Shown one piece after another: positions 1 through 64,000 of a stretch of 64,000 nt of DNA. Numbering within the stretch: the stretch's first letter is position 1; each line of letters starts with the position of its first letter. This stretch comes from Clostridiales bacterium (lineage in GTDB: Bacteria > Bacillota > Clostridia > Christensenellales > CAG-138). The DNA is taken from contig SFDB01000001.1 in the NCBI GenBank assembly GCA_004558825.1, positions 65,479-129,478 of the forward strand, in the 5' to 3' direction. Under the pieces are notes generated by a model that saw only the letters and a list, made by a program, of their open reading frames with translations, did not search any database and was not told the origin of the DNA. The position numbers and the translations under genes were made by a program.

Positions 1-557
1 TTCTCCGCTGGGTATACCTCGTTGACGAGACCGATACGTTTCGCTTCCTGAGCATCGATTTGCGCTCCCGTCAATATAAGCTGCATTGCATAAGGAACAC
101 CAATGACCCTGGGCAGTCTTTGAGTTCCGCCAAAGCCGGGCGTTATGCCAAGCCCCGTCTCGGGCTGACCCATTTTTGCCTTTTCGCTCGCAAGGCGTAT
201 GTCGCAGCAAAGCGCGAGCTCACATCCGCCGCCGAGCGCATAACCGTTAATCGCAGCAATCACCGGTATTTCGAGTCCTTCAAGGCGCGACAAGGCCGCT
301 TGACCCTTCATGCAAAACTCTTTTGCTTCCTGTGCGCTGAGCTCGGACATCTCCGCAATATCCGCTCCCGCCACAAAAGCCTTTCCCGCGCCTGTTACAA
401 CAAGAACACGCACATCGGCGTCGGCCTCTATCATGTCGGACGCCTCACAAAGCTCCCGAAGCACGTCGCTGTTAAGCGCATTGAAGGCCTTAGGGCGGTT
501 TATCGTCAGTATGCCGATGCTATTTCGTTTTTCAAATGTCACATGCTCCATGCTCAT
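1..557 (-). CDS. crt: Enoyl-CoA hydratase / crotonase (short-chain 3-hydroxyacyl-CoA dehydratase), C-terminus off window
   Basis: Not in the ORF track because it runs off the window. Own translation from ATG at 557: MSMEHVTFEKRNSIGILTINRPKAFNALN..VVTGAGKAFVAGADIAEM..NGYALGGGCELALCCDIR..GLGITPGFGGTQRLPR. These are crotonase-fold motifs. It lies 20 nt downstream of kamE. Confidence 0.85.
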   Translation of the reverse strand, partial: MSMEHVTFEKRNSIGILTINRPKAFNALNSDVLRELCEASDMIEADADVRVLVVTGAGKAFVAGADIAEMSELSAQEAKEFCMKGQAALSRLEGLEIPVIAAINGYALGGGCELALCCDIRLASEKAKMGQPETGLGITPGFGGTQRLPRVIGVPYAMQLILTGAQIDAQEAKRIGLVNEVYPAE

Positions 558-577
558 CGTGTTCCTTTCAGGGAGAT

Positions 578-1366
578 TTATTTTTTGCCGCGTTTAACCA
601 TTTCGGTTATCGCAAACGTCGCAACGTCCTCGGCATATTTTTGCTGTCCGAAGCCTGCATCGTAGCCAAGCTCCTTCGCAAGCTCGTGCGTTATGCGCGC
701 TCCGCCGCACACGAGTATGAACCGGTCACGAAGCCCTTCAGCCTCGAGAAGCTCCACAAGCTCCGTAAGATTTTTGATGTGTACATCCTTCTGCGTGACC
801 GTTTGTGATACGAGCAGAACGTCTGCATTCAGCTCTACGGCCTTTTTTATGAACTCCTCGTTCGTGACCTGCGCGCCAAGGTTGTATGCCTCTATCATCT
901 CGAAGCGTTCAAGTCCGTAATGGCCCGCAAAGCCTTTTCTGTTCATTATGGCGTCTATGCCCACCGTATGCGCATCTGTACCTGTTGACGCTCCCACCAT
1001 TATTACCTTACGCCCGATGTTCTCCCGTATGTATTCATCGCAGGCGTGCATATCCATCGTCTCTTCTTCAACGGTCTCGACGTGTATATTCTCGTAATCG
1101 ACCGTATGAGCGCACGAGCCGTACACGACGTAAAACGTGAACTCTTTATCGAGCGGCTTTGCAAGCGCAACGTTGGGCTCGGAAATTCCCATTTTTTTTG
1201 CAAGGAGCCTTGCCGCCTCGGTTCCTCGCTCGTCGTCTTTTACGGGAAGCGTAAAAGAAAGCTGCACCTTGCCGTCGTTCATCGTATCGCCATATGCCTT
1301 CAGCTTTGAAAGGTCAAGCGTTTTATCAAAATCCTGCTTGCTTGTATTGTAAAGTCCGGAGCTCAT
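578..1366 (-). CDS. kamE: Lysine 5,6-aminomutase beta subunit (B12-binding)
   Basis: 262 aa, the length I recall for characterised KamE. Cobalamin DxHxxG motif (TDAHTVG). 4-nt overlap with kamD upstream. Confidence 0.9.
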   Translation of the reverse strand: MSSGLYNTSKQDFDKTLDLSKLKAYGDTMNDGKVQLSFTLPVKDDERGTEAARLLAKKMGISEPNVALAKPLDKEFTFYVVYGSCAHTVDYENIHVETVEEETMDMHACDEYIRENIGRKVIMVGASTGTDAHTVGIDAIMNRKGFAGHYGLERFEMIEAYNLGAQVTNEEFIKKAVELNADVLLVSQTVTQKDVHIKNLTELVELLEAEGLRDRFILVCGGARITHELAKELGYDAGFGQQKYAEDVATFAITEMVKRGKK

Positions 1367-2922
1367 CCGTTAACGCCCCCTTTCATAAGCTCTACGAACG
1401 GGTTGAAGTAATCGTCGGACTTTACGACGACTCCGCTCAAGCCCTTGCCGCCTTCGCGCGAACGCTTTATATCGGCAAATATTCCCTTTTCAAGCGTTGC
1501 AAAAAGACCCATATGCTCTATCTCGCCAAGAAGCTTAGCGGCCTTTGCCAAAACGTCGTTTGCGCGCGTCTCCATTATGCCGCCTTCCTTGAACGAAATA
1601 TCGTCGCCCAGATCCTTCATCGTCCTGAATATATACTGCGCGTTTTCAATAGACAGCGCTCTGTCGCTCATAAACGGCGTGTGTATAGCCTCCGTGAGCA
1701 TTCCGAGAAGATGGAGTTTCTGCCCCGTCAGTATCGTGACCATGTTAAACAGCGCGTCCTGAACGTGTCCCCTGAATATGTTGCCCGTCATGAACTTCGT
1801 CGGCGGCATGTATTTCAAGGGCGCCTTCGGGAATATCTGGCGCGCCATCTGCGCCTGCGCCAATTCATAGAGGAAGCCGTTCTCAACATCGGGCGATATT
1901 TCGAACGCATGGCCCAAGCCCTGCTGTTCCTCGGGAAGCCCCGCGCAAAGAGCGAACTGCTCGTTAAGGAACTGCGAAGCAAGAACCGTATGCGCCTCTT
2001 CAACCGCGTCGGCCGTGGTAAGGTAATTATCCTCGCCCGTGTTAATTATTACGCCCGCGAACGAGTTGATAACGCGTGAGAAATACTGGTCGACTATCGT
2101 GCGCTGCATGTTGATGTCACGGAATAATATGCCATAAAGCGCATCGTTAAGCATTACGTCAAGCCTTTCAAGCGCGCCCATCGCCGCTATTTCAGGCATA
2201 CAAAGACCCGAACAATAGTTGCAGAGCCGAATGTAGCGCTTTTCTTCGCGTCCAACCTCGTCGAGCGCTTCGCGCATGAGCCTGAAGTTCTCCTGCGTCG
2301 CGTATGTTCCGCCAAAGCCTTCCGTAGTAGCGCCATAGGGAACATAATCAAGAAGGCTTTGACCCGTCGTGCGAATTACGGCTATTATATCCGCGCCCTG
2401 CTTCGCTGCGGCCTTCGCCTGGGTTATATCCTCGTAGATGTTTCCCGTCGCAACGATTACATAAAGATACGGACCTTCCTTGTCGCCGTACTCTGACAAG
2501 AACTCGTTGCGTTTCGCAGCATTCCCGCGTATGCGCTCTACAGTCGCCATCGCTACCGGCATTATCTTGGCGCGTATCTCTTCGTTTGTTTGCGGCGCAA
2601 TGGCCGCGAGATCAAGCTCGCACTTATCTATTTTTTCGGCAATTTCCTGCGGCGAAAGCCCTGTCGCAGCCATCGCATTTCCTATGTAAAACGCGGCGCC
2701 GCCCGAAAGTATGCCCCTGTCCGTCAAATGGTTCACTACGACATTGGGCAGCGGCACCTCAAAATCGTTTACGCCGTCAATACCGAGCAGTCTGCATACG
2801 GCGCGCTCGACTGTCACAGTCGTATGAATATCAATAAACGCCTGCGTATCTTCAGCAATATGCTTTGCTGACTGCCTTGCTCCGTCCACAAGCGCCTTGT
2901 TTAGATTAAGCTTGTTCTGCAT
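1363..2922 (-). CDS. kamD: Lysine 5,6-aminomutase alpha subunit
   Basis: 519 aa TIM-barrel-type large subunit. Typical KamD N-terminus (LNLNKALVDGARQSAKHIAEDTQAFID). GGGGG RBS. Coupled to kamE. Confidence 0.9.
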   Translation of the reverse strand: MQNKLNLNKALVDGARQSAKHIAEDTQAFIDIHTTVTVERAVCRLLGIDGVNDFEVPLPNVVVNHLTDRGILSGGAAFYIGNAMAATGLSPQEIAEKIDKCELDLAAIAPQTNEEIRAKIMPVAMATVERIRGNAAKRNEFLSEYGDKEGPYLYVIVATGNIYEDITQAKAAAKQGADIIAVIRTTGQSLLDYVPYGATTEGFGGTYATQENFRLMREALDEVGREEKRYIRLCNYCSGLCMPEIAAMGALERLDVMLNDALYGILFRDINMQRTIVDQYFSRVINSFAGVIINTGEDNYLTTADAVEEAHTVLASQFLNEQFALCAGLPEEQQGLGHAFEISPDVENGFLYELAQAQMARQIFPKAPLKYMPPTKFMTGNIFRGHVQDALFNMVTILTGQKLHLLGMLTEAIHTPFMSDRALSIENAQYIFRTMKDLGDDISFKEGGIMETRANDVLAKAAKLLGEIEHMGLFATLEKGIFADIKRSREGGKGLSGVVVKSDDYFNPFVELMKGGVNG

Positions 2923-2964
2923 CGATTCACCCCCTGTTAAGTTCTTATCGATTAAGTCACTCGG

Positions 2965-4224
2965 TCAAGCGTTCGCCGAATGGCCCCTCTTTGTTCTTGC
3001 AAGATCCTTGGGCTCCATGCTGAGCTGCTGCCCCTGCTCAAGGCCGGCCACACCGATGAGTTCTGCATTCTTTTCTTTGCGGCAAACCTCACAGTTGCAC
3101 GTCTCCTCATAGTGCGTCGGCTCGGTATAGGTTGTGATGACGCCCTCAAAGTTTCTGAGTATTACGCGCCCCGGCGACTGACTTATGACATAGTTGGGCA
3201 TTACAGGCGTTTTGCCGCCGCCGCCCGGCGCGTCTACGACGAAAGTAGGTACGGCATAGCCCGACGTATGACCGCGCAAAGCTTCGATTATTTCGATTCC
3301 CTTAGACACAGGGGTACGGAAATGCTCGAGTCCGTACGAAAGATCGCACTGGTAGATGTAGTAGGGGCGTACCCTTATCTTGACAAGCTCCTGAACGAGC
3401 TTTTTCATCACATGCACGCAGTCGTTTACGCCCGCGAGAAGCACGCTCTGGTTGCCGAGAGGTATTCCCGCATTTGCAAGCTTTGCGCACGCCGCCGCCG
3501 ATTCCTCGGTGATCTCGTTGGGGTGATTGAAGTGCGTGTTGAGCCAAATAGGATGATACTTTTTAAGCATGTTGCAAAGATCGTCCGTTATCCTCTGCGG
3601 CATGACGACGGGCGTACGAGTTCCGAGGCGGACTATCTCGACGTGTGGTATCTTTCTAAGCTCGGAAATGATGTATTCAAGCACATTGTCGTTGAGCATG
3701 AGCACATCGCCGCCCGAAAGCAGCACGTCGCGCACTTCCGGATGGTTGCGCACATATTCGATGCAGCCGTCTATCTGTTTCATGGGAACTGCTGCGTCAT
3801 GCTGGCCCGCGAAACGCCTGCGCGTGCAGTGACGGCAGTACATCGAGCACTGGTCTGTCGTCAGGAGCAGAACGCGGTCGGGATACCTGTGCGTGAGCCC
3901 CGGAACCGGCGAGTCCGTATCTTCATGGAGCGGATCGAGCAGATCGGCGCATGCGCGGTGGAGCTCGAGCGCTGTCGGAATCGCCTGCCGGCGAACGGGA
4001 TCATGCGGATCATCGGGGTTAATGAGCGAAAGGTAGTACGGCGTTATCGCCATGCGCAGAGTGCCGAGGCACTTAGCGATGCCGTCCTCCTCTTCGGGGG
4101 TTAGCTTGATATACTTCTTGAGTTCATCAAGCGTCTCTATTCTATGCGTTACCTGCCATATCCAGTCGTTCCACTGTTCATCCGGAATATCGCGGAAAAG
4201 GCCGTATTGCCTGCTTTTATTCAT
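2965..4224 (-). CDS. kamA: Lysine 2,3-aminomutase (radical SAM, PLP)
   Basis: Radical-SAM CxxxCxxC (CSMYCRHCTRR) and KamA-type C-terminal Cys cluster (CNCEVC). Start moved to MNKSRQYG at 4224, which has an AAGGAGA RBS. The track ORF extends to 4278. Confidence 0.92.
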   Translation of the reverse strand: MNKSRQYGLFRDIPDEQWNDWIWQVTHRIETLDELKKYIKLTPEEEDGIAKCLGTLRMAITPYYLSLINPDDPHDPVRRQAIPTALELHRACADLLDPLHEDTDSPVPGLTHRYPDRVLLLTTDQCSMYCRHCTRRRFAGQHDAAVPMKQIDGCIEYVRNHPEVRDVLLSGGDVLMLNDNVLEYIISELRKIPHVEIVRLGTRTPVVMPQRITDDLCNMLKKYHPIWLNTHFNHPNEITEESAAACAKLANAGIPLGNQSVLLAGVNDCVHVMKKLVQELVKIRVRPYYIYQCDLSYGLEHFRTPVSKGIEIIEALRGHTSGYAVPTFVVDAPGGGGKTPVMPNYVISQSPGRVILRNFEGVITTYTEPTHYEETCNCEVCRKEKNAELIGVAGLEQGQQLSMEPKDLARTKRGHSANA

Positions 4225-4307
4225 TGCTGGTTCTCCTTTTTTTGCAATGCGTTTTAAGAGAAACCCGCGGGCGGTCACACCGCCCGCAGGTTTTATAGAT
4301 ACTTCAA

Positions 4308-5348
4308 TTAAACGTATTTCTCGTCAAAGAGCTTGCGAAGCTTCTCGTTCTCGCGGAGAACGTTGAGCGTAATTTCGGCATGGTTCTTTGTGTAGCCGTT
4401 GCCAACTATCATCGTGACGTCTTTGCCGACGCCTTCCGCGCCGAGAGCCGCCTTTGTGAAGCTCGTAGCCATTGAGAAGAAGTATACGATACCGTCGTCG
4501 CGTACGGGCAGTATAGCTGACATTTCGCAATTTTCCACGTTTACGCAGCATATGGAGAGATCATACTCCTTGCCGTCGTTCGCTTCAAGCGCCTTCTCAA
4601 GAACAGCGACGGGCTCTGTTGCGCTGGCAACGATTACCTTGTTGTATACGCCGAGCTCCTCAAGCGCAGCAACCTGTGCCGGATTCCTTACGACGCCGAC
4701 TACGTTACCCTTCGGGCCTACGGCCTTCATTGCTTCATAGCCGCAGAGAACGCCCGACTTGCCGTTTGCGCCGAGAATAAGTACGCTGTCGCCTTCCTTC
4801 GGAAGCTTGCGCGCCTGTGCGGGAGCGCCGGCCACGTCAAGAGCCGCAAGCGCAAGGGCTTCGCTCATATCGTCGGGAAGCTTTGCATAAATGCCGCTCT
4901 CGAAAAGAACAGCCTTGCCTTCGATATCAACGCGGTCAATGTCCTTATGGATTGCCTTGATTTTGTCAATCCTCAAAGGAGTCATCGAAAGCGATACGAG
5001 AGAGGCAATCTTATCGCCGACCTTGAGGTCTCTGTCCTTGAGATCCTCACCGATGTAAGCAACTTTGCCAATAAACATTCCGCCTGAGCCCGTTACGGGG
5101 TTCTGCTGCTTGCCGCGCTCCGCAACGATGCCGAGAATCATTTCACCTATCTTTTTCTCGTCGCCGCCGCACGCCTCTTCAATCTGCGTAAACGACGCGG
5201 AATCGATATTGAGCGAAATAACGTCGCAGATAATCTCGTTGGAATAGAGCTTATCCATGTCGTTGTCGATTTTGTAAGCCGCCTGCGTAAGAACGCCCTT
5301 GGGCTCTATAACTCTGTGCGTTCCGTACTTATTTCCCTTCATTGCCAT
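4308..5348 (-). CDS. kdd: 3,5-diaminohexanoate dehydrogenase
   Basis: 346 aa, Rossmann GANGKSG motif. Position between kce and kamA in a lysine-fermentation operon. N-terminus typical of Kdd as I recall it. Confidence 0.82.
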   Translation of the reverse strand: MAMKGNKYGTHRVIEPKGVLTQAAYKIDNDMDKLYSNEIICDVISLNIDSASFTQIEEACGGDEKKIGEMILGIVAERGKQQNPVTGSGGMFIGKVAYIGEDLKDRDLKVGDKIASLVSLSMTPLRIDKIKAIHKDIDRVDIEGKAVLFESGIYAKLPDDMSEALALAALDVAGAPAQARKLPKEGDSVLILGANGKSGVLCGYEAMKAVGPKGNVVGVVRNPAQVAALEELGVYNKVIVASATEPVAVLEKALEANDGKEYDLSICCVNVENCEMSAILPVRDDGIVYFFSMATSFTKAALGAEGVGKDVTMIVGNGYTKNHAEITLNVLRENEKLRKLFDEKYV

Positions 5349-5379
5349 ATGTTTTTACCTCCGAAAATTATTTGTATAT

Positions 5380-6207
5380 TTACTTTCTCGGTGCAAGCCC
5401 GAGTATTTCCCTCGCTTCGTCCGGCGTGGCTATTTCACGGCCGAATTCCTTCGCAAGGCGCACCACCTTCTCAACAAGCTCCGCGTTGCTCTTCGCAAGA
5501 ACGCCCTTTGAAAGGTATACGTTGTCTTCAAATCCGACGCGCACATGGCCGCCCATCAAAATGCCCATAACAGCCATCGGGAATTCATATCTGCCTACGC
5601 CCGCCACGGTCCATGTCGAGCCCTGCGGTATGCTTTCCTTCATGAAAATCAGGTCACGCGGTTCGCCGCTTATGCCGCCGTTTACGCCCATAACGAAGTC
5701 AAAATGCATGGGAGCCTTTATGTAACCCTTCTTGCAAAGGCGGTTCGCCATGTCGATCATGCCCTTGTCAAACACCTCAACTTCGGGCTTTATTCCCCGG
5801 GCAATCATTTTTTCGCCAAAATCCTTTATCATATTCTCGGTGTTGACAAATATGTCGTCGCCGCCGAAATTGCATGTGCCGCAGTCAAGCGTCGCCATTT
5901 CGGGCATAAGCGTTATCGGCTGGAGCCTTTCATCGTTGCTCATGCCGACAGCGCCGCCTGTTGAGGGCTGTATTATGACGTCGGGACACTTTGCGCGAAT
6001 AGCCTCGAAGCATTCACGGAAACGCTCCACATCCTGCGTAGGCGTACCGTCGTCATATCTCACATGGAGGTGGATTATCGATGCGCCGGCCTTATATGCG
6101 CCGTAAGCCTCGTTCGCTATCTCTTCGACCGTATAAGGAACGGCGGGATTGTGCTCCTTCGTTACTTCTGCGCCGCAGATGCAGGCGGTGATTATAAGCT
6201 TATCCAT
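5380..6207 (-). CDS. kce: 3-keto-5-aminohexanoate cleavage enzyme
   Basis: About 275 aa BKACE/DUF849-type TIM barrel (MDKLIITACICGAEVTKEHNPAVPYT). Start moved to 6207, which removes the overlap with kal. Confidence 0.87.
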   Translation of the reverse strand: MDKLIITACICGAEVTKEHNPAVPYTVEEIANEAYGAYKAGASIIHLHVRYDDGTPTQDVERFRECFEAIRAKCPDVIIQPSTGGAVGMSNDERLQPITLMPEMATLDCGTCNFGGDDIFVNTENMIKDFGEKMIARGIKPEVEVFDKGMIDMANRLCKKGYIKAPMHFDFVMGVNGGISGEPRDLIFMKESIPQGSTWTVAGVGRYEFPMAVMGILMGGHVRVGFEDNVYLSKGVLAKSNAELVEKVVRLAKEFGREIATPDEAREILGLAPRK

Positions 6208-6214
6208 CGCCCGC

Positions 6215-6604
6215 TCACTTCCTCTGCTTGTCCTTTGGAACAACGCAGGTGCCGCTTGCTCTGCAGACGATTATGGGCGTCTCAAGCACGTCGCACGCTG
6301 AATCGTTTATGTCGGGGCGCGGCGCGATGACCTTTCTTGCCTCAAACACCATCTTTCGTGATGTGTTGCCGCAGGAAACTATCTCGCCTGTTGCCTCGAT
6401 ATAATCGCCGGCAAATACGGGAGCCATAAACTCCACCATATCGTAGGCCTTAAAAAGACCCTCGTCGCCATCGTTGAGTATAAGAAGCTCCGTGGCCACG
6501 TCGCCGAAAAGCTGGAGCATTCTTGCACCGTCAACAAGGTTTCCGCCGTAATGGGCGTCATGCGCGCTCATACGAACTCTGATTGTTGATTTCATAGATA
6601 TCAT
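6215..6604 (-). CDS. kal: 3-aminobutyryl-CoA ammonia-lyase (hot-dog fold)
   Basis: 129 aa. First gene after the lysine riboswitch. Size and context match Kal of the lysine fermentation pathway. Confidence 0.8.
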
Positions 6605-6690
6605 ACCTCCGTTTTATTTGATCACTCGATCGGCGTATAAAAATCAGCGCGCCGCCAATATGGATAGCATATCGATAGCGCACCGACCTA

Positions 6691-6739
6691 CAAACAAAAG
6701 GCTATTGACGCACGGCTATAAAAGCCCGTGGTCAATAGC
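6691..6739 (-). terminator. Intrinsic terminator forming the riboswitch expression platform
   Basis: RNA GCUAUUGAC-CACGGGCUUUUAUAGCCGUGC-GUCAAUAGC followed by CUUUUGUUUG. There is a 9-bp outer stem and an inner CACGG/CCGUG stem. The 5' arm overlaps the aptamer P1 3' strand. Confidence 0.7.
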
Positions 6740-6905
6740 TCTCCATCCATACGGACGACAGTTACAGCGCACTGAGCGCTGTACCCAAGCACGGGGCTTC
6801 AAGCCATGCCCCCGCGCTTTCGGCGATTCGCCATTCAATGCCGCCATCGCACGCTTTAATGCTTATCATACGGCATTTACCTAGGATATCGCGCCTCTAT
6901 TCGAG
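6734..6905 (-). promoter_or_regulatory. Lysine riboswitch (L-box) aptamer
   Basis: The minus-strand RNA carries conserved L-box blocks in order: AUAGAGGCGCG, AUCGCCGAAAG, GUAACUGUCG, AUGGAGAGCUAUU. It sits in the 5' leader of the kal-kce-kdd-kamADE operon. Confidence 0.8.
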
Positions 6906-6923
6906 TTATATCGTTGTGACATT

Positions 6924-6953
6924 ATTATATTATGCAACCGCGCGCCGTGTCAA
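6924..6953 (-). promoter_or_regulatory. Sigma-A type promoter of the lysine operon
   Basis: Minus strand has TTGACA (6953-6948), an 18-nt spacer and TATAAT (6929-6924). It lies about 20 nt upstream of the riboswitch P1. Confidence 0.6.
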
Positions 6954-7016
6954 CACAAAAACGGGCCGCAAAAGGCGCAAAATGTCTATATTTGTCTGTT
7001 AACCACCGCTTATATA

Positions 7017-7025
7017 TGGTATAAT
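7017..7025 (+). promoter_or_regulatory. Extended -10 promoter element (TGgTATAAT)
   Basis: TGGTATAAT lies 30 nt upstream of the ATG at 7055. No good -35 at standard spacing. Confidence 0.4.
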
Positions 7026-7054
7026 TCCATCATATTTTTGGGGAAGGTTCGCTA

Positions 7055-7612
7055 ATGGAAGCTATATTCAAAAACAATACTCCGCTTGACGCTGACACGA
7101 TGTTCGAGCTTAACTGGTTCTACATTTCCCTCAACGCGCGAGGCACAGCGCTTAAAAGGGTCGCTTCATCGATTTGCGCCGTCATCTTATGCGGCGCAAG
7201 CGTGCTTTGGGCGGTAAAAAGCGGTGCATGGACGCTCTGTGTTCCGGTATTTTTAGCAGGCGCACTCATAGGCGCTGTGCCGTTCATACAAAAGATGCGC
7301 GCAAAATCGCAATTCAAGCGCAATCTCAAGGGCAAGTTCGACATAGGCTACATGAACGAGTTCACGTTCTGCAGAAGCGATTTTTCAGTCAGAAATTCGC
7401 AGTCATCCGTGTCGTCCGATTATCGCGCAGTGAAGCGTTGGTATGAAACAGGACGCTATTTTTTCCTCTTCATCGACGAAAAGAAGGCGTTCATGATAGA
7501 TAAGCGCCGCTTCACGAAGGGCAGTGCAATGGATTTCCGCGCGTTTCTGCACGAAAAATGCGCCGACGCCTATAGAAGCGGCAAGCCCTCCACTCGGCCG
7601 AAAAAGGCTTGA
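7055..7612 (+). CDS. Hypothetical membrane protein (YcxB-like: two TM helices plus a C-terminal domain)
   Basis: 185 aa. Two hydrophobic helices (residues about 35-80) are followed by a soluble domain. GGGGAAGG RBS. Family assignment is from memory only. Confidence 0.4.
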   Translation: MEAIFKNNTPLDADTMFELNWFYISLNARGTALKRVASSICAVILCGASVLWAVKSGAWTLCVPVFLAGALIGAVPFIQKMRAKSQFKRNLKGKFDIGYMNEFTFCRSDFSVRNSQSSVSSDYRAVKRWYETGRYFFLFIDEKKAFMIDKRRFTKGSAMDFRAFLHEKCADAYRSGKPSTRPKKA

Positions 7613-7640
7613 TTTCATAACGCGGCATATGAAACGACAG

Positions 7641-7677
7641 CCGCCCGGTGCTAAGCGCCACAGCGGTGTTCCTTTTT
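7641..7677 (+). terminator. Weak intrinsic terminator
   Basis: CCGCCCGGTGCTAAGCGCCACAGCGG hairpin, then TGTTCCTTTTT. Confidence 0.35.
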
Positions 7678-7743
7678 ATATATCAGCCGACTTGCAATGC
7701 ACAAATAAATGATGCCTGCCATCGCTGTATGCCTGATTTCTGC

Positions 7744-8670
7744 TTAAATAAACGCCTTTATATATCTGCTCAGGTTGCCGTAAGCTATCTTCAGTATGTC
7801 TTCTGCGGCAAAACCACGCAAAGAAAGCTCGCCAAGAAGTCCCTGCATTTTTGACGGATTCTCCAGTCCTATCGGATAACGCACCATTCCGTCAAAGTCA
7901 GAACCAATTGCAACGCAGTCAATCCCGCCCAAATCTGCAATGTATTCAATTTGGTCGGCAATATCGTCTATTATCGCGTGCGCATTGTCTGTAAGCTGCG
8001 GCTGATAAAAATTTACTCCTACAACGCCGCCGCGGCGTGCTATCTCTTTTATATGCACGTCCTTCAGCGATCTCGGATGCTTAAACGCGCCGCGCGCATT
8101 CGAGTGCGACGCAAACACAGCGCTGTCTGTCATTTCGAGTATATCATCTATGCCGGCGTCGCTTAAATGCGAAAGGTCGATTGCCATATTCAATCTGTCC
8201 ATTTCGCGTATCACATCGCGCCCAAATTCAGTCAGCCCTTTTGCACGCTTTCGCATTGCCGGCTGAGCGAGCGCATTCGTCTCGTTCCATGTCAGAGTCA
8301 TGGCCCTCACGCCGAGTCTATGAAATATGCGCAGATTTGCAAGGCTTCCCTCAATCGCTTCGCCGCCCTCTATCGTCAAAACAGAGGCTATCCTGCCGCC
8401 TTTTTCATCAAAATCGCGTGTCAAAGGAATTATTGCGGGCGTCTCATCGAGCATTCTGTAATACGCGTCTATCATATCGACACACTGTCTTGCGTACGGA
8501 ACATGCTTTTTACTGTCAACCCATACCGCAAAAAACTGGAGCTTAACATTGCCCTTCTCAAGATGCTCAAGGCATATGGTTTGTCGCTGCGCACATCGGT
8601 TCATGTCAAACCCTCCGTACGCCATTCCGTATAAAAAGTCGCAGTGCGCATCTGCAACGGGGAAAATCAT
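7744..8670 (-). CDS. Membrane dipeptidase, peptidase family M19
   Basis: 308 aa. N-terminal DAHCDFL metal-binding motif and overall renal-dipeptidase-like pattern. Confidence 0.8.
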   Translation of the reverse strand: MIFPVADAHCDFLYGMAYGGFDMNRCAQRQTICLEHLEKGNVKLQFFAVWVDSKKHVPYARQCVDMIDAYYRMLDETPAIIPLTRDFDEKGGRIASVLTIEGGEAIEGSLANLRIFHRLGVRAMTLTWNETNALAQPAMRKRAKGLTEFGRDVIREMDRLNMAIDLSHLSDAGIDDILEMTDSAVFASHSNARGAFKHPRSLKDVHIKEIARRGGVVGVNFYQPQLTDNAHAIIDDIADQIEYIADLGGIDCVAIGSDFDGMVRYPIGLENPSKMQGLLGELSLRGFAAEDILKIAYGNLSRYIKAFI

Positions 8671-8754
8671 TTTACCGCCTCCACTTGTATACTACAGGTA
8701 ATACTATTCGACCGACAAGAAAATTATTCACTTCGCATGCACATATCGGCCGTC

Positions 8755-8792
8755 AATCAAAACGAAGCAAGCGACTTCATGCCGCTTGCTTC
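8755..8792 (-). terminator. Intrinsic terminator after rny
   Basis: GAAGCAAGCG-loop-CGCUUGCUUC perfect 10-bp stem followed by GUUUUGAUU. Confidence 0.75.
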
Positions 8793-8813
8793 AATAACGT
8801 TTCGCTTTTCATC

Positions 8814-10364
8814 TTACTTTGCAAATTCAACGGCTCGCGTTTCCCTGATGACATTGACCTTTATCTGTCCGGGGTACTCAAGCTCCGTCTCGATGCGTTT
8901 TACTATATCCTTCGCCATTATAACGGTGTCGGCGTCATTTACATTTTCGGGCTTTACGAGTATTCTCACCTCGCGCCCTGCCTGTATCGCAAATGATTTC
9001 TCCACGCCTTCGAACGAGTTCGCAATCTCTTCAAGCTTTTCAAGGCGCTTAATGTAATTCTCAAGCGTCTCGCGCCTTGCGCCGGGGCGTGCCGCCGAAA
9101 TTGCGTCCGCCGCCTGAACAAGCACAGCCTCAATGCTTGTCGGTTCGACTTCGCCGTGGTGCGCAAGTATGGCGTTCACGACTTGGTTATTTTCACGATA
9201 TTTCTTTGCGGCGTCAGCGCCTATCTGAGCATGGGATCCTTCGATTTCATGGTCAAGCGCCTTGCCTATGTCGTGAAGCAGGCCCGCCCGCTTTGTTAGC
9301 GTAACGTTCGCGCCTATTTCGGCTGCCATTATTCCGGCAAGGTGCGATACCTCTATCGAATGGCGCAGGACGTTTTGTCCATAGCTTGTGCGATATCTGA
9401 GGCGGCCCAACAGCTTGACAAGCTCGTGATGGAGCCCGTGTATGCCGGCCTCAAATACCGCCTGCTCGCCTGCCTCGCGGATGTTATTGTCAACCTCCTT
9501 GCGCGCCTTTTCGACCATTTCCTCAATGCGCGCGGGATGGATTCTTCCGTCGAGTATGAGTTTTTCAAGCGCTATCCTTGCAACCTCACGTCTTACCGGA
9601 TCGAAACCCGAAAGTATAACGGCTTCGGGCGTGTCATCGATTATGAGGTCAACTCCCGTTGCGGTTTCAAGCGTCCTGATGTTTCTTCCCTCGCGCCCGA
9701 TTATTCTGCCCTTCATTTCATCATTGGGCAGCGGCACAACAGATACCGTCGTCTCCGTAACATGGTCGCCCGCACAGCGCTGTATCGCAAGCGCAACGAT
9801 ATTTCTCGCGCGCCTATCGGCCTCTTCCTTCGTTTTTGCTTCTATCTCCCTTATAAGTACGCCCGCGTCATGCCTTGCCTCACGAACGACATTGTTTATC
9901 AATATTTCCTTTGCCTCGTCACGCGTCATGCCCGATATGCGCTCAAGCTCGCTGAGCTCCTTGGCATGGAGCTCCCTAATCTCGCTTTCCATCGCTTCGG
10001 CATCTTTAAGCTTTTTGTTCAGTGAAGCTTCGCGCAGCTCTATGCTTGCGTACTTATTGTCAAGCAGCTCCTCTCGCTGCTGAAGTCTGCGCTCCGAGCG
10101 CTGCAGCTCGTTTCGTCTGTCCCTGTTTTCTTTCTCATTCTCGCTTTTAATGCGGTAAACTTCTTCCTTCGCCTCAAGTATTTTCTCTTTCTTAAGCGTT
10201 TCCGCCTTTTTCTGAGCATCCTCGAGAAGCTTCTGCACAGCGTCCTCGGCCTTGCCGATTTTCGCTTCGGCTATCCTCATCCTGTAGTTATAGCCGACCA
10301 CCGCACCTATAACAAGAGTGATGATACCCGTCGCTATGGGTATCACTACATCATACCACTGCAA
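8814..10364 (-). CDS. rny: Ribonuclease Y
   Basis: 516 aa. N-terminal TM helix, long coiled coil, KH domain ([12 protein letters not shown]) and HD domain (LLHDIGKA). TTG start with a GGAGG RBS. Confidence 0.93.
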
Positions 10365-10474
10365 TTATGCTTACCTCCGAAATCTATATAAAATCCAAGC
10401 CTAAGAAATTCTTACGCCCGAAATGTATCCGTGCTGAAAATAGCTTACCATGACACACATACAGATAAAGTTTA

Positions 10475-10512
10475 TACCCAAAGCGCCCCGATGTCAATAA
10501 CACACGGGGCGC
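10475..10512 (-). terminator. Intrinsic terminator after recA
   Basis: GCGCCCCG-14 nt-CGGGGCGC stem followed by UUUGGGUA. Confidence 0.55.
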
Positions 10513-10550
10513 ACAAGGTAAATCGACATTATATATAATTGTGCCGTTTA

Positions 10551-11552
10551 TTATTCCGCCGTTTCCTCCTCGCCCTCTATGAGCTTGCGCACCTTTGCCT
10601 CTATCTCTGCGCAAAGCTCGGGGTTTTCTTTAAGAAACGTACGCGCGTTATCGCGTCCCTGCGCGATACGCATGTCTCCGTAAGAGAACCATGCTCCCGC
10701 CTTCTGTATGACCTTCTTATCTACCGCAATGTCGAGCAGAGAGCCTTCCTTCGATATGCCTTCGCCGTAAACTATGTCAAACTCGGCCGTCTTGAACGGC
10801 GGGGCAACCTTATTCTTGACCACCTTTATGCGCGTCCTGTTGCCTATAACATCGCTGCCGTTCTTGATGCTGTCGACCTTCCTTACGTCGAGCCTTATAG
10901 ACGCGTAATACTTCAGCGCCCGCCCGCCTGTCGTCGTCTCGGGGTTCCCGTACATTACGCCGACTTTTTCACGGAGCTGGTTTATAAATATAACAACCGT
11001 GTTCGTTTTCCCTATGACGCCCGCAAGTTTCCTCAGAGCCTGCGACATGAGTCTTGCCTGCAGGCCGACATGCGAATCGCCCATGTCGCCCTCTATCTCG
11101 GCCTTTGGCACGAGCGCCGCTACAGAATCGACAACAACTATATCGACCGCGCCGCTTCTGACAAGCGTTTCCGTTATTTCAAGCGCCTGCTCGCCCGTAT
11201 CGGGCTGCGACACAAACAGCTCGTCCACGTTTACTCCCAGATTGCGCGCATATACGGGATCAAGCGCGTGCTCCGCATCGATGAATGCCGCAGTGCCGCC
11301 GCGCTTTTGGGATTCTGCAACGATATGGAGCGCAACCGTCGTTTTACCGGAGGACTCGGGGCCGTATATCTCGATAATTCTGCCGCGCGGAACTCCGCCG
11401 ACACCGAGCGCGTAATCAAGCTCCAGGCATCCCGTGGGTATGACCGAAATGCCGTCCTTAAGCGCGGAATCGCCGAGCTTCATTATAGCGCCCTTTCCAA
11501 ACTGTTTCTCAATTTGAGCCAGCGCCGCCTCCAAAGCTTTGTCTTTCTCCAT
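10551..11552 (-). CDS. recA: Recombinase RecA
   Basis: 333 aa. [24 protein letters not shown]-terminus and Walker [10 protein letters not shown]. Confidence 0.97.
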
Positions 11553-11609
11553 ATCAATTACCGTCCTTTCGCAAGTATCAATTAATTATACCATTCGTTA
11601 TTGCTTTTG

Positions 11610-12848
11610 TCATTCCGCATCAAGCGTCTTTTTAAGAAGCATCAGAGCGCTGAGCGCCGCGCTCCTGCGTATGCGCTCACGGCTTCCGCCCAAGTCAAGC
11701 CTCTCTACGACAGTGCCTTTGTCCGAAGCCGCCGCAATATATACAAGCCCTACCGGTTTTTCGGGTGTCCCGCCGCCCGGCCCCGCTATACCCGTCGTTG
11801 CAAGTCCAATATCCGAACACGCCGTTTTTCTTATGCCCTCCGCCATTTCGCGCGCCGTCTCCCCGCTGACCGCTCCGTATTTTTCAAGCGTTTCGTGCTT
11901 TACGCCGAGACGCGATGCCTTAGCTTCGTTTGAATAGGTCACAGCCCCTTCCAAAAACCATTCGGAGCTGCCCGGCACGTTTATAAGCATTGACGCTATC
12001 ATTCCGCCCGTACAGCTTTCAGCGACCGCAAGCGTAGCACCATTCTCTCGCATAAGCCCCGCGCAAACCTCGTATAGCTCAAGCCCGTCCGTCGAGTACA
12101 CGGCGTCGCCGAGGCGCGACGTTATTTCATCCGCAATCGGCTTTACAAGGCGTTCGCCCTCGGCCTTATCGGCGCATTTCGCCGTCACGCGAAGCTTCAT
12201 TTCGCCCGAAAGCGCATACGGGGCAATCGTGGGATTTGTCTGCGCCTGCATCATATCCGCAAGCATTGCGTCAACGGTCGACTCACCTATGCCGAACACG
12301 CGCAGCTCGCGCGTATAAAGCGTGCGTCCGCTCCTTCGCGCAAGATAAGGCATTACACTTTCATCGAACATGGGCTCCATTTCTTTCGGCGGGCCCGGCA
12401 TGAGCACTATTGCGCAGCCGTCGGTCTCGATTATGCAGCCCGGCGCTGTGCCGTTATTATTCTTGAGTATTATGCAGCCCTCGGGCATCATCGCCTGTTT
12501 TGCGTTGTTTTCGCTCATGGGCCTGTGTATCACCCTCTCAAAGCGCTCCTTCATTGCGCTAAGAGATTCCTCGTCGAGCACCAGCCTTTTCCCCGCAACT
12601 CTCGCGGCAGTTTCTTTCGTTATGTCGTCGCCCGTCGGACCAAGGCCGCCCGTAATAATCACTATGTCAGAGCGCTCCGCGGCTCGCTTTACCGTATCAA
12701 ACAGCCTTTGCTCATTATCTCCGACGGTGGAGCTGTAGTAATGATCCACGCCTGCTTCGGCAAGTCTTTGCGCAATAAATCTGGCGTTCGTATCGAGTAT
12801 CTGCCCCATAAGCAGCTCGGTTCCGACGGAAATTATTTCAGCCTTCAT
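11610..12848 (-). CDS. cinA: Competence/damage-inducible protein CinA (MoCF-binding domain plus PncC-type nicotinamide-nucleotide amidase domain)
   Basis: MKAEIISVGTELLMGQILDTN N-terminus. Start set to the ATG at 12848, which has a GAGG RBS. The track ORF starts at a GTG at 12860. Confidence 0.9.
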   Translation of the reverse strand: MKAEIISVGTELLMGQILDTNARFIAQRLAEAGVDHYYSSTVGDNEQRLFDTVKRAAERSDIVIITGGLGPTGDDITKETAARVAGKRLVLDEESLSAMKERFERVIHRPMSENNAKQAMMPEGCIILKNNNGTAPGCIIETDGCAIVLMPGPPKEMEPMFDESVMPYLARRSGRTLYTRELRVFGIGESTVDAMLADMMQAQTNPTIAPYALSGEMKLRVTAKCADKAEGERLVKPIADEITSRLGDAVYSTDGLELYEVCAGLMRENGATLAVAESCTGGMIASMLINVPGSSEWFLEGAVTYSNEAKASRLGVKHETLEKYGAVSGETAREMAEGIRKTACSDIGLATTGIAGPGGGTPEKPVGLVYIAAASDKGTVVERLDLGGSRERIRRSAALSALMLLKKTLDAE

Positions 12849-12856
12849 CGTACGCC

Positions 12857-13408
12857 TCACATGCTCGTAACTGCGCCCTTATTTTTCACGATGTACTCAA
12901 CCGCCGACCAAATCGACAGCGCCACCGATATCCATAGCGCCACCCGGCCCGCAGTCAGTAAAAACGCAAGAGGCGACGTTTCCTGCAGCGGCATTCCGAT
13001 GAGTATAAGCATAACTGCTACGCATTGCATGACCGTCTTTATCTTTCCGACCTTGCCTGCAGCAATAACGTTGCCCTTCGAGGCCGAAACAAGTCTGAAG
13101 CCGCTTATTACAAATTCGCGTCCTATGGTGATAAATGTCGCTATCGGGTGCACGGTTCCGCTCGCCGTAAGCATTATAACAGCGCTCGCCGTAAGAAGCT
13201 TATCGGCTATCGGATCCATAAGCTTGCCGAAATCGGTCACCAAATTGTGCTTTCGCGCGTATTTGCCGTCAATAACGTCGGTCGCATACGCAAGGATGAA
13301 TATAATCGCGGCAATGTGTTCCCTGCACTCTATCGGGATGTAGAAGCACGCAATGAAAAACGGTATCATCACCATACGCAGCATTGTCAGCTTATTAGGT
13401 AGATTCAT
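12857..13408 (-). CDS. pgsA: CDP-diacylglycerol--glycerol-3-phosphate 3-phosphatidyltransferase
   Basis: 183 aa. CDP-alcohol phosphatransferase motif (DGKYARK..G..MDPIADK). 4-nt overlap with rimO. Confidence 0.9.
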   Translation of the reverse strand: MNLPNKLTMLRMVMIPFFIACFYIPIECREHIAAIIFILAYATDVIDGKYARKHNLVTDFGKLMDPIADKLLTASAVIMLTASGTVHPIATFITIGREFVISGFRLVSASKGNVIAAGKVGKIKTVMQCVAVMLILIGMPLQETSPLAFLLTAGRVALWISVALSIWSAVEYIVKNKGAVTSM

Positions 13409-14700
13409 ACTCTTTCCCCCATAATGTCATATTCCATGGCTCGTGTGAGCCTAACGTCAGTGTAGTCTCCTTCGCGCAGCCCGCCGCCGCTCGGTACGAT
13501 TATGAAGCCGTCGGTATCCGGCGCTTCGGCGTATGAGCGGCAATATGCGGTATCGCCCTGCGTATATTCGACCACGACGCGCTCGACTTTACCAAGCCGC
13601 GCCTTGTTCAGCGCAAGCGATATGCCCATCTGCTGTTCGTACAGCCGCTTGAGCCGCTCCTGCTTTACCTCATCGCTTATCTGATTCTCAAACTCCGCCG
13701 CCGGCGTATTATCCTCCGGCGAATACGCGAACGCTCCAAGCCTGTCAAACGGGTTTTCGCGGAAGAAAGTCATAAGCTCCTCAAACTGTCCCTCCGTCTC
13801 GCCCGGAAAACCAACTATCGCCGTCGAACGCAGTATAAATCCCGGATGCGCCGCGCGTATGTATTTAACCGTGTTCTCGATATGCTCCCGAGTGCCGCGT
13901 CTGTTCATCCGTTTAAGCACGGCGTCGTTGATATGCTGTATTGGCATATCTATATAGTTTGCGATTTTCTCGTTGGCGGCTATAGTGTCGATAAGCTCCC
14001 TCGTCACGGTATCAGGATATGTGTAAAGAAGATAAATCATCTCTATGCCGTCTATCTTCGAAAGCTCCGTCAAAAGCTCCGCCGTCATCGGCTTCCCATA
14101 TATGTCCGTTCCGTAGCCGGTCGTATCCTGCGCTATAACCGTCAGCTCCTTAACTCCGCGTGAGACAAGCTCCCTTGCCTCGGCAATCAGTTTCTCCATC
14201 GGCACACTCCTTCTCCCGCCGCGTATCAGCGGTATGGCGCAGTATGTGCAGCGATTGTCGCATCCGTCGGCGATACGCAAAAAGGCTCTGAAGCTCGGCG
14301 TTGTAAGCACGCGTCCGTATCCCGTCCGGGCACACAGAGATTTGCCTGCGCGCTTCGCAAGCTCCTCCGCAAGCCTTTCATATTCATTCACGCCCGCAAA
14401 TATATCCACCTCGGGCATCTCATCTCTGAGCTCGTTCCTGTAGCGCTGGCTCAGACAGCCTGTCATCACGAGCAGCTTGCAGCGTCCCGTCTCCTTGTAT
14501 TGGGCCATTTCGAGCGCCGTGTTTATGGAATCCTGCTTTGCTTCGTTTATAAAGCCGCAGGTATTCACGATTATCACATCGGCCGCCTTCGGATCCTGAA
14601 CGAGCTTAAATCCCGCACTTTTCAAGTATCCGAGCAGCACCTCGGAATCTACTCTGTTTTTGGAGCATCCGAGCGATACCATTCCCACGTTCTCAATCAT
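13405..14700 (-). CDS. rimO: Ribosomal protein S12 methylthiotransferase RimO
   Basis: MTTase N-terminal SLGCSKN, radical-SAM CDNRCTYC and a TRAM-like C-terminus. Start moved to 14700 because the track ORF extension overlaps ftsK. Confidence 0.88.
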   Translation of the reverse strand: MIENVGMVSLGCSKNRVDSEVLLGYLKSAGFKLVQDPKAADVIIVNTCGFINEAKQDSINTALEMAQYKETGRCKLLVMTGCLSQRYRNELRDEMPEVDIFAGVNEYERLAEELAKRAGKSLCARTGYGRVLTTPSFRAFLRIADGCDNRCTYCAIPLIRGGRRSVPMEKLIAEARELVSRGVKELTVIAQDTTGYGTDIYGKPMTAELLTELSKIDGIEMIYLLYTYPDTVTRELIDTIAANEKIANYIDMPIQHINDAVLKRMNRRGTREHIENTVKYIRAAHPGFILRSTAIVGFPGETEGQFEELMTFFRENPFDRLGAFAYSPEDNTPAAEFENQISDEVKQERLKRLYEQQMGISLALNKARLGKVERVVVEYTQGDTAYCRSYAEAPDTDGFIIVPSGGGLREGDYTDVRLTRAMEYDIMGERV

Positions 14701-17311
14701 CGGACGATTCGCCTCCCGCGCCGAACATCTGCTCGTATTCCTCCTGCGTGATAAGTATTTTTCGCGGCTTGCTCCCTTCATAGCCGCTTATTATCTTCTT
14801 TTGATCCATTATATCTATAAGTCTTGCGGCGCGTGCGTAGCCGACGCGCAGACGTCTCTGTATCAGCGAAATCGAAGCCACGCCCGTTTCTATGCATACT
14901 CGAACAGCTTCGCCGAGAAGCTCGTCCTCCTGCTTGCCGTTGCCGTGCGTCGGCGCATTCTCCTGTTGCTGCGCCACAAGCTCATCGAGCGACGTTTCAG
15001 CGAACGATGCACCCATGTTAAGCTCATTGAAGAAATTCGTCACCGCCTCAACCTCCTCGTCGGAAACGAACGCCGCCTGCGCCCTTATGGGTTTGTTTGC
15101 TCCGTTCGCATGGAAGAGCATGTCGCCCTTGCCAAGAAGCTTTTCCGCGCCGGTCGAGTCCATTATTATTCGCGACTCAAGACCCGATGAAACGGCCAGC
15201 GCTATCCTTGACGGTATGTTCGCCTTAATGAGGCCGGTGATTATGTCTGCGCGCGGGCTTTGCGTTGCAACGATAAGATGAATGCCCGAAGCGCGGCCGA
15301 GCTGCGCTATGCGGCATATCGAATCCTCAACATCCTTCGCAGCAACCATCATGAGGTCCGCCAGCTCATCAATGATTATCACGAGCTTCGGCAGCTTCTC
15401 GCCTTCATCCTCTTGCAGGACGTTATACCGGGATATTTCCCTCGCGTTCGCCTGCGCCATCTTCGCATAGCGCGTCTCCATTTCGCGGACGGCCCATTTC
15501 AGCGCTCCTGCGGCTTTCTTTGGCTCCGTTACGACCGGCACCATCAGATGCGGCAACGATGCGAACATCTTCATTTCGACCACCTTCGGGTCGATAAGTA
15601 TCATCTGGACGTCCTTTGGCTTGGCATGGTACGCCATGCTTATTATGATGTCGTTTATGCATACGCTTTTGCCCGAGCCCGTCTGACCCGCTATCAAAAG
15701 GTGCGGCATTTTATCAAGGTCCGCTACAAGAGGATATCCTGCTATATCCTTGCCTATCGCGAAAGTAATCGCTGATTTCGCCGACCTGAACTCGTCCGAC
15801 TCAACAATGTCCCTGAGGCGCACCATGCTCGTATTTGAGTTCGGTATTTCAAGCCCAATCGCGGATTTTCCCGGTATGGGCGCCTCTATCCTGACCCTCG
15901 GCGCGGCGAGCGCGAGCGCTATATCGTCCGAAAGCGATGTTATCCTGCTCACCCTTACGCCCCTGTCCGGCTGAATCTCAAAGCGCGTTATGACAGGGCC
16001 TACGCTGACATTCACTATCTTCGCCTCTACATTGAAGCTCTTCAGTGTTTCTATCAAAAGCTTGCCCTTCTCGGCGGGCGATTCGGCCGTGTTATACGTT
16101 TCCTCAGACTGTTTAAGAAGCGACAGCGGCGGAAACTGATAATCTATGGCCTCCTGCGGTATGCTCTGCATCATAAGCTCGTCGTCCGCTTCCGCTGTTT
16201 CAGGCGCTTCATATGCAGGCGCTTCAGACTCCGCATGCATGGCGGAAGCATATTCCGTCCCGTACACAGTCGCATTCTCTACACGCTCCACCGCCTTCTC
16301 GGCGTTTTTGTCCGTCAAGACGGGGTCGCATTCCTTCGCCGTGCGCAGTTTCGCCGTCTTTTGCTCCTTCTCATTCGGCTCGAGCAGCTTTTCCGCATCG
16401 GGAGCTTTTTCCTGCTCCTTCGCCGCCGCTACGGCCTCATCGAGCAGCGCGTCTATACTGTTTTTGCCGGCTGACCTGTTCTCACTGTGCGCGCCCTTGG
16501 CGATTACGCCCTTTTCGGGAAGCAGTGAAAGCCCGCCGTCGTCCTTTTTGCGTTTGCCGCCTCCGGATACAGTTATGTCCGCAGGCATGTCATTTTTATT
16601 TTCGGCTTCGTGCGCTTTCGTACGGGCTTTGAGTGCGTCGTCTATAATCAAATCGCTTTCGCGCCGCCGTTTTGTGGCGTTCTTTGCCTCGTACGACTCC
16701 ATTCTGTCGTCCCTGCGGTGTTTCTCGCTTACGTCCTTTACGGAGAATTTTGTGAGCAATATAAGTGTCACGAGTATCGCAGCGATAAAGAATACATACG
16801 CACCCGCTTCGCCTATGAGCAGCAGTATCACATATGTTAATACAGAGCCCAGAAGGCCGCCGCCTGTGCGCTGCGAAACTCCGAGCGAATACGCTTCCTT
16901 ATAGTAGTCGAGCGCCTTTACCTGGCTCGGATAGCACGGATTTATTATAAGATGGAGCAGCGACAGCAGTGTTACGAGCAAAAGAAGGCCCATGAGCGTC
17001 GATTTTGCCGTCACGTCCTCGCCCATCGGCAGCACAAGCATCATGCCGAAAGCCATTACGATAAACGGCAGCAGGTAGCCGCCGACGCCTAAGACACCGA
17101 AAATTCCCTTTTGCATGGCCGTTCCGACCACGCCTGTCGCGTCTGAAAGTATGCCCACGGCCAAAAATACGCCGAGCGCTATAAGACACACGGCGGCGGC
17201 GGTGCGCTTGGCGCGTTTATCGCGTTCCATGCGTTCCTTTTTTGCCCGCGCCTGTGCGCTCGATGCTTTTTTGCGATCAGATGTTCGACCGCTTCCCTTC
17301 TTTGCCGCCAT
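14693..17311 (-). CDS. ftsK: DNA translocase FtsK/SpoIIIE
   Basis: 872 aa. N-terminal TM helices, a low-complexity linker, motor domain Walker A GQTGSGKS and a C-terminal winged-helix gamma domain. Confidence 0.93.
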   Translation of the reverse strand: MAAKKGSGRTSDRKKASSAQARAKKERMERDKRAKRTAAAVCLIALGVFLAVGILSDATGVVGTAMQKGIFGVLGVGGYLLPFIVMAFGMMLVLPMGEDVTAKSTLMGLLLLVTLLSLLHLIINPCYPSQVKALDYYKEAYSLGVSQRTGGGLLGSVLTYVILLLIGEAGAYVFFIAAILVTLILLTKFSVKDVSEKHRRDDRMESYEAKNATKRRRESDLIIDDALKARTKAHEAENKNDMPADITVSGGGKRKKDDGGLSLLPEKGVIAKGAHSENRSAGKNSIDALLDEAVAAAKEQEKAPDAEKLLEPNEKEQKTAKLRTAKECDPVLTDKNAEKAVERVENATVYGTEYASAMHAESEAPAYEAPETAEADDELMMQSIPQEAIDYQFPPLSLLKQSEETYNTAESPAEKGKLLIETLKSFNVEAKIVNVSVGPVITRFEIQPDRGVRVSRITSLSDDIALALAAPRVRIEAPIPGKSAIGLEIPNSNTSMVRLRDIVESDEFRSAKSAITFAIGKDIAGYPLVADLDKMPHLLIAGQTGSGKSVCINDIIISMAYHAKPKDVQMILIDPKVVEMKMFASLPHLMVPVVTEPKKAAGALKWAVREMETRYAKMAQANAREISRYNVLQEDEGEKLPKLVIIIDELADLMMVAAKDVEDSICRIAQLGRASGIHLIVATQSPRADIITGLIKANIPSRIALAVSSGLESRIIMDSTGAEKLLGKGDMLFHANGANKPIRAQAAFVSDEEVEAVTNFFNELNMGASFAETSLDELVAQQQENAPTHGNGKQEDELLGEAVRVCIETGVASISLIQRRLRVGYARAARLIDIMDQKKIISGYEGSKPRKILITQEEYEQMFGAGGESSDD

Positions 17312-17400
17312 TTGTTATCTCCGATGAATGTATATTTATATGTATTATAACCTATTGCTACGCAAAAAGAAAGGTTTTTATTCGAACAAACGTTTCTTTT

Positions 17401-18861
17401 TTAATACGCACCTCGTATGTCGTCAAGCAGTTCGCCGTCTATACTTAGCATTTCGCATATTTTCAGTGCGTCCTGCGGCACGGGACATTCGCCGTCCATC
17501 TCCTCGAGCCTGTAATCCATGCAGTCCTCGATTACGCTTACGCCGCTTTCGCCGCGCGCGGCTATCCTTTCTTTCATAAGGCGCTCATCTATGTTTTTCA
17601 GGCCGACTACGCGGTAATGTTTTGTTGCGAACTGCGCTACGCCGTCATAATGCGTCGTAAGCACGCTCACCGCATTCAAGCGCGATAAGCTTTTGACAGT
17701 GCCCTGCACAATGCGCGCCCCCTCGTCGGGATTCGTGCCGCGCGCAAGCTCGTCAAGTATTATCAGCGACCGCCTCTCGCCGCGCGAAAGCTCTACCGTC
17801 TTGCTCAGCTCGACTATCTCCGCCCCGAAGCTCGAAAGGCCTCTGCGCGAATCCTCCATATCCTCGGCGACTATATGCATTCCGTCAAAATACGGTATTT
17901 TCGCGCTCTTTGCAAACACATACATGCCGCAGTGTGCAAGCAGCACGTTTAACGCCGCCGTTTTCATCGACACGCTCTTTCCGCCCATGTTTGCGCCCGT
18001 TATGACAGTCGTCCCGCGCTCAAAGCGCACGGAAACGGGCATAAACCTTTTTCCTCTCGACTCAAGCGCTTCGGCTATCATCGGATTCGTCATGCCCACA
18101 AGCTCGACGCTTTCGCCGCCGAGGCTCGGCTTCGCCGCGTTAAAGCGCATTGCAAGTCTTGCGCGCGCAATCGTGAAATCGAGCCTGCCTATGCCGTCTA
18201 TATATCTTTCAATCGTTTTGACATGCGGCTCGAGCCGTGTCGTTATCTCGCGCCGTATTCTCGCCTCCTCTTCCTGTTCCCGCGCCGCAATTACAGTCCT
18301 TTCGGCCCTTAGGCGCTCCGCTTCGGAGGCGCTGCCGCTCATGCGTATTTTTAATTCGATGCCTCGTTTTTCGTCTCTTATCCGTTTAAGCGCGTCTGAC
18401 ATCCTGTCGCTTATCATGAACGTCGCCGTGCGCGTTCCATCGCAATCGAGAATATCGAGCGCCTCCGTATCGGCCGCTATCTCTATGCCGCTAAACCGAG
18501 CCGCTTCGTTAAGACGCGCATAGACCGGCGCTATCCGCTCAAGCTGGAGTAGAAAGCGTTTGAGTTCAAACAGCTCCACGTCGTCGAGCGAAGCCTCCCT
18601 CATGTGAGACAGCGTCTTTCGTATATCCTTCATGGTCATCATCGTTCGTTCAATAAGCGAATAATCATGCTTGAAATCAGCAAAAGTCGCAATCGCTCGC
18701 CCCACATTGTTGAGCTCCGTCTCAAGCTCGTCGGCGGACGCCTCATCGTAAACAGGTGGTTTCTTTATATACTCCGCCCCATACGGCGAATCTGCCTCCA
18801 TCATGTCAAAAACGAAGCGGAATCCGATGCTCGCCTTGCTTTCAAAATCGATATCTATCAT
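17401..18861 (-). CDS. MutS-family ATPase (domains III/V only, no mismatch-binding or Smr domain); candidate aminomutase reactivase ATPase (KamC-like)
   Basis: 486 aa. MutS Walker A GANMGGKS, ILDELARGTNPDEG and TTHY motifs. N-terminal helical/coiled-coil lever. 4-nt overlap with the upstream P-loop gene. Confidence 0.55.
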   Translation of the reverse strand: MIDIDFESKASIGFRFVFDMMEADSPYGAEYIKKPPVYDEASADELETELNNVGRAIATFADFKHDYSLIERTMMTMKDIRKTLSHMREASLDDVELFELKRFLLQLERIAPVYARLNEAARFSGIEIAADTEALDILDCDGTRTATFMISDRMSDALKRIRDEKRGIELKIRMSGSASEAERLRAERTVIAAREQEEEARIRREITTRLEPHVKTIERYIDGIGRLDFTIARARLAMRFNAAKPSLGGESVELVGMTNPMIAEALESRGKRFMPVSVRFERGTTVITGANMGGKSVSMKTAALNVLLAHCGMYVFAKSAKIPYFDGMHIVAEDMEDSRRGLSSFGAEIVELSKTVELSRGERRSLIILDELARGTNPDEGARIVQGTVKSLSRLNAVSVLTTHYDGVAQFATKHYRVVGLKNIDERLMKERIAARGESGVSVIEDCMDYRLEEMDGECPVPQDALKICEMLSIDGELLDDIRGAY

Positions 18862-19859
18862 TTTTCGGCCTCCATGACATTTATCACGCTGACATTCACA
18901 GCAGCGCTCATTTTATCGAAGAGCTCGCGCTTGTCAAAATCGTTTCCGTACGCGCTTATCGGGTTGACCGTAACGGCGCAGAGCTTCGTCGTCTCGAGCA
19001 CGTCGAATTTCGCGCCGCGCATTAAAAGCTTTTCATATACGCCGCGCGATATCAAAAGCTTGCTGCCGTCCTCCGCCGTAATCCGCAGTCCTGTAATGTC
19101 CGCCCCGCTCGAAATAAGCGGCTTCACACGCGCATCTGTCACCGCGCCGCGCAGAAGAAGTCCCTTCGCCCTTGCGCGGCGTCTGCCCGACACCGCCTCC
19201 AATATTGTTTCTTGCCCGCTCGTCGCCGTTATTTCTCCGTTTACGTCGCAAACCGTCATTCGTTCCTTATACTCGTCGCCCCATATCTCGGTTTTGCTTA
19301 ACGACAGAAGCGTGCATGCAAAGCTCGTATCCGCGACCACCTCGTCTATGTTCGGCGAATACGATGCACCCGTGCAAAGCACTGCGGCGTCGCTGACGGC
19401 AGGCGCGCAAAGCGATTTTCGGCTCAGCGCACCGTCAATATACACCCTTTCGCAGCCGTGTTCAAAAAATACAGCGTTCAGCGCCTTAAGCTGGCTCGTC
19501 ATCGACGGACCCGCAAGCTGCACGCTGCCGTCGCTTTCCGTCCGCACCATCACCACCTCGCCGAGCGGCGTACTTATGCCCGTCGTGTCAAGTATCCGAT
19601 TGGTTGTGTCTCCGAGCCGAAGCATCGCAGACGCGGTTGCTATGACCGTTCCCCTGAGCACATAGATTCCCGGCTTGTGCGTCTTCGTGACGACGTCTAC
19701 GCTCTCCCCATCCCTGCCTATGGACGTCAGTCCGAGCGTTCCGCCATGCTTGCCGTTTTCACGGATAAGCGCGTTCATCGCCGTCGTTTTTCCCGCGTTT
19801 TTGCACATTCCTATTACAGACAGCGTTTTATATTGCCTTGTTATTTCATAGAGAAGCAT
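18858..19859 (-). CDS. Uncharacterised P-loop protein; candidate partner of the MutS-like ATPase (KamB-like)
   Basis: Walker-A-like GMCKNAGKTT near the N-terminus. Start chosen at MLLYEI (GGGAGG RBS). The track ORF starts at 19874. It overlaps the upstream Gx gene and the downstream MutS-like gene. Confidence 0.4.
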   Translation of the reverse strand: MLLYEITRQYKTLSVIGMCKNAGKTTAMNALIRENGKHGGTLGLTSIGRDGESVDVVTKTHKPGIYVLRGTVIATASAMLRLGDTTNRILDTTGISTPLGEVVMVRTESDGSVQLAGPSMTSQLKALNAVFFEHGCERVYIDGALSRKSLCAPAVSDAAVLCTGASYSPNIDEVVADTSFACTLLSLSKTEIWGDEYKERMTVCDVNGEITATSGQETILEAVSGRRRARAKGLLLRGAVTDARVKPLISSGADITGLRITAEDGSKLLISRGVYEKLLMRGAKFDVLETTKLCAVTVNPISAYGNDFDKRELFDKMSAAVNVSVINVMEAEK

Positions 19860-20373
19860 TTTTCCTCCCATCAAACAGGCGTCTCTTTATTATCCATGCG
19901 GCAAGCCCGACGCACGCCCCCGTAGGTATGCTCAAAAGGCCCATCAGCGGAGAATACGCAAGCACCTGTTTGCCGACCAATACCATGCCAATGGCCATTT
20001 GCCCCACGTTAAAGCAAAAAGCGCCCGCGACGCTGACGCCTATGGGCGTAACCATGCCGCGTTTCATGGGTTTCATCAAAAGCGCCGTCACTGCCCAGGA
20101 CATCGCGCAGCCCGCCGCACTGTATGCCAATGCCATCGGAGAGCCGCCTAACAAAAGCGTTCCAACAGTGCAGCGTACAGCGGAAACGGCCAGTCCGTCC
20201 CATATTGAAAAGCACATCATGGCCGTAAGCGTAAACACGTTTGCCGCGCCAAGCTTTACGGGTACCCCGGGAACTATCGGCGGCAGCAGGTTTTCGGCAT
20301 ACTGCACCGCAAGTGCCATCGCGGCCAATACGCCTATCGCCGCAAGTCTTTTTGCCCGTGTCCCTCTCTTCAT
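19846..20373 (-). CDS. Gx transporter family membrane protein (heptaprenyl diphosphate synthase component I-like)
   Basis: 175 aa polytopic membrane protein. Family-typical N-terminus AAIGVLAAMALAVQYAENLLP..VKLGAANVFTL. Confidence 0.65.
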   Translation of the reverse strand: MKRGTRAKRLAAIGVLAAMALAVQYAENLLPPIVPGVPVKLGAANVFTLTAMMCFSIWDGLAVSAVRCTVGTLLLGGSPMALAYSAAGCAMSWAVTALLMKPMKRGMVTPIGVSVAGAFCFNVGQMAIGMVLVGKQVLAYSPLMGLLSIPTGACVGLAAWIIKRRLFDGRKNASL

Positions 20374-20714
20374 CGCGTCACCCCGTCGGGCGCATCGTCG
20401 CCGGCTTCAACGCTCACCACAAGCCTTTTCGGCACGCATATCACAGGCCTTCCCGGCCGCGCATCTCCCATATCGACGCATATTCCGTCGGCGCAGTCGG
20501 AATATGCGACATACGCATGGCCGCCGCCTATTTCTACGGTTGCGCCGTTTACCTCGAGCGTAATATCCTCATAGATACTGCCACTGTATATTAGTTCTCC
20601 GTCGCAAATCACAGACACGGTGTCTCCTTGCCTGCCGACAAGAGGTATAAGGCATAAAAGCGATAAAAGCGCAGCCGCCGCAGCTATAACCATGTCTAGC
20701 GCCTTCGGTTTCAT
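20370..20714 (-). CDS. NusG domain II-containing membrane-anchored protein
   Basis: About 114 aa after trimming to MKPKAL (ATGA overlap with the apbE stop). One TM helix, then a beta-rich domain with CADGIC..ICVP. The track ORF 5' extension overlaps apbE. Confidence 0.6.
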   Translation of the reverse strand: MKPKALDMVIAAAAALLSLLCLIPLVGRQGDTVSVICDGELIYSGSIYEDITLEVNGATVEIGGGHAYVAYSDCADGICVDMGDARPGRPVICVPKRLVVSVEAGDDAPDGVTR

Positions 20715-21670
20715 CCGTTCACCCATATCTCCGTGCCGTCGTCCTCGATTATCAGCGCGCACACAGCGTTCTTTTCCGCAAATTCCACGGCTTTCTCCGC
20801 GCCCATCACGAACATCGCCGTAGCGTATGCGTCGGCAAGCATTGAATTTTTGCCGATAACGGTTACGGAGGCTATTCCGCTTCGCGCGGGACATAGCGTT
20901 TTCGGGTCGATTATGTGATGATACCTTACGCCGTCGCGCTCAAAAAACCGCTGATAATCTCCTGATGTTACGGCGGCACACGAAACGAGTTCAAGCGTCT
21001 CTTTATAGCCGTCGCCGCGCGGATCCTGCACGGCTATGCGCCATGGCTCGGAACCTTCTCTCGCGCCCACGGCGTATATGCTGCCGCCCAAGTCGATTAT
21101 GCCGGTGCATCCGTATTCGTTATAGAGCGCATTTAGCTCGTCGGCAGCATAGCCCTTTGCTATCGCGCCAAAATCTATACTCTGCCCTGCGCCAAGGCGC
21201 GCCATTTTTCTTTCTTCATCAAGCTCAACTTCCCTGAAGTCCACAAGCGGCCTTATCTTTTCAAGTTCATACTCGGACGGCAGCGTTTCTCCGCTCATAC
21301 CGTCCCACGCTTTCATGGCAGCCGCGACCGTTAGATCAAAAGCGCCGTCCGTAAGCTCGGCCGCCTCCAAGCTTGCCTTTAGCACGCAAAACGCGTCGTC
21401 TCCGAGACTTATCCACTCGCCGTTCGCGCTGTTGAGACGCGAAACATCGCTCCCCTCTATCGTCGCCGAAAGGCATTTCTCAAGCTCCGTAAGCCTTTTT
21501 TCGCATGCGTCGATAAGCGCCCGTGCGCCGTCGCCGTATGCTCGCAGGCTTACGAACGTATCCATATGGAAGCTCGTGCCGCTTGCCTGTTCCTTTTCGG
21601 CGCAGCCCGTTAAAAACGCCGCCGCAAAAGAGCAAGCAAGCAGAAAAAATGCAATCTGCCTTTTCATCAT
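20711..21670 (-). CDS. apbE: FAD:protein FMN transferase ApbE (lipoprotein)
   Basis: 319 aa. Signal peptide with lipobox LTGC. Conserved AVTSGDYQRFF and ADAYATA motifs. Confidence 0.88.
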   Translation of the reverse strand: MMKRQIAFFLLACSFAAAFLTGCAEKEQASGTSFHMDTFVSLRAYGDGARALIDACEKRLTELEKCLSATIEGSDVSRLNSANGEWISLGDDAFCVLKASLEAAELTDGAFDLTVAAAMKAWDGMSGETLPSEYELEKIRPLVDFREVELDEERKMARLGAGQSIDFGAIAKGYAADELNALYNEYGCTGIIDLGGSIYAVGAREGSEPWRIAVQDPRGDGYKETLELVSCAAVTSGDYQRFFERDGVRYHHIIDPKTLCPARSGIASVTVIGKNSMLADAYATAMFVMGAEKAVEFAEKNAVCALIIEDDGTEIWVNG

Positions 21671-22353
21671 TCCTGTACCGTCTTTATTGCGCCGTTTATG
21701 AACGTATACATCGGACGCATATCCGCGGCAGCGTCAAGAAGCTCGTCCTTAAAGCCGGGCATCATAGTGTCCTTAAGGCGCTCGCTCGAAAAGCACCAGC
21801 TCATGCTTTTCATATTAAGATACGGTCTTATTTCCGCCCGTTCGTTCGGGAATCGGTCGCGCACATAGCTTGTCCCCTCGAGCGTAAACCTCTCAAGCCC
21901 TTTGCTGCCCGCAAGCGCCAAAAACTCGTCGGGCCGCGCTTTTACCGCGCCTCGTATCCTCTTCATGACGTCCGTGTTGGGCGCATACATGCCCATACCG
22001 TATCCGTAGCTTTCAGGCGTTATTTCAAAATAAATGCAAAAGCCCTCGCTTACCGCAGTGTTCAAATGCCGAAAGCATATCCATGCATGATCTCTGTATA
22101 GCGACTTATCGCGTGAAAACCGTGTATCCCTGCGTATGCGCGACACAACTGTCGTAAGGCGCAGGTTGAATTCCGGATCTATATCCGCCATTGTCGGCAC
22201 AAGCTCCTCCGCCAGCAGTGTCAACGGTTCCTTTACGCATGCATAATAGCGCTTCCTGTTCTCCTCGAACCACGCGCGGTCATCGCGGTGAAAGCGTACC
22301 TCCATAAGAAAATCATATGTTTCGGGTGAAAAGCCCTCAAAGCGTTTTTTCAT
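21667..22353 (-). CDS. DUF2461 (TIGR02453) family protein
   Basis: 228 aa. FSPETYDFLMEVRFHRDDRAWFEENRKRY matches the DUF2461 N-terminal signature as I recall it. ATGA overlap with apbE. Confidence 0.65.
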   Translation of the reverse strand: MKKRFEGFSPETYDFLMEVRFHRDDRAWFEENRKRYYACVKEPLTLLAEELVPTMADIDPEFNLRLTTVVSRIRRDTRFSRDKSLYRDHAWICFRHLNTAVSEGFCIYFEITPESYGYGMGMYAPNTDVMKRIRGAVKARPDEFLALAGSKGLERFTLEGTSYVRDRFPNERAEIRPYLNMKSMSWCFSSERLKDTMMPGFKDELLDAAADMRPMYTFINGAIKTVQE

Positions 22354-22437
22354 CGAAAGCCTCCGAGAAAGCGAATCTTTATATACATTTTATTGCTTTA
22401 CGCCCTTCTCGTCAATGCATCAAACGAAAAGCGCCGC

Positions 22438-23469
22438 CTACGGAACAAGGCTCATTGTGCCGAGTACGCCCGTGTTCTCACCCGCGCACTTGGCTATAGC
22501 CGCCGCCAAATATTTCATCGCCGCAAGCGCTTCCTCGAGCGTATTCGCATTATGGCCTACCTCCACAAGCAGGCATTTATTCGATATGTGCTGGTTATAT
22601 CTTCCGTTTTTTACCCTTATTTTTCGCACAAGCTTCTCGTCATATTCCGCCAAAAGCTCCGTCATACGCTTTGCAAGCGCATAGTTTGCCGCAAAATCGG
22701 GCATTTCACCAAAGCCCGCGCCCGTCGCCCCCTTTCCCGTGCCGACTACGAACATGAGCCTCGCCACCCTCTCGCCATTTATAACGCAATAGTCTGTGTT
22801 GACCTTATCGCCCGCAGTGTTATACGCATCCCTGTGCAGGTCGATATACATCGTTATGGAAGGATACTCGTCCCTGTACTTTTCCATCGTTTTCACGGAG
22901 CGTGAGTATGCAGACGAAAGCTTTGGCGGCTCATGATTCGTAGTGTCGTGCAGCACAGCTATGCCATACGTTTCCCTAAGTATTCGCGCAAGCTCTTCGC
23001 CGACGGCTATAACGCTGCGCGTTTCATCGTTCGTGCGCCACCGCGTCGATTCCTTGTATTTACACTTATCGGTAGGCGTATAAGCCTCCGTCGCGTGAGT
23101 GTGGTATATAAGTATCCGCGGCTCCGTCCCCTTCAAATCTATTTCGCCTATGTCGGGCGCCGACAGTATTTCGAATTTTATGGATGAGTCGACGTCCTTC
23201 TCAATATCTACGGGTTCAAAAAGTATAAGCTCGTCCGCGTTCCGCATCGGCGTTGGCTCGGGCTCGTCCGCCCTGCTCTTTTTGACCGCGTATATGTACG
23301 GAAGCTCCAAGCTCAATATGCTTGAAAGCGAAAAAGCGCCGTTTTCCGACACAAGCGTCTGAAGCGTAAGCGCTCCTCCAAGGAGCAATATCGCTATCGC
23401 CGCATACATCCTTATACGCAGCGTCCGCCGCTGCATCGATGAAGTATCAGCCATAAGCCGCCTTTGCAT
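22438..23469 (-). CDS. spoIIP: Stage II sporulation protein P
   Basis: 343 aa. N-terminal TM helix. Hallmark ILIYHTHATEAY motif and DLHRD. Confidence 0.85.
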   Translation of the reverse strand: MQRRLMADTSSMQRRTLRIRMYAAIAILLLGGALTLQTLVSENGAFSLSSILSLELPYIYAVKKSRADEPEPTPMRNADELILFEPVDIEKDVDSSIKFEILSAPDIGEIDLKGTEPRILIYHTHATEAYTPTDKCKYKESTRWRTNDETRSVIAVGEELARILRETYGIAVLHDTTNHEPPKLSSAYSRSVKTMEKYRDEYPSITMYIDLHRDAYNTAGDKVNTDYCVINGERVARLMFVVGTGKGATGAGFGEMPDFAANYALAKRMTELLAEYDEKLVRKIRVKNGRYNQHISNKCLLVEVGHNANTLEEALAAMKYLAAAIAKCAGENTGVLGTMSLVP

Positions 23470-23743
23470 ATGTACCTCCGCCGCGCATAAAAGCGCTAAT
23501 GATTTATATGACGCCGATAGTCGGCTATATTCGAATCGGACTCCCTTTTTTGTTAAGTCAATTTAACGAACAGACAGAAACGGCTCGCAATCATCGTTTC
23601 AACCGCGCATTTGAAACGTCGTCATGGGCGGACAGCGTCTTTTGAAAACCTCCGCCGCTCCCCCGGCGATGATTCACGCAAACAGTTTGTTACAAATCAC
23701 CGTCGCTCGCTCTCAATCACTTTGCAGATTTTTTCATTTTCGC

Positions 23744-23772
23744 TTCACAATCGGACATATATATAGTATAAT
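23744..23772 (+). promoter_or_regulatory. Sigma-A type promoter of glmS
   Basis: TTCACA (23744-23749), a 17-nt spacer and TATAAT (23767-23772), about 52 nt before the ATG. Confidence 0.6.
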
Positions 23773-23824
23773 TGCTTTTTAGTGGCAAGTGCCTTGACTT
23801 TTGCCGGAATGAGAGGAAAAGATT

Positions 23825-25651
23825 ATGTGCGGAATAGTCGGATATGCGGGAGGCAGCCAGGCGGCGCCGATCATACTCGATGCGCTCGAAAAGCTTGAAT
23901 ACAGGGGATACGATTCCGCTGGGATAGCTGTCGCGCGCGGAGGAGCGCTTACTGTAAAAAAATCGAAGGGTCGTCTGAAGGTACTGCGCGGGTTAACCGA
24001 TGACGGGGCTTCCATTAACGGAACAACCGGCATAGGCCATACGCGATGGGCGACGCATGGCGAGCCTTCTGATGTAAATTCCCACCCGCATTTGTCTCTC
24101 AGCGGAAAAATTGCCGTAGTGCATAACGGAATCATCGAAAACTATATCGAGCTTCGAAGATTCTTAACCTCGCATGGCTACAGCTTCGTTACGGAAACCG
24201 ATACCGAAGTCATTTCGCAAATGATAGATTTCTTCTATGCGGGCGATTCACTTTCCGCCGTAAGAAACGCCGTGCGTCATTTTGAAGGATCGTACGCAAT
24301 AGGCATATTGTTCGCCGACGAGCCCGATAAAATTATCGCCGTATGCAAAGACAGCCCGCTCATAGTCGGTATAGGCGACGGTGAAAACTTTATCGCATCC
24401 GACGTTACGGCGATATTAAAGCATACGCGCCGTATATTCAGAATGTGCGAGCAGGAAATAGCCGTGATTGAGCGCAGCAATATAGACGTTTACAACGCTT
24501 ACGGCGAAAGAATCGAAAAAGAGCCCATATTCGTCACTTGGGATGCCAATGCGGCCGAAAAGGGCGGGTACGAGCACTTCATGATAAAGGAGATAGTCGA
24601 ACAGCCCGACGTAATCAGAAAGACTGCAAGCCCGCGGATAAAAAACGGCCAAGTTGAATTGGGACTCAAGAATATAACGGACGACGATATACGCTCTTTC
24701 AATAAAATATACATTGTAGGCTGCGGCTCGGCATACCATGTCGGCAAGGTCGGACGCCAGATAATAGAGAGATTCGCAAATATCCCCGTAACGGTCGAGC
24801 TTGCGTCCGAATTCAGATATGACAACCCGTTCGTAGACAGCAGCACTCTTACGATAGTGATAAGCCAGTCGGGCGAAACCATGGATACGCTCTACGCGCT
24901 CAAGGAGGCGCGCAAACGCGGCTCGCGCGTGATTTCCATCGTAAACGTCGTCGGCAGCACAATCGCTTCCGAAAGCGAGGATGTCGTTTACACATGGGCA
25001 GGTCCGGAGATTGCTGTCGCCACAACGAAGGCATACACGGCGCAGCTCATCGTGCTTTACTTGACCGCACTTTATTTCGGTCAGGTCCGCGCCTGCGCCT
25101 CTCAAGCCGATATTGACAGCGCGATTAAGCAGATAGAGAGGCTTCCCGAAGTCGTCGGTGAGCTGATAGAAAGCCGTGAACAAGTTCAGTACCTTGCATC
25201 GCTCTACTTTAATTCTAAGGACATATTCTTCATCGGTCGAAATATCGATTACGCGCTTGCGCTCGAGGGATCGCTGAAGCTAAAGGAAATATCCTATATC
25301 CATTCCGAGGCGTACGCCGCGGGCGAGCTGAAGCATGGCACCATATCGCTAATAGAGGACGGAACGCTTGTAATAGCGCTCTGCACATACGCCCCGCTGC
25401 GCGACAAAATGATATCCAACATACGCGAGGTAAAGGCGCGCGGCGCGGTCGTAATAGCGCTTGCCCGCTGCGGCGATACAGCCGTTGCGGAGGCGGCGGA
25501 TCATGTTATTTATATGCCGGAATGGGAGCAGCTGACAATGCCGTCGCTCACAATAGTGCCTCTCCAGCTTTTCGCGTATTACGTGGCGTCGCTGAAAGGC
25601 TGCGATATAGATAAGCCGAGAAATTTGGCGAAATCGGTGACTGTCGAGTGA
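23825..25651 (+). CDS. glmS: Glutamine--fructose-6-phosphate aminotransferase (isomerising)
   Basis: 608 aa. MCGIVGY Ntn-amidotransferase start, two SIS domains and C-terminal KSVTVE. Confidence 0.97.
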   Translation: MCGIVGYAGGSQAAPIILDALEKLEYRGYDSAGIAVARGGALTVKKSKGRLKVLRGLTDDGASINGTTGIGHTRWATHGEPSDVNSHPHLSLSGKIAVVHNGIIENYIELRRFLTSHGYSFVTETDTEVISQMIDFFYAGDSLSAVRNAVRHFEGSYAIGILFADEPDKIIAVCKDSPLIVGIGDGENFIASDVTAILKHTRRIFRMCEQEIAVIERSNIDVYNAYGERIEKEPIFVTWDANAAEKGGYEHFMIKEIVEQPDVIRKTASPRIKNGQVELGLKNITDDDIRSFNKIYIVGCGSAYHVGKVGRQIIERFANIPVTVELASEFRYDNPFVDSSTLTIVISQSGETMDTLYALKEARKRGSRVISIVNVVGSTIASESEDVVYTWAGPEIAVATTKAYTAQLIVLYLTALYFGQVRACASQADIDSAIKQIERLPEVVGELIESREQVQYLASLYFNSKDIFFIGRNIDYALALEGSLKLKEISYIHSEAYAAGELKHGTISLIEDGTLVIALCTYAPLRDKMISNIREVKARGAVVIALARCGDTAVAEAADHVIYMPEWEQLTMPSLTIVPLQLFAYYVASLKGCDIDKPRNLAKSVTVE

Positions 25652-25663
25652 CCAAAGAAAAAG

Positions 25664-25692
25664 CGAGCCGCTGCGCGCGCAGCGGCTTTTTG
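25664..25692 (+). terminator. Intrinsic terminator after glmS
   Basis: GCCGCTGCGCGCGCAGCGGC GC-rich hairpin followed by TTTTTG. Confidence 0.85.
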
Positions 25693-25792
25693 TTATACCG
25701 ATAAATGCTTCTTCAAAAGATTAAACGCGCTCGTCTCAAACGTAAAACAGGTTCTATCGACATAAGTCAAAGCCGTTTTTACGTTTTAAGCC

Positions 25793-26533
25793 CTACACCG
25801 TATATGTTTTCATTTCCTCGGCAATAGCGGCCCTCGGAAAATCCTCCCGCACTTCATCGAGTATCGCCCTTTCGTCGTAGCCTCCGGCCCAAATATGAGT
25901 ACACAGCAGCTTTTTAACGCGGCAGCGCCTTGCAAGCGCACCAACCTCGCGCGCCGTCATATGCGGCGCGTTCTCGACCGTCTTGTCAGCGCTGAGAAAG
26001 CAAGTGTCGGCAAGCAGCAGATCCGCGCCTTCGCACACTTTATCGAGCATCATATTATAGCCCGTGTCGCCTGTATAAACGAGGCGCTTGGCGCCGCATT
26101 GGACGCTTACCGCATATGACACGGCCGGATGCGTCATTCTGTGGAGCGTAATGCTCATATCATTGAGTTTGAGTTTCATGCCGTCGGCTGCGGCCAACAT
26201 ATTATAGACGCCCGACGCGCTGAGCTGCCTGAATTCGTTTTGCGGCTCGGACGGTGAAACGACAGACAGCGGCATGGGTACATCTATGCCGCGTGCCTTA
26301 AGCTGCTCGAGCGCATAGCGAAGCACAAGCATGTCGGACATATGGTCGCTGTGAAGATGCGTCAGTATTATCGCATCAACTGCAATGTCGGGCTTTATAG
26401 AGCGCAGCCGCCCGAGCGTGCCGCTCCCGAGGTCAAGCACAAGCGAAGCGCTGCCGCTTTCGACAAGATAGCCCGAACATGCGCCCATTGGCGCAGGAAA
26501 CGGTCCGTATTTGCCCAACACAGTAAGCTTCAT
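25793..26533 (-). CDS. MBL-fold metallo-hydrolase
   Basis: 246 aa. HxHxDH motif (HLHSDH) and downstream His/Asp ligands. Confidence 0.75.
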   Translation of the reverse strand: MKLTVLGKYGPFPAPMGACSGYLVESGSASLVLDLGSGTLGRLRSIKPDIAVDAIILTHLHSDHMSDMLVLRYALEQLKARGIDVPMPLSVVSPSEPQNEFRQLSASGVYNMLAAADGMKLKLNDMSITLHRMTHPAVSYAVSVQCGAKRLVYTGDTGYNMMLDKVCEGADLLLADTCFLSADKTVENAPHMTAREVGALARRCRVKKLLCTHIWAGGYDERAILDEVREDFPRAAIAEEMKTYTV

Positions 26534-26540
26534 CTATCAC

Positions 26541-27098
26541 TCATCCTTGAATGGTATTGTTTTGCTTAAAGTATGTCCCGGACAAAACTTTTAATACGGG
26601 GATGGCTATCGCAGCGTTCATTATTGCCTGCAAAACGTTAGTGGGCAGGCAGAGCGCCGCTACGCTGTAGTCGTTCATTATTATGAGATCGAACAGGAAA
26701 TAGCCGCCTATCATTATGAGCGAGCAATAAAGACACAGCTTTATTATGGACAGCCAATCGCGCTCGTTTTTAAGCATACGCCCCGCCAGATACGCCATGG
26801 CTCCCTTGATTATGAGGCTCGGTATGGCATAAACGGCGCTGCCCACAAAAATGTCCGCAAGTGCGCTTCCAACAGCCGCCGCTATTATCGCAAGCGGGTT
26901 GCCGACAGCAAGCGCGGCTATATATATCACGCAGTCTCCGAAGCTGATAAAGCAATTCGCTTCCTTTCCCGTATGTCTGAGGAGCGGTCCGCCGTCAGAG
27001 CTTTTTGGAATATCAAACCTTAAAAGGCATGTTGCGAGTATTATTGCCGCAAAAAATACCGCCGCAACGATGAGCTGCTTCGTTGTGAACCTTTTCAT
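26541..27098 (-). CDS. Polytopic membrane protein, ECF-transporter S-component-like
   Basis: 185 aa, about 5-6 TM helices. GD..IY..A and LAD..VG..YA.PSLIIKG resemble ECF substrate-capture subunits. Substrate unknown. Confidence 0.45.
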   Translation of the reverse strand: MKRFTTKQLIVAAVFFAAIILATCLLRFDIPKSSDGGPLLRHTGKEANCFISFGDCVIYIAALAVGNPLAIIAAAVGSALADIFVGSAVYAIPSLIIKGAMAYLAGRMLKNERDWLSIIKLCLYCSLIMIGGYFLFDLIIMNDYSVAALCLPTNVLQAIMNAAIAIPVLKVLSGTYFKQNNTIQG

Positions 27099-27200
27099 AA
27101 TTTATCCTCCTTAGTGCTTCGTCCGTAAAACAGTTCGTTTCACATGTTCAGATACATTATATCCGAAAACGGGCGTTTGAAAACCAAACTTTGTGTAACA

Positions 27201-27899
27201 TTATTTTTTCGCCGCCAAATAACGAACTATGCCCTCCACGCTTTTTTCTTCAACGCCTATGAAATTATCGCGTTCGAATATGTCCTCGAGCCTGTGCGCA
27301 TCGGACGAGTATATCACATGATATGCATCGACATTCGTTTTCACAGGCAGGCTTCTATATACCTCTACCGACGTAAATTCGGGCTCGTCAGGTATGAAGC
27401 CAAGGCACGCTATGAGCGAATTGGATGTCCTGTTTATATGCGCGGGCACCGGAACCCCTCCAAGCGCTCGGCATTTCAAAGCTATTTCGTCTATCGTAAG
27501 CTCCGTTGCCTGTATCAGGAGCTTCCGTTCCGTATATATAGGCTCGTCGTCGTCGTTCATAGCCGTCTGCTCGCCGAACATCGCTGGCACGTTTTCGATA
27601 TCCGGCAAAAAATCATACACATAGTCGCCCATCGCAACGGCAGCCTCGACCGATGTAAAGTAGCAAAGCACATGTACCTCCTCGCGGCTCTCCACCTCTA
27701 TCGCAGGCACAAGCAATATCCCCCGCGCGTCGGCGACCGCCTTGCAGGCCGGCAGATTTTTTGCCGTATTATGGTCTGAAACGGCAATCGCATCAAGCCC
27801 CTTCAGATATGCCATGGTTACAAGATTGTTCGGCGTCATATCCATATCGGCGCACGGCGACACACACGAATGTATATGGAGGTCGACCGCGATTTTCAT
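27201..27899 (-). CDS. PHP-domain phosphoesterase
   Basis: 232 aa. PHP metal motif DLHIHSCVSPCAD..SDHN. Last gene of the hydrogenase-like cluster, 4 nt after the DRTGG gene. Confidence 0.8.
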   Translation of the reverse strand: MKIAVDLHIHSCVSPCADMDMTPNNLVTMAYLKGLDAIAVSDHNTAKNLPACKAVADARGILLVPAIEVESREEVHVLCYFTSVEAAVAMGDYVYDFLPDIENVPAMFGEQTAMNDDDEPIYTERKLLIQATELTIDEIALKCRALGGVPVPAHINRTSNSLIACLGFIPDEPEFTSVEVYRSLPVKTNVDAYHVIYSSDAHRLEDIFERDNFIGVEEKSVEGIVRYLAAKK

Positions 27900-27903
27900 C
27901 GGC

Positions 27904-28248
27904 TCACTCCCTTTCGGGCTTGATACCGCCTGCGCTCATGATACAGCAAACCTTGTACGCCGTATACGGCGATGAAATCACCGCTATTCCCTCCTCATCA
28001 GCCTTATCGAGCACATCTGCGTCGGGCTTCATTCCCTCCGGGCATATCACGCACGCCATGTCATGAAGCGACGCAACAGCTATCACGTTCATATGCGTCT
28101 GCACCGTAACCCACGCGCAATTCGGCTCTCCCTTCGCCATTACCCAGCTCAAAAGGTCGCACACGCACCCGCATTCTATTTCGTTTTCGCCTCCCGAGCG
28201 CGTAAGTATCGTTCCTCCGACAAGTCCGCAAAGCTCTTTTACTTTCAT
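27904..28248 (-). CDS. DRTGG domain protein (paralog 2)
   Basis: About 114 aa from MKVKELCG (AAGGAGA RBS). Similar to the 30019..30390 product. The track ORF extension overlaps the upstream gene. Confidence 0.65.
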   Translation of the reverse strand: MKVKELCGLVGGTILTRSGGENEIECGCVCDLLSWVMAKGEPNCAWVTVQTHMNVIAVASLHDMACVICPEGMKPDADVLDKADEEGIAVISSPYTAYKVCCIMSAGGIKPERE

Positions 28249-28277
28249 GTCAATTCTCCTTTTTACATCTATTCGCA

Positions 28278-29585
28278 TTATCCGCGCTTTTGAGCGCTCG
28301 CAAGATCAACCATCTCCTGCGCCATCTGCCTTACCTTATCCCTGAGCTTAAATATGCAGTCCATCTCGACCGCCTGCCCTTTTACGATATCCTCCGCAAG
28401 CGTTCGGCAAGTCGGTGAACCGCATGAGCCGCAGTCAAGCCCGGGCAGCCGCCTGTTTATTTCCTCCAGCCTGTCCATCATACGCATCGCCTCTACAACA
28501 TCGTCGCTCAGCTTTAGTATGTTCCTCGGCTCAAACGGCACGTCGTAGAGAATCATATCCGAATTGACGTACTTGCGAACATGCTCATCGCCATCGAGAT
28601 CAAGACGCGGCTGTGAATACTGTATGCGCCTGTTCCTGTTCTTGGCAACGAACTGATTCTCAAACGTGAGCGGCCCGCCGACGCATCCGCCCTTGCATGC
28701 CATCATCTCGACAAGCACGAGTCCGCGCAGGCGTTCATTATCTATCTCGTCAAGGCACTGCATTACGTCACAAATACCGTCCACCGCAAGGTAATGCTCC
28801 GTTCCGACGGCAGCGCTCAGTCCGCCAACAACGGCCGAACCCAGGCCGAATGCACCCGCTCGAAAAGCGATGTTGTTCATATGCGTATCGCCCGCCTTGC
28901 CTATAAATTTCATCAGCTGCGGATACACGTCGCGTACGGCGAAAACGCCGTTTATATCCGACTTTGTTATGCCAAGAGGACTTTTTATGTGCGTCATCTC
29001 TGCGGCGCAGGGCGATATGTAGTACACGCCTACTTCGTCGCGCGGCACATTCATCGTCTCGCAAAACTCCTCCTTTGCTACCCTCGCAGCTATCTCATTT
29101 GACGGTATGAAAGGCGCAAGATTGTCAATCAAATTCGGGTATAGCGACGTCACAAGGCGCGGTATTACCGGGCATGAGCTCGATATGAGAGGCAGCACCG
29201 CCTCAGAGCTTCGAATGTGCTTCGCCATGGCTTCGGCAAGTATCTCCGTCGCCTTCGCCTCCTCGTATATCGCGTCAAAGCCCATCGCGTAAAGCCCCGC
29301 ATATATATCGCGTATGTCTGTAACGCCTTGAAACTGTGAATAAAGCGTCGTCGACGGAACCACTATATTGTATTTGAACGCGCCAAGAACCGACAGCGGC
29401 GTCGTGACGGCCACCATTGCGTTATGCGGGCATGACGACAGACACATTCCGCAATCTATGCAGCGCTCATCTATCATATATGCCTTGCCGTTTTGCACCC
29501 TTATCGTTTCTGTCGGGCAATTCTTTATACAGTTGGTGCAGCCGACGCATTTTCTTTTGTCTATCCTAACGGAATGCCTATACAT
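28278..29585 (-). CDS. [FeFe]-hydrogenase-like protein (2x[4Fe-4S] ferredoxin domain, H-cluster domain, C-terminal CxxCxxxxC Fe-S domain); probably sensory
   Basis: CVGCTNCIKNCP and CIDCGMCLSSCP. H-cluster-like motifs SSSCP, SPCAAE and EMMACKGGCVGGP. C-terminal LDCGSCGSPTC. Confidence 0.8.
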   Translation of the reverse strand: MYRHSVRIDKRKCVGCTNCIKNCPTETIRVQNGKAYMIDERCIDCGMCLSSCPHNAMVAVTTPLSVLGAFKYNIVVPSTTLYSQFQGVTDIRDIYAGLYAMGFDAIYEEAKATEILAEAMAKHIRSSEAVLPLISSSCPVIPRLVTSLYPNLIDNLAPFIPSNEIAARVAKEEFCETMNVPRDEVGVYYISPCAAEMTHIKSPLGITKSDINGVFAVRDVYPQLMKFIGKAGDTHMNNIAFRAGAFGLGSAVVGGLSAAVGTEHYLAVDGICDVMQCLDEIDNERLRGLVLVEMMACKGGCVGGPLTFENQFVAKNRNRRIQYSQPRLDLDGDEHVRKYVNSDMILYDVPFEPRNILKLSDDVVEAMRMMDRLEEINRRLPGLDCGSCGSPTCRTLAEDIVKGQAVEMDCIFKLRDKVRQMAQEMVDLASAQKRG

Positions 29586-29612
29586 CGTGCTCTCCTTTCC
29601 GTCTTAGGCATA

Positions 29613-30032
29613 TTAAAAAGAATACTCGCTTCTGATTTTGGTTCCTTTTCCAATCTCAGACTCGAGTGAAAAAATCTGGCTGTGACGTTTTACGTTCGGG
29701 AGCCCCATGCCCGCGCCGAACCCCATCGCTCTGACGCTCTCGGGCGCGGTCGAATAGCCCTCCTTCATCACAAGCTCCAAGTCGGCTATGCCCGGCCCTC
29801 TGTCGGAACTTATAAGCGTTAATCCGCGCTCCGTAAGCTCGAGCACAAGCTCGCCCCCGAGCGAATGTATCACGAGGTTCAGCTCAAGCTCATATGAGCA
29901 TATTGAGACCTCGCGTATAATAGAAGGGTCAACGCCCATCTTTTTAAGCGTTCGCTTTATTTTGCTCGATGCGCTGCCCGCAGAAGCAAAATCTCCCCGC
30001 TCTACGGGAAACACCTCTCTATACAGAACCAT
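29613..30032 (-). CDS. RsbW/SpoIIAB-like ATP-binding protein (HATPase_c_2, Ser/Thr kinase type)
   Basis: 139 aa. N-box-like ELNLVIH, and the G-boxes DRGPGI and GFGAGMGLP. Confidence 0.7.
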   Translation of the reverse strand: MVLYREVFPVERGDFASAGSASSKIKRTLKKMGVDPSIIREVSICSYELELNLVIHSLGGELVLELTERGLTLISSDRGPGIADLELVMKEGYSTAPESVRAMGFGAGMGLPNVKRHSQIFSLESEIGKGTKIRSEYSF

Positions 30033-30390
30033 CGTGGACCTCTTTTCTTTCGCATCCTCTCAGACCCGCCGCGTAAAGCAGCCCGCAGCATGTGTACAGC
30101 GTTTTTTCCGTAGAAAGGAGCGCAACGCCTATTTTATCGGCCTCGTCAAGCATCTCCTGCGTCGGCTGTTTGCCGCGCACACACACTATGCAGTGTACGT
30201 CGAGCATTTCGGCCGTGCGTATGACGTGCGGATTCATCATGCCCGTAAGCACAAGCGTTGTCGGCTTCACAAAAGCAAGCACATCGCTCATAAGATCTGC
30301 GCCAAAAGCGGAATCCACCTCAAAATCAAGCATGTCCTTTCCGCATATGACGCACGCGTCAAGTATCTTGGCAACATCGCCGAGTTTCAT
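30019..30390 (-). CDS. DRTGG domain protein (paralog 1)
   Basis: About 123 aa from MKLGDVAKIL (GGAGGG RBS). 14-nt overlap with the kinase-like gene. Confidence 0.65.
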   Translation of the reverse strand: MKLGDVAKILDACVICGKDMLDFEVDSAFGADLMSDVLAFVKPTTLVLTGMMNPHVIRTAEMLDVHCIVCVRGKQPTQEMLDEADKIGVALLSTEKTLYTCCGLLYAAGLRGCERKEVHDGSV

Positions 30391-30407
30391 ACGGCATCCC
30401 TCCTTCT

Positions 30408-31313
30408 TCAGCTCATAGAAGCAAGCGCCTCCATAAGCCTTGCGTATTCGCATGTAAGCTTAATCTGAGTATACTTCATTTTTGACGAAAAATCTATAAA
30501 GCTTTCGGTATTTAGCATAAACAATTCGTTCAGGCTCTCATAAAACTCGCCGCAGCAGTCCACCATCGCCGCAATTACCTCATTATCGCCGCCTCTGTCT
30601 TTCAGCTTCGCCGCAGCGCCGAATATATCGTCCATCATATTCTTTATTGATTCACGCTGCTTTTCAAGCGCCGGCCTGTCCGTGTCGAACTTCACAACAT
30701 CCTCCTCGAGCGAGTTTTTCACCGCATTAATGGTGTCGAACACGCCTTCAACGTCGTCGATCAACGTCTCATCCGCGGTGACCCTGAAGCTTACGCCCTG
30801 CACCTCGAGCTTAAATACCGTACATTCGTACCCCTGCGATACCAGTCTCTCCTTTACGCTCTTCGCGCCGGATTCGCTGCCATAGCCCGAGGCAAGCACC
30901 CTGAACCGTTCCCCGTCCTCGTATATATAGCCGGCTGCCCCCTGCGACGTAATTTTTTCAGCCTGCGCCGCAGCGTTGTCCCGCGACTTGAATACGCCAA
31001 ACTGTATCATATAGCACTCAAGCGCGGGCACGGACACCTCCCGCGTTGTCGTATGTCCCACCGCGCTCACATCGCCGGGCGAATTTGTTGCGTCCGCTTC
31101 TGCGTCATTATCGCCCCTTTTGTTTATCACATCGCCTGAGCCGTCCCCAAACAGCGGCGCAAAAACGTTCTGTGCTATCCATGTGCCTACGTTTGAAGTG
31201 GCCACAAAATAAACCATCGCTATTACGATGATTATTGCAATGACAGCCCCGCCGCCCGATGAGGCTCCGTCCGTTTTACGCCTTCTTCGCGATGCTCTGC
31301 GTCTGTATTCCAT
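30408..31313 (-). CDS. SPOR-domain membrane protein
   Basis: Start set at MEYRRRASRRRRK (AGGAGG RBS 7 nt upstream). One TM helix. SPOR repeat YMIQFGVFKSRDNAAAQAEKI..GYIYEDGERFRVLASGY. Confidence 0.7.
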   Translation of the reverse strand: MEYRRRASRRRRKTDGASSGGGAVIAIIIVIAMVYFVATSNVGTWIAQNVFAPLFGDGSGDVINKRGDNDAEADATNSPGDVSAVGHTTTREVSVPALECYMIQFGVFKSRDNAAAQAEKITSQGAAGYIYEDGERFRVLASGYGSESGAKSVKERLVSQGYECTVFKLEVQGVSFRVTADETLIDDVEGVFDTINAVKNSLEEDVVKFDTDRPALEKQRESIKNMMDDIFGAAAKLKDRGGDNEVIAAMVDCCGEFYESLNELFMLNTESFIDFSSKMKYTQIKLTCEYARLMEALASMS

Positions 31314-31474
31314 ACTCAAACCTCCTGTCCGCTTATGCTTTATGTATATATTGCTTTTGCAAAAATATGACGGGCGTGTCCTGACGCCGTTTCGCCGCAT
31401 AGCGTGCATAAATTCCCACATCATGCAAACACTATGACCGAAAACTACAATTTAGCTCGGGAGGAGATATTTGC

Positions 31475-32026
31475 ATGAAAGCAACAGGCATAGTCAGGCG
31501 CATCGATGAATTGGGCCGTGTCGTCATACCAAAGGAAATACGGCGCACGCTCCGCATTCGTGAAGGCGACCCGCTTGAAATATTCACGGACAAGGAGGGC
31601 GAGATAATTCTGAAGAAATATTCGCCAATAAACGAGCTTGGCGATTTCGCAAAAGAATACGCAGACGCGCTCCATCTCGCTTATGGGCATACGGCTGTCA
31701 TATGTGACAAAGACGTAGTTATCGCCGCTTCGGGCGCAGGCAAACGCGACCTCATGGATAAGAGCGTAAACACAACGATAGATACCCTCATGAAGAACAG
31801 AGAAAAGGTTTCATCGCAGCAGAACGCCACATCTGTCGCCGTGGTTTCTGACGAACGCGACGGTTCACAATATACGGCCCAAACAATAGTGCCTATACTT
31901 GCCTCGGGGGACGCCGTGGGCGCCGTAATGCTTCTTAGCCGCGATGAAAATGCAGCAATGGGAAGGGCGGAGCTCAAGGCATGCGAAACGGCCGCGTACT
32001 TCATGGGTAAACAGCTCGAAGATTAA
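31475..32026 (+). CDS. spoVT: Stage V sporulation protein T (AbrB-type N-terminus plus GAF-like domain)
   Basis: 183 aa. MKATGIVRRIDELGRVVIPKEIRRTLRIREGDPLEIF is the SpoVT/AbrB swapped-hairpin signature. Confidence 0.92.
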   Translation: MKATGIVRRIDELGRVVIPKEIRRTLRIREGDPLEIFTDKEGEIILKKYSPINELGDFAKEYADALHLAYGHTAVICDKDVVIAASGAGKRDLMDKSVNTTIDTLMKNREKVSSQQNATSVAVVSDERDGSQYTAQTIVPILASGDAVGAVMLLSRDENAAMGRAELKACETAAYFMGKQLED

Positions 32027-32050
32027 ATTTCAGTAAAAATATGCACGGTC

Positions 32051-32079
32051 AAAAAAGCGGCGCTTATGGCCGCTTTTTG
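32051..32079. terminator. Bidirectional intrinsic terminator between convergent genes
   Basis: AAAAAAGCGGC-GCTTATG-GCCGCTTTTT. A 6-bp GC stem is flanked by an A-run and a T-run. Confidence 0.7.
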
Positions 32080-32127
32080 CTTTCGCATAATAATCGCGCG
32101 GTTCTTATGTGCCTTGTCGTTTTGCTT

Positions 32128-33627
32128 TTAAGCGGACTTTCCTTTTATGCGCCTAACCGTCTGCAATGCAGTTTTCCAATTTACCGCCAAATTCACAACA
32201 ATCGCTGTGCCTATGGTCACACCCGCCGCCTTGCACGCAAGCAGAAGCCACGAAAGATATGTTGTTTCGGTCATAATGAAGCTCTTTGTCAAGAAATACG
32301 ATATTATAAGCACCGCCGCATCAGTAATGACATACTTAACAAAATGCCATATTGGGCGGTTGATTATATTTTTATGCAAATACCATACCAAATAACAGGT
32401 GTGGTACATCATTGCCGCAAACGTACCCGCCGCCACGCCCACAAGCCCCCACTTGAACACAAGCACCAGTGACAGCACTGCATTTATCGCCGTCGAAATG
32501 AAGGCGCCATTCTGCGTCTGCTTGAAATGGCCCGCAGATTTGACAAGGCTGAAATACGGCACCCTAAGACAGCGGGAGGCGTAAGCAAGCGCCATAAGCG
32601 TCCCGAACGCGGGCAGCAGATAATCAGCGTCGTTTATGCCTCGCGTATATACCGCCGCAAACGGCACAATCGTTATCGCGGCAATGGTAAATACTATCGT
32701 GACTGCTGTGTGCATTATAAACTCCACCCTTTCAAACGAGCCGTTGAGCGCGTCATTCTCTTTTCGGGCTATCATGTCCCCAAAGTATGACTCAAGACCT
32801 GTCGTCGCCATTATGACCGTTACCGCAAGCCCATTTGCAACATTAAAATACACCGAATATACGGACACGCTCGCAAGAGTCGAAAAGAGCGTCAATACCA
32901 CCACGTCGATATTCTCGCATACCACCGCGGATACATGCTGCGCAAAGCCGTTCCATTTTTGCTTTATCGGCTCTTCTGTGAGTTTAATATGCTTGTTAAT
33001 CTCATAATGCTTTCGCACATAAAGCGCAGTCAGCAGCGGCCTGACAACGAATATCGCCGCCGTAACCAGCTTCACGATGTGTACCGACGCCCCGTTTTTT
33101 ATAAGAATTATGCAGAACACGGCGTTAAGCGCGGTCGTTATAATTTGCAGCGCAATATGCACATACGATTTTTGGTCCGCATTCAGCAGAAGCTGATATG
33201 TCGCGCCGAAAAAATACTGAGCAAAGGTGCTTACGGCTATTATAGCCACAAGCGAAGCCGAAAACCACGGGTTATGCTCCCTGTTTACTATTGTTGGGAA
33301 CACAAACATCAGTACCGCTATATATATAAGAAAAATTACCGCTATGCGCCGAAAGAAGCGCTCCGACGAAATAACTATCCTGCTGATTTGGTCATTGTTT
33401 TTTTCAGCAAGCGGAGCATAAAGGTTCGCCTGTATCACGGGACCTATGCCCATCTCCATAAGCGATATTAAGCTCAAAAAATGGGTTATCGACGAAACAA
33501 GCCCGTTTACCTCAGACCCATAGTACTCAAGCATAAACCGCGGCAGCAAAAAGCCGCAGATCATAGCCACTATCTGCTTCAGCAACCCCATGCCGCCGTT
33601 GAGAAAAAGCTTTTGTTTTCTGTTCAT
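32128..33627 (-). CDS. MOP-superfamily polysaccharide/lipid-linked oligosaccharide flippase (Wzx/MurJ-like)
   Basis: About 14 predicted TM helices. N-terminus MNRKQKLFLNGGMGLLKQIV is typical of polysaccharide biosynthesis proteins. The start is uncertain (33627 or 33642). The track ORF start at 33804 overlaps the upstream gene. Confidence 0.65.
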   Translation of the reverse strand: MNRKQKLFLNGGMGLLKQIVAMICGFLLPRFMLEYYGSEVNGLVSSITHFLSLISLMEMGIGPVIQANLYAPLAEKNNDQISRIVISSERFFRRIAVIFLIYIAVLMFVFPTIVNREHNPWFSASLVAIIAVSTFAQYFFGATYQLLLNADQKSYVHIALQIITTALNAVFCIILIKNGASVHIVKLVTAAIFVVRPLLTALYVRKHYEINKHIKLTEEPIKQKWNGFAQHVSAVVCENIDVVVLTLFSTLASVSVYSVYFNVANGLAVTVIMATTGLESYFGDMIARKENDALNGSFERVEFIMHTAVTIVFTIAAITIVPFAAVYTRGINDADYLLPAFGTLMALAYASRCLRVPYFSLVKSAGHFKQTQNGAFISTAINAVLSLVLVFKWGLVGVAAGTFAAMMYHTCYLVWYLHKNIINRPIWHFVKYVITDAAVLIISYFLTKSFIMTETTYLSWLLLACKAAGVTIGTAIVVNLAVNWKTALQTVRRIKGKSA

Positions 33628-33772
33628 TCCCGTTTCCCGCATACGAAGCGTTAAGCCCCCGTTAATTATCATATCACATGATCGCACATATCGGAACAGA
33701 AATATCTTAATGCGCATACGCGCAAACAAAAAACGCGGCTCGGCATATTCGCCGGCCGCTTCCAATCGTGCT

Positions 33773-33994
33773 TTATTCCCTGTACTTTTTGATTTCACGC
33801 GCAAGTATTTTCAGCCGCTCGGCGTTCTTTGCAAGCTCGGCCTCCTTTTCGTCGAGCTCACGCTGCGCGTTTTCAAGCCTTTGCGCCAGATCGTCGAGTT
33901 CGCACGTTATCTCGTCTATGAACTCGTCAACCTCCGCCATATTGTATCCAAACAAGGAATGTGAAAACCGTTTATTTACTATCTCGTCTCTGTT
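33773..33994 (-). CDS. Small DivIVA-domain protein
   Basis: 73 aa from MNRDEIVNKRFSHSLFGYNMAEVDEFIDEI (DivIVA N-terminal motif), then a coiled coil. It follows sepF. Confidence 0.7.
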   Translation of the reverse strand, partial: NRDEIVNKRFSHSLFGYNMAEVDEFIDEITCELDDLAQRLENAQRELDEKEAELAKNAERLKILAREIKKYRE

Positions 33995-34078
33995 CATCTC
34001 ATCCTCCGCAAGCGCACAGCGCATCAAAAAAACAGTTTGCCGTGCGCGCGCAGCGCGCACGGCTCGTATCGGTCGTAA

Positions 34079-34540
34079 TTACAGACCTTCGCTCTCTTCC
34101 TCGGAGTCGCTCCCGGTGCTCATCACATCGTAATTGGCAGGCGCCATGCAATATATCGCATAGTCTATCCTGTGTATCCTTCCTCCGAGTGCGTAGGCCG
34201 CGCCGTTCACATAGTCGAGAATGCGCTGCGCCATCGGGACATCTGTCTCAGCCAGCTCGGACACATTCACGATTACCGGTTTGCGGCTCTTGAAATTGTC
34301 AACTATGCTGCGTGTATCCTCAAAGCATACGGGACGGTAAATAACCATCTTCTGCTGCGCAGCTGTGGGAAAGCTGACCACGTTCTCCCTGTTGGAACGC
34401 TTCCTCGCCGTGTTCCTTGAAAAGGCCGATACGTTGCTGTTGTTTTCTTCCTCGAAATCGTATTCGTCCTCCGTGTACTCGTCATCGAGTTCAACTTCAG
34501 AAACGCCTATCTTATCGAGAATCTTGTCAAAAAATGCCAT
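34079..34540 (-). CDS. sepF: Cell division protein SepF
   Basis: 153 aa. N-terminal amphipathic MAFFDKILDKIG and a conserved C-terminal domain (PVIVN..AQRILDYVNGAAYALGG). Confidence 0.9.
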   Translation of the reverse strand: MAFFDKILDKIGVSEVELDDEYTEDEYDFEEENNSNVSAFSRNTARKRSNRENVVSFPTAAQQKMVIYRPVCFEDTRSIVDNFKSRKPVIVNVSELAETDVPMAQRILDYVNGAAYALGGRIHRIDYAIYCMAPANYDVMSTGSDSEEESEGL

Positions 34541-34628
34541 CGTTCATTCCTCCGTTTCTTTTTCGGCGCTTGGAGAAATTTCTGATTGATTGAAGCGTTT
34601 TTTTATATATCTATCGCTTCTGTTTGCG

Positions 34629-35318
34629 TCAATAGCGCGGGCCGAATATGGCCGTTCCTACTCGCACCATGTTCGAGCCTTCCTCTATCGCCGCTGTATA
34701 ATCGCCGCTCATACCCATTGAAAGGTGCCTCATTTCGACATTTTCGAGCTCTTGCTTCTTTATGTCTTCAAAGATCTTCCGCATTTGCGCGAAGTATTTA
34801 CGCACATCGGCCTCTCCCACATGAGGCGGAACGCACATTATTCCCTTCACGCCAATGCCCGGCATGGCGGATATTATCCTGATAAACTCGGCCGCTCCGT
34901 CGCTCGCGGCGCCGCCCTTTTGTTCCTCACCGCCTATGTTCACCTCGACAAGAACGTCCTGAACAATGCCGGCAGCCGATGCTCGCCTGCTTATTTCCCT
35001 TGCAAGCTCAAGCCTGTCCACCGACTGTATAAGCGATACGTTTCCTACAATATATTTTACCTTATTTGTTTGAAGCTGTCCAATAAAATTTTTGACGACT
35101 CCTACGGAATTAAAGTATTCCAGCTTTTCCGTAAGCTCCTGCGCCCTGTTCTCTCCAACGCTGCGTGCGCCTGCCTTTACCGCCTCGTCTATCCTTGCTA
35201 TGTCGACAAACTTTGTGACAACTATAAGCTCAATATCCTCGGGCCTTCTGCCCGAACGCACGGCCGCCTGCGCCACGTTCTCCTTGACCCTTGCGAAATT
35301 CTCGGCAATATTCATCAT
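34629..35318 (-). CDS. yggS: YggS/YlmE family PLP-binding protein
   Basis: 229 aa. LIVVTK PLP-lysine motif, GENRAQE and SMGMSGDY. Confidence 0.9.
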   Translation of the reverse strand: MMNIAENFARVKENVAQAAVRSGRRPEDIELIVVTKFVDIARIDEAVKAGARSVGENRAQELTEKLEYFNSVGVVKNFIGQLQTNKVKYIVGNVSLIQSVDRLELAREISRRASAAGIVQDVLVEVNIGGEEQKGGAASDGAAEFIRIISAMPGIGVKGIMCVPPHVGEADVRKYFAQMRKIFEDIKKQELENVEMRHLSMGMSGDYTAAIEEGSNMVRVGTAIFGPRY

Positions 35319-36547
35319 AATCCCAGCTTTTCCTTTATTCTCGTGAAATTGCTTACGCGCTCCTTAACGTACTTTTGTCCGGAAACGAGCGTGTCGCGCG
35401 CGTTCTTGGCCCTGACTATCGCCTTCGAGCCGTCTACCGCATATACCTCTATCTCAATGCGCGTGTTATTCCCGTCCGCAAGCACTATATAGGGTACGCC
35501 TTTCTCGAATTGTATTGATTCCGTATTTACCTCAACGCCGCTTACCTGCGCGGAAATGGCCGCCTTTATAGACCGAACGCCTATAAAGTCCCCTATATCG
35601 GAGTTTATCTGTAATATATTGACTACCTTTTTGCCGGATACCTTAGCCTCGAGCGCCACTCCCCTGTATGTGCTCCCCGAGTAGCCGTCGAACACAACAG
35701 AGTATTCCTGCCCTTTTACCAACCGCACGGGATCCGCTGCATTCGTCAAAAAAGCGCAATACCATGTGTTCGGCTCGACTATTCTGTACAGCAGCGACAT
35801 TTCATCGTCCGACGAGCTTCCCTCCTTGTTTCCCTTTATCGCCGACGCCAAAAGCTCGGAAGTTAATATGTCAAGCTTGTCTGCATTAAGCGCCTGCTCG
35901 AAGCCGTCGAAATAAAAGCTGACGCGCCCCGAGGTCGTCGCGGCAATCGTGCTGCGCCATTGCTCAAACTGCGTATTTCTTATTTCTTCCTCTCGGTATA
36001 GCGCCGTAAGCGTCTCGGTTGCATAAACCTTGTCCCGCAAATAAGCGCTGCGTTTCGCAAGCTCCGCGCAAAGCCGCTGCTCAAGCAGCTGAAGATCCTC
36101 TCCTTCGCCGGTCATTATGCAGGCCCTTATAAGGTGCTTTACTTCGTCAATACCGGCGTCGAGAGCGGCAAGCTCGCCGTCTTCTATGCCATCAAGCTGC
36201 CGCATCTGCTCATCGTATATCTCGTTTTCGAGCATAAGCACCGATTGCAGCATATCCTCGCTATAGCCCCACTTGAGAACCCACGCAAGCGTGTCGCCCT
36301 CATTAACTGTATCGCCTTCGCCCGCGATGTACATAAGCTGATCGTACTTCTCTATAGCAACACACTCTTCCTTGCGTATTATCGCCGTTTTAACGTCAAG
36401 GTTAAGCATCATTCCCGAAGACGACGTAACTCCCCACGACCTGCCGGGTATAAACAGCACAAGCAAGCCAATAATGACAAGCCCCGCAAACACGGCAAGC
36501 GCGTAGAATTTCGGATGGAACTTAAATCGTTTTCTTCTTACGATCAT
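35315..36547 (-). CDS. Membrane-anchored HlyD-like (barrel-sandwich/coiled-coil) protein, function unknown
   Basis: 410 aa. One N-terminal TM helix, a central helical region and beta-rich ends. 4-nt overlap with yggS. Family call is tentative. Confidence 0.4.
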   Translation of the reverse strand: MIVRRKRFKFHPKFYALAVFAGLVIIGLLVLFIPGRSWGVTSSSGMMLNLDVKTAIIRKEECVAIEKYDQLMYIAGEGDTVNEGDTLAWVLKWGYSEDMLQSVLMLENEIYDEQMRQLDGIEDGELAALDAGIDEVKHLIRACIMTGEGEDLQLLEQRLCAELAKRSAYLRDKVYATETLTALYREEEIRNTQFEQWRSTIAATTSGRVSFYFDGFEQALNADKLDILTSELLASAIKGNKEGSSSDDEMSLLYRIVEPNTWYCAFLTNAADPVRLVKGQEYSVVFDGYSGSTYRGVALEAKVSGKKVVNILQINSDIGDFIGVRSIKAAISAQVSGVEVNTESIQFEKGVPYIVLADGNNTRIEIEVYAVDGSKAIVRAKNARDTLVSGQKYVKERVSNFTRIKEKLGL

Positions 36548-36573
36548 CTATACACCTCGATCTAAAACGCCTC

Positions 36574-36954
36574 TTATTCCGTCAGCGCATAGCCTTCTTT
36601 TTTCGACCTGCCGTACTGCCTGTCGAAATTCTCTTTATTTTTGGCTATGTAGCCCTCGTAAAGCTCATCGGAGGTCATGCCGGCGCGTCTTGCCATGCTT
36701 ATGACAAAATGCACCACGTCGACTATCTCTTCCTTAATGGCCGCGCTGTCAATTTCCTTTGGATTCTTCCACCACTTGAAATTTACCTCGCAAAGCAGCT
36801 CGCCGAGCTCGCTCACGAGCGCAAGCACGTCCTTCTGTATCCACTCCTCGCTCGATATTCCGCCGAGGCCGCGCCTAAGCGTTATATCGTCATCCAATAA
36901 GCCCTGAAGCTCAAATATAACGTCAAGCTTGTCCTTCACCGTGTTTTCACCCAT
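36574..36954 (-). CDS. All-alpha NTP pyrophosphohydrolase (MazG-like / dimeric dUTPase-like)
   Basis: 126 aa. The pattern ELGELLCEVNFKWWK..EEIVDVVHF resembles the MazG/dUTPase_2 metal-binding helices. Confidence 0.5.
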   Translation of the reverse strand: MGENTVKDKLDVIFELQGLLDDDITLRRGLGGISSEEWIQKDVLALVSELGELLCEVNFKWWKNPKEIDSAAIKEEIVDVVHFVISMARRAGMTSDELYEGYIAKNKENFDRQYGRSKKEGYALTE

Positions 36955-36975
36955 TGCGACCCCCCCAAATCAGTA

Positions 36976-38229
36976 TTATTTGAAGCTGTCGGCAAGCTTC
37001 TGCGTTCCCTTGCCCACGAATGCGGCGCAAAGCCTGTCGGCATCGAACACATACGGTATTATATCATTTATGTCGTCCATCGTCACGCCGTCGATTTTTC
37101 TTATAACATCGTCCGACGAATACAGCTTATTTCTAAGCAGCATCGCCTTACCGTTCGCCGACGAATGCGCCGACGTCCCTTCGAAGCCGATTATATAGCT
37201 GCCCTTCATCTGCTCTTTGCTGCGCTCGAGCTCATCGGGCGTTATGCCGCTGCGTTTTACATTTTCTATCTCGTTCATCAGCGCATCGAGAACCTTCGGC
37301 GCCTGCTTTTCGCTCGTACCCGCATACATGCCAAACGAACCCGTAGCCGAATACGACGACGTGAACGAATAGACGGAATACGCCATTCCACTATCCTCGC
37401 GGATATGCTGGAAAAGGCGCGAGCTCATGCTGCCGCCGAACGCATTGCTCAAAACTCCGAGCGGATACTGCCCCGCTTCGCCTACCGCGAAACCCGGCAG
37501 ACCCATGCAAATCTGAACTTGTCCGATATCCTTCTCTATAGCCTTAAACAGCCGTGCGCCGCGTTTTTCACCGTAAACCCTCGTGCTCCCGTCATGCGAC
37601 GGGCTTATGCGTCCGAAGCGCTCATTAAGCTCGTCCATAAGCTTTTCCCGTTCAAAGTTTCCCGCGCAGGAGATTACTATGTTATCGGGCGTATAACGCC
37701 TGTGCATATATCCGAGTATGCTTTCGCGCGTGAAGCTCTCAACCGTTTCCTCCTTGCCGAGTATCGGTCTTGCCAAAGGATCTCCCGCATACAACAGCCC
37801 GGCAAGCGTCTCTTGCACGAGATCCTCGGGTATATCGCCCGTCATATGTATCTCCTCGATAACCACGCCCTTTTCGCGCCCTATGTCATCGGGATCGAGC
37901 CGCGGATTCATTATCATATCGGCAAGCACGTCGACCGCAAGGTCAACATGCTCGTCAAGTATGTTTGCATAAAAGCATGTGCATTCCTTTGCCGTAAACG
38001 CGTTAAGGTTGCCTCCGACGGCGTCCATCTCCACCGCTATATCCTTCGCGCTGCGGCTGCTTGTCCCCTTAAAGAGCATGTGCTCTATGAAGTGAGTTAT
38101 GCCGTTTTCGCCGCTGTTCTCGTCGACAGAGCCGGCTTTTACCCACGCGCCTATCGCCACAGAGCGGCAGCCGTCCATCCGCTCCATGACGACGCGTATT
38201 CCGTTATCAAGTTTTTCAAGAGTTATCAT
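36976..38229 (-). CDS. M16 family (insulinase-like) zinc peptidase
   Basis: 417 aa. Inverted zinc motif HFIEHMLFKGT. Synteny pnp-deacetylase-M16 as in Bacillus pnpA-ylxY-mlpA. Confidence 0.85.
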   Translation of the reverse strand: MITLEKLDNGIRVVMERMDGCRSVAIGAWVKAGSVDENSGENGITHFIEHMLFKGTSSRSAKDIAVEMDAVGGNLNAFTAKECTCFYANILDEHVDLAVDVLADMIMNPRLDPDDIGREKGVVIEEIHMTGDIPEDLVQETLAGLLYAGDPLARPILGKEETVESFTRESILGYMHRRYTPDNIVISCAGNFEREKLMDELNERFGRISPSHDGSTRVYGEKRGARLFKAIEKDIGQVQICMGLPGFAVGEAGQYPLGVLSNAFGGSMSSRLFQHIREDSGMAYSVYSFTSSYSATGSFGMYAGTSEKQAPKVLDALMNEIENVKRSGITPDELERSKEQMKGSYIIGFEGTSAHSSANGKAMLLRNKLYSSDDVIRKIDGVTMDDINDIIPYVFDADRLCAAFVGKGTQKLADSFK

Positions 38230-38233
38230 TAAA

Positions 38234-38932
38234 TCAATTCGACCTTCCGATTAAATTCCCGGTTGTCACAGGCTCAATGCCTCTGCTTCTGAAGCAGTAT
38301 ATTATCGCCTTGAGCGCCTGAGCCGCCTGTTTTGTGGGTCTCATGAGTATTATGCTCCCCGACGGCGCATTTTCTGCGCGCTTAATTATTTGTTCGGCCG
38401 TATCCTGCGAACAGAGCAGGTCAAGCGTACACATGACGTGCGTTAAATCAAGCTTTTTACATGCACGCGATGACGTTGCGCTGCGCCTGTCGCCTGAATA
38501 GTATAGTTTTGGCCGTATCCCTGTTAGCGATTCCACAACGCTTACCGCCTCCGTCAGATCCTCAGTCACCCACGAAAGGTTGCCGTCATCGTAAGGCTCC
38601 ATGCCTATAATGCCGAGCTCATGGCCGAGCGACGCCATTCTCGTAAGCGTGGCGGGATTTTGCGATGCCCATTTGCCGCTTACCATAAACGTCGAGCGCA
38701 CGTTTTCTTCCTCGAGTATATCGAGTATCGGGTCAAGGCTTGAAGCGTTATAGCTTATCACCCATTGAAGCGATATACTTTCGTCCGTGTTCGCCTTGTA
38801 AATAGGGCTGGCGAATGTTTCGACAGCGAACGAATCCGGCTGCTTTGTTATCGCATACAGCGCGAATATCAACCCTACAAGCACTATGTTGACTATCGCC
38901 GAGGCCTGTCTTTCCATGCTGCGTTTCCCCAT
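38234..38932 (-). CDS. Polysaccharide deacetylase family protein (YlxY-like, sporulation-associated)
   Basis: 232 aa. N-terminal TM helix and a NodB-like core. Position between pnp and the M16 peptidase. Confidence 0.6.
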   Translation of the reverse strand: MGKRSMERQASAIVNIVLVGLIFALYAITKQPDSFAVETFASPIYKANTDESISLQWVISYNASSLDPILDILEEENVRSTFMVSGKWASQNPATLTRMASLGHELGIIGMEPYDDGNLSWVTEDLTEAVSVVESLTGIRPKLYYSGDRRSATSSRACKKLDLTHVMCTLDLLCSQDTAEQIIKRAENAPSGSIILMRPTKQAAQALKAIIYCFRSRGIEPVTTGNLIGRSN

Positions 38933-39044
38933 GAATACCTCCGAAATCGACTGATGCTATAAGGTATTCACGGCTGCGGCAGCATATGCTTTTCGGGTTT
39001 TTAATCACAGAGACAGGCGGCCGCCTGTCTCCGTAACTTGTCAA

Positions 39045-41138
39045 CTATCTCCTGTCGTCGGGCAGCAAACCTTTATGCGTCAGGTCTATCTTGCCGTCGG
39101 GCTTTATGTCTATTACCCTTACGAGTATCTCATCGCCCAGCGAAACGACGTCCTCCACCCTCTCAACGCGCTTGTTTGAAAGCTTCGAGATGTGTACAAG
39201 TCCCTTCTTGCCCGGCTTAATCTCTACCTGAGCGCCAATCGGCAGTATTGAAACCACCTTGCCGAGATAAACATCGCCTATCTCAATGTCCTTAACTATA
39301 GCCTCAATCATGCGCATAGCCTCCGCAGCGGCCTCCTGATCGGGAGAAGCAATAAACACGCGTCCGTCGTCCTCGATATCTATCTTGACGCCCGTGTCGG
39401 CAATAATCTTGTTAATCGTCTTGCCTCCCGTTCCGATAACCTCGCGTATCTTATCGGGGTTAATTGTGAACTGGAGTATTCTCGGAGCGTATGGCGACAG
39501 CTCTGCGCGCGGCGCGGAAAGCGTTTCAAGCATCTTTCCAAGTATGAAGAGCCTGCCCTCTCTTGCCTGTGCAAGAGCGCGCGTGAGTATCTCCTCGTTG
39601 ATGCCCTTAATCTTGATATCCATCTGTATGGCGGTGATGCCGTCCTTCGTTCCGGCAACCTTGAAATCCATATCGCCTAAAAAGTCCTCAAGACCTTGTA
39701 TATCGGTAAGAACGACTATCTTGCCTGTCTCGGGATCCTGTATAAGTCCCATCGCTACGCCTGCAACGGGCTTTTTAATGGGTACGCCCGCATCCATGAG
39801 CGCAAGCGTCGATGCGCATACCGACGCCTGAGATGTCGAGCCGTTTGAGCTTATTACCTCGGAAACAAGGCGTATCGCGTACGGGAAGTCGTCCTGATTC
39901 GGAAGCACAGGTACAAGTGAACGCTCCGCCAGCGCGCCGTGGCCTATCTCGCGCCTGCCGGGTCCGCGCATTACGCGCGTCTCGCCTACGCTGTAAGGCG
40001 GCATATTGTATTGATGCATATAGCGCTTGAACTCTTCCTCGCTTATGCCGTCAAGCGTCTGGCCGTCGCCCATTGCACCAAGCGTCGCCACCGTAAGCAC
40101 CTGCGTTTGGCCGCGCGTGAATACTGCGCTTCCGTGCGTCCTCGGAAGTATCCCAACCTCGCACCATATCGGACGTATCTGCTCATATGTACGGCCGTCC
40201 GGACGTATACCCTTGTTGATTATCTTTTCGCGTACGATTTCCTTTGTAAAGCCGTATAGAATGTTATCAATGTCCTTTGCGGAATCCGGGAACTCCTCGG
40301 CAAACTGAGCTATCGTGTCGTCCTTGACCTGCTGCGAACGCGCCTCGCGCTCCTTGCGGTCGAACGTGTCGAGCGCCCATTGCATGTTCTTAAACGCATA
40401 ATCCCTTACGCGCTCCGTCAGTATCTCGTCGGGCTTGTACACCTCGACCTCGCACTTGGGCTTGCCTATTTCCTTCGCAATCTCATCAATGAAGTCGACT
40501 ATGCGCTTGATTTCCTCATGCGCAAGCAGTATCGCCCTGAGCATTTCAGCTTCCGTAACCTCCTGCGCGCCCGCCTCGACCATCATAACGGCGTCGCGCG
40601 TTCCCGCAACTGTAAGCTGCATGCGGCTGAGCTCTCTTTGGAGGCTGTTGGGGTTAATTATGTATTCGCCGTCGACATAGCCTACGCTCACGGCGCCCGT
40701 TGGGCCCATGAACGGCGCCTCGCTTATGCTTAAAGCTATCGACGAGCCTATCATGGCAAGCACGTCCGGCTGCACGTCCTGCTCGACCGACATTACTGTA
40801 GCTATAACCTGAACATCGTTATAGAAGCCCTTCGGGAAAAGCGGGCGAAGCGGACGGTCGATAAGCCTTGACGTAAGCACGGCCTTTTCCGTCGGACGCC
40901 CTTCGCGCTTTATAAAGCCGCCCGGTATTTTGCCTACGGCATACATTTTTTCTTCAAATTCGCAGCTAAGCGGCAGAAAATCAACGCCGTCGCGCGCTGT
41001 TTTCGCCACCGTGGCACATACAAGCACCGCCGTGCCGCCGCATCTCACCATGCATGAGCCGCCGGCCTGTTCGGCATATTTGCCCGTTTCAACTATGAGC
41101 TCGCGGCCCGCAAGCTTCATCCTGAACTCTCTAAACAT
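39045..41138 (-). CDS. pnp: Polyribonucleotide nucleotidyltransferase (PNPase)
   Basis: 697 aa. Two RNase PH domains, KH ([10 protein letters not shown]) and S1 ([11 protein letters not shown]) domains. Confidence 0.97.
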
Positions 41139-41253
41139 TATTCTTCTCCTTATAAAATATCATCATTATATTATAACACGCCGTTATTGGTTTGAAGCAA
41201 TATATTTTGACGCCGTATCACCCTTGGGGATACGGCGCCGACCGCGTTTTGAA

Positions 41254-42057
41254 TCAGTTCCTCTTTTTCCCGACGATAAGCACATGATTGCTCATGCCGA
41301 GCATTTCTTTTTTCTCGCAGCAATATATGTGATATCGCATATATTGTGCGTACTCTTCGTCGTCAAGCGCGTTAATTGTATCGGCCATAAGCTCGCTCGG
41401 TCCGTCGGAGGCGACCTCATGAATTATGCTTACGCCTTCGTTTTCAAGCATTTCGCGCATCCTGTCTATCGTGAAAAAAACAAACGGAAAATCCTCAACC
41501 TTGAATGTATCGTGATCGTATGAGTTTTCCTTGAAAAAGTGCGGCCGATGCGCAAGCTCCGTCAGCACTACCATATCGTTCGAAATAAAAGCGAAAAACG
41601 CAGTTCCGTCCGGTTTCATAACCCTGAGCGCTTCCCTTATGCATTTCGAGCGGTCTTCCGCGCGGCAGAGATGATAAAGCGGCCCGAGCATGAGCACCGT
41701 ATCGAATGTGCCGTCCTCAAACGCACTTAGGTCGCAAGCATTGCCGTGAATAAGGGTTATCGGCACGCCGTCCTCCAGCTTGCGCCTGAACGCCTTCACG
41801 TTGTTTTCCGCAAGCTCTACCGCAGTTACATCAAAGCCCTTTTTCGCAAAATACAGGCTGTATTCTCCCGCGCCCGCGCCGAGATCGAGTATCTTGCCGT
41901 CGGGCTTAAGGTAGCGCTCAATGTATTTCACACTCGTCAGGAACTCCACTCGCGCCGCCTTCGAGCGGTTCAGGCGCGTATCCTCATCGAACACCTCGTA
42001 TATGGCGTTCACCCGTTCGGTATCATTATCTATTCTTCTTATACTCTCTATATCCAT
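41254..42057 (-). CDS. Class I SAM-dependent methyltransferase
   Basis: 267 aa. Motif I ILDLGAGAGEYS. Confidence 0.75.
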   Translation of the reverse strand: MDIESIRRIDNDTERVNAIYEVFDEDTRLNRSKAARVEFLTSVKYIERYLKPDGKILDLGAGAGEYSLYFAKKGFDVTAVELAENNVKAFRRKLEDGVPITLIHGNACDLSAFEDGTFDTVLMLGPLYHLCRAEDRSKCIREALRVMKPDGTAFFAFISNDMVVLTELAHRPHFFKENSYDHDTFKVEDFPFVFFTIDRMREMLENEGVSIIHEVASDGPSELMADTINALDDEEYAQYMRYHIYCCEKKEMLGMSNHVLIVGKKRN

Positions 42058-42058
42058 A

Positions 42059-43093
42059 TTATTTCCCGGTGATGTAATTCAGAATCAGCTTTGCCGTCTC
42101 CATAACGCCGTCTATATGCGTACGCTCATAGCCGTGCGTTGCGCTCGTGCCGAAACCGAGCGCCGCGTGGCGCACATCATGCCCCGCCGCAAGAGCTGTG
42201 TCGCTGTCCGTTCCGTATGACGGCGTAAGCACGTCTATAACGAAATCTATGCCGTTTCTTTCGGCGCAGTCGCAAAGCTCGCGCAGCATTCCAAAGTGAT
42301 ACGGGAAACGCGAATCCTTTGCCACAAGCGATACCTTATGCTCGTCACCGGTCTGCTTCGGACCCGTGCACATGACATCAATCGATATTATATCCTTTGT
42401 GCCCTCGGGCAGCCATGAACCGCCGTGGCCTATCTCCTCATACATTGTGAATATCATCTTGACGTTTCTTGCAGGCGCTCTTCTCTCATCCTTCATTGCC
42501 TTCATAACGCCGAGCGACAGCGCAATCGCCATTTTATCATCGATATAGCGGCTTTTTATGTAGCCGTTAACAATGCTGCATCGCGGCTCAAGCGAAACTA
42601 TATCGCCAACAGCTATGCCGAGTCTTCGCACATCGTCAGCCGTGCTGACATCCTCATCAAGCACTATCACGATGTTTTTATCATAATCTGCGAGCGCATC
42701 GCGTTCATGCATAGGCGTGACATGTGTGCACGAATGCGTGCGCTGCACCGTTCCGGAGTATATACCGTTTTTTCGCGTGTTTATCCTTACGCATTCGCGC
42801 TCCGCGCAGTATGCATGCAATCCGCCTATATTCGTCACCTTCAGCGTTCCGTCGGAGTTTATATGACGCACCATAAGCCCTATCGTATCCGCATGCGACA
42901 TTATAACAAGCGAATCGCCTTCTCCGCCCATATCCGCTATCACGCCGCCTTTATGAAGGCACGACGTCTTATAGCCGAGTTTCGCGCACTCGTCGATAAG
43001 ATACTCCTGTATTTCCTCATAAAGCCCCGTAGTGCTGTCGATGGCTATAAGCTCTTTGAATTTGTCGATCATGTATCCGCTGTACTTATTCAT
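42059..43093 (-). CDS. M42 family metallo-aminopeptidase
   Basis: 344 aa. MSHADTIG and YEEIGHGG motifs typical of M42 (FrvX/PepA-like). Confidence 0.75.
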   Translation of the reverse strand: MNKYSGYMIDKFKELIAIDSTTGLYEEIQEYLIDECAKLGYKTSCLHKGGVIADMGGEGDSLVIMSHADTIGLMVRHINSDGTLKVTNIGGLHAYCAERECVRINTRKNGIYSGTVQRTHSCTHVTPMHERDALADYDKNIVIVLDEDVSTADDVRRLGIAVGDIVSLEPRCSIVNGYIKSRYIDDKMAIALSLGVMKAMKDERRAPARNVKMIFTMYEEIGHGGSWLPEGTKDIISIDVMCTGPKQTGDEHKVSLVAKDSRFPYHFGMLRELCDCAERNGIDFVIDVLTPSYGTDSDTALAAGHDVRHAALGFGTSATHGYERTHIDGVMETAKLILNYITGK

Positions 43094-43117
43094 TGTGCTC
43101 TCCTTGTTTTTTATTTA

Positions 43118-43147
43118 GTTTTACCATCTGTCCGCATAACATGTCAA
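43118..43147 (-). promoter_or_regulatory. Putative sigma-A promoter of the M42 peptidase gene
   Basis: Minus strand TTGACA, an 18-nt spacer and TAAAAC, then AAGGAGA RBS and ATG at 43093. Confidence 0.4.
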
Positions 43148-43308
43148 CGCCCCGCCCGCTTGAATGTCTCTCTGTTTTTTGCAGCCGGCATCAATCAGCT
43201 TCTTCAGTTCTAAAGCTACAGTCGTTTCCACCGTGCAGCATCGTAATTGCAACACGATTTGACCCGCTGAAACCGTTCACAAGCCGATATATGCAACATG
43301 GTAAGTAT

Positions 43309-43343
43309 ATAAAAGCGGAGGCATGCCTGTCGGCAGCCCCCGC
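43309..43343 (-). terminator. Intrinsic terminator downstream of the zinc-ribbon genes
   Basis: GCGGGGGCUGCCGACAGGCAUGCCUCCGC hairpin followed by UUUUAU, 67 nt after the stop at 43410. Confidence 0.7.
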
Positions 43344-43409
43344 AGCATCTGCAATCCGCATCAGAAAAGCTGCGTCCCTTACGCCGCAAATCCTACGGAT
43401 GTTTCAATA

Positions 43410-43916
43410 TTACTTTATAATTCTGAACTTGCCTATTATAGGCAGTTCTTTACAGCGGCCATGCGCAGCGTTTACAATTCCCAGAATAGTGAATACCACA
43501 AACAACGGTGCCGCAAGCCAGAAAAGCACAGTCATTACCAATCCAAGCCACCATGCTATCAGAGAGAAAAGCTTGACAACAATAAGAGCGGTAACTGCAT
43601 ATGCAGACTCCGCTATGGCAAGAACAAGCCCCTGGTTTGTATGGAAACGCGCGAATTTAGATTCCTTGGCAGCAAACAGCGGAACGAGCACAAGCCAGGA
43701 AATATATGCAAGTATCCCCATTGCTTTATTTTCCGAAATATCCGCCTCGTCGCTCTGTACGGGCTCCTGATACTGCGGCTGAGCATACTGTTGCTGCTGT
43801 TGCTGATACTGCTGTTCTGCTTCCGTGTTTGACGACGCATTTACAGCATTGCCGCACGATATGCAGAATTTTGCGTCTTCCGGAAGCTGAGCTCCGCAAT
43901 TACCACAAAATGCCAT
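43410..43916 (-). CDS. Zinc-ribbon / Gln-rich linker / DUF4870-like membrane protein
   Basis: 168 aa. CGNCG..16 aa..CISCG ribbon, a QQYQQQQQQYAQPQYQ linker and three TM helices. Confidence 0.6.
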   Translation of the reverse strand: MAFCGNCGAQLPEDAKFCISCGNAVNASSNTEAEQQYQQQQQQYAQPQYQEPVQSDEADISENKAMGILAYISWLVLVPLFAAKESKFARFHTNQGLVLAIAESAYAVTALIVVKLFSLIAWWLGLVMTVLFWLAAPLFVVFTILGIVNAAHGRCKELPIIGKFRIIK

Positions 43917-43953
43917 AATATAATACCTCCAATTTCAACAAGTATCTAAAGCT

Positions 43954-44379
43954 TTACATCAAATCGTACAACGTTTCGGTAAACGATACGCCCGCTAACA
44001 ACAATATCAGAAAAATAGTTATTCCGATGATATCAAATATCAATATCGAACGGGCGAAGCTTCGCCTGTTGATGTTGCTCGAGTTCGCCGAGAACACTAT
44101 TGTAAGTATAAAGCTCACAATCGGTATGCATGTAAGCAGCAGCGTCCAGCCGAAATATGCCCATGCACCCATCGGCGCATATTGGCTGCCGGGCGCAGGC
44201 CGTTCATAGCTGCCCGAGCACGTCCTGCACTGCTCCGCCGCAGGCTGCTGCATCGGCTGCGGCGTATACTGCGTCTGAGGCGGTATATTGCTCGGTATCT
44301 GTTTTATTACGCTTCCGCATGAAGGGCAATACTTCAGGTTTTCATCCACTTCCGCGCCGCAATTAGCACATATAATCAT
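43954..44379 (-). CDS. Zinc-ribbon / Pro-Gln linker / membrane protein
   Basis: 141 aa. CANCG..CPSCG ribbon, a PQ-rich linker and about three TM helices. Confidence 0.55.
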   Translation of the reverse strand: MIICANCGAEVDENLKYCPSCGSVIKQIPSNIPPQTQYTPQPMQQPAAEQCRTCSGSYERPAPGSQYAPMGAWAYFGWTLLLTCIPIVSFILTIVFSANSSNINRRSFARSILIFDIIGITIFLILLLAGVSFTETLYDLM

Positions 44380-44403
44380 TTTGAACCTCCCAAATTTTAC
44401 TTA

Positions 44404-45042
44404 TCAGTTAAGTTTTTGTCCGCATTCGCCGCAGAATCGCATACCCTGCCTGTGTTCGGCGCCGCAGCCCGGACAAATAAGCTTCTGCGGCGTTGAAAGC
44501 CTGGTTCCGCATTCCTGGCAAAACTTCATTCCTGCTGCGCATACATTACCGCAGTTAGGGCACACAGTGCCTTTGGCCGCAGGCTCCGGTGCGCTGATGC
44601 GCCTGCCGCACGCCATGCAGAAGTTTGTCCCCTCGGGATTCACCGTGCCGCAGTGTCCGCATGTTCTTGCAGCAAGTTTCGCTTCCTCTTCCGCCCTTCG
44701 CGCTTCCTCCGCCGCCCTGCGTTCTTCGTCCTCGCGCTTCGCCTTTTCCACAGACACCGTAATCCGTTCGGTCTCGCTGTCTATCTCTCCTATGCGCTGC
44801 GCAAGCTCAGGAAACTGCTCCGCTCCGAACTTCTCGTATGCGGCCTCGCCAAGCTCTTTGAGCGCCTCCTCGCGCTTGACCGACAGCGCGTCAAGCTCGG
44901 TCTGCGCAAATGCTGCATACTCCTCAAAATCGAAGTCCTCCGCACTTTGCGCTTCTTCGGCCGAGCAACCGTTCAAGCTTTCTTCCGCTATGCATACTCC
45001 CCCTTTCCTCGATTCGTCATGTCGATCTTTGCAGACATGCAC
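44404..45042 (-). CDS. Coiled-coil protein with three tandem C-terminal zinc ribbons (start uncertain)
   Basis: CGHCG..CMACG, CPNCG..CQECG and CPGCG..CGECG. Acidic and charged helical N-half. The only in-frame start is a GTG at 45042 with no SD. Confidence 0.5.
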   Translation of the reverse strand: MHVCKDRHDESRKGGVCIAEESLNGCSAEEAQSAEDFDFEEYAAFAQTELDALSVKREEALKELGEAAYEKFGAEQFPELAQRIGEIDSETERITVSVEKAKREDEERRAAEEARRAEEEAKLAARTCGHCGTVNPEGTNFCMACGRRISAPEPAAKGTVCPNCGNVCAAGMKFCQECGTRLSTPQKLICPGCGAEHRQGMRFCGECGQKLN

Positions 45043-45048
45043 ACATTG

Positions 45049-45077
45049 ATTATATAAAATCCGTCTGTGTTTTGCAA
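45049..45077 (-). promoter_or_regulatory. Near-consensus sigma-A promoter
   Basis: Minus strand TTGCAA (45077-45072), a 17-nt spacer and TATAAT (45054-45049). The -10 ends 6 nt before the GTG at 45042. Confidence 0.6.
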
Positions 45078-45146
45078 TACGGCAGGCGTAAACAATTCAG
45101 ACGAGTTCAGCATACATAGTAATATATGAAAACAAAGGGCGGTGAA

Positions 45147-45362
45147 ATGATGCCTTTCTTTAATATTCGTTCCGTTTTGTGCCGTCGGCGCGCAAGGCTC
45201 CGCAGGTGTTCGCGCGGAAGTAGCGACGCCGCCATCGCAGTAGTCGTGCTCGTGCCGCTCATCGCGCTCATAATCGGACTTATTTGCGCTCCGCCGTGGC
45301 TCATCGTAATAATCGTGCTTGTGTGCGTTATACTGCTGTTTTTGCTCTGCCGCAGACGCTGA
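45147..45362 (+). CDS. Possible small Arg-rich / two-TM hydrophobic protein (71 aa)
   Basis: MMPFFNIRSVLCRRRARLRR..AIAVVVLVPLIALIIGLICAPPWLIVIIVLVCVILLFLLCRRR. Weak SD (AAGGGCGG). TTCAGA-18-TAATAT lies upstream. Could be spurious. Confidence 0.3.
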   Translation: MMPFFNIRSVLCRRRARLRRCSRGSSDAAIAVVVLVPLIALIIGLICAPPWLIVIIVLVCVILLFLLCRRR

Positions 45363-45365
45363 TGC

Positions 45366-45402
45366 AAACAAAAAGGAGCCGCCGACATATGTCGCAGCTC
45401 CG
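45366..45402 (-). terminator. Intrinsic terminator after rpmB
   Basis: GGAGCUGCGACAUAUGUCGGCGGCUCC hairpin followed by UUUUUGUUUG. Confidence 0.75.
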
Positions 45403-45421
45403 AATTGTCGCAATAACGCAA

Positions 45422-45613
45422 TCAGATAACGCGCTCAACCTTGTTGGAACGAAGGCAGCGAGTGCAAACGTTCATCTTGCGGGGGGTACCGTTTACCATT
45501 ACGGTAACCTTCTGTATATTGGGAGCCCATGATGTCCTCTGCTTCCTGTTGGAATGGCTCACCAAATTACCGGACATAACGCCCTTTTTGCAAATTTCGC
45601 AAAACTTACTCAT
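45422..45613 (-). CDS. rpmB: 50S ribosomal protein L28
   Basis: 63 aa. MSKFCEICKKGVMSGNLVSHSNRKQRTSWAPN is the L28 signature. Confidence 0.95.
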   Translation of the reverse strand: MSKFCEICKKGVMSGNLVSHSNRKQRTSWAPNIQKVTVMVNGTPRKMNVCTRCLRSNKVERVI

Positions 45614-45660
45614 TCTTTACACCTCCTTGCCACCTTGCAGCAGTTTTAGCAAACATGGTT

Positions 45661-45689
45661 ATTATAATACCTTGACCGTTCCAATGCAA
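45661..45689 (-). promoter_or_regulatory. Sigma-A promoter of rpmB
   Basis: Minus strand TTGCAT, a 17-nt spacer and TATAAT. About 45 nt leader with an AAGGAGG RBS. Confidence 0.65.
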
Positions 45690-45734
45690 GTGCGATTTGC
45701 GGATATATTATTCGTTTTGCAAAATATTTCCTCC

Positions 45735-46010
45735 TCACTTCTTTTTCACGGGTATCCAAATCTCACTGTAATAGTTTTCGTCATCCATGCCTTTCTCAAA
45801 TTCGCGCGTCGTCGTATGCACCCATCCTCCGTCACGCCGAAAAGCATATTAAACCGCGCCGTAAGCAGTACGCCAAAGAGCAAAATGCTTCGCCAACGTG
45901 TCCGCAATAAACCCGTTCATTATTCTCGCCTTGATATACCTCGATCGTTTCGCCGATGTATTCCGTCCGTCCCATCTGTCATACCTTCTTTGAACGATTC
46001 AACTCTATCA
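45735..46010 (-). pseudogene. Possible decayed gene (GyrI-like effector-binding-domain C-terminus interrupted by an in-frame TAA and frameshifts)
   Basis: One frame reads MNGFIADTLAKHFALWRTAYGAV-TAA-YAFRRDGGWVHTTTREFEKGMDDENYYSEIWIPVKKK-stop. The upstream part is split over other frames. No intact ORF of 60 aa or more is consistent with it. Confidence 0.3.
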
Positions 46011-46073
46011 TTTTGTATCATGCGGCGCACGACATATAATGCTGTCTTTTGTCCGAAACGGCGAGTGGCTTGA

Positions 46074-46122
46074 CAAAAACAAAGCAAGCCTCGAAAAAGC
46101 TCTGTTTTCAAGACCTGCTTGC
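46074..46122 (-). terminator. Intrinsic terminator after tRNA-Lys(CTT)
   Basis: GCAAGC..CUUGAAAA-loop-UUUUCGAG..GCUUGC two-part stem followed by UUUGUUUUUG. Confidence 0.6.
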
Positions 46123-46123
46123 A

Positions 46124-46200
46124 TGGTACCCCCTCAGGGACTCGAACCCTGGACACCCTGATTAAGAGTCAGGTGCTCTAGCCAACTGAGCTAAGGAGGC
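46124..46200 (-). tRNA. tRNA-Lys(CTT)
   Basis: Cloverleaf by hand. Anticodon arm CCUGA-CUCUUAA-UCAGG, T-arm GGUUCGAGUCC, encoded CCA. Confidence 0.9.
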
Positions 46201-46290
46201 ACGTCATTTAGGAAGCATTCTGCCGTTAATTCAAAGGCTCATCGCCGCATCGATTTCTTCGCGCGGCTTCGATTCCCCGCTTTCGCTTCC

Positions 46291-46324
46291 AAACTAAAGC
46301 CCATAATTCTTATGGGCTTTAGTT
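46291..46324 (-). terminator. Perfect hairpin between tRNA-Gly(TCC) and tRNA-Lys(CTT)
   Basis: AAACUAAAGCCCAUAA-GAA-UUAUGGGCUUUAGUUU, a 16-bp perfect stem whose 3' arm ends in a U-rich run. Confidence 0.5.
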
Positions 46325-46398
46325 TGGAGCGGGTGATGGGACTCGAACCCACTATCTCAGCTTGGAAGGCTAATGTGTTACCATTACACTACACCCGC
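46325..46398 (-). tRNA. tRNA-Gly(TCC)
   Basis: GCGGGUGUAGUGUAAUGGUAACAC.., anticodon loop CUUCCAA, encoded CCA. Confidence 0.92.
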
Positions 46399-46424
46399 AA
46401 ATACTTGCCCTATATTAAACTGTT

Positions 46425-46500
46425 TGGAGCGGGAGACGGGGCTCGAACCCGCCACCTCCGCCTTGGCAAGGCGGCGCTCTACCAAATGAGCTACTCCCGC
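46425..46500 (-). tRNA. tRNA-Gly(GCC)
   Basis: GCGGGAGUAGCUCAUUUGGUAGAGC.., anticodon loop UUGCCAA, encoded CCA. Confidence 0.92.
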
Positions 46501-46513
46501 ATATTGGGTGCTT

Positions 46514-46598
46514 TGGTGCGGGCGAAGAGACTCGAACTCACACGCCTCGCGGCACCGGAACCTAAATCCGGCGCGTCTGCCAATTCCGCCACGCCCGC
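46514..46598 (-). tRNA. tRNA-Leu(TAG)
   Basis: GCGGGCGUGGCGGAAUUGGCAGAC.., anticodon loop UUUAGGU, long variable arm, encoded CCA. Confidence 0.9.
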
Positions 46599-46611
46599 AC
46601 ATAAATAACGT

Positions 46612-46687
46612 TGGTGACCCGTCGGAGATTCGAACTCCGGACCCTTTGATTAAAAGTCAAATGCTCTACCGGCTGAGCTAACGGGTC
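46612..46687 (-). tRNA. tRNA-Lys(TTT)
   Basis: GACCCGUUAGCUCAGCCGGUAGAGC.., anticodon loop CUUUUAA, encoded CCA. Confidence 0.92.
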
Positions 46688-46690
46688 ATA

Positions 46691-46765
46691 TGGCTGGGGT
46701 GGCAGGATTCGAACCTACGAATGCGGGAGTCAAAGTCCCGTGCCTTACCGCTTGGCGACACCCCA
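46691..46765 (-). tRNA. tRNA-Gln(TTG)
   Basis: UGGGGUGUCGCCAAGCGGUAAGGC.., anticodon loop CUUUGAC, encoded CCA. Confidence 0.92.
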
Positions 46766-46787
46766 AGGACCTCTCCACCAAGAAAAA

Positions 46788-46865
46788 TGGGGTGGGTAGT
46801 GGGGCTCGAACCCACGACCTCCAGAGCCACAATCTGGCGCTCTAGCCAACTGAACTATACCCACC
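46788..46865 (-). tRNA. tRNA-His(GTG)
   Basis: Extra 5' G(-1) then GUGGGUAUAGUUCAGUUGG.., anticodon loop UUGUGGC, encoded CCA. Confidence 0.9.
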
Positions 46866-46873
46866 ACGAAACC

Positions 46874-46950
<77 letters not shown>

Positions 46951-47010
46951 ATGTCTCCTCGTCCTGCTCGCTGTACCGATAATCGCATCCGTACCTGCCG
47001 ACAGTGATGT

Positions 47011-47039
47011 ATTTTATCAGATACTTCGCAGTATGTCAA
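47011..47039 (-). promoter_or_regulatory. Sigma-A promoter of the tRNA operon
   Basis: Minus strand TTGACA (47039-47034), a 17-nt spacer and TAAAAT (47016-47011), about 55 nt upstream of tRNA-Arg. Confidence 0.7.
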
Positions 47040-47106
47040 CCGCAAAAAAGTATATTTCTGAAATTCCTCATTGAAAAATCGCCGTATACAAAATGAACAT
47101 TTATTG

Positions 47107-47115
47107 TGGTATAAT
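47107..47115 (+). promoter_or_regulatory. Extended -10 promoter element (TGgTATAAT) for the ABC transporter gene
   Basis: TGGTATAAT lies 67 nt before the ATG at 47182. Only a weak -35 (TACAAA). Confidence 0.45.
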
Positions 47116-47181
47116 CCAATCAAATTATTCTGTACCGCGCTCCTGCCGTGCTTGGCTTCGCGCGGTGCATACGGAGAAAAA

Positions 47182-48912
47182 ATGAAAAAGAAGTCTTTGC
47201 TCAGGAGGTTTGTACGATACTACAATCCCCATCTTCCTATGTTCATGCTCGACATGTCGTGCGCGCTCATGATAGCGCTTATAGAAGTTGCGTATCCGCT
47301 TGCCTCAAAATATGCTCTCGGTACGCTTCTCCCGGAAGGCATGTACGGCGCGTTTTTTGCCATCGTCGCGGGTGCCGCAGCCGCATATATGCTCAAGGCT
47401 TTCATGAGCTACGTCGTCACTTTTTTAGGGCATCAGCTTGGCGTCAAAATGGAGGCCGATATGCGCCGCGACATATTCACGCACATTCAAAGCCTTTCGT
47501 TCAGCTTTTACGATAAGTCACGAACGGGCATGCTGCTTTCGCGCTGCACAAACGACCTTTTTGACATAACCGAGCTTGCCCACCACGGCCCCGAGGATCT
47601 CTTTATATCCATACTTACTTTTCTCGGTGCATTCATAGTCATGATGACCATTGAATGGCGTCTCGCGCTGCTTCTGCTCTGCTGCATACCCGTGATAGTC
47701 GGCTTTGTCATGCTGCTTCGAAGGCGCATGTCAAGAGCGTCTCGAAAGGTCAAGGAGGGCGTAGCTGTCATAAACGCAGGCATCGAATCTTCAATATCGG
47801 GCGCAAGGGTGTCGCAGGCGTTCGCCAACGAAGCCCACGAAGTCGAAAAGTTCAACGGAGGCAACAAGCTTTTTGTTAACTCGAAAACGGAATACTATAA
47901 AACCATGGGCGCTTTCATGTGCGGCACCGACCTTTTTACAGGGCTTTTGAGCGTCATAGTTCTCGGCATGGGCGGCTACATGATAATAAAAAAGCGCATG
48001 GACCTTGTCGCGCTTCTGACTTTCTCGATGTACGTCACATCGTTCATAACGCCGCTCAAGAAACTCGCTCAATTTACTGAAACGTTCACCATGGGTATGT
48101 CGGGATTCGCTCGCTTCGCCGAAATAATGGACATCGAACCTGACATAAAGGATATGCCCGGCGCGACTCCGCTTGAAAATGTCAGGGGTGAAATCGAGCT
48201 TAAAAACGTAAGCTTTTCATATGATAACAAAGTGGATGTGCTAAAAAACATCAGCCTTTCCGTTAAGCCCGGCATGAAGCTCGCCCTTGTCGGCTCGTCA
48301 GGCGGAGGCAAAACGACGCTCTGCCAGCTCATACCCCGCTTTTATGAACCAACGAGCGGCTCCGTTCTGATAGACGGACGCGATATCCGAACGGTAACGC
48401 TCAACTCGCTTAGAAGAAACATAGGCATAGTCCAGCAGGATGTTTTCCTCTTCGCCGACACAATACGCGAAAACATACGGTACGGGCGCACAAGCGCAAC
48501 CGACGATGAGATAATCGCCGCCGCAAAGGCTGCAGAAATACACGATGATATCATGGCTATGCCGGACGGCTACGATACTGTCGTTGGTGAACGCGGCGTA
48601 ACGCTTTCGGGCGGTCAAAAGCAGCGCGTATCCATCGCGCGTATATTCCTCAAAAACCCGCCGATACTCATACTCGACGAAGCTACAAGCGCACTCGATT
48701 CCGCTACCGAGGCCCGTATAACCGAAGCGCTTGACAGGCTCAGCGAAGGGCGTACCACGCTCATAATCGCCCACAGGCTGTCAACCATCAGGAACGCCGA
48801 CGAAATAATCGTCATAGAAGGCGAGGGCATACTCGAGCGCGGCACGCACGATGAGCTCATGGCGTTCGGAGGCGTCTATAAACGGCTCAACGATGCGCAA
48901 ATGCTTAAATAG
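47182..48912 (+). CDS. ABC exporter, fused permease/ATP-binding protein (type I exporter half-transporter)
   Basis: Start set at MKKKSLLRRF (GGAGAAAAA RBS). Six-TM domain, Walker A GSSGGGKTT, signature LSGGQKQRVSIAR and Walker B ILILDEATS. Confidence 0.9.
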   Translation: MKKKSLLRRFVRYYNPHLPMFMLDMSCALMIALIEVAYPLASKYALGTLLPEGMYGAFFAIVAGAAAAYMLKAFMSYVVTFLGHQLGVKMEADMRRDIFTHIQSLSFSFYDKSRTGMLLSRCTNDLFDITELAHHGPEDLFISILTFLGAFIVMMTIEWRLALLLLCCIPVIVGFVMLLRRRMSRASRKVKEGVAVINAGIESSISGARVSQAFANEAHEVEKFNGGNKLFVNSKTEYYKTMGAFMCGTDLFTGLLSVIVLGMGGYMIIKKRMDLVALLTFSMYVTSFITPLKKLAQFTETFTMGMSGFARFAEIMDIEPDIKDMPGATPLENVRGEIELKNVSFSYDNKVDVLKNISLSVKPGMKLALVGSSGGGKTTLCQLIPRFYEPTSGSVLIDGRDIRTVTLNSLRRNIGIVQQDVFLFADTIRENIRYGRTSATDDEIIAAAKAAEIHDDIMAMPDGYDTVVGERGVTLSGGQKQRVSIARIFLKNPPILILDEATSALDSATEARITEALDRLSEGRTTLIIAHRLSTIRNADEIIVIEGEGILERGTHDELMAFGGVYKRLNDAQMLK

Positions 48913-48950
48913 CATGTTTCGGCTCACAAGCAAGCACAGGAGATACGATT

Positions 48951-50606
48951 ATGGTTTTTGACATTGACGGTTCAGTGATTGAGCTCGAGCGCGGCAAAAG
49001 CATACTCGACGCCGTAAATATTCTCGGGCTTTGCTCAGACACGCTGAGCGAACGCCCGCTCGCGGCTCAAATAGGCGGCGAGGTTTTCAATCTTTCATAT
49101 ACGCCGTTCAGGGATTCGAGCATACACCTGCTCCGCTATCGAGACGAAGAGGGTAAGCGCGTCTACGAGCGTACGCTCGAATTCATATTCATAATCGCCG
49201 TAAGGCGTCTTTTCCCGGGCGCAAGGGTTTGCGTCCGTCATTCGCTCGGCTCCGGGCTTTATTTGACAATAGATAAACAGCCCGCTCTTTCGTTCGCCGA
49301 GGCCGAAGCTCTGAACGATGAATGTCAGCGCATTGTCGACGCCGACGTACCGCTCATACGCAAGCGGCTCGACATAAAGGAGGCGCTCGCGTATTATGAG
49401 GCCGACGGTCAAGCAGACAAGGCAAAACTCTTAAAATGGCGTAAATTCAGTTATTTCGACGTCTATACAGCATTGGGATATATGGACTATTTCTACGGCG
49501 AAATGGCGCCGTCTACGTCCTACGTCTCATCGTTCAAGGTCCACTATCTCGGGGGAGCCGTTGCGCTTTTGATGCCGTCAAGCTCTTCGCCCGATGCGCC
49601 TCTTGAATTCGTGCCTCAGCCCAAGCTTTGGCAGGTGTTTCGGCAAAGCGATGATTGGGGCAGGCTTATGACGTGCTCCACCGCTTCAGAGCTAAACAAG
49701 CGCGTAGAGGACGGCAGCGTTCACGAGCTGATACGCGTCAATGAAGCGCTCCATGAGAAGGCGTATTCAAATATAGCCGACAAGATCGCCGAGTGCCGCG
49801 CGAAAGCGATAATGCTTGCGGGGCCGTCATCGTCAGGCAAAACAACAAGCGCAAACAGGATAGCTACACAGCTTCGTGTTCTCGGCCTTGACCCGATAAT
49901 GCTGTCGCTTGATAACTATTACATCGACCGCGACGATATACCCGCCGACGAAAACGGCGAAAAGGATCTTGAGCACATAAACACTCTTGACATTGCCCGT
50001 TTCAGGCGCGATCTCGTATCGCTTACGGCCGGCGAAGAAACAGAAGTGCCCATTTTCAACTTTATGACGGGCCGCCGCGAAAAAAACGGGCGCATTCTCA
50101 AGCTCCACTCCGACCAGCCGCTTATAATCGAAGGCATACATGGCCTGAATCCTACGCTCATCGACGAGCATATACGGAGCAACGACATATTTAAGGTATA
50201 CGTCAGCGCTCTTACCACAATGAACCTTGACGACCACAACCGCATAAAGACTACAGATGTGCGCCTTCTCAGGCGGCTCGTGCGCGATTTCAAGACGCGC
50301 AACGCTTCCATGGAGCATACGCTTTCGATGTGGGCATCGGTGCGTCGCGGCGAAGAAAGATGGATATTCCCGTATCAGGAGAATGCCGACGTAATACTTA
50401 ACACGACGCTCCACTATGAGATTGCCGTGCTAAAAAAATATGTATATCCGCTTCTTCTGGACGTTCCTCCCGAAAGCCCCTGGTTTTGCGGCGCAAGAAG
50501 CATTGTCAAATTCCTTAACTATTTTCTCGACGCAAGCGTTGAGGACGAAATACCGCCTACATCCGTTCTGCGCGAGTTCATAGGCGGCAACACATTCTAT
50601 AACTGA
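48951..50606 (+). CDS. Nucleoside (uridine-type) kinase with N-terminal TGS / ThrRS-additional-domain-like region
   Basis: 551 aa. P-loop GPSSSGKTT in the C-terminal PRK-like half. The N-terminal half is beta-grasp-like. Confidence 0.65.
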   Translation: MVFDIDGSVIELERGKSILDAVNILGLCSDTLSERPLAAQIGGEVFNLSYTPFRDSSIHLLRYRDEEGKRVYERTLEFIFIIAVRRLFPGARVCVRHSLGSGLYLTIDKQPALSFAEAEALNDECQRIVDADVPLIRKRLDIKEALAYYEADGQADKAKLLKWRKFSYFDVYTALGYMDYFYGEMAPSTSYVSSFKVHYLGGAVALLMPSSSSPDAPLEFVPQPKLWQVFRQSDDWGRLMTCSTASELNKRVEDGSVHELIRVNEALHEKAYSNIADKIAECRAKAIMLAGPSSSGKTTSANRIATQLRVLGLDPIMLSLDNYYIDRDDIPADENGEKDLEHINTLDIARFRRDLVSLTAGEETEVPIFNFMTGRREKNGRILKLHSDQPLIIEGIHGLNPTLIDEHIRSNDIFKVYVSALTTMNLDDHNRIKTTDVRLLRRLVRDFKTRNASMEHTLSMWASVRRGEERWIFPYQENADVILNTTLHYEIAVLKKYVYPLLLDVPPESPWFCGARSIVKFLNYFLDASVEDEIPPTSVLREFIGGNTFYN

Positions 50607-50619
50607 TTCGGAGGGTTTT

Positions 50620-51378
50620 GTGGAGTTAATTTCATTTTTCAATGAAGTAAAGGAGGCTGCGATAGCGTTTTCGGGCGGCGTAGACTCATCGTTTCTGCTG
50701 TACGCCGCAAAGCGGTTTGAATGCAACGCACGCGCCTATTTTGTAAAAACGCAGTTTCAGCCCGAATTCGAGCTCGACGAGGCCGTTAAATTCGCCGAAT
50801 CGCTCGATATGCCGCTGACCGTGCTTTCATACGATATTCTGGCTCATGAGGAAATCGCCCGAAACAGCCCCGAACGCTGCTATTATTGCAAAAGCGCAAT
50901 AATGAAGCTCATATTCGACGCCGCTGCCCGCGACGGCTTCAGCACAGTCCTCGACGGAACGAACGCCTCCGACGAAGCGCTCGACCGTCCCGGGATGAAG
51001 GCGATACATGAGCTCGGTGTCCGCTCGCCGCTTCGCGAATGCGGGTTGACAAAAAAAGAAATACGCGCCCTTTTGAAGGCGGCAAAGCTGTCCGTTTGGA
51101 ATAAGCCCGCATATTCATGCCTTGCTACGCGCGTGCCGTTTGGGACAAGCCTCTCCGAAACGCTGCTCTCAAATGTCGAGGATGCCGAAAACGCGCTTTT
51201 CGATTTGGGTTTTTCCGATTTTCGCGCAAGGGTGTGCAGCGATGGCACCGCACTTTTGCAATTTACGGGCGATCAGCTCTCCGACGCGCTCGACATGGAA
51301 GAGCGCATAGTCTCCGACATTTCGCCGTATTTTCGCATTGTAAGAATTGACCGCACGGCAAGGGAGAAGCGCCCATGA
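50620..51378 (+). CDS. larE: ATP-dependent sacrificial sulfur transferase LarE
   Basis: 252 aa. GTG start after a GGAGGG RBS. PP-loop SGGVDSS and the conserved Cys region ERCYYCK. Confidence 0.85.
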   Translation: MELISFFNEVKEAAIAFSGGVDSSFLLYAAKRFECNARAYFVKTQFQPEFELDEAVKFAESLDMPLTVLSYDILAHEEIARNSPERCYYCKSAIMKLIFDAAARDGFSTVLDGTNASDEALDRPGMKAIHELGVRSPLRECGLTKKEIRALLKAAKLSVWNKPAYSCLATRVPFGTSLSETLLSNVEDAENALFDLGFSDFRARVCSDGTALLQFTGDQLSDALDMEERIVSDISPYFRIVRIDRTAREKRP

Positions 51379-52130
51379 ACGATCCCGAAACGCTCGCCCT
51401 GCTCGAGGCCGTAAAAAGCGGCGCCGTCGAGCCTTCAGAAGCAATAAGGCGGCTAAAGCTCATGCCCTTTGAGGACATAGGCTATGCAAACGTCGACCAT
51501 CACCGCAGCATACGCCAGGGCGTCCAAGAAGTGATATTCGCGCAGGGGAAAACGCCCGAACAGATTAAAGGCATACTCGCTTCCATGGCAAAGCACGGTG
51601 ATAAAAACATACTTTTGACGAGGCTCAGCCGCGAAGCGTATCTGGCGGTTTGCACAGAATTTCCGATAGAATACCATGACGATGCACATATAGGCGTTGC
51701 ACTCCCGTCCGCAGCGGAGCGCGTAGGCTGCGTAGTCGTTGCGACCGGCGGGACAAGCGACATACCCGTCGCCGAGGAGGCCGCGGTCACTGCCGAAACG
51801 CTCGGCAGCAATGTGGTAAAAATGTACGATGTCGGCGTTTCAGGCATCCATCGCCTTATGAGCAGGCTCGACATATTGTCGTCCGCTCGCGCCATCGTTG
51901 CTGTCGCCGGCATGGAGGGCGCTCTCGCAAGCGTTATCGGAGGGCTTGTAAGCTGCCCCGTAATCGCTGTGCCGACAAGCATAGGCTACGGTGCAAGCTT
52001 CGGCGGCGTCGCGGCCCTGCTTTCGATGCTCAACTCCTGCGCAAGCGGTGTAAGCGTCGTCAACATCGATAACGGATTTGGCGCGGGATACATTGCCAAC
52101 ATGATAAACAAGACGGAGGGAATCCAATGA
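51375..52130 (+). CDS. larB: Nickel-pincer cofactor biosynthesis protein LarB (NaAD carboxylase/hydrolase)
   Basis: 251 aa PurE-like protein (VVATGGTSDIPVAEEA..AVAGMEGALASV). ATGA overlap with larE. Confidence 0.88.
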   Translation: MNDPETLALLEAVKSGAVEPSEAIRRLKLMPFEDIGYANVDHHRSIRQGVQEVIFAQGKTPEQIKGILASMAKHGDKNILLTRLSREAYLAVCTEFPIEYHDDAHIGVALPSAAERVGCVVVATGGTSDIPVAEEAAVTAETLGSNVVKMYDVGVSGIHRLMSRLDILSSARAIVAVAGMEGALASVIGGLVSCPVIAVPTSIGYGASFGGVAALLSMLNSCASGVSVVNIDNGFGAGYIANMINKTEGIQ

Positions 52131-53341
52131 GAACTCTTTATCTCGAATGCGGAATGGGCGCGGCGGGCGATATGATATGCGCGGCGCTTTTTGAGCTTAT
52201 CGACGATAAGCGATCGTTCGCCGATAAAATTACGTCCATTTTCCCCGACTTTATAAGCATATCGTTTGAAAGTGCGGAAACCTGCGGCATTCTCGGCACA
52301 CGCATGCGCGTATGCATACACGGCCAAGAGGAGCATTCTCACGACACGAATCACCGTCCGCATGAGCGCAATGAACATCACCATGAGCACCGCTCATTGG
52401 CGGATATAGAGGAAATAATCGATTCTCTCGACGTTTCGCCGCGCGTCAAAGGCGATGCAAAGGCCGTATACACGCTCATCGCCGAGGCTGAATCGGCAGT
52501 CCACGGCAGGAGCGTTTCGCAGGTACACTTTCACGAGCTCGGCGCAATCGATGCGGTTGCCGACGTCGTAACTGCATCTATGCTTTTTGAACAGATTAAC
52601 CCGCAGCGCGTGATTGTCTCGCCCGTATGCGTCGGGAAAGGCTATGTAAAATGTGCGCACGGCATGCTGCCGGTACCCGCGCCCGCAACGGCGCGTCTGC
52701 TCCAAGACATACCGATATACGCGGGCGATATCGAAAGCGAGCTTTGTACTCCGACAGGCGCGGCGCTTCTGAAGCATTTCGCAGGCGAATTTTCTTCCAT
52801 GCCCACTATGCGCGTGTCATGCGTCGGCTGCGGCATCGGCTCAAAGCGCTTTGAGCGCGCAAACTGCGTGCGCTCGCTCCTGGGCGAAGACGGCAATCCG
52901 CCCGAAAGCTGCCGCGACAGCGTTGCCGAGCTCCGCTGCAATATAGACGACATGACCGGAGAGGCGGTATCATTCGCCGCGCAGGCGCTGCTTTCAGGCG
53001 GAGCGCTTGACGTATATACAATCCCGATAACCATGAAGAAAGGCCGCCCTGCATATATGCTCTGCGTTATATGCGGCCGCGATGACGCGGAAAAGCTCGC
53101 GCATCTCATGCTCAAGCACACATCTACGCTTGGCGTGCGCATAAGCTTTTCTGAGCGTCTCGTCATGGAGCGTCATACAGAGACCCGTCCCGTCTTCGGG
53201 GGAAATGTTCGCTTAAAGCGCGCGGCGCTCGGCGATATTGAACGCTCTAAACTCGAGTATGACGACGTAGCCGAGTTCGCTAAGGCGAACGACATTTCGT
53301 ATGCTTCAGCATATGACATCCTTACGGATGGCCTTCGCTAA
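52127..53341 (+). CDS. larC: Nickel insertion protein LarC (single fused polypeptide)
   Basis: 404 aa. MRTLYLECGMGAAGDM N-terminus and a His-rich tract HGQEEHSHDTNHRPHERNEHHHEH. ATGA overlap with larB. Confidence 0.88.
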   Translation: MRTLYLECGMGAAGDMICAALFELIDDKRSFADKITSIFPDFISISFESAETCGILGTRMRVCIHGQEEHSHDTNHRPHERNEHHHEHRSLADIEEIIDSLDVSPRVKGDAKAVYTLIAEAESAVHGRSVSQVHFHELGAIDAVADVVTASMLFEQINPQRVIVSPVCVGKGYVKCAHGMLPVPAPATARLLQDIPIYAGDIESELCTPTGAALLKHFAGEFSSMPTMRVSCVGCGIGSKRFERANCVRSLLGEDGNPPESCRDSVAELRCNIDDMTGEAVSFAAQALLSGGALDVYTIPITMKKGRPAYMLCVICGRDDAEKLAHLMLKHTSTLGVRISFSERLVMERHTETRPVFGGNVRLKRAALGDIERSKLEYDDVAEFAKANDISYASAYDILTDGLR

Positions 53342-53401
53342 CGTTTTCGGAACCTTTCTCTGCCTGAATCGTCTTTATTAAAAAAGCAAGGAGACACCAT
53401 C

Positions 53402-54691
53402 ATGGCAAAGAGAATCGTTTCATGTTTATTGTGCGTGCTTATACTCGCATCTGTCGCCGCATCGCTTTGCGCTTGTTCGGTCAGCGTCGAGCCTTCAGGC
53501 GGCAAGACGAAAAATTTAATTGAGGACGCGCATATTACGCCGGGCGCAAAAAGCGCCGATGCGCTCAACAAAGCGTACACGCCCGCCGTTGCCGAATTTG
53601 CGCTCAAGCTGTTCAAACAAAGCTTGAACGACGATGGCAATACGCTCATATCCCCGTTGTCCGTCATTTGTGCGCTCGCTATGACAATGAACGGTGCGCG
53701 CGGCGAAACTCTTGCGCAGGCCGAAAACGTGTTTGGCATGGATATCGACAGCCTCAATGAATATCTCGGCGCATACATTTCCGCTCTCCCGCAGGGTGAA
53801 AAATACAAGCTTTCACTCGCAAACTCGATATGGTTCACCGATAAGAACCAATTTGACGTGCGAACTGATTTTTTGCAGCTCAATGCAGACATATACGGCG
53901 CCGATATCTATAAGACAGTGTTTGACGGCAAGGCCGTCAAAACCATTAACAACTGGGTCAAGGGAAAGACCGACGGCACGATCGATCGCATAATAGAAGA
54001 TGTTGATGACGATAACGTAATGTTCCTGATAAACGCGCTCGCGTTCGACTCCGAGTGGCAGGTCATATACGAGGATGAGTCCTCCGTGCGCGACAACGCT
54101 TTCACTAATGCCGACGGCACGGTAAGCACCGTCAAAATGATGTTTTCCGGCGAAGGCACATATCTAGACGACGGCAGCGCAACGGGCTTCATAAAGCACT
54201 ACGCCGATGCAAAATACGCTTTCGCGGCACTTCTGCCGAACGAAGGAGTAAGCGTTTTCGACTACATCGCTTCCATGTCCGGCGAGAAGCTATGCGAAAC
54301 GCTCTCGAATGCTCGTGCGTCCGCTGTTAACGTGGGGCTACCCAAATTTGAAAGCAGCTTCAGCGCGGAGATGAGCGAGGCGCTGAAGGCTCTCGGAATG
54401 AGTGACGCCTTTGACCGCAGTGCCGCCGACTTTAGCGGCATTGCCTCCCTCGACTCATGTCACACTCTTTACATAAGCAAGGTGCTTCATAAGACTTTCA
54501 TATCCGTAGGCGAGCGCGGCACAAGGGCGGGCGCGACTACGGCCGTGGTGATGAATTATTGTACGTCTGAAGGACCCGTTGAAGAATTAAAAACGGTCGT
54601 GCTCGACCGCCCGTTCGTCTATATGATAATCGACTGCGAAACAATGCTGCCCATTTTCATAGGTGTGCAAACAACCATGCCCAATGCTTGA
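53402..54691 (+). CDS. Serpin-family protease inhibitor with N-terminal signal peptide (possibly lipoprotein)
   Basis: 429 aa. Signal peptide ending ASLCAC. Serpin hinge GERGTRAGATTAVVM and C-terminal DRPFVYMI. Confidence 0.85.
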   Translation: MAKRIVSCLLCVLILASVAASLCACSVSVEPSGGKTKNLIEDAHITPGAKSADALNKAYTPAVAEFALKLFKQSLNDDGNTLISPLSVICALAMTMNGARGETLAQAENVFGMDIDSLNEYLGAYISALPQGEKYKLSLANSIWFTDKNQFDVRTDFLQLNADIYGADIYKTVFDGKAVKTINNWVKGKTDGTIDRIIEDVDDDNVMFLINALAFDSEWQVIYEDESSVRDNAFTNADGTVSTVKMMFSGEGTYLDDGSATGFIKHYADAKYAFAALLPNEGVSVFDYIASMSGEKLCETLSNARASAVNVGLPKFESSFSAEMSEALKALGMSDAFDRSAADFSGIASLDSCHTLYISKVLHKTFISVGERGTRAGATTAVVMNYCTSEGPVEELKTVVLDRPFVYMIIDCETMLPIFIGVQTTMPNA

Positions 54692-54706
54692 CGCCAAGGA
54701 GGTTTT

Positions 54707-55042
54707 ATGGCTGCATCGCTTGAGTATGTCGAATTCGTCTGCTACCGAATAAAGGGGGCGGGGGACGTACGCTTCAAAAAAATGTTCGGCGAATACATGG
54801 TTTATGTGAATGACAAACCGCTTCTTTTGGTCTGTGACGACACTGTATACGTTAAAAAATTAGACGCGCTCGGCGAGCTGATGCGCAACGCGCCCTTAGG
54901 GATGCCGTACAACGGCGCAAAAGAGCATTACATACTCGATATAGGCGACGAAAAGCTCACGAGAAGCGTTATAGATGTGCTTGAGCCCATAACGCCTATA
55001 CCAGCGCCTCGAAAGAAGAAAGCCGCAAAAAGCGCAACTTGA
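54707..55042 (+). CDS. TfoX/Sxy N-terminal-domain protein
   Basis: 111 aa. KKMFGEYMVYVNDKPLLLVCDDTVYVK matches the TfoX_N pattern. Confidence 0.7.
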   Translation: MAASLEYVEFVCYRIKGAGDVRFKKMFGEYMVYVNDKPLLLVCDDTVYVKKLDALGELMRNAPLGMPYNGAKEHYILDIGDEKLTRSVIDVLEPITPIPAPRKKKAAKSAT

Positions 55043-55113
55043 TTTTCAAACCCCGTCAAAATGCAGTCTACGTTTGATTTCGCTGATATTTTTGCAAAGC
55101 CGGGCTGCAGTAT

Positions 55114-55146
55114 CAAATAAAAAGTGCCGAAGCATTGCTTCGGCAC
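55114..55146 (-). terminator. Intrinsic terminator after tsf (probably bidirectional)
   Basis: GUGCCGAAGC-AAU-GCUUCGGCAC 10-bp stem followed by UUUUUAUUUG on the minus strand. Confidence 0.85.
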
Positions 55147-55172
55147 CTATTTTCGCGTATCCTTCAGAGGGA

Positions 55173-55832
55173 TTATTTCTTCATCTGGCTCATTACTTCG
55201 TCGGCGAAGTTATCTTCACGCTTCTGAAGTCCCTCGCCCATCTCGTAGCGCACGAAACGACGAACGGTAATCTTCTCGCCGATTTTTGCGACCGCCTCGT
55301 TGATAAGCTGAGCAATTGTCCTCTCAGGATCCTTAACAAACGGCTGCTCCATGAGGCAAACCTCTTTATAGTACTTCTCGATGCGGCCTTCGACCATCTT
55401 GTCGATGATGTTCATGGGCTTGGGCTTGGGCTCGTTGAGCGCCTGCTCGCGAAGGATCTTCTTCTCGTGCTCGATCTCGTCCTGGTTGACCTCTTCTTTT
55501 CTTATATATGTCGGCTTCGCCGCGGCTATCTGCATTGCGATATCATGTACGAGCTCCTTAAATGCATCCGTCTTTGCGACGAAGTCCGTCTCGCAGTTGA
55601 CCTCGACGAGAACGCCGATTTTGCCGCCCATATGCACATAAGAGTCGACAATACCCTCGGCAGCGATTCTTGCGGCTTTCTTTGCGCTCGCCGCAAGGCT
55701 CTTCTCGCGAAGGTAATCCATCGCCTTATCCATATCGCCGTTGCACTCTACAAGCGCCTTCTTGCAGTCCATCATGCCCGCACCGCTCATCTCGCGAAGC
55801 GCCATTACGTCTTTAGCTGTAAATTCTGCCAT
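55173..55832 (-). CDS. tsf: Translation elongation factor Ts (short form)
   Basis: 219 aa. UBA-like N-terminus [19 protein letters not shown]. Confidence 0.93.
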
Positions 55833-55878
55833 GTTGACCTCCTGTTGTTAATATCTTTATATTCCGTCTCGCTGTGGA

Positions 55879-56628
55879 TTAGAAGTTTTCAAGCTCCTGC
55901 GGTTCATCCTGAGCGTCTTCGTTCTCTTCGGGCTCCATCTGCTCGCCCTGACGGCCTTCAATAACAGCGTCTGCCATCTTGCCGGCTATAAGCTTGACCG
56001 CGCGGATAGCGTCGTCGTTGCCGGGGATAACGTAGTCGATCTCATCCGGGTCGCAGTTTGTATCTACGATGCCGATTATCGGGATATTAAGGGCGCGTGC
56101 CTCGAGAACGGCAATGTGCTCCTTGCGCGGGTCAACAACAAACATGGCGCCCGGGAGCTTCTTCATTTCTTTAATACCGCCGAGGTTCTTCTCGAGCTTT
56201 TCCTGCTCTGCCTTAAGCTTGATGACTTCCTTCTTCGGAAGAAGATCGAAATCTCCGTTTTCTTCCATCTGCTCTATTTTACGGAGCTTTGCGATACGGG
56301 TCTGAATCGTCTTGAAGTTTGTGAGCATACCACCGAGCCAACGCTGGTTGACATAGTACATGCCGCAGCGCCTTGCCTCCTGCTCGATGGACTCCTGAGC
56401 CTGCTTCTTTGTGCCAACGAAGAGGATCGTTTCACCGTTTGCAGAGAGCTGCTGTATAAAGTTATATGCATCGTCTATCTTTTTGACCGTCTTCTGAAGG
56501 TCGATGATATAGATACCGTTGCGCTCGGTGAAGATGTATTCCCTCATCTTCGGATTCCAGCGGCGCGTCTGATGACCAAAGTGTACGCCCGCTTCGAGAA
56601 GCTGTTTCATTGAGATTGCTGACATTGA
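55879..56628 (-). CDS. rpsB: 30S ribosomal protein S2
   Basis: Start set at [27 protein letters not shown] (AAGGAGG RBS). The track ORF start at 56682 is an upstream extension. Confidence 0.96.
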
Positions 56629-56737
56629 TTTTTCCTCCTTGTTTTTGCCACCTTGCGCTTCATATCCGGCGGAAAACCGCATCGTTAATAACGCGGCAAC
56701 ACCCCGCAGAATCGGCGCAAGTGCGTATTACCGATGA

Positions 56738-56766
56738 ATTATAACACGACCCGCGGCCGCGTGCAA
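56738..56766 (-). promoter_or_regulatory. Sigma-A promoter of rpsB-tsf
   Basis: Minus strand TTGCAC, a 17-nt spacer and TGtTATAAT. It gives a leader of about 100 nt. Confidence 0.65.
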
Positions 56767-56815
56767 GCAGATTTACGAAAAAATTACGGGAATTTGAGCA
56801 AAAATCATGTGCTCG

Positions 56816-57724
56816 TTACTCTGTCTGTATGTATCCGTCAAACTCGGGCGTAAACGCCTTGTCCGCCGCGCATCGTTCCTGAATAAGCACGTTTTCGAAG
56901 CCGAGGCTTATGCAGTAATCCACCGCGCGTTCGTATTCGCCGCGCGTTATCCTCCTGTTTATGAGCGGATACTTCTCTGCATCGCCGTCAGGGACATATT
57001 GGCTCATAAGCGAGATATGCGTTGAAATCGGCAGCGCACGCGCAATAAAATCAAGCACGCGCCGCGTTTCATCAACACAGCACGGCAGCACGAGATGTCT
57101 GACAATAAGGCCCTTTTTCGCCATCCCGTTCTCGTCGGTGACGAGCGCGCCGACCTGCCGCTGCATTTCGATAATTGCTTTCGATGCGTACTCAAAATAA
57201 TCCTCCGCACCCGAATAAAGCTTCGCCGCACTCGGCGAAACATACTTCATGTCAGGCAGGTATATGTCGATGAGCCCTTCAAGGCGCTTGAGGGTATCCG
57301 TGCATTCGTAGCCGTTCGTGTTATAAACAACGGGTATATTAAGCCCGCGCACCTTCGCCTTTTCAAGCGCGCAGATTATAACATCGGCATGCGGCGTCGG
57401 CGTTACAAGATTTATATTGTGGGCGCCTATATCGCGCAGATTCAGCATCATATCGCAAAGCCCCTGCGCGTCGACCCGCACGCCCTTTTCAGCGCGGCTT
57501 ATGTCGTGGTTCTGGCAGAAAACGCAGCGCAAATTGCATCCGCAAAAAAATATCGCGCCCGAGCCGTTTTTGCCGCTGATACACGGCTCCTCCCACATAT
57601 GAAGCGCCGCGCGCGCAATATACGGCAGGCTGCCCGCGCCGCACGCTCCCACACGAACGCTTCTGTCCGCGCCGCATCTTCTCGGACACGACACGCATTT
57701 ACCATGCCCGCGCTGAATGCTCAT
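56816..57724 (-). CDS. Radical SAM protein, PflX-like (activase-like)
   Basis: 302 aa. CGCNLRCVFCQN radical-SAM cluster and an N-terminal CVSCPRRC. 4-nt overlap with the upstream kinase gene. Confidence 0.7.
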   Translation of the reverse strand: MSIQRGHGKCVSCPRRCGADRSVRVGACGAGSLPYIARAALHMWEEPCISGKNGSGAIFFCGCNLRCVFCQNHDISRAEKGVRVDAQGLCDMMLNLRDIGAHNINLVTPTPHADVIICALEKAKVRGLNIPVVYNTNGYECTDTLKRLEGLIDIYLPDMKYVSPSAAKLYSGAEDYFEYASKAIIEMQRQVGALVTDENGMAKKGLIVRHLVLPCCVDETRRVLDFIARALPISTHISLMSQYVPDGDAEKYPLINRRITRGEYERAVDYCISLGFENVLIQERCAADKAFTPEFDGYIQTE

Positions 57725-59649
57725 TTTTGCGTTTTTCCATCGTGCTCGCGCACAACCTCATATTCCGCATCCTGCGCCGTTCGCCTGCTTTTCTGTTTTC
57801 CGCCCTTTTCGGGCACGCTTTCCTCATTTTTAACAGGCTCTGACGAATTTGGCAATGATACTTCCCCGACCGGTCCGAGGGCTATCGCATTCGTGACATA
57901 CTTTTTGAGCGTAAACTCGAACGTCGTCCCGACTCCCTGCTCGCTCGTTACAGCTATGCTTTCGCCAAGCTTTTCCATTATCTGATGAGCTATGCTCAAG
58001 CCCAGGCCCGTGCCTTCTTCCTTATGCGATTTATCCGCCTTGTAAAATCTATCAAATATATGCGGAAGATCCTTTTCCGATATGCCGCAGCCCGTATCGG
58101 ATACGGACACTATAATGCGCACGCCGTCTTTTATGCCGAGCGTTATGCTTCCACCGGGCTTCGTGTAACGCATGGCATTGTCAAGAAGTATGACTATCAC
58201 CTGCTCCACGCGGTCTCCGTCGGTCAGCGCGTCGGGCACATCCGCAGCGTTGAGCTTAAGCTCTATCCCCTTCTCCTCTGCCGTGTTCTTGTAGCTGCTC
58301 ACTATATCGTTCAAAAGCTCTACCATGTTGACACGCGCAATGTCCATATACTCCGTGCCTGCCTGAAGCTTTGTCAGCGTCATCATATCGGTTATAAGAC
58401 GAGACAGCCGCATAACCTCATGAAGCATCGTCTTATAATAGCGCGCGCGCGTTTCCTCGTCATTTACCATGCCGTCTGCAAGCGGCTCAAGCAGACCGCG
58501 TATCGCCGTCAGCGGAGTGCGCAGTTCGTGGCTGACATTCGCGACATATTCGCGGCGCATTTCCTCCGTACGCTCCATCTCCGTCATATCTTTGAAGAGA
58601 CCTACTACGCCCGTGCATTCCCCGTCCTCCGCGATTATCGCCGATATCGTTATCCAAAGCGTCCTGCCGTTCGCCATACGGTGAGATATCATCTGCTGCA
58701 CTCCCGTAGCGTAAACGCGGTCGAATACCTCCCAAATACTGTCGTCATCAACGAGTTCTTCGCGGCTTTTAACGTCCACAACGCCGAACATGCGCATTAG
58801 CGCGGGGTTGCAATGCGTCAGCACTCCAAGTCCATCGACTACTGCTACGCCGTCCGACATGCTGTACAATATTTGATTAAGCTGGCTTTTTTCTGTTCTG
58901 AGCTGATATATTGTACTCGACAGCTTTTCGCAAAGCTCGTTGAGCGATCTCGCCAAAAGCCCCGTCTCGCCCGGTTCGTCCGAGCCCGGTATTCTAACGT
59001 TAAAGTTGCCGTTCGCCATCTCCATGGCGGAATCGGCCATCTGCCTGAGCGGCGCGGATATCCTGCTCGCCTGCCACGAGCCCGCAAGCATGAGTATCAC
59101 AACGCATATTATTGCAAGCCAAAGCAGCGACTTGCTCATTCGGTTAACGACGCCGTTCACGTTCTCTATTGATTTTATAACGAACACGCCGCCAATTGCA
59201 TCCCCGTACTCGTTCGTCACGGGCACGCCGACGAGCAGCGCGCCTCTTCGCCCCGACAGCTTGAAATTGTCCTCCTTGACAACCTTGCCGCCTATCACCT
59301 CGCGTATCTGTTCAGACAGTTTTTCGACCGCCACATTCGGCGTTATACCAATCCCCGAATCAAACAGCGACAATACGCCGCCTTTCCCGTCGACGATAAA
59401 CACTGTCGCGTTCTCGGCGCGTATAAAACTCTCGGACATATGCACGAAAGCGTCGCTCGTCATGCTGCCGCCGATATATTCAAGCAAAAGCTGCCTTATT
59501 GCCTCCGCCTTCGGCACCATCTGCTGAAGCTCGATATCTGCGTAAATATCCATACCGATAAAGAGGTATCCGAGCATTATAAACGCCGTCACCAAAAGCA
59601 GCGCCATGACGAACACCAAAAGGAATCTCCTGAGCAGTACGCTTCTCAT
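57721..59649 (-). CDS. Sensor histidine kinase (two TM helices, extracytoplasmic domain, HAMP, PAS, HisKA, HATPase)
   Basis: 642 aa. H-box SHELRTPLTAI. N, G1 and G2 boxes (DNAMRYT, DTGCGI, GTGLGLSI). Confidence 0.88.
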   Translation of the reverse strand: MRSVLLRRFLLVFVMALLLVTAFIMLGYLFIGMDIYADIELQQMVPKAEAIRQLLLEYIGGSMTSDAFVHMSESFIRAENATVFIVDGKGGVLSLFDSGIGITPNVAVEKLSEQIREVIGGKVVKEDNFKLSGRRGALLVGVPVTNEYGDAIGGVFVIKSIENVNGVVNRMSKSLLWLAIICVVILMLAGSWQASRISAPLRQMADSAMEMANGNFNVRIPGSDEPGETGLLARSLNELCEKLSSTIYQLRTEKSQLNQILYSMSDGVAVVDGLGVLTHCNPALMRMFGVVDVKSREELVDDDSIWEVFDRVYATGVQQMISHRMANGRTLWITISAIIAEDGECTGVVGLFKDMTEMERTEEMRREYVANVSHELRTPLTAIRGLLEPLADGMVNDEETRARYYKTMLHEVMRLSRLITDMMTLTKLQAGTEYMDIARVNMVELLNDIVSSYKNTAEEKGIELKLNAADVPDALTDGDRVEQVIVILLDNAMRYTKPGGSITLGIKDGVRIIVSVSDTGCGISEKDLPHIFDRFYKADKSHKEEGTGLGLSIAHQIMEKLGESIAVTSEQGVGTTFEFTLKKYVTNAIALGPVGEVSLPNSSEPVKNEESVPEKGGKQKSRRTAQDAEYEVVREHDGKTQK

Positions 59650-59655
59650 TTCGGA

Positions 59656-60339
59656 TTATTCGACCTCAAACTTATATCCAACGCCGTATATCGTCTTGAT
59701 GCTCCAGTTTTTACCGGTGTTATCAAGCTTTGCGCGTATGCGCTTTATATGCGTGTCGACCGTCCTCGTCTCTCCCGCGTAGTCGTAGCCCCAAACCTTG
59801 TTCAAAAGCTGTTCCCGCGTAAACACATGGCCGGGGTTCGATGCAAGGAGATAGAGTATCTCTATCTCCTTAGGCGTGCAGATCACGGGATGGTTATCAA
59901 GCGTCACGGTGTAGCTTTTTATATCTATCACAAGCCCGTCGTGAACAATGGCGTCGCTGTCACCCGCCTTCTGTTCATTCGTTCTGCGAAGCACAGCCTT
60001 TATCCTTGCCACAACCTCACGCGGACTGAACGGCTTTACTATATAGTCGTCAGCGCCAAGCTCGAGCCCGAGTATCCTGTCTATTTCCTCGCCCTTTGCC
60101 GTAAGCATTATTATAGGAACCTTCGACGTACGCCTTATCTCCTTGCATGCATCTATACCGCTCATATTTGGCATCATTATGTCGAGCACGCAAAGCGCCA
60201 CCTCGGAGCTCAGTGCATCAATCGCCTGCTGACCGTCAAACACATCGATAGTCTCAAAGCCCTCCGCCTTGAGATATATGCCAAGCGATTCATGGACGAC
60301 CTGCTCATCGTCGGCAATAAGTATCTTATTTGCACCCAT
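59656..60339 (-). CDS. OmpR-family response regulator
   Basis: 227 aa. Receiver domain (DD..D..K pattern, LDIMMPNMSG) and a winged-helix C-terminus (VWGYDY..RTVDTHIKRIRAKL). Confidence 0.92.
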   Translation of the reverse strand: MGANKILIADDEQVVHESLGIYLKAEGFETIDVFDGQQAIDALSSEVALCVLDIMMPNMSGIDACKEIRRTSKVPIIMLTAKGEEIDRILGLELGADDYIVKPFSPREVVARIKAVLRRTNEQKAGDSDAIVHDGLVIDIKSYTVTLDNHPVICTPKEIEILYLLASNPGHVFTREQLLNKVWGYDYAGETRTVDTHIKRIRAKLDNTGKNWSIKTIYGVGYKFEVE

Positions 60340-60405
60340 ACAAACCTCCGTATTGCTGTTTTGCTTGATTATATCATATTCCGCAATCGCTGTCGAAGCC
60401 CCTGC

Positions 60406-63400
60406 TCATACGCGCACGGTGTCGCCGCTTGAGATAAGGTATACATATCGCTCCTTAACTTTTTTTCCGCTGAGCGCCTCAAGCGCGTCGGTATACATGT
60501 CAAGCTGCGCCTTATGGCGTGCGGCGACCTGCTCGGGCGTTTTGCTGCCGCCTACATAGTCCGTCTTGTAGTCGATGATAACCCACTCTCCGTCTTCCTC
60601 AAAGCAGCAGTCGATCGTACCCTGCATCATGAATACGCCATCGCAGCCTATGTATTTTGATGCATCGGCTCTGTAGTTAAACTCGCGCTCCCTGTATGCC
60701 CTATCGGCGCATATCGCTCTATGCCATATGTCGGAATCAAAAAAGCGCATCATCTTGTCTATACTCACTTTTTCTGCCACGCTCTTATTTATCCTGCCCG
60801 TCTCCGTAAGCTCATCGAGCAGCGCCTGTACGCTCTGCCTGTCATGGCTGCGCATGGGAGCATATTGTATCAGCATATGCGCTGCCGAACCTATCATGGC
60901 AGGTGAAACCCCGAGCTTTTCCGAAATAAACGGCGGTACCGCCAAGCTCGGGTCGCCGCCATGGCCGACAAGCTCCGACACGGTATATTTCGACCTGAGT
61001 GTCGTCTCCGCTTCAAACGGATATTTCATGCCGAAAACATCGTCGTACCTTCCGTCATACTCCTTCGTCGCCTCATCGCGCCACGCCGCTATCATGCTGC
61101 TTGCTTCGTGTTCACGGCTGCGGTCGAGGCTCTTCGCATCGCGCACATACGTCTTTACGCGCTCTCGGCCGATTACGGCGTCAAGTCCAAGCATACTGCG
61201 AAGCGCGTTCGAATCAGGCGTCTCCAGCAGGCACGGCAGCACCCAGTCCATATACGATTTCGCCGCGTTTATCACGCCGCTCGTCACGCCTGCGGGATAC
61301 TTTGAAAGCTCCTTCGCTACCGATTTTACAGTGCCTATCATTATAAGCTTTTCGCGCGTTCTTGTAAGCGCAACATACAAAAGGCGCATCTCCTCCGCAA
61401 GCTGTTTTTTCCGCGACACAGCCTCTATCGCGCGCCTGTAAAGCCCCGCCGCCTTAACCGAATCCTTCAGGCCGTACACGCCTATGCCTAGCTTATCGTC
61501 GCAAAGCACGGGCGTCTTGTTCGCGCTCGCGCTTCTGTTTATGAACGAAAACTGCCCGTTCATTCCACCAATTATGACCACAGGAAATTCAAGCCCCTTA
61601 CTCTTATGGAACGTCATCACCTTGACCATGTCGGCGCTGCACACTGCTGCTTCTCCCACTGACGCCGCCTCATGCACCTTGTCCATAAACGTTATGAACG
61701 CGTTCAGACCCTTGTGGCGCGAGCTTTCAAAGCTTCGCGCATGGCCGCGAAGCGCGTCTATGTTCGCCTGCCGCTGCTCTCCGCCCGGTAAGGCGCCTAA
61801 AAGTTTGTAATAGCCCGTCTCAGCAAGCATGACGCCCATCAGCTCTTGTGTCGTGTACAGTGCCGACATTTTGCGCCAGCGTCTGAGCTTTCCCAAAAAA
61901 TCCGCGCATTTCTCCCCAAACGGCGACGCTTCGCCGGCCATAGACCTTACTGCGTCTATGCAGCACATACCCTTTCGCGGTGGTCGCAGGGCTATAAGCT
62001 CCTCCGCTGTAAAATCGAACATAGGCGAACGCAAAACGCTCAAAAGCGGTATATCCTGACGTGCGTTATCTACCACGCGCAAAAGGTTCATAAATATCTG
62101 CACCTCTATCGCGTCAAAATATCCGCCGCTCCTCTCCGAATATGCAGGTATGCCGTTGGCTGTCAGCGTCGAGGTCCACTTCTCCACCGTCTTGTTTTGG
62201 CGCAGGAGCACAGCAAAATCAGAATATTTGTATTCCCGTTCACATCCGAGCTTTTCATCAAATATGCGCTCTTCTTTCATTATGTCGCGTATACGCTCAA
62301 CCGCGCACAGGCATTCCGCGACCTCCTTGCCATGTGTGTATGCCGAGTTTTCCGCAGGCGCTTCATCGGCCTCCTCTTCATCGCAGTCCTTCATGTCCGA
62401 TGCATCGCTTTCACCGCACGTCTCTATAATGCAAAGCTCCGCGCTTCCCTCGCAGCCGTCGCGCCCGCCGACAAGCGCCGCCCTCTCATCGTATTCGATC
62501 TCAGCATCGCTTGCGTTCATTATGCGGCGGAATATTTCGTTTACTATATAGATAATCGTGTCCGCGCTTCGAAAATTCTTATTCAGATCAATGCTTTTGC
62601 CGCCCTCGCCGCGCGAAAAGCGGAAATACTTGTCTATAAACAGCTCCGGCTCGGCCTGCCTGAAGCGGTATATCGACTGCTTTACATCGCCCACGAGGAA
62701 CAAATTGTCATCGCGCTTTATGCCGCTCGTTATGCGCTCCTGAACCATGTTCGAATCCTGATATTCGTCGATAAATATGTATTTATATTTGTCGCGCAGC
62801 TTACGCGCCGTTTCGCCTTCGAGCAGCGCAAGCGTTTTATGTTCCATGTCGCTATAATCTATCGCGCCCGCTTCCTCCTTGGCCGCCGAAAACTCTTCAT
62901 GGTATTCGCGCGTAAACTCGAGCATAAGGCTCATTTGCTTATACGCCTGCGTTATCCGTTCGTGTTCCTGTGAAAGAGGCAATATGAACCGTCTTTCAAG
63001 CATTTTTTTAACGCAGCCCTTCGCGCCGTCGTGCGCCGCCTTGGCAAATGCCTTTTCGCTGTCAGGCGTTCCCCGCTCCCACCCCCTGAGCGCACGCGGA
63101 GAAAAGCTCTGAAGCGCAGTCAAAAACGCATCGTAGCCGTCTGCGCGAAGATACGAGCGTAACTGCATCATATCATCGTCGAGAGTATCCATTATTTTGA
63201 CGTTTTCCACGCTGTCGCGCGCCGATCGCAGCTCATTAACGGCGCACTTTATTTCGCGTTTTGATTCGGCTATCATGCGCTTCACAACCTCGGAGCTTTC
63301 AAGTCCTTCAAGGCTTATGTTATACTTCTCCACGGCGTTTTCAAGCCAGGCAAACGGCTCGGGACGCGACATTATGTATGTATAAAGCTGCTCAACAGCC

Positions 63401-63900
63401 GTTATGAACGTCTCCTCGCCGCCGAATGAGTTCACAAGCGACAGCATCTCTTTTTGGCGTATATCATAGTTTTTTTCGATGACGCGATCCATCGCCTCCG
63501 TCCGCAGCACCTGCGCTTCGGTATCATCGAGCACTCGGAACGCAGGATCAAGCCCTGCCTCGGCAAAGCTTTGGCGCAGCACCGAGGCACAAAACGCATG
63601 AATGGTTGATATGTCCGCGCTCGGCGCTTTCGCGGCCTCGCTTCTCAGGCGCTTCCTGTCTGCTTCATCGGGGCATTCCTCGGCAGCGGAATGAAGCCGC
63701 TTTTCAATGCGTTTTTTCATTTCTTCGGCTGCCGCTCGAGTAAAAGTGACTATGAGAAAATCCTCTATATGCGCGCCTTCTTTTATAAGCCGCACAGCGC
63801 GTTCCGTCAGCACCGCCGTTTTACCCGATCCGGCTGCGGCCGACACAAGAAGATTCCCGCATTCATATATGGCGTTTTTTTGTTCCCGCGTCCACTTCAT
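60406..63900 (-). CDS. addA: ATP-dependent helicase/nuclease AddA
   Basis: 1164 aa. UvrD-type Walker A AAAGSGKT, DEYQDS motif and a C-terminal RecB-type nuclease (IDYKTD). Confidence 0.93.
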   Translation of the reverse strand: MKWTREQKNAIYECGNLLVSAAAGSGKTAVLTERAVRLIKEGAHIEDFLIVTFTRAAAEEMKKRIEKRLHSAAEECPDEADRKRLRSEAAKAPSADISTIHAFCASVLRQSFAEAGLDPAFRVLDDTEAQVLRTEAMDRVIEKNYDIRQKEMLSLVNSFGGEETFITAVEQLYTYIMSRPEPFAWLENAVEKYNISLEGLESSEVVKRMIAESKREIKCAVNELRSARDSVENVKIMDTLDDDMMQLRSYLRADGYDAFLTALQSFSPRALRGWERGTPDSEKAFAKAAHDGAKGCVKKMLERRFILPLSQEHERITQAYKQMSLMLEFTREYHEEFSAAKEEAGAIDYSDMEHKTLALLEGETARKLRDKYKYIFIDEYQDSNMVQERITSGIKRDDNLFLVGDVKQSIYRFRQAEPELFIDKYFRFSRGEGGKSIDLNKNFRSADTIIYIVNEIFRRIMNASDAEIEYDERAALVGGRDGCEGSAELCIIETCGESDASDMKDCDEEEADEAPAENSAYTHGKEVAECLCAVERIRDIMKEERIFDEKLGCEREYKYSDFAVLLRQNKTVEKWTSTLTANGIPAYSERSGGYFDAIEVQIFMNLLRVVDNARQDIPLLSVLRSPMFDFTAEELIALRPPRKGMCCIDAVRSMAGEASPFGEKCADFLGKLRRWRKMSALYTTQELMGVMLAETGYYKLLGALPGGEQRQANIDALRGHARSFESSRHKGLNAFITFMDKVHEAASVGEAAVCSADMVKVMTFHKSKGLEFPVVIIGGMNGQFSFINRSASANKTPVLCDDKLGIGVYGLKDSVKAAGLYRRAIEAVSRKKQLAEEMRLLYVALTRTREKLIMIGTVKSVAKELSKYPAGVTSGVINAAKSYMDWVLPCLLETPDSNALRSMLGLDAVIGRERVKTYVRDAKSLDRSREHEASSMIAAWRDEATKEYDGRYDDVFGMKYPFEAETTLRSKYTVSELVGHGGDPSLAVPPFISEKLGVSPAMIGSAAHMLIQYAPMRSHDRQSVQALLDELTETGRINKSVAEKVSIDKMMRFFDSDIWHRAICADRAYREREFNYRADASKYIGCDGVFMMQGTIDCCFEEDGEWVIIDYKTDYVGGSKTPEQVAARHKAQLDMYTDALEALSGKKVKERYVYLISSGDTVRV

Positions 63901-63916
63901 TGCATTTCCTGCCCCA

Positions 63917-64000
63917 TTAGTCGTCAGTTTGCTTTATTATACCAAATGCGTGCGCAAAGCGCATAAAATTATAAGGCGTATCGTGGTCGCCCATCCGATA
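63917..64000 (-). CDS. addB: Probable C-terminal end of AddB (partial, continues off window)
   Basis: The minus-strand open frame reads ..YRMGDHDTPYNFMRFAHAFGIIKQTDD-stop and ends 16 nt before the addA ATG. The call rests mainly on the conserved addB-addA order. Confidence 0.4.
   Translation of the reverse strand, partial: YRMGDHDTPYNFMRFAHAFGIIKQTDD

Follow-up and report, generated by a model that had tools for sequence, protein, structure and literature searches.

The pbuE (ydhL) adenine riboswitch of Bacillus subtilis is an experimentally studied ON switch. For the lysine riboswitches (L-boxes) that precede lysine-catabolic genes, the ON logic is a prediction of comparative genomics (Rodionov 2003, cited in Barrick & Breaker 2007, PMC2258182), and the lines of the latter paper that deal with these elements describe L-boxes that bury pieces of terminator stems on ligand binding. 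The L-boxes located before kal/kce of C. sticklandii, F. nucleatum and Thermoanaerobacter are presented as positively regulated in section 13 of Mukherjee 2017 (PMC5584792), which cites a review on this point. According to the first-pass annotation of the DNA analysed here, activating L-boxes were proposed by comparative genomics only, and the corresponding passages of PMC2258182 and PMC5584792 do give predictions; a search of the full-text literature returned no bench test of a lysine ON riboswitch. Among other architectures, tandem ('pseudo-cooperative') riboswitches consist of two complete aptamer-plus-terminator units, with 14 double lysine riboswitches on record (PMC9481103), and singlet glycine riboswitches keep 'ghost aptamers' (PMC5066625).

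Here we examined the leader of a lysine-fermentation operon in a stretch of 64,000 nucleotides of a Clostridiales bacterium (the window, whose coordinates are used throughout). The explanation towards which we lean, by a modest measure, is that of a lysine-activated transcriptional riboswitch in which one sensor gates two terminators, T1 and T2, in series. The gene names proposed for the operon in the first-pass annotation (Kal, Kce, Kdd, lysine 2,3-aminomutase and the alpha and beta subunits of lysine 5,6-aminomutase) were right, all of them corresponding to NCBIfam equivalogs with scores above the cut-offs. The coding features, with the regulated operon spanning 1..6595, are as follows:

6595-6215, reverse strand: kal (NCBIfam equivalog)
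6243-5380, reverse strand: kce (NCBIfam equivalog)
5348-4308, reverse strand: kdd (NCBIfam equivalog)
4278-2965, reverse strand: kamA (NCBIfam equivalog)
2922-1363, reverse strand: kamD (NCBIfam equivalog)
1366-578, reverse strand: kamE (NCBIfam equivalog)
From 557 past the window edge, reverse strand: crotonase gene, after kamE
6593..6610, reverse strand: ribosome-binding site GGAGG (6610-6606) and probable kal start codon ATG (6595-6593), from the sequence and the NCBIfam Kal profile

The longest kal reading frame begins with an ATG at 6604, just 1 nt past the GGAGG, and the NCBIfam Kal profile starts at residue 4 of this longer frame. The ATG at 6595 is the likelier start because it has a normal spacing from the ribosome-binding site and coincides with the start of the profile. 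The closest relatives of this Kal protein belong to uncultured gut and rumen Clostridia labelled Christensenella or Christensenellales, so that the organism probably falls there as well. Upstream of the operon lie a divergent YcxB-like gene (7055-7612, forward strand), a gene for an M19 membrane dipeptidase (8670-7744, reverse strand) and that for RNase Y (10364-8814, reverse strand), and a dipeptidase encoded beside a lysine-fermentation operon may provide lysine from peptides. Elsewhere in the window eight tRNA genes stand in a row (46127-46950, reverse strand), each scoring 50-74 bits against RF00005.

The region between the operon and its divergent neighbour contains the promoter and the sensor:

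6924..6953, reverse strand: sigma-70-type promoter, TTGACA 6953-6948, 18-nt spacer, TATAAT 6929-6924 (12 of 12 consensus matches)
6728..6907, reverse strand: lysine riboswitch aptamer (L-box, RF00168) with helices P1-P5 (cmscan)
6897..6904, reverse strand: segment A, the P1 5' strand, UCGAAUAG (cmscan alignment and pair list)
6732..6748, reverse strand: segment B, closing strand copy 1, GGAUGGAGAGCUAUUGA (sequence, cmscan and pair list)

This promoter is the sole promoter-like site in 6300-7400, its first base being the position (6953) at which the first-pass annotation had placed the edge of the element, and transcription is expected to start near 6917. The L-box is thus flanked by the promoter at 6953-6924 and the kal start at 6595, on the same strand as this lysine-related gene. 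A comparison with RF00168 had been proposed as a check of the L-box assignment, and our cmscan search against Rfam 15 gave a match at 6907..6728 on the reverse strand that covers the full model (positions 1-182) with 69.8 bits against a gathering score of 30 (E = 3.7e-16), this being the sole riboswitch match in the window. The whole 1.73-Mb genome, which is 97% complete, contains one RF00168 match, the one before kal, and the genes for lysine synthesis and uptake in this organism are therefore not under L-box control.

The cmscan alignment contains the five helices P1-P5 and all the core blocks (AGAGG.GC, CCGAA, ACUGUC and GGAG.GCUA), and the conserved blocks that had been quoted from the leader are in place, namely AGAGGCGC at 6898-6891, CGCCGAAAG at 6824-6816, AACUGUC at 6763-6757 and UGGAGAGCUAUU at 6745-6734. 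Segment B is made up of the P5 3' strand (GGAUG, 6748-6744), J5/1 (GAGAG, 6743-6739) and the P1 3' strand (CUAUUGA, 6738-6732). The last of these is the CUAUU(GA) strand of the earlier reading, and it pairs with the 5' strand at 6904-6897 through U6904-A6732, C6903-G6733, A6901-U6734, A6900-U6735, U6899-A6736, A6898-U6737 and G6897-C6738, with G6902 bulged.

The first hairpin that could compete with this helix overlaps the 3' end of the aptamer:

6691..6743, reverse strand: terminator T1, hairpin 6743-6698 (46 nt) with U-rich tail CUUUUGUUUG at 6700-6691 (RNAfold-based search)

Terminators were called as a hairpin followed by a U-run in an RNAfold-based search, since a simple terminator scan missed T1. 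The 9-bp stem described earlier, GCUAUUGAC (6739-6731) paired with GUCAAUAGC (6709-6701) and followed by the U-rich tail, does exist and constitutes the outer part of a longer hairpin whose inner stem is CACGG(G)CU / AGCCGUG. The hairpin has a folding energy of -25.3 kcal/mol (z = -5.9), and none of 200 shuffled sequences folds as well. Its 5' arm (6743-6731) holds J5/1 together with the P1 3' strand, all seven nucleotides of which (6738-6732) lie inside the arm as had been claimed, and no antiterminator was found between P1 and T1. P1 and T1 both need 6738-6732 and are hence mutually exclusive, in agreement with the wiring proposed in the first-pass annotation. Constrained folding of the transcript up to 6691, also suggested there, gave -74.1 kcal/mol for the P1 state against -94.1 kcal/mol for the T1 state, these and the fold energies below being nearest-neighbour values with the ligand and the tertiary contacts outside the model. 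Because the T1 state is 20 kcal/mol more stable, a relation also seen in other ON switches under kinetic control, the default of this leader is termination. The anatomy of this first step can be read directly in the leader, and the response to lysine is what we infer from it: P1 locked by lysine very probably leads to read-through at T1, which would make the element a direct ON switch.

It could be argued that the element does not activate at all, and that it works as an OFF switch, has lost its function or senses a ligand other than lysine, as cmscan flagged several non-standard pairs in P2. We consider this highly improbable: the score of the aptamer is over twice the gathering value, its core blocks are all intact, and the lack of an antiterminator between P1 and T1 leaves OFF logic without a structural basis. 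Furthermore, the L-box is linked to kal across phyla, and an OFF switch on a lysine-degrading operon would be physiologically senseless.

The first-pass annotation had ended the leader at 6691. T1 does lie there, but the leader extends further, as a second terminator follows at 6689-6641:

6637..6689, reverse strand: terminator T2, hairpin 6689-6641 (RNAfold-based search)
6672..6688, reverse strand: segment D, putative copy 2 of the closing strand, GGUCGGUGCGCUAUCGA (17-nt matrix and alignment with 22 other kal leaders)

The 5' arm of T2 contains D, its 3' arm is CAUAUUGGCGGCGCGCUGAU and its U-run (UUUUUAU) begins at 6643, upstream of the ribosome-binding site at 6610. The hairpin has a folding energy of -26.5 kcal/mol (z = -5.2), and the simple terminator scan reported its inner sub-hairpin (6659-6643) only. 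The leader therefore presents two terminators in series, each with a U-run. T2 is as strong as T1 and stands between T1 and the ribosome-binding site, so that relieving T1 alone would not turn the operon on. The ON interpretation is in consequence supported but incomplete, and the simple model needs to be extended to take T2 into account.

Segment D (6688-6672) resembles the 3' end of the aptamer (GGAUGGAGAGCUAUUGA, 6748-6732), being composed of a P5-3'-like GGUCG, a J5/1-like GUGCG and a P1-3'-like CUAUCGA. No second complete RF00168 aptamer was found in the leader or in the genome, and D is a 17-nt match to the aptamer 3' end. We scored this resemblance with a 17-position weight matrix (consensus UUAUGGAGCGCUAUUGA, 18 bits), for which 118 L-boxes supplied their true 3' ends, scanning each leader from 25 nt past the true copy up to the start codon. 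D of the window reaches 8.9 bits, above the 99th percentile of shuffled leaders (7.3 bits), and is the weakest copy among the 23 leaders that have one (see below). It shows a U-U mismatch against the P5 5' strand, its pairing with A needs a bulged A, and its C6685 stands opposite G6756, a P5 position at which other leaders have A.

To place this leader in context we fetched 161 Kal loci, the counts being taken from 80 species-genome loci and 80 metagenome loci. An L-box stands just before kal, on the same strand, in 40 of the 80 genome loci (cmscan) and in about 45 of the 80 metagenome loci (nhmmer), and this linkage spans phyla. Removal of duplicates left 80 non-redundant kal leaders, most of which have the direct ON wiring in common. 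In those that are not of the Clostridium type described below, the first terminator begins 12-17 nt before the aptamer 3' end, which places J5/1 and the P1 3' strand inside the terminator. The contrast set consisted of 40 L-boxes found in 401 genomes belonging to the same order, with coordinates from cmsearch because an nhmmer profile made from kal-linked aptamers missed 18 of the 40. Thirty-eight of these L-boxes show the usual OFF layout and are followed by asd or by lipoprotein or transporter-like genes; the other two precede kal and are of the ON type. Genomes of the same family also have L-boxes before lipoprotein or transporter-like genes (L162-L166 and L168).

A second 17-nt copy scoring above the 99th percentile of shuffles (7.3 bits) is present in 23 of the 80 kal leaders, most of these copies having 14-24 bits, on a par with the true copies (median 20.3). 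The 38 non-kal leaders yielded three weak matches, situated in terminator 3' arms or near the ribosome-binding site. About 19 of the 23 leaders have D in a second strong terminator followed by a U-run, where it is part of the 5' arm, and in one clade (L008, L082, L083 and L145) it is outside any canonical terminator. With the exception of L146, no leader has related inner stems in T1 and T2, and the similarity between the two modules is hence not due to recent duplication in most lineages. The repeat in L146 (leader positions about 172-310) covers both closing strand and terminator, with 30 of 38 aligned positions identical, inner stem included, and from the alignment this duplication looks recent. 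This near-exact repeat indicates that a module of closing strand plus terminator can arise by local tandem duplication. On a tree of the aptamers, to be taken as indicative because it was built on about 180 nt, two-terminator leaders are clustered yet mixed with single-terminator ones, requiring 11 parsimony changes against 20 with shuffled labels.

These data bear on a simpler explanation, according to which only T1 is controlled by lysine, and T2 with D has decayed from a former second riboswitch in tandem, or from a duplicate of the T1 module, and acts as a constitutive partial attenuator that lowers expression. The complete double lysine riboswitches already known (14 cases, PMC9481103), the block duplication in L146, the repeated gain or loss of D implied by the 11 changes on the tree and the degeneracy of the copy in the window, the greatest among all the copies, would all fit such a history. 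An unregulated terminator of -26.5 kcal/mol with a U-run would, however, cripple expression and should decay, whereas the hairpin and its U-run persist in about 19 leaders despite fully diverged inner stems. Moreover, a hairpin has no need of the 17-nt motif, since its 3' arm could co-vary with any 5' arm, and yet D keeps the core guanines and an AUG that is outside the T2 stem; as shown below, D also tracks the P5 5' strand of its own leader. We regard a single lysine checkpoint as unlikely, and favour the reading in which T2 too responds to lysine.

Other types of kal leader were found among the relatives. A second complete ON-type L-box lies between kal and kce in L008 (2966-3143), in L082, L083, L085 and L089 (about 1650-1845) and in L084 and L097; being additional to the one before kal, it is predicted to give kce and the later genes a lysine checkpoint of their own. 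In the Clostridium-type leaders (L010, L011, L013, L014, L015, L021, L022, L025, L027, L032, L042, L074, L092, L102 and L108) the hairpin that competes with P1 has no U-run, and a separate short terminator, whose 5' arm resembles GAGCRCU of J5/1, follows 20-40 nt further on. As to how lysine reaches the terminator, these leaders fit neither the direct ON model nor the two-terminator model. In the Fusobacterium-type leaders (L056, L071, L117, L137, L140, L148 and L150) the segment before the U-run, for example GUAUAUACCUCUAUUUUUUAU in L056, has 14 nt of complementarity to the 5' end of the leader, AUAAAAAAUAGAGG, which comprises the P1 5' strand and the AGAGG core, and the terminating helix may here use the 5' rather than the 3' strand of P1.

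If T2 were unregulated it would hold the operon off, and something must consequently hold D. The possible partners of D are the 3' arm of T2 (segment E), the 3' arm of T1 (segment C, GUCAAUAGC) and the aptamer core (segment A plus the P5 5' strand). In the B. subtilis L-box core, G193 pairs with G39 and G195 with A38, and position 194 is not conserved (PMC3082890). D keeps both of these J5/1 guanines (G193 and G195 in B. subtilis numbering), which pair with the AGAGG core beside the ligand, and the position between them varies. It also keeps AUG or GUG, usually outside the T2 stem, and neither this triplet nor the guanines are needed for pairing with E or with C.

At 5.11 of 6 positions the bases upstream of D pair, in register, with the P5 5' strand of the same leader, a value equal to that of the true P5 3' strand, and this pairing is better in cognate than in non-cognate leaders (p about 2e-5, from a permutation that, like the others reported here, ignores shared ancestry, the P5/D covariation coming mostly from two clades of GAUG and CAUG types). 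D and copy 1 differ at 33 positions, at 21 of which D still pairs, about 12 being expected by chance. The energy of the A:D duplex is also leader-specific, although the signal is modest (-4.71 against -3.87 kcal/mol, p = 0.014), and on average the duplex is slightly better than that of A with copy 1 (-4.42). For these tests the P5 5' strand was set by hand in L020 and L143, and L138, which is without its 5' end, was excluded from those involving the A strand. The C:B duplex is leader-specific (p < 0.0002), while the C:D duplex gave no leader-specific signal (p = 0.42). The cognate test of A:B gave no signal either (p = 0.47) because P1 is almost invariant, and P1 covariation can thus be used neither way.

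Folding of the transcript of the window up to 6668, just before the 3' arm of T2, yielded T1 plus A:D as the minimum-energy fold, A:D consisting of UCGA-AUAG with CUAUCGA (7 bp, one bulged A). In the constrained folds at T2, the states with a closed aptamer reached -105.7 (T1 + A:D), -102.2 (P1 + T2) and -85.0 kcal/mol (P1 + C:D), and the ligand-free state at this decision point (T1 + T2) reached -121.9.

A relay of antitermination could also hold D. Here P1, held by lysine, would leave C free, and C would pair with D (GCUAUCGAU) and block T2, a chain of four helices (A:B / B:C / C:D / D:E) that amounts to a classical attenuator plus one link. Such a relay needs no strand exchange on the aptamer, both C and D are transcribed ahead of the T2 3' arm, and the two segments are complementary in every leader, their duplex having an energy of -10 kcal/mol on average and, in the window, 8 pairs with one mismatch. 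That complementarity is nonetheless limited to the shared CUAUUG core and, unlike those of C:B and A:D, bears no leader-specific signal. In the window the alternatives to P1 + C:D are better by about 17-21 kcal/mol, the inner stem of T2 would provide the 3' arm with a toehold to displace C, and the conserved J5/1 guanines and P5-like AUG of D, which cannot pair with C, are left unexplained. We consider the relay improbable, somewhat more so than a single checkpoint. The core guanines, the signals in the pairing with P5 and A, and the fold energies favour instead the re-closure of the aptamer on D.

Taking these results together, we propose the following sequence of events. In the absence of lysine, segment B (J5/1 and the P1 3' strand) would pair with segment C to form T1, and transcription would stop near 6691. 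When lysine is bound, P1 (A:B) would stay locked during the passage of the polymerase over T1, preventing its formation. Once the polymerase has moved past T1, the very stable T1 hairpin could take B, and the same aptamer core (A, P2-P4 and the P5 5' strand) would then re-close on D, leaving the T1 hairpin inserted behind P5. Lysine would lock this second closure as well, keeping D from the T2 3' arm, whereas transcripts leaking past T1 without lysine would stop at T2. The expected outcome is a lower basal level and a steeper response to lysine without a second aptamer. The second step is drawn from the comparative data, which suggest that T2 is probably controlled by lysine through D; that the core re-closes on D to achieve this is close to an even call, falling slightly short of it. 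For the model to work, B must give way to D before the polymerase has added more than about 50 nt, since a copy 1 that remained locked would leave D free and T2 would form. Adopting a cautious view, we put forward only tentatively the more general notion of one lysine aptamer core that can close with either of two 3' strands, each of them joined to an intrinsic terminator of its own. Such a single-aptamer, dual-platform riboswitch, whose sensor would be interrogated twice, copy 1 serving at T1 and copy 2 subsequently at T2, is an idea to which we give somewhat less than even credence.

A lysine ON riboswitch, if real, would provide a useful natural lysine-inducible part and would explain how gut and rumen anaerobes turn on the fermentation of lysine to butyrate and acetate. 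The dual closure, if true, would represent an economical path to low leak and a sharp response, giving tandem-like behaviour (squared suppression of leak and a steeper response) for about 60 extra nucleotides. It would recur in about a quarter of kal-linked L-boxes and offer a natural example of a ligand-binding core that exchanges strands in a programmed manner while the RNA is being transcribed. A design with one aptamer and two closing strands was not found in the reviews of tandem riboswitch architectures.

As a plain ON switch, the kal leader is a further member of the predicted type, and what it adds is the repeated closing strand and the second terminator. It shares with the predicted ON L-boxes (C. 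sticklandii kal-kce, F. nucleatum kal and Thermoanaerobacter tengcongensis) the aptamer family, the class of downstream gene (kal, kce, kam) and the burial of part of a terminator stem on ligand binding, but the descriptions of those elements in the relevant passages of PMC2258182 and PMC5584792 contain one terminator, whereas here a second terminator repeats the closing strand. Like the canonical OFF L-boxes of B. subtilis lysC and T. maritima asd, and like the 38 non-kal members of our contrast set, it has this aptamer and a switching centred on P1. The OFF elements differ in having an antiterminator between P1 and the terminator, and a downstream P1-3'-like sequence is found in them in the 3' arm of the terminator, by the U-run, and not in the 5' arm. 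The likeness to pbuE is that the 3' strand of P1 competes directly with the 5' arm of a terminator that is thermodynamically favoured, which implies that control must be kinetic and co-transcriptional; pbuE differs in its purine aptamer with a three-way junction, its single terminator and the lack of a repeated closing strand. The ghost aptamers of glycine riboswitches resemble D in being a fragment of a second aptamer beside a complete one, proposed to be functional, although the glycine ghost supplies tertiary contacts while the fragment in the kal leader would take the place of the closing strand and has a terminator of its own attached to it. Finally, tandem riboswitches likewise place two terminators in series under the same ligand, and a lower leak and a steeper dose-response are expected of them, as we predict here. 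The difference is that the kal leader has one aptamer, its second unit being 17-21 nt plus a terminator that would borrow the core of the first.
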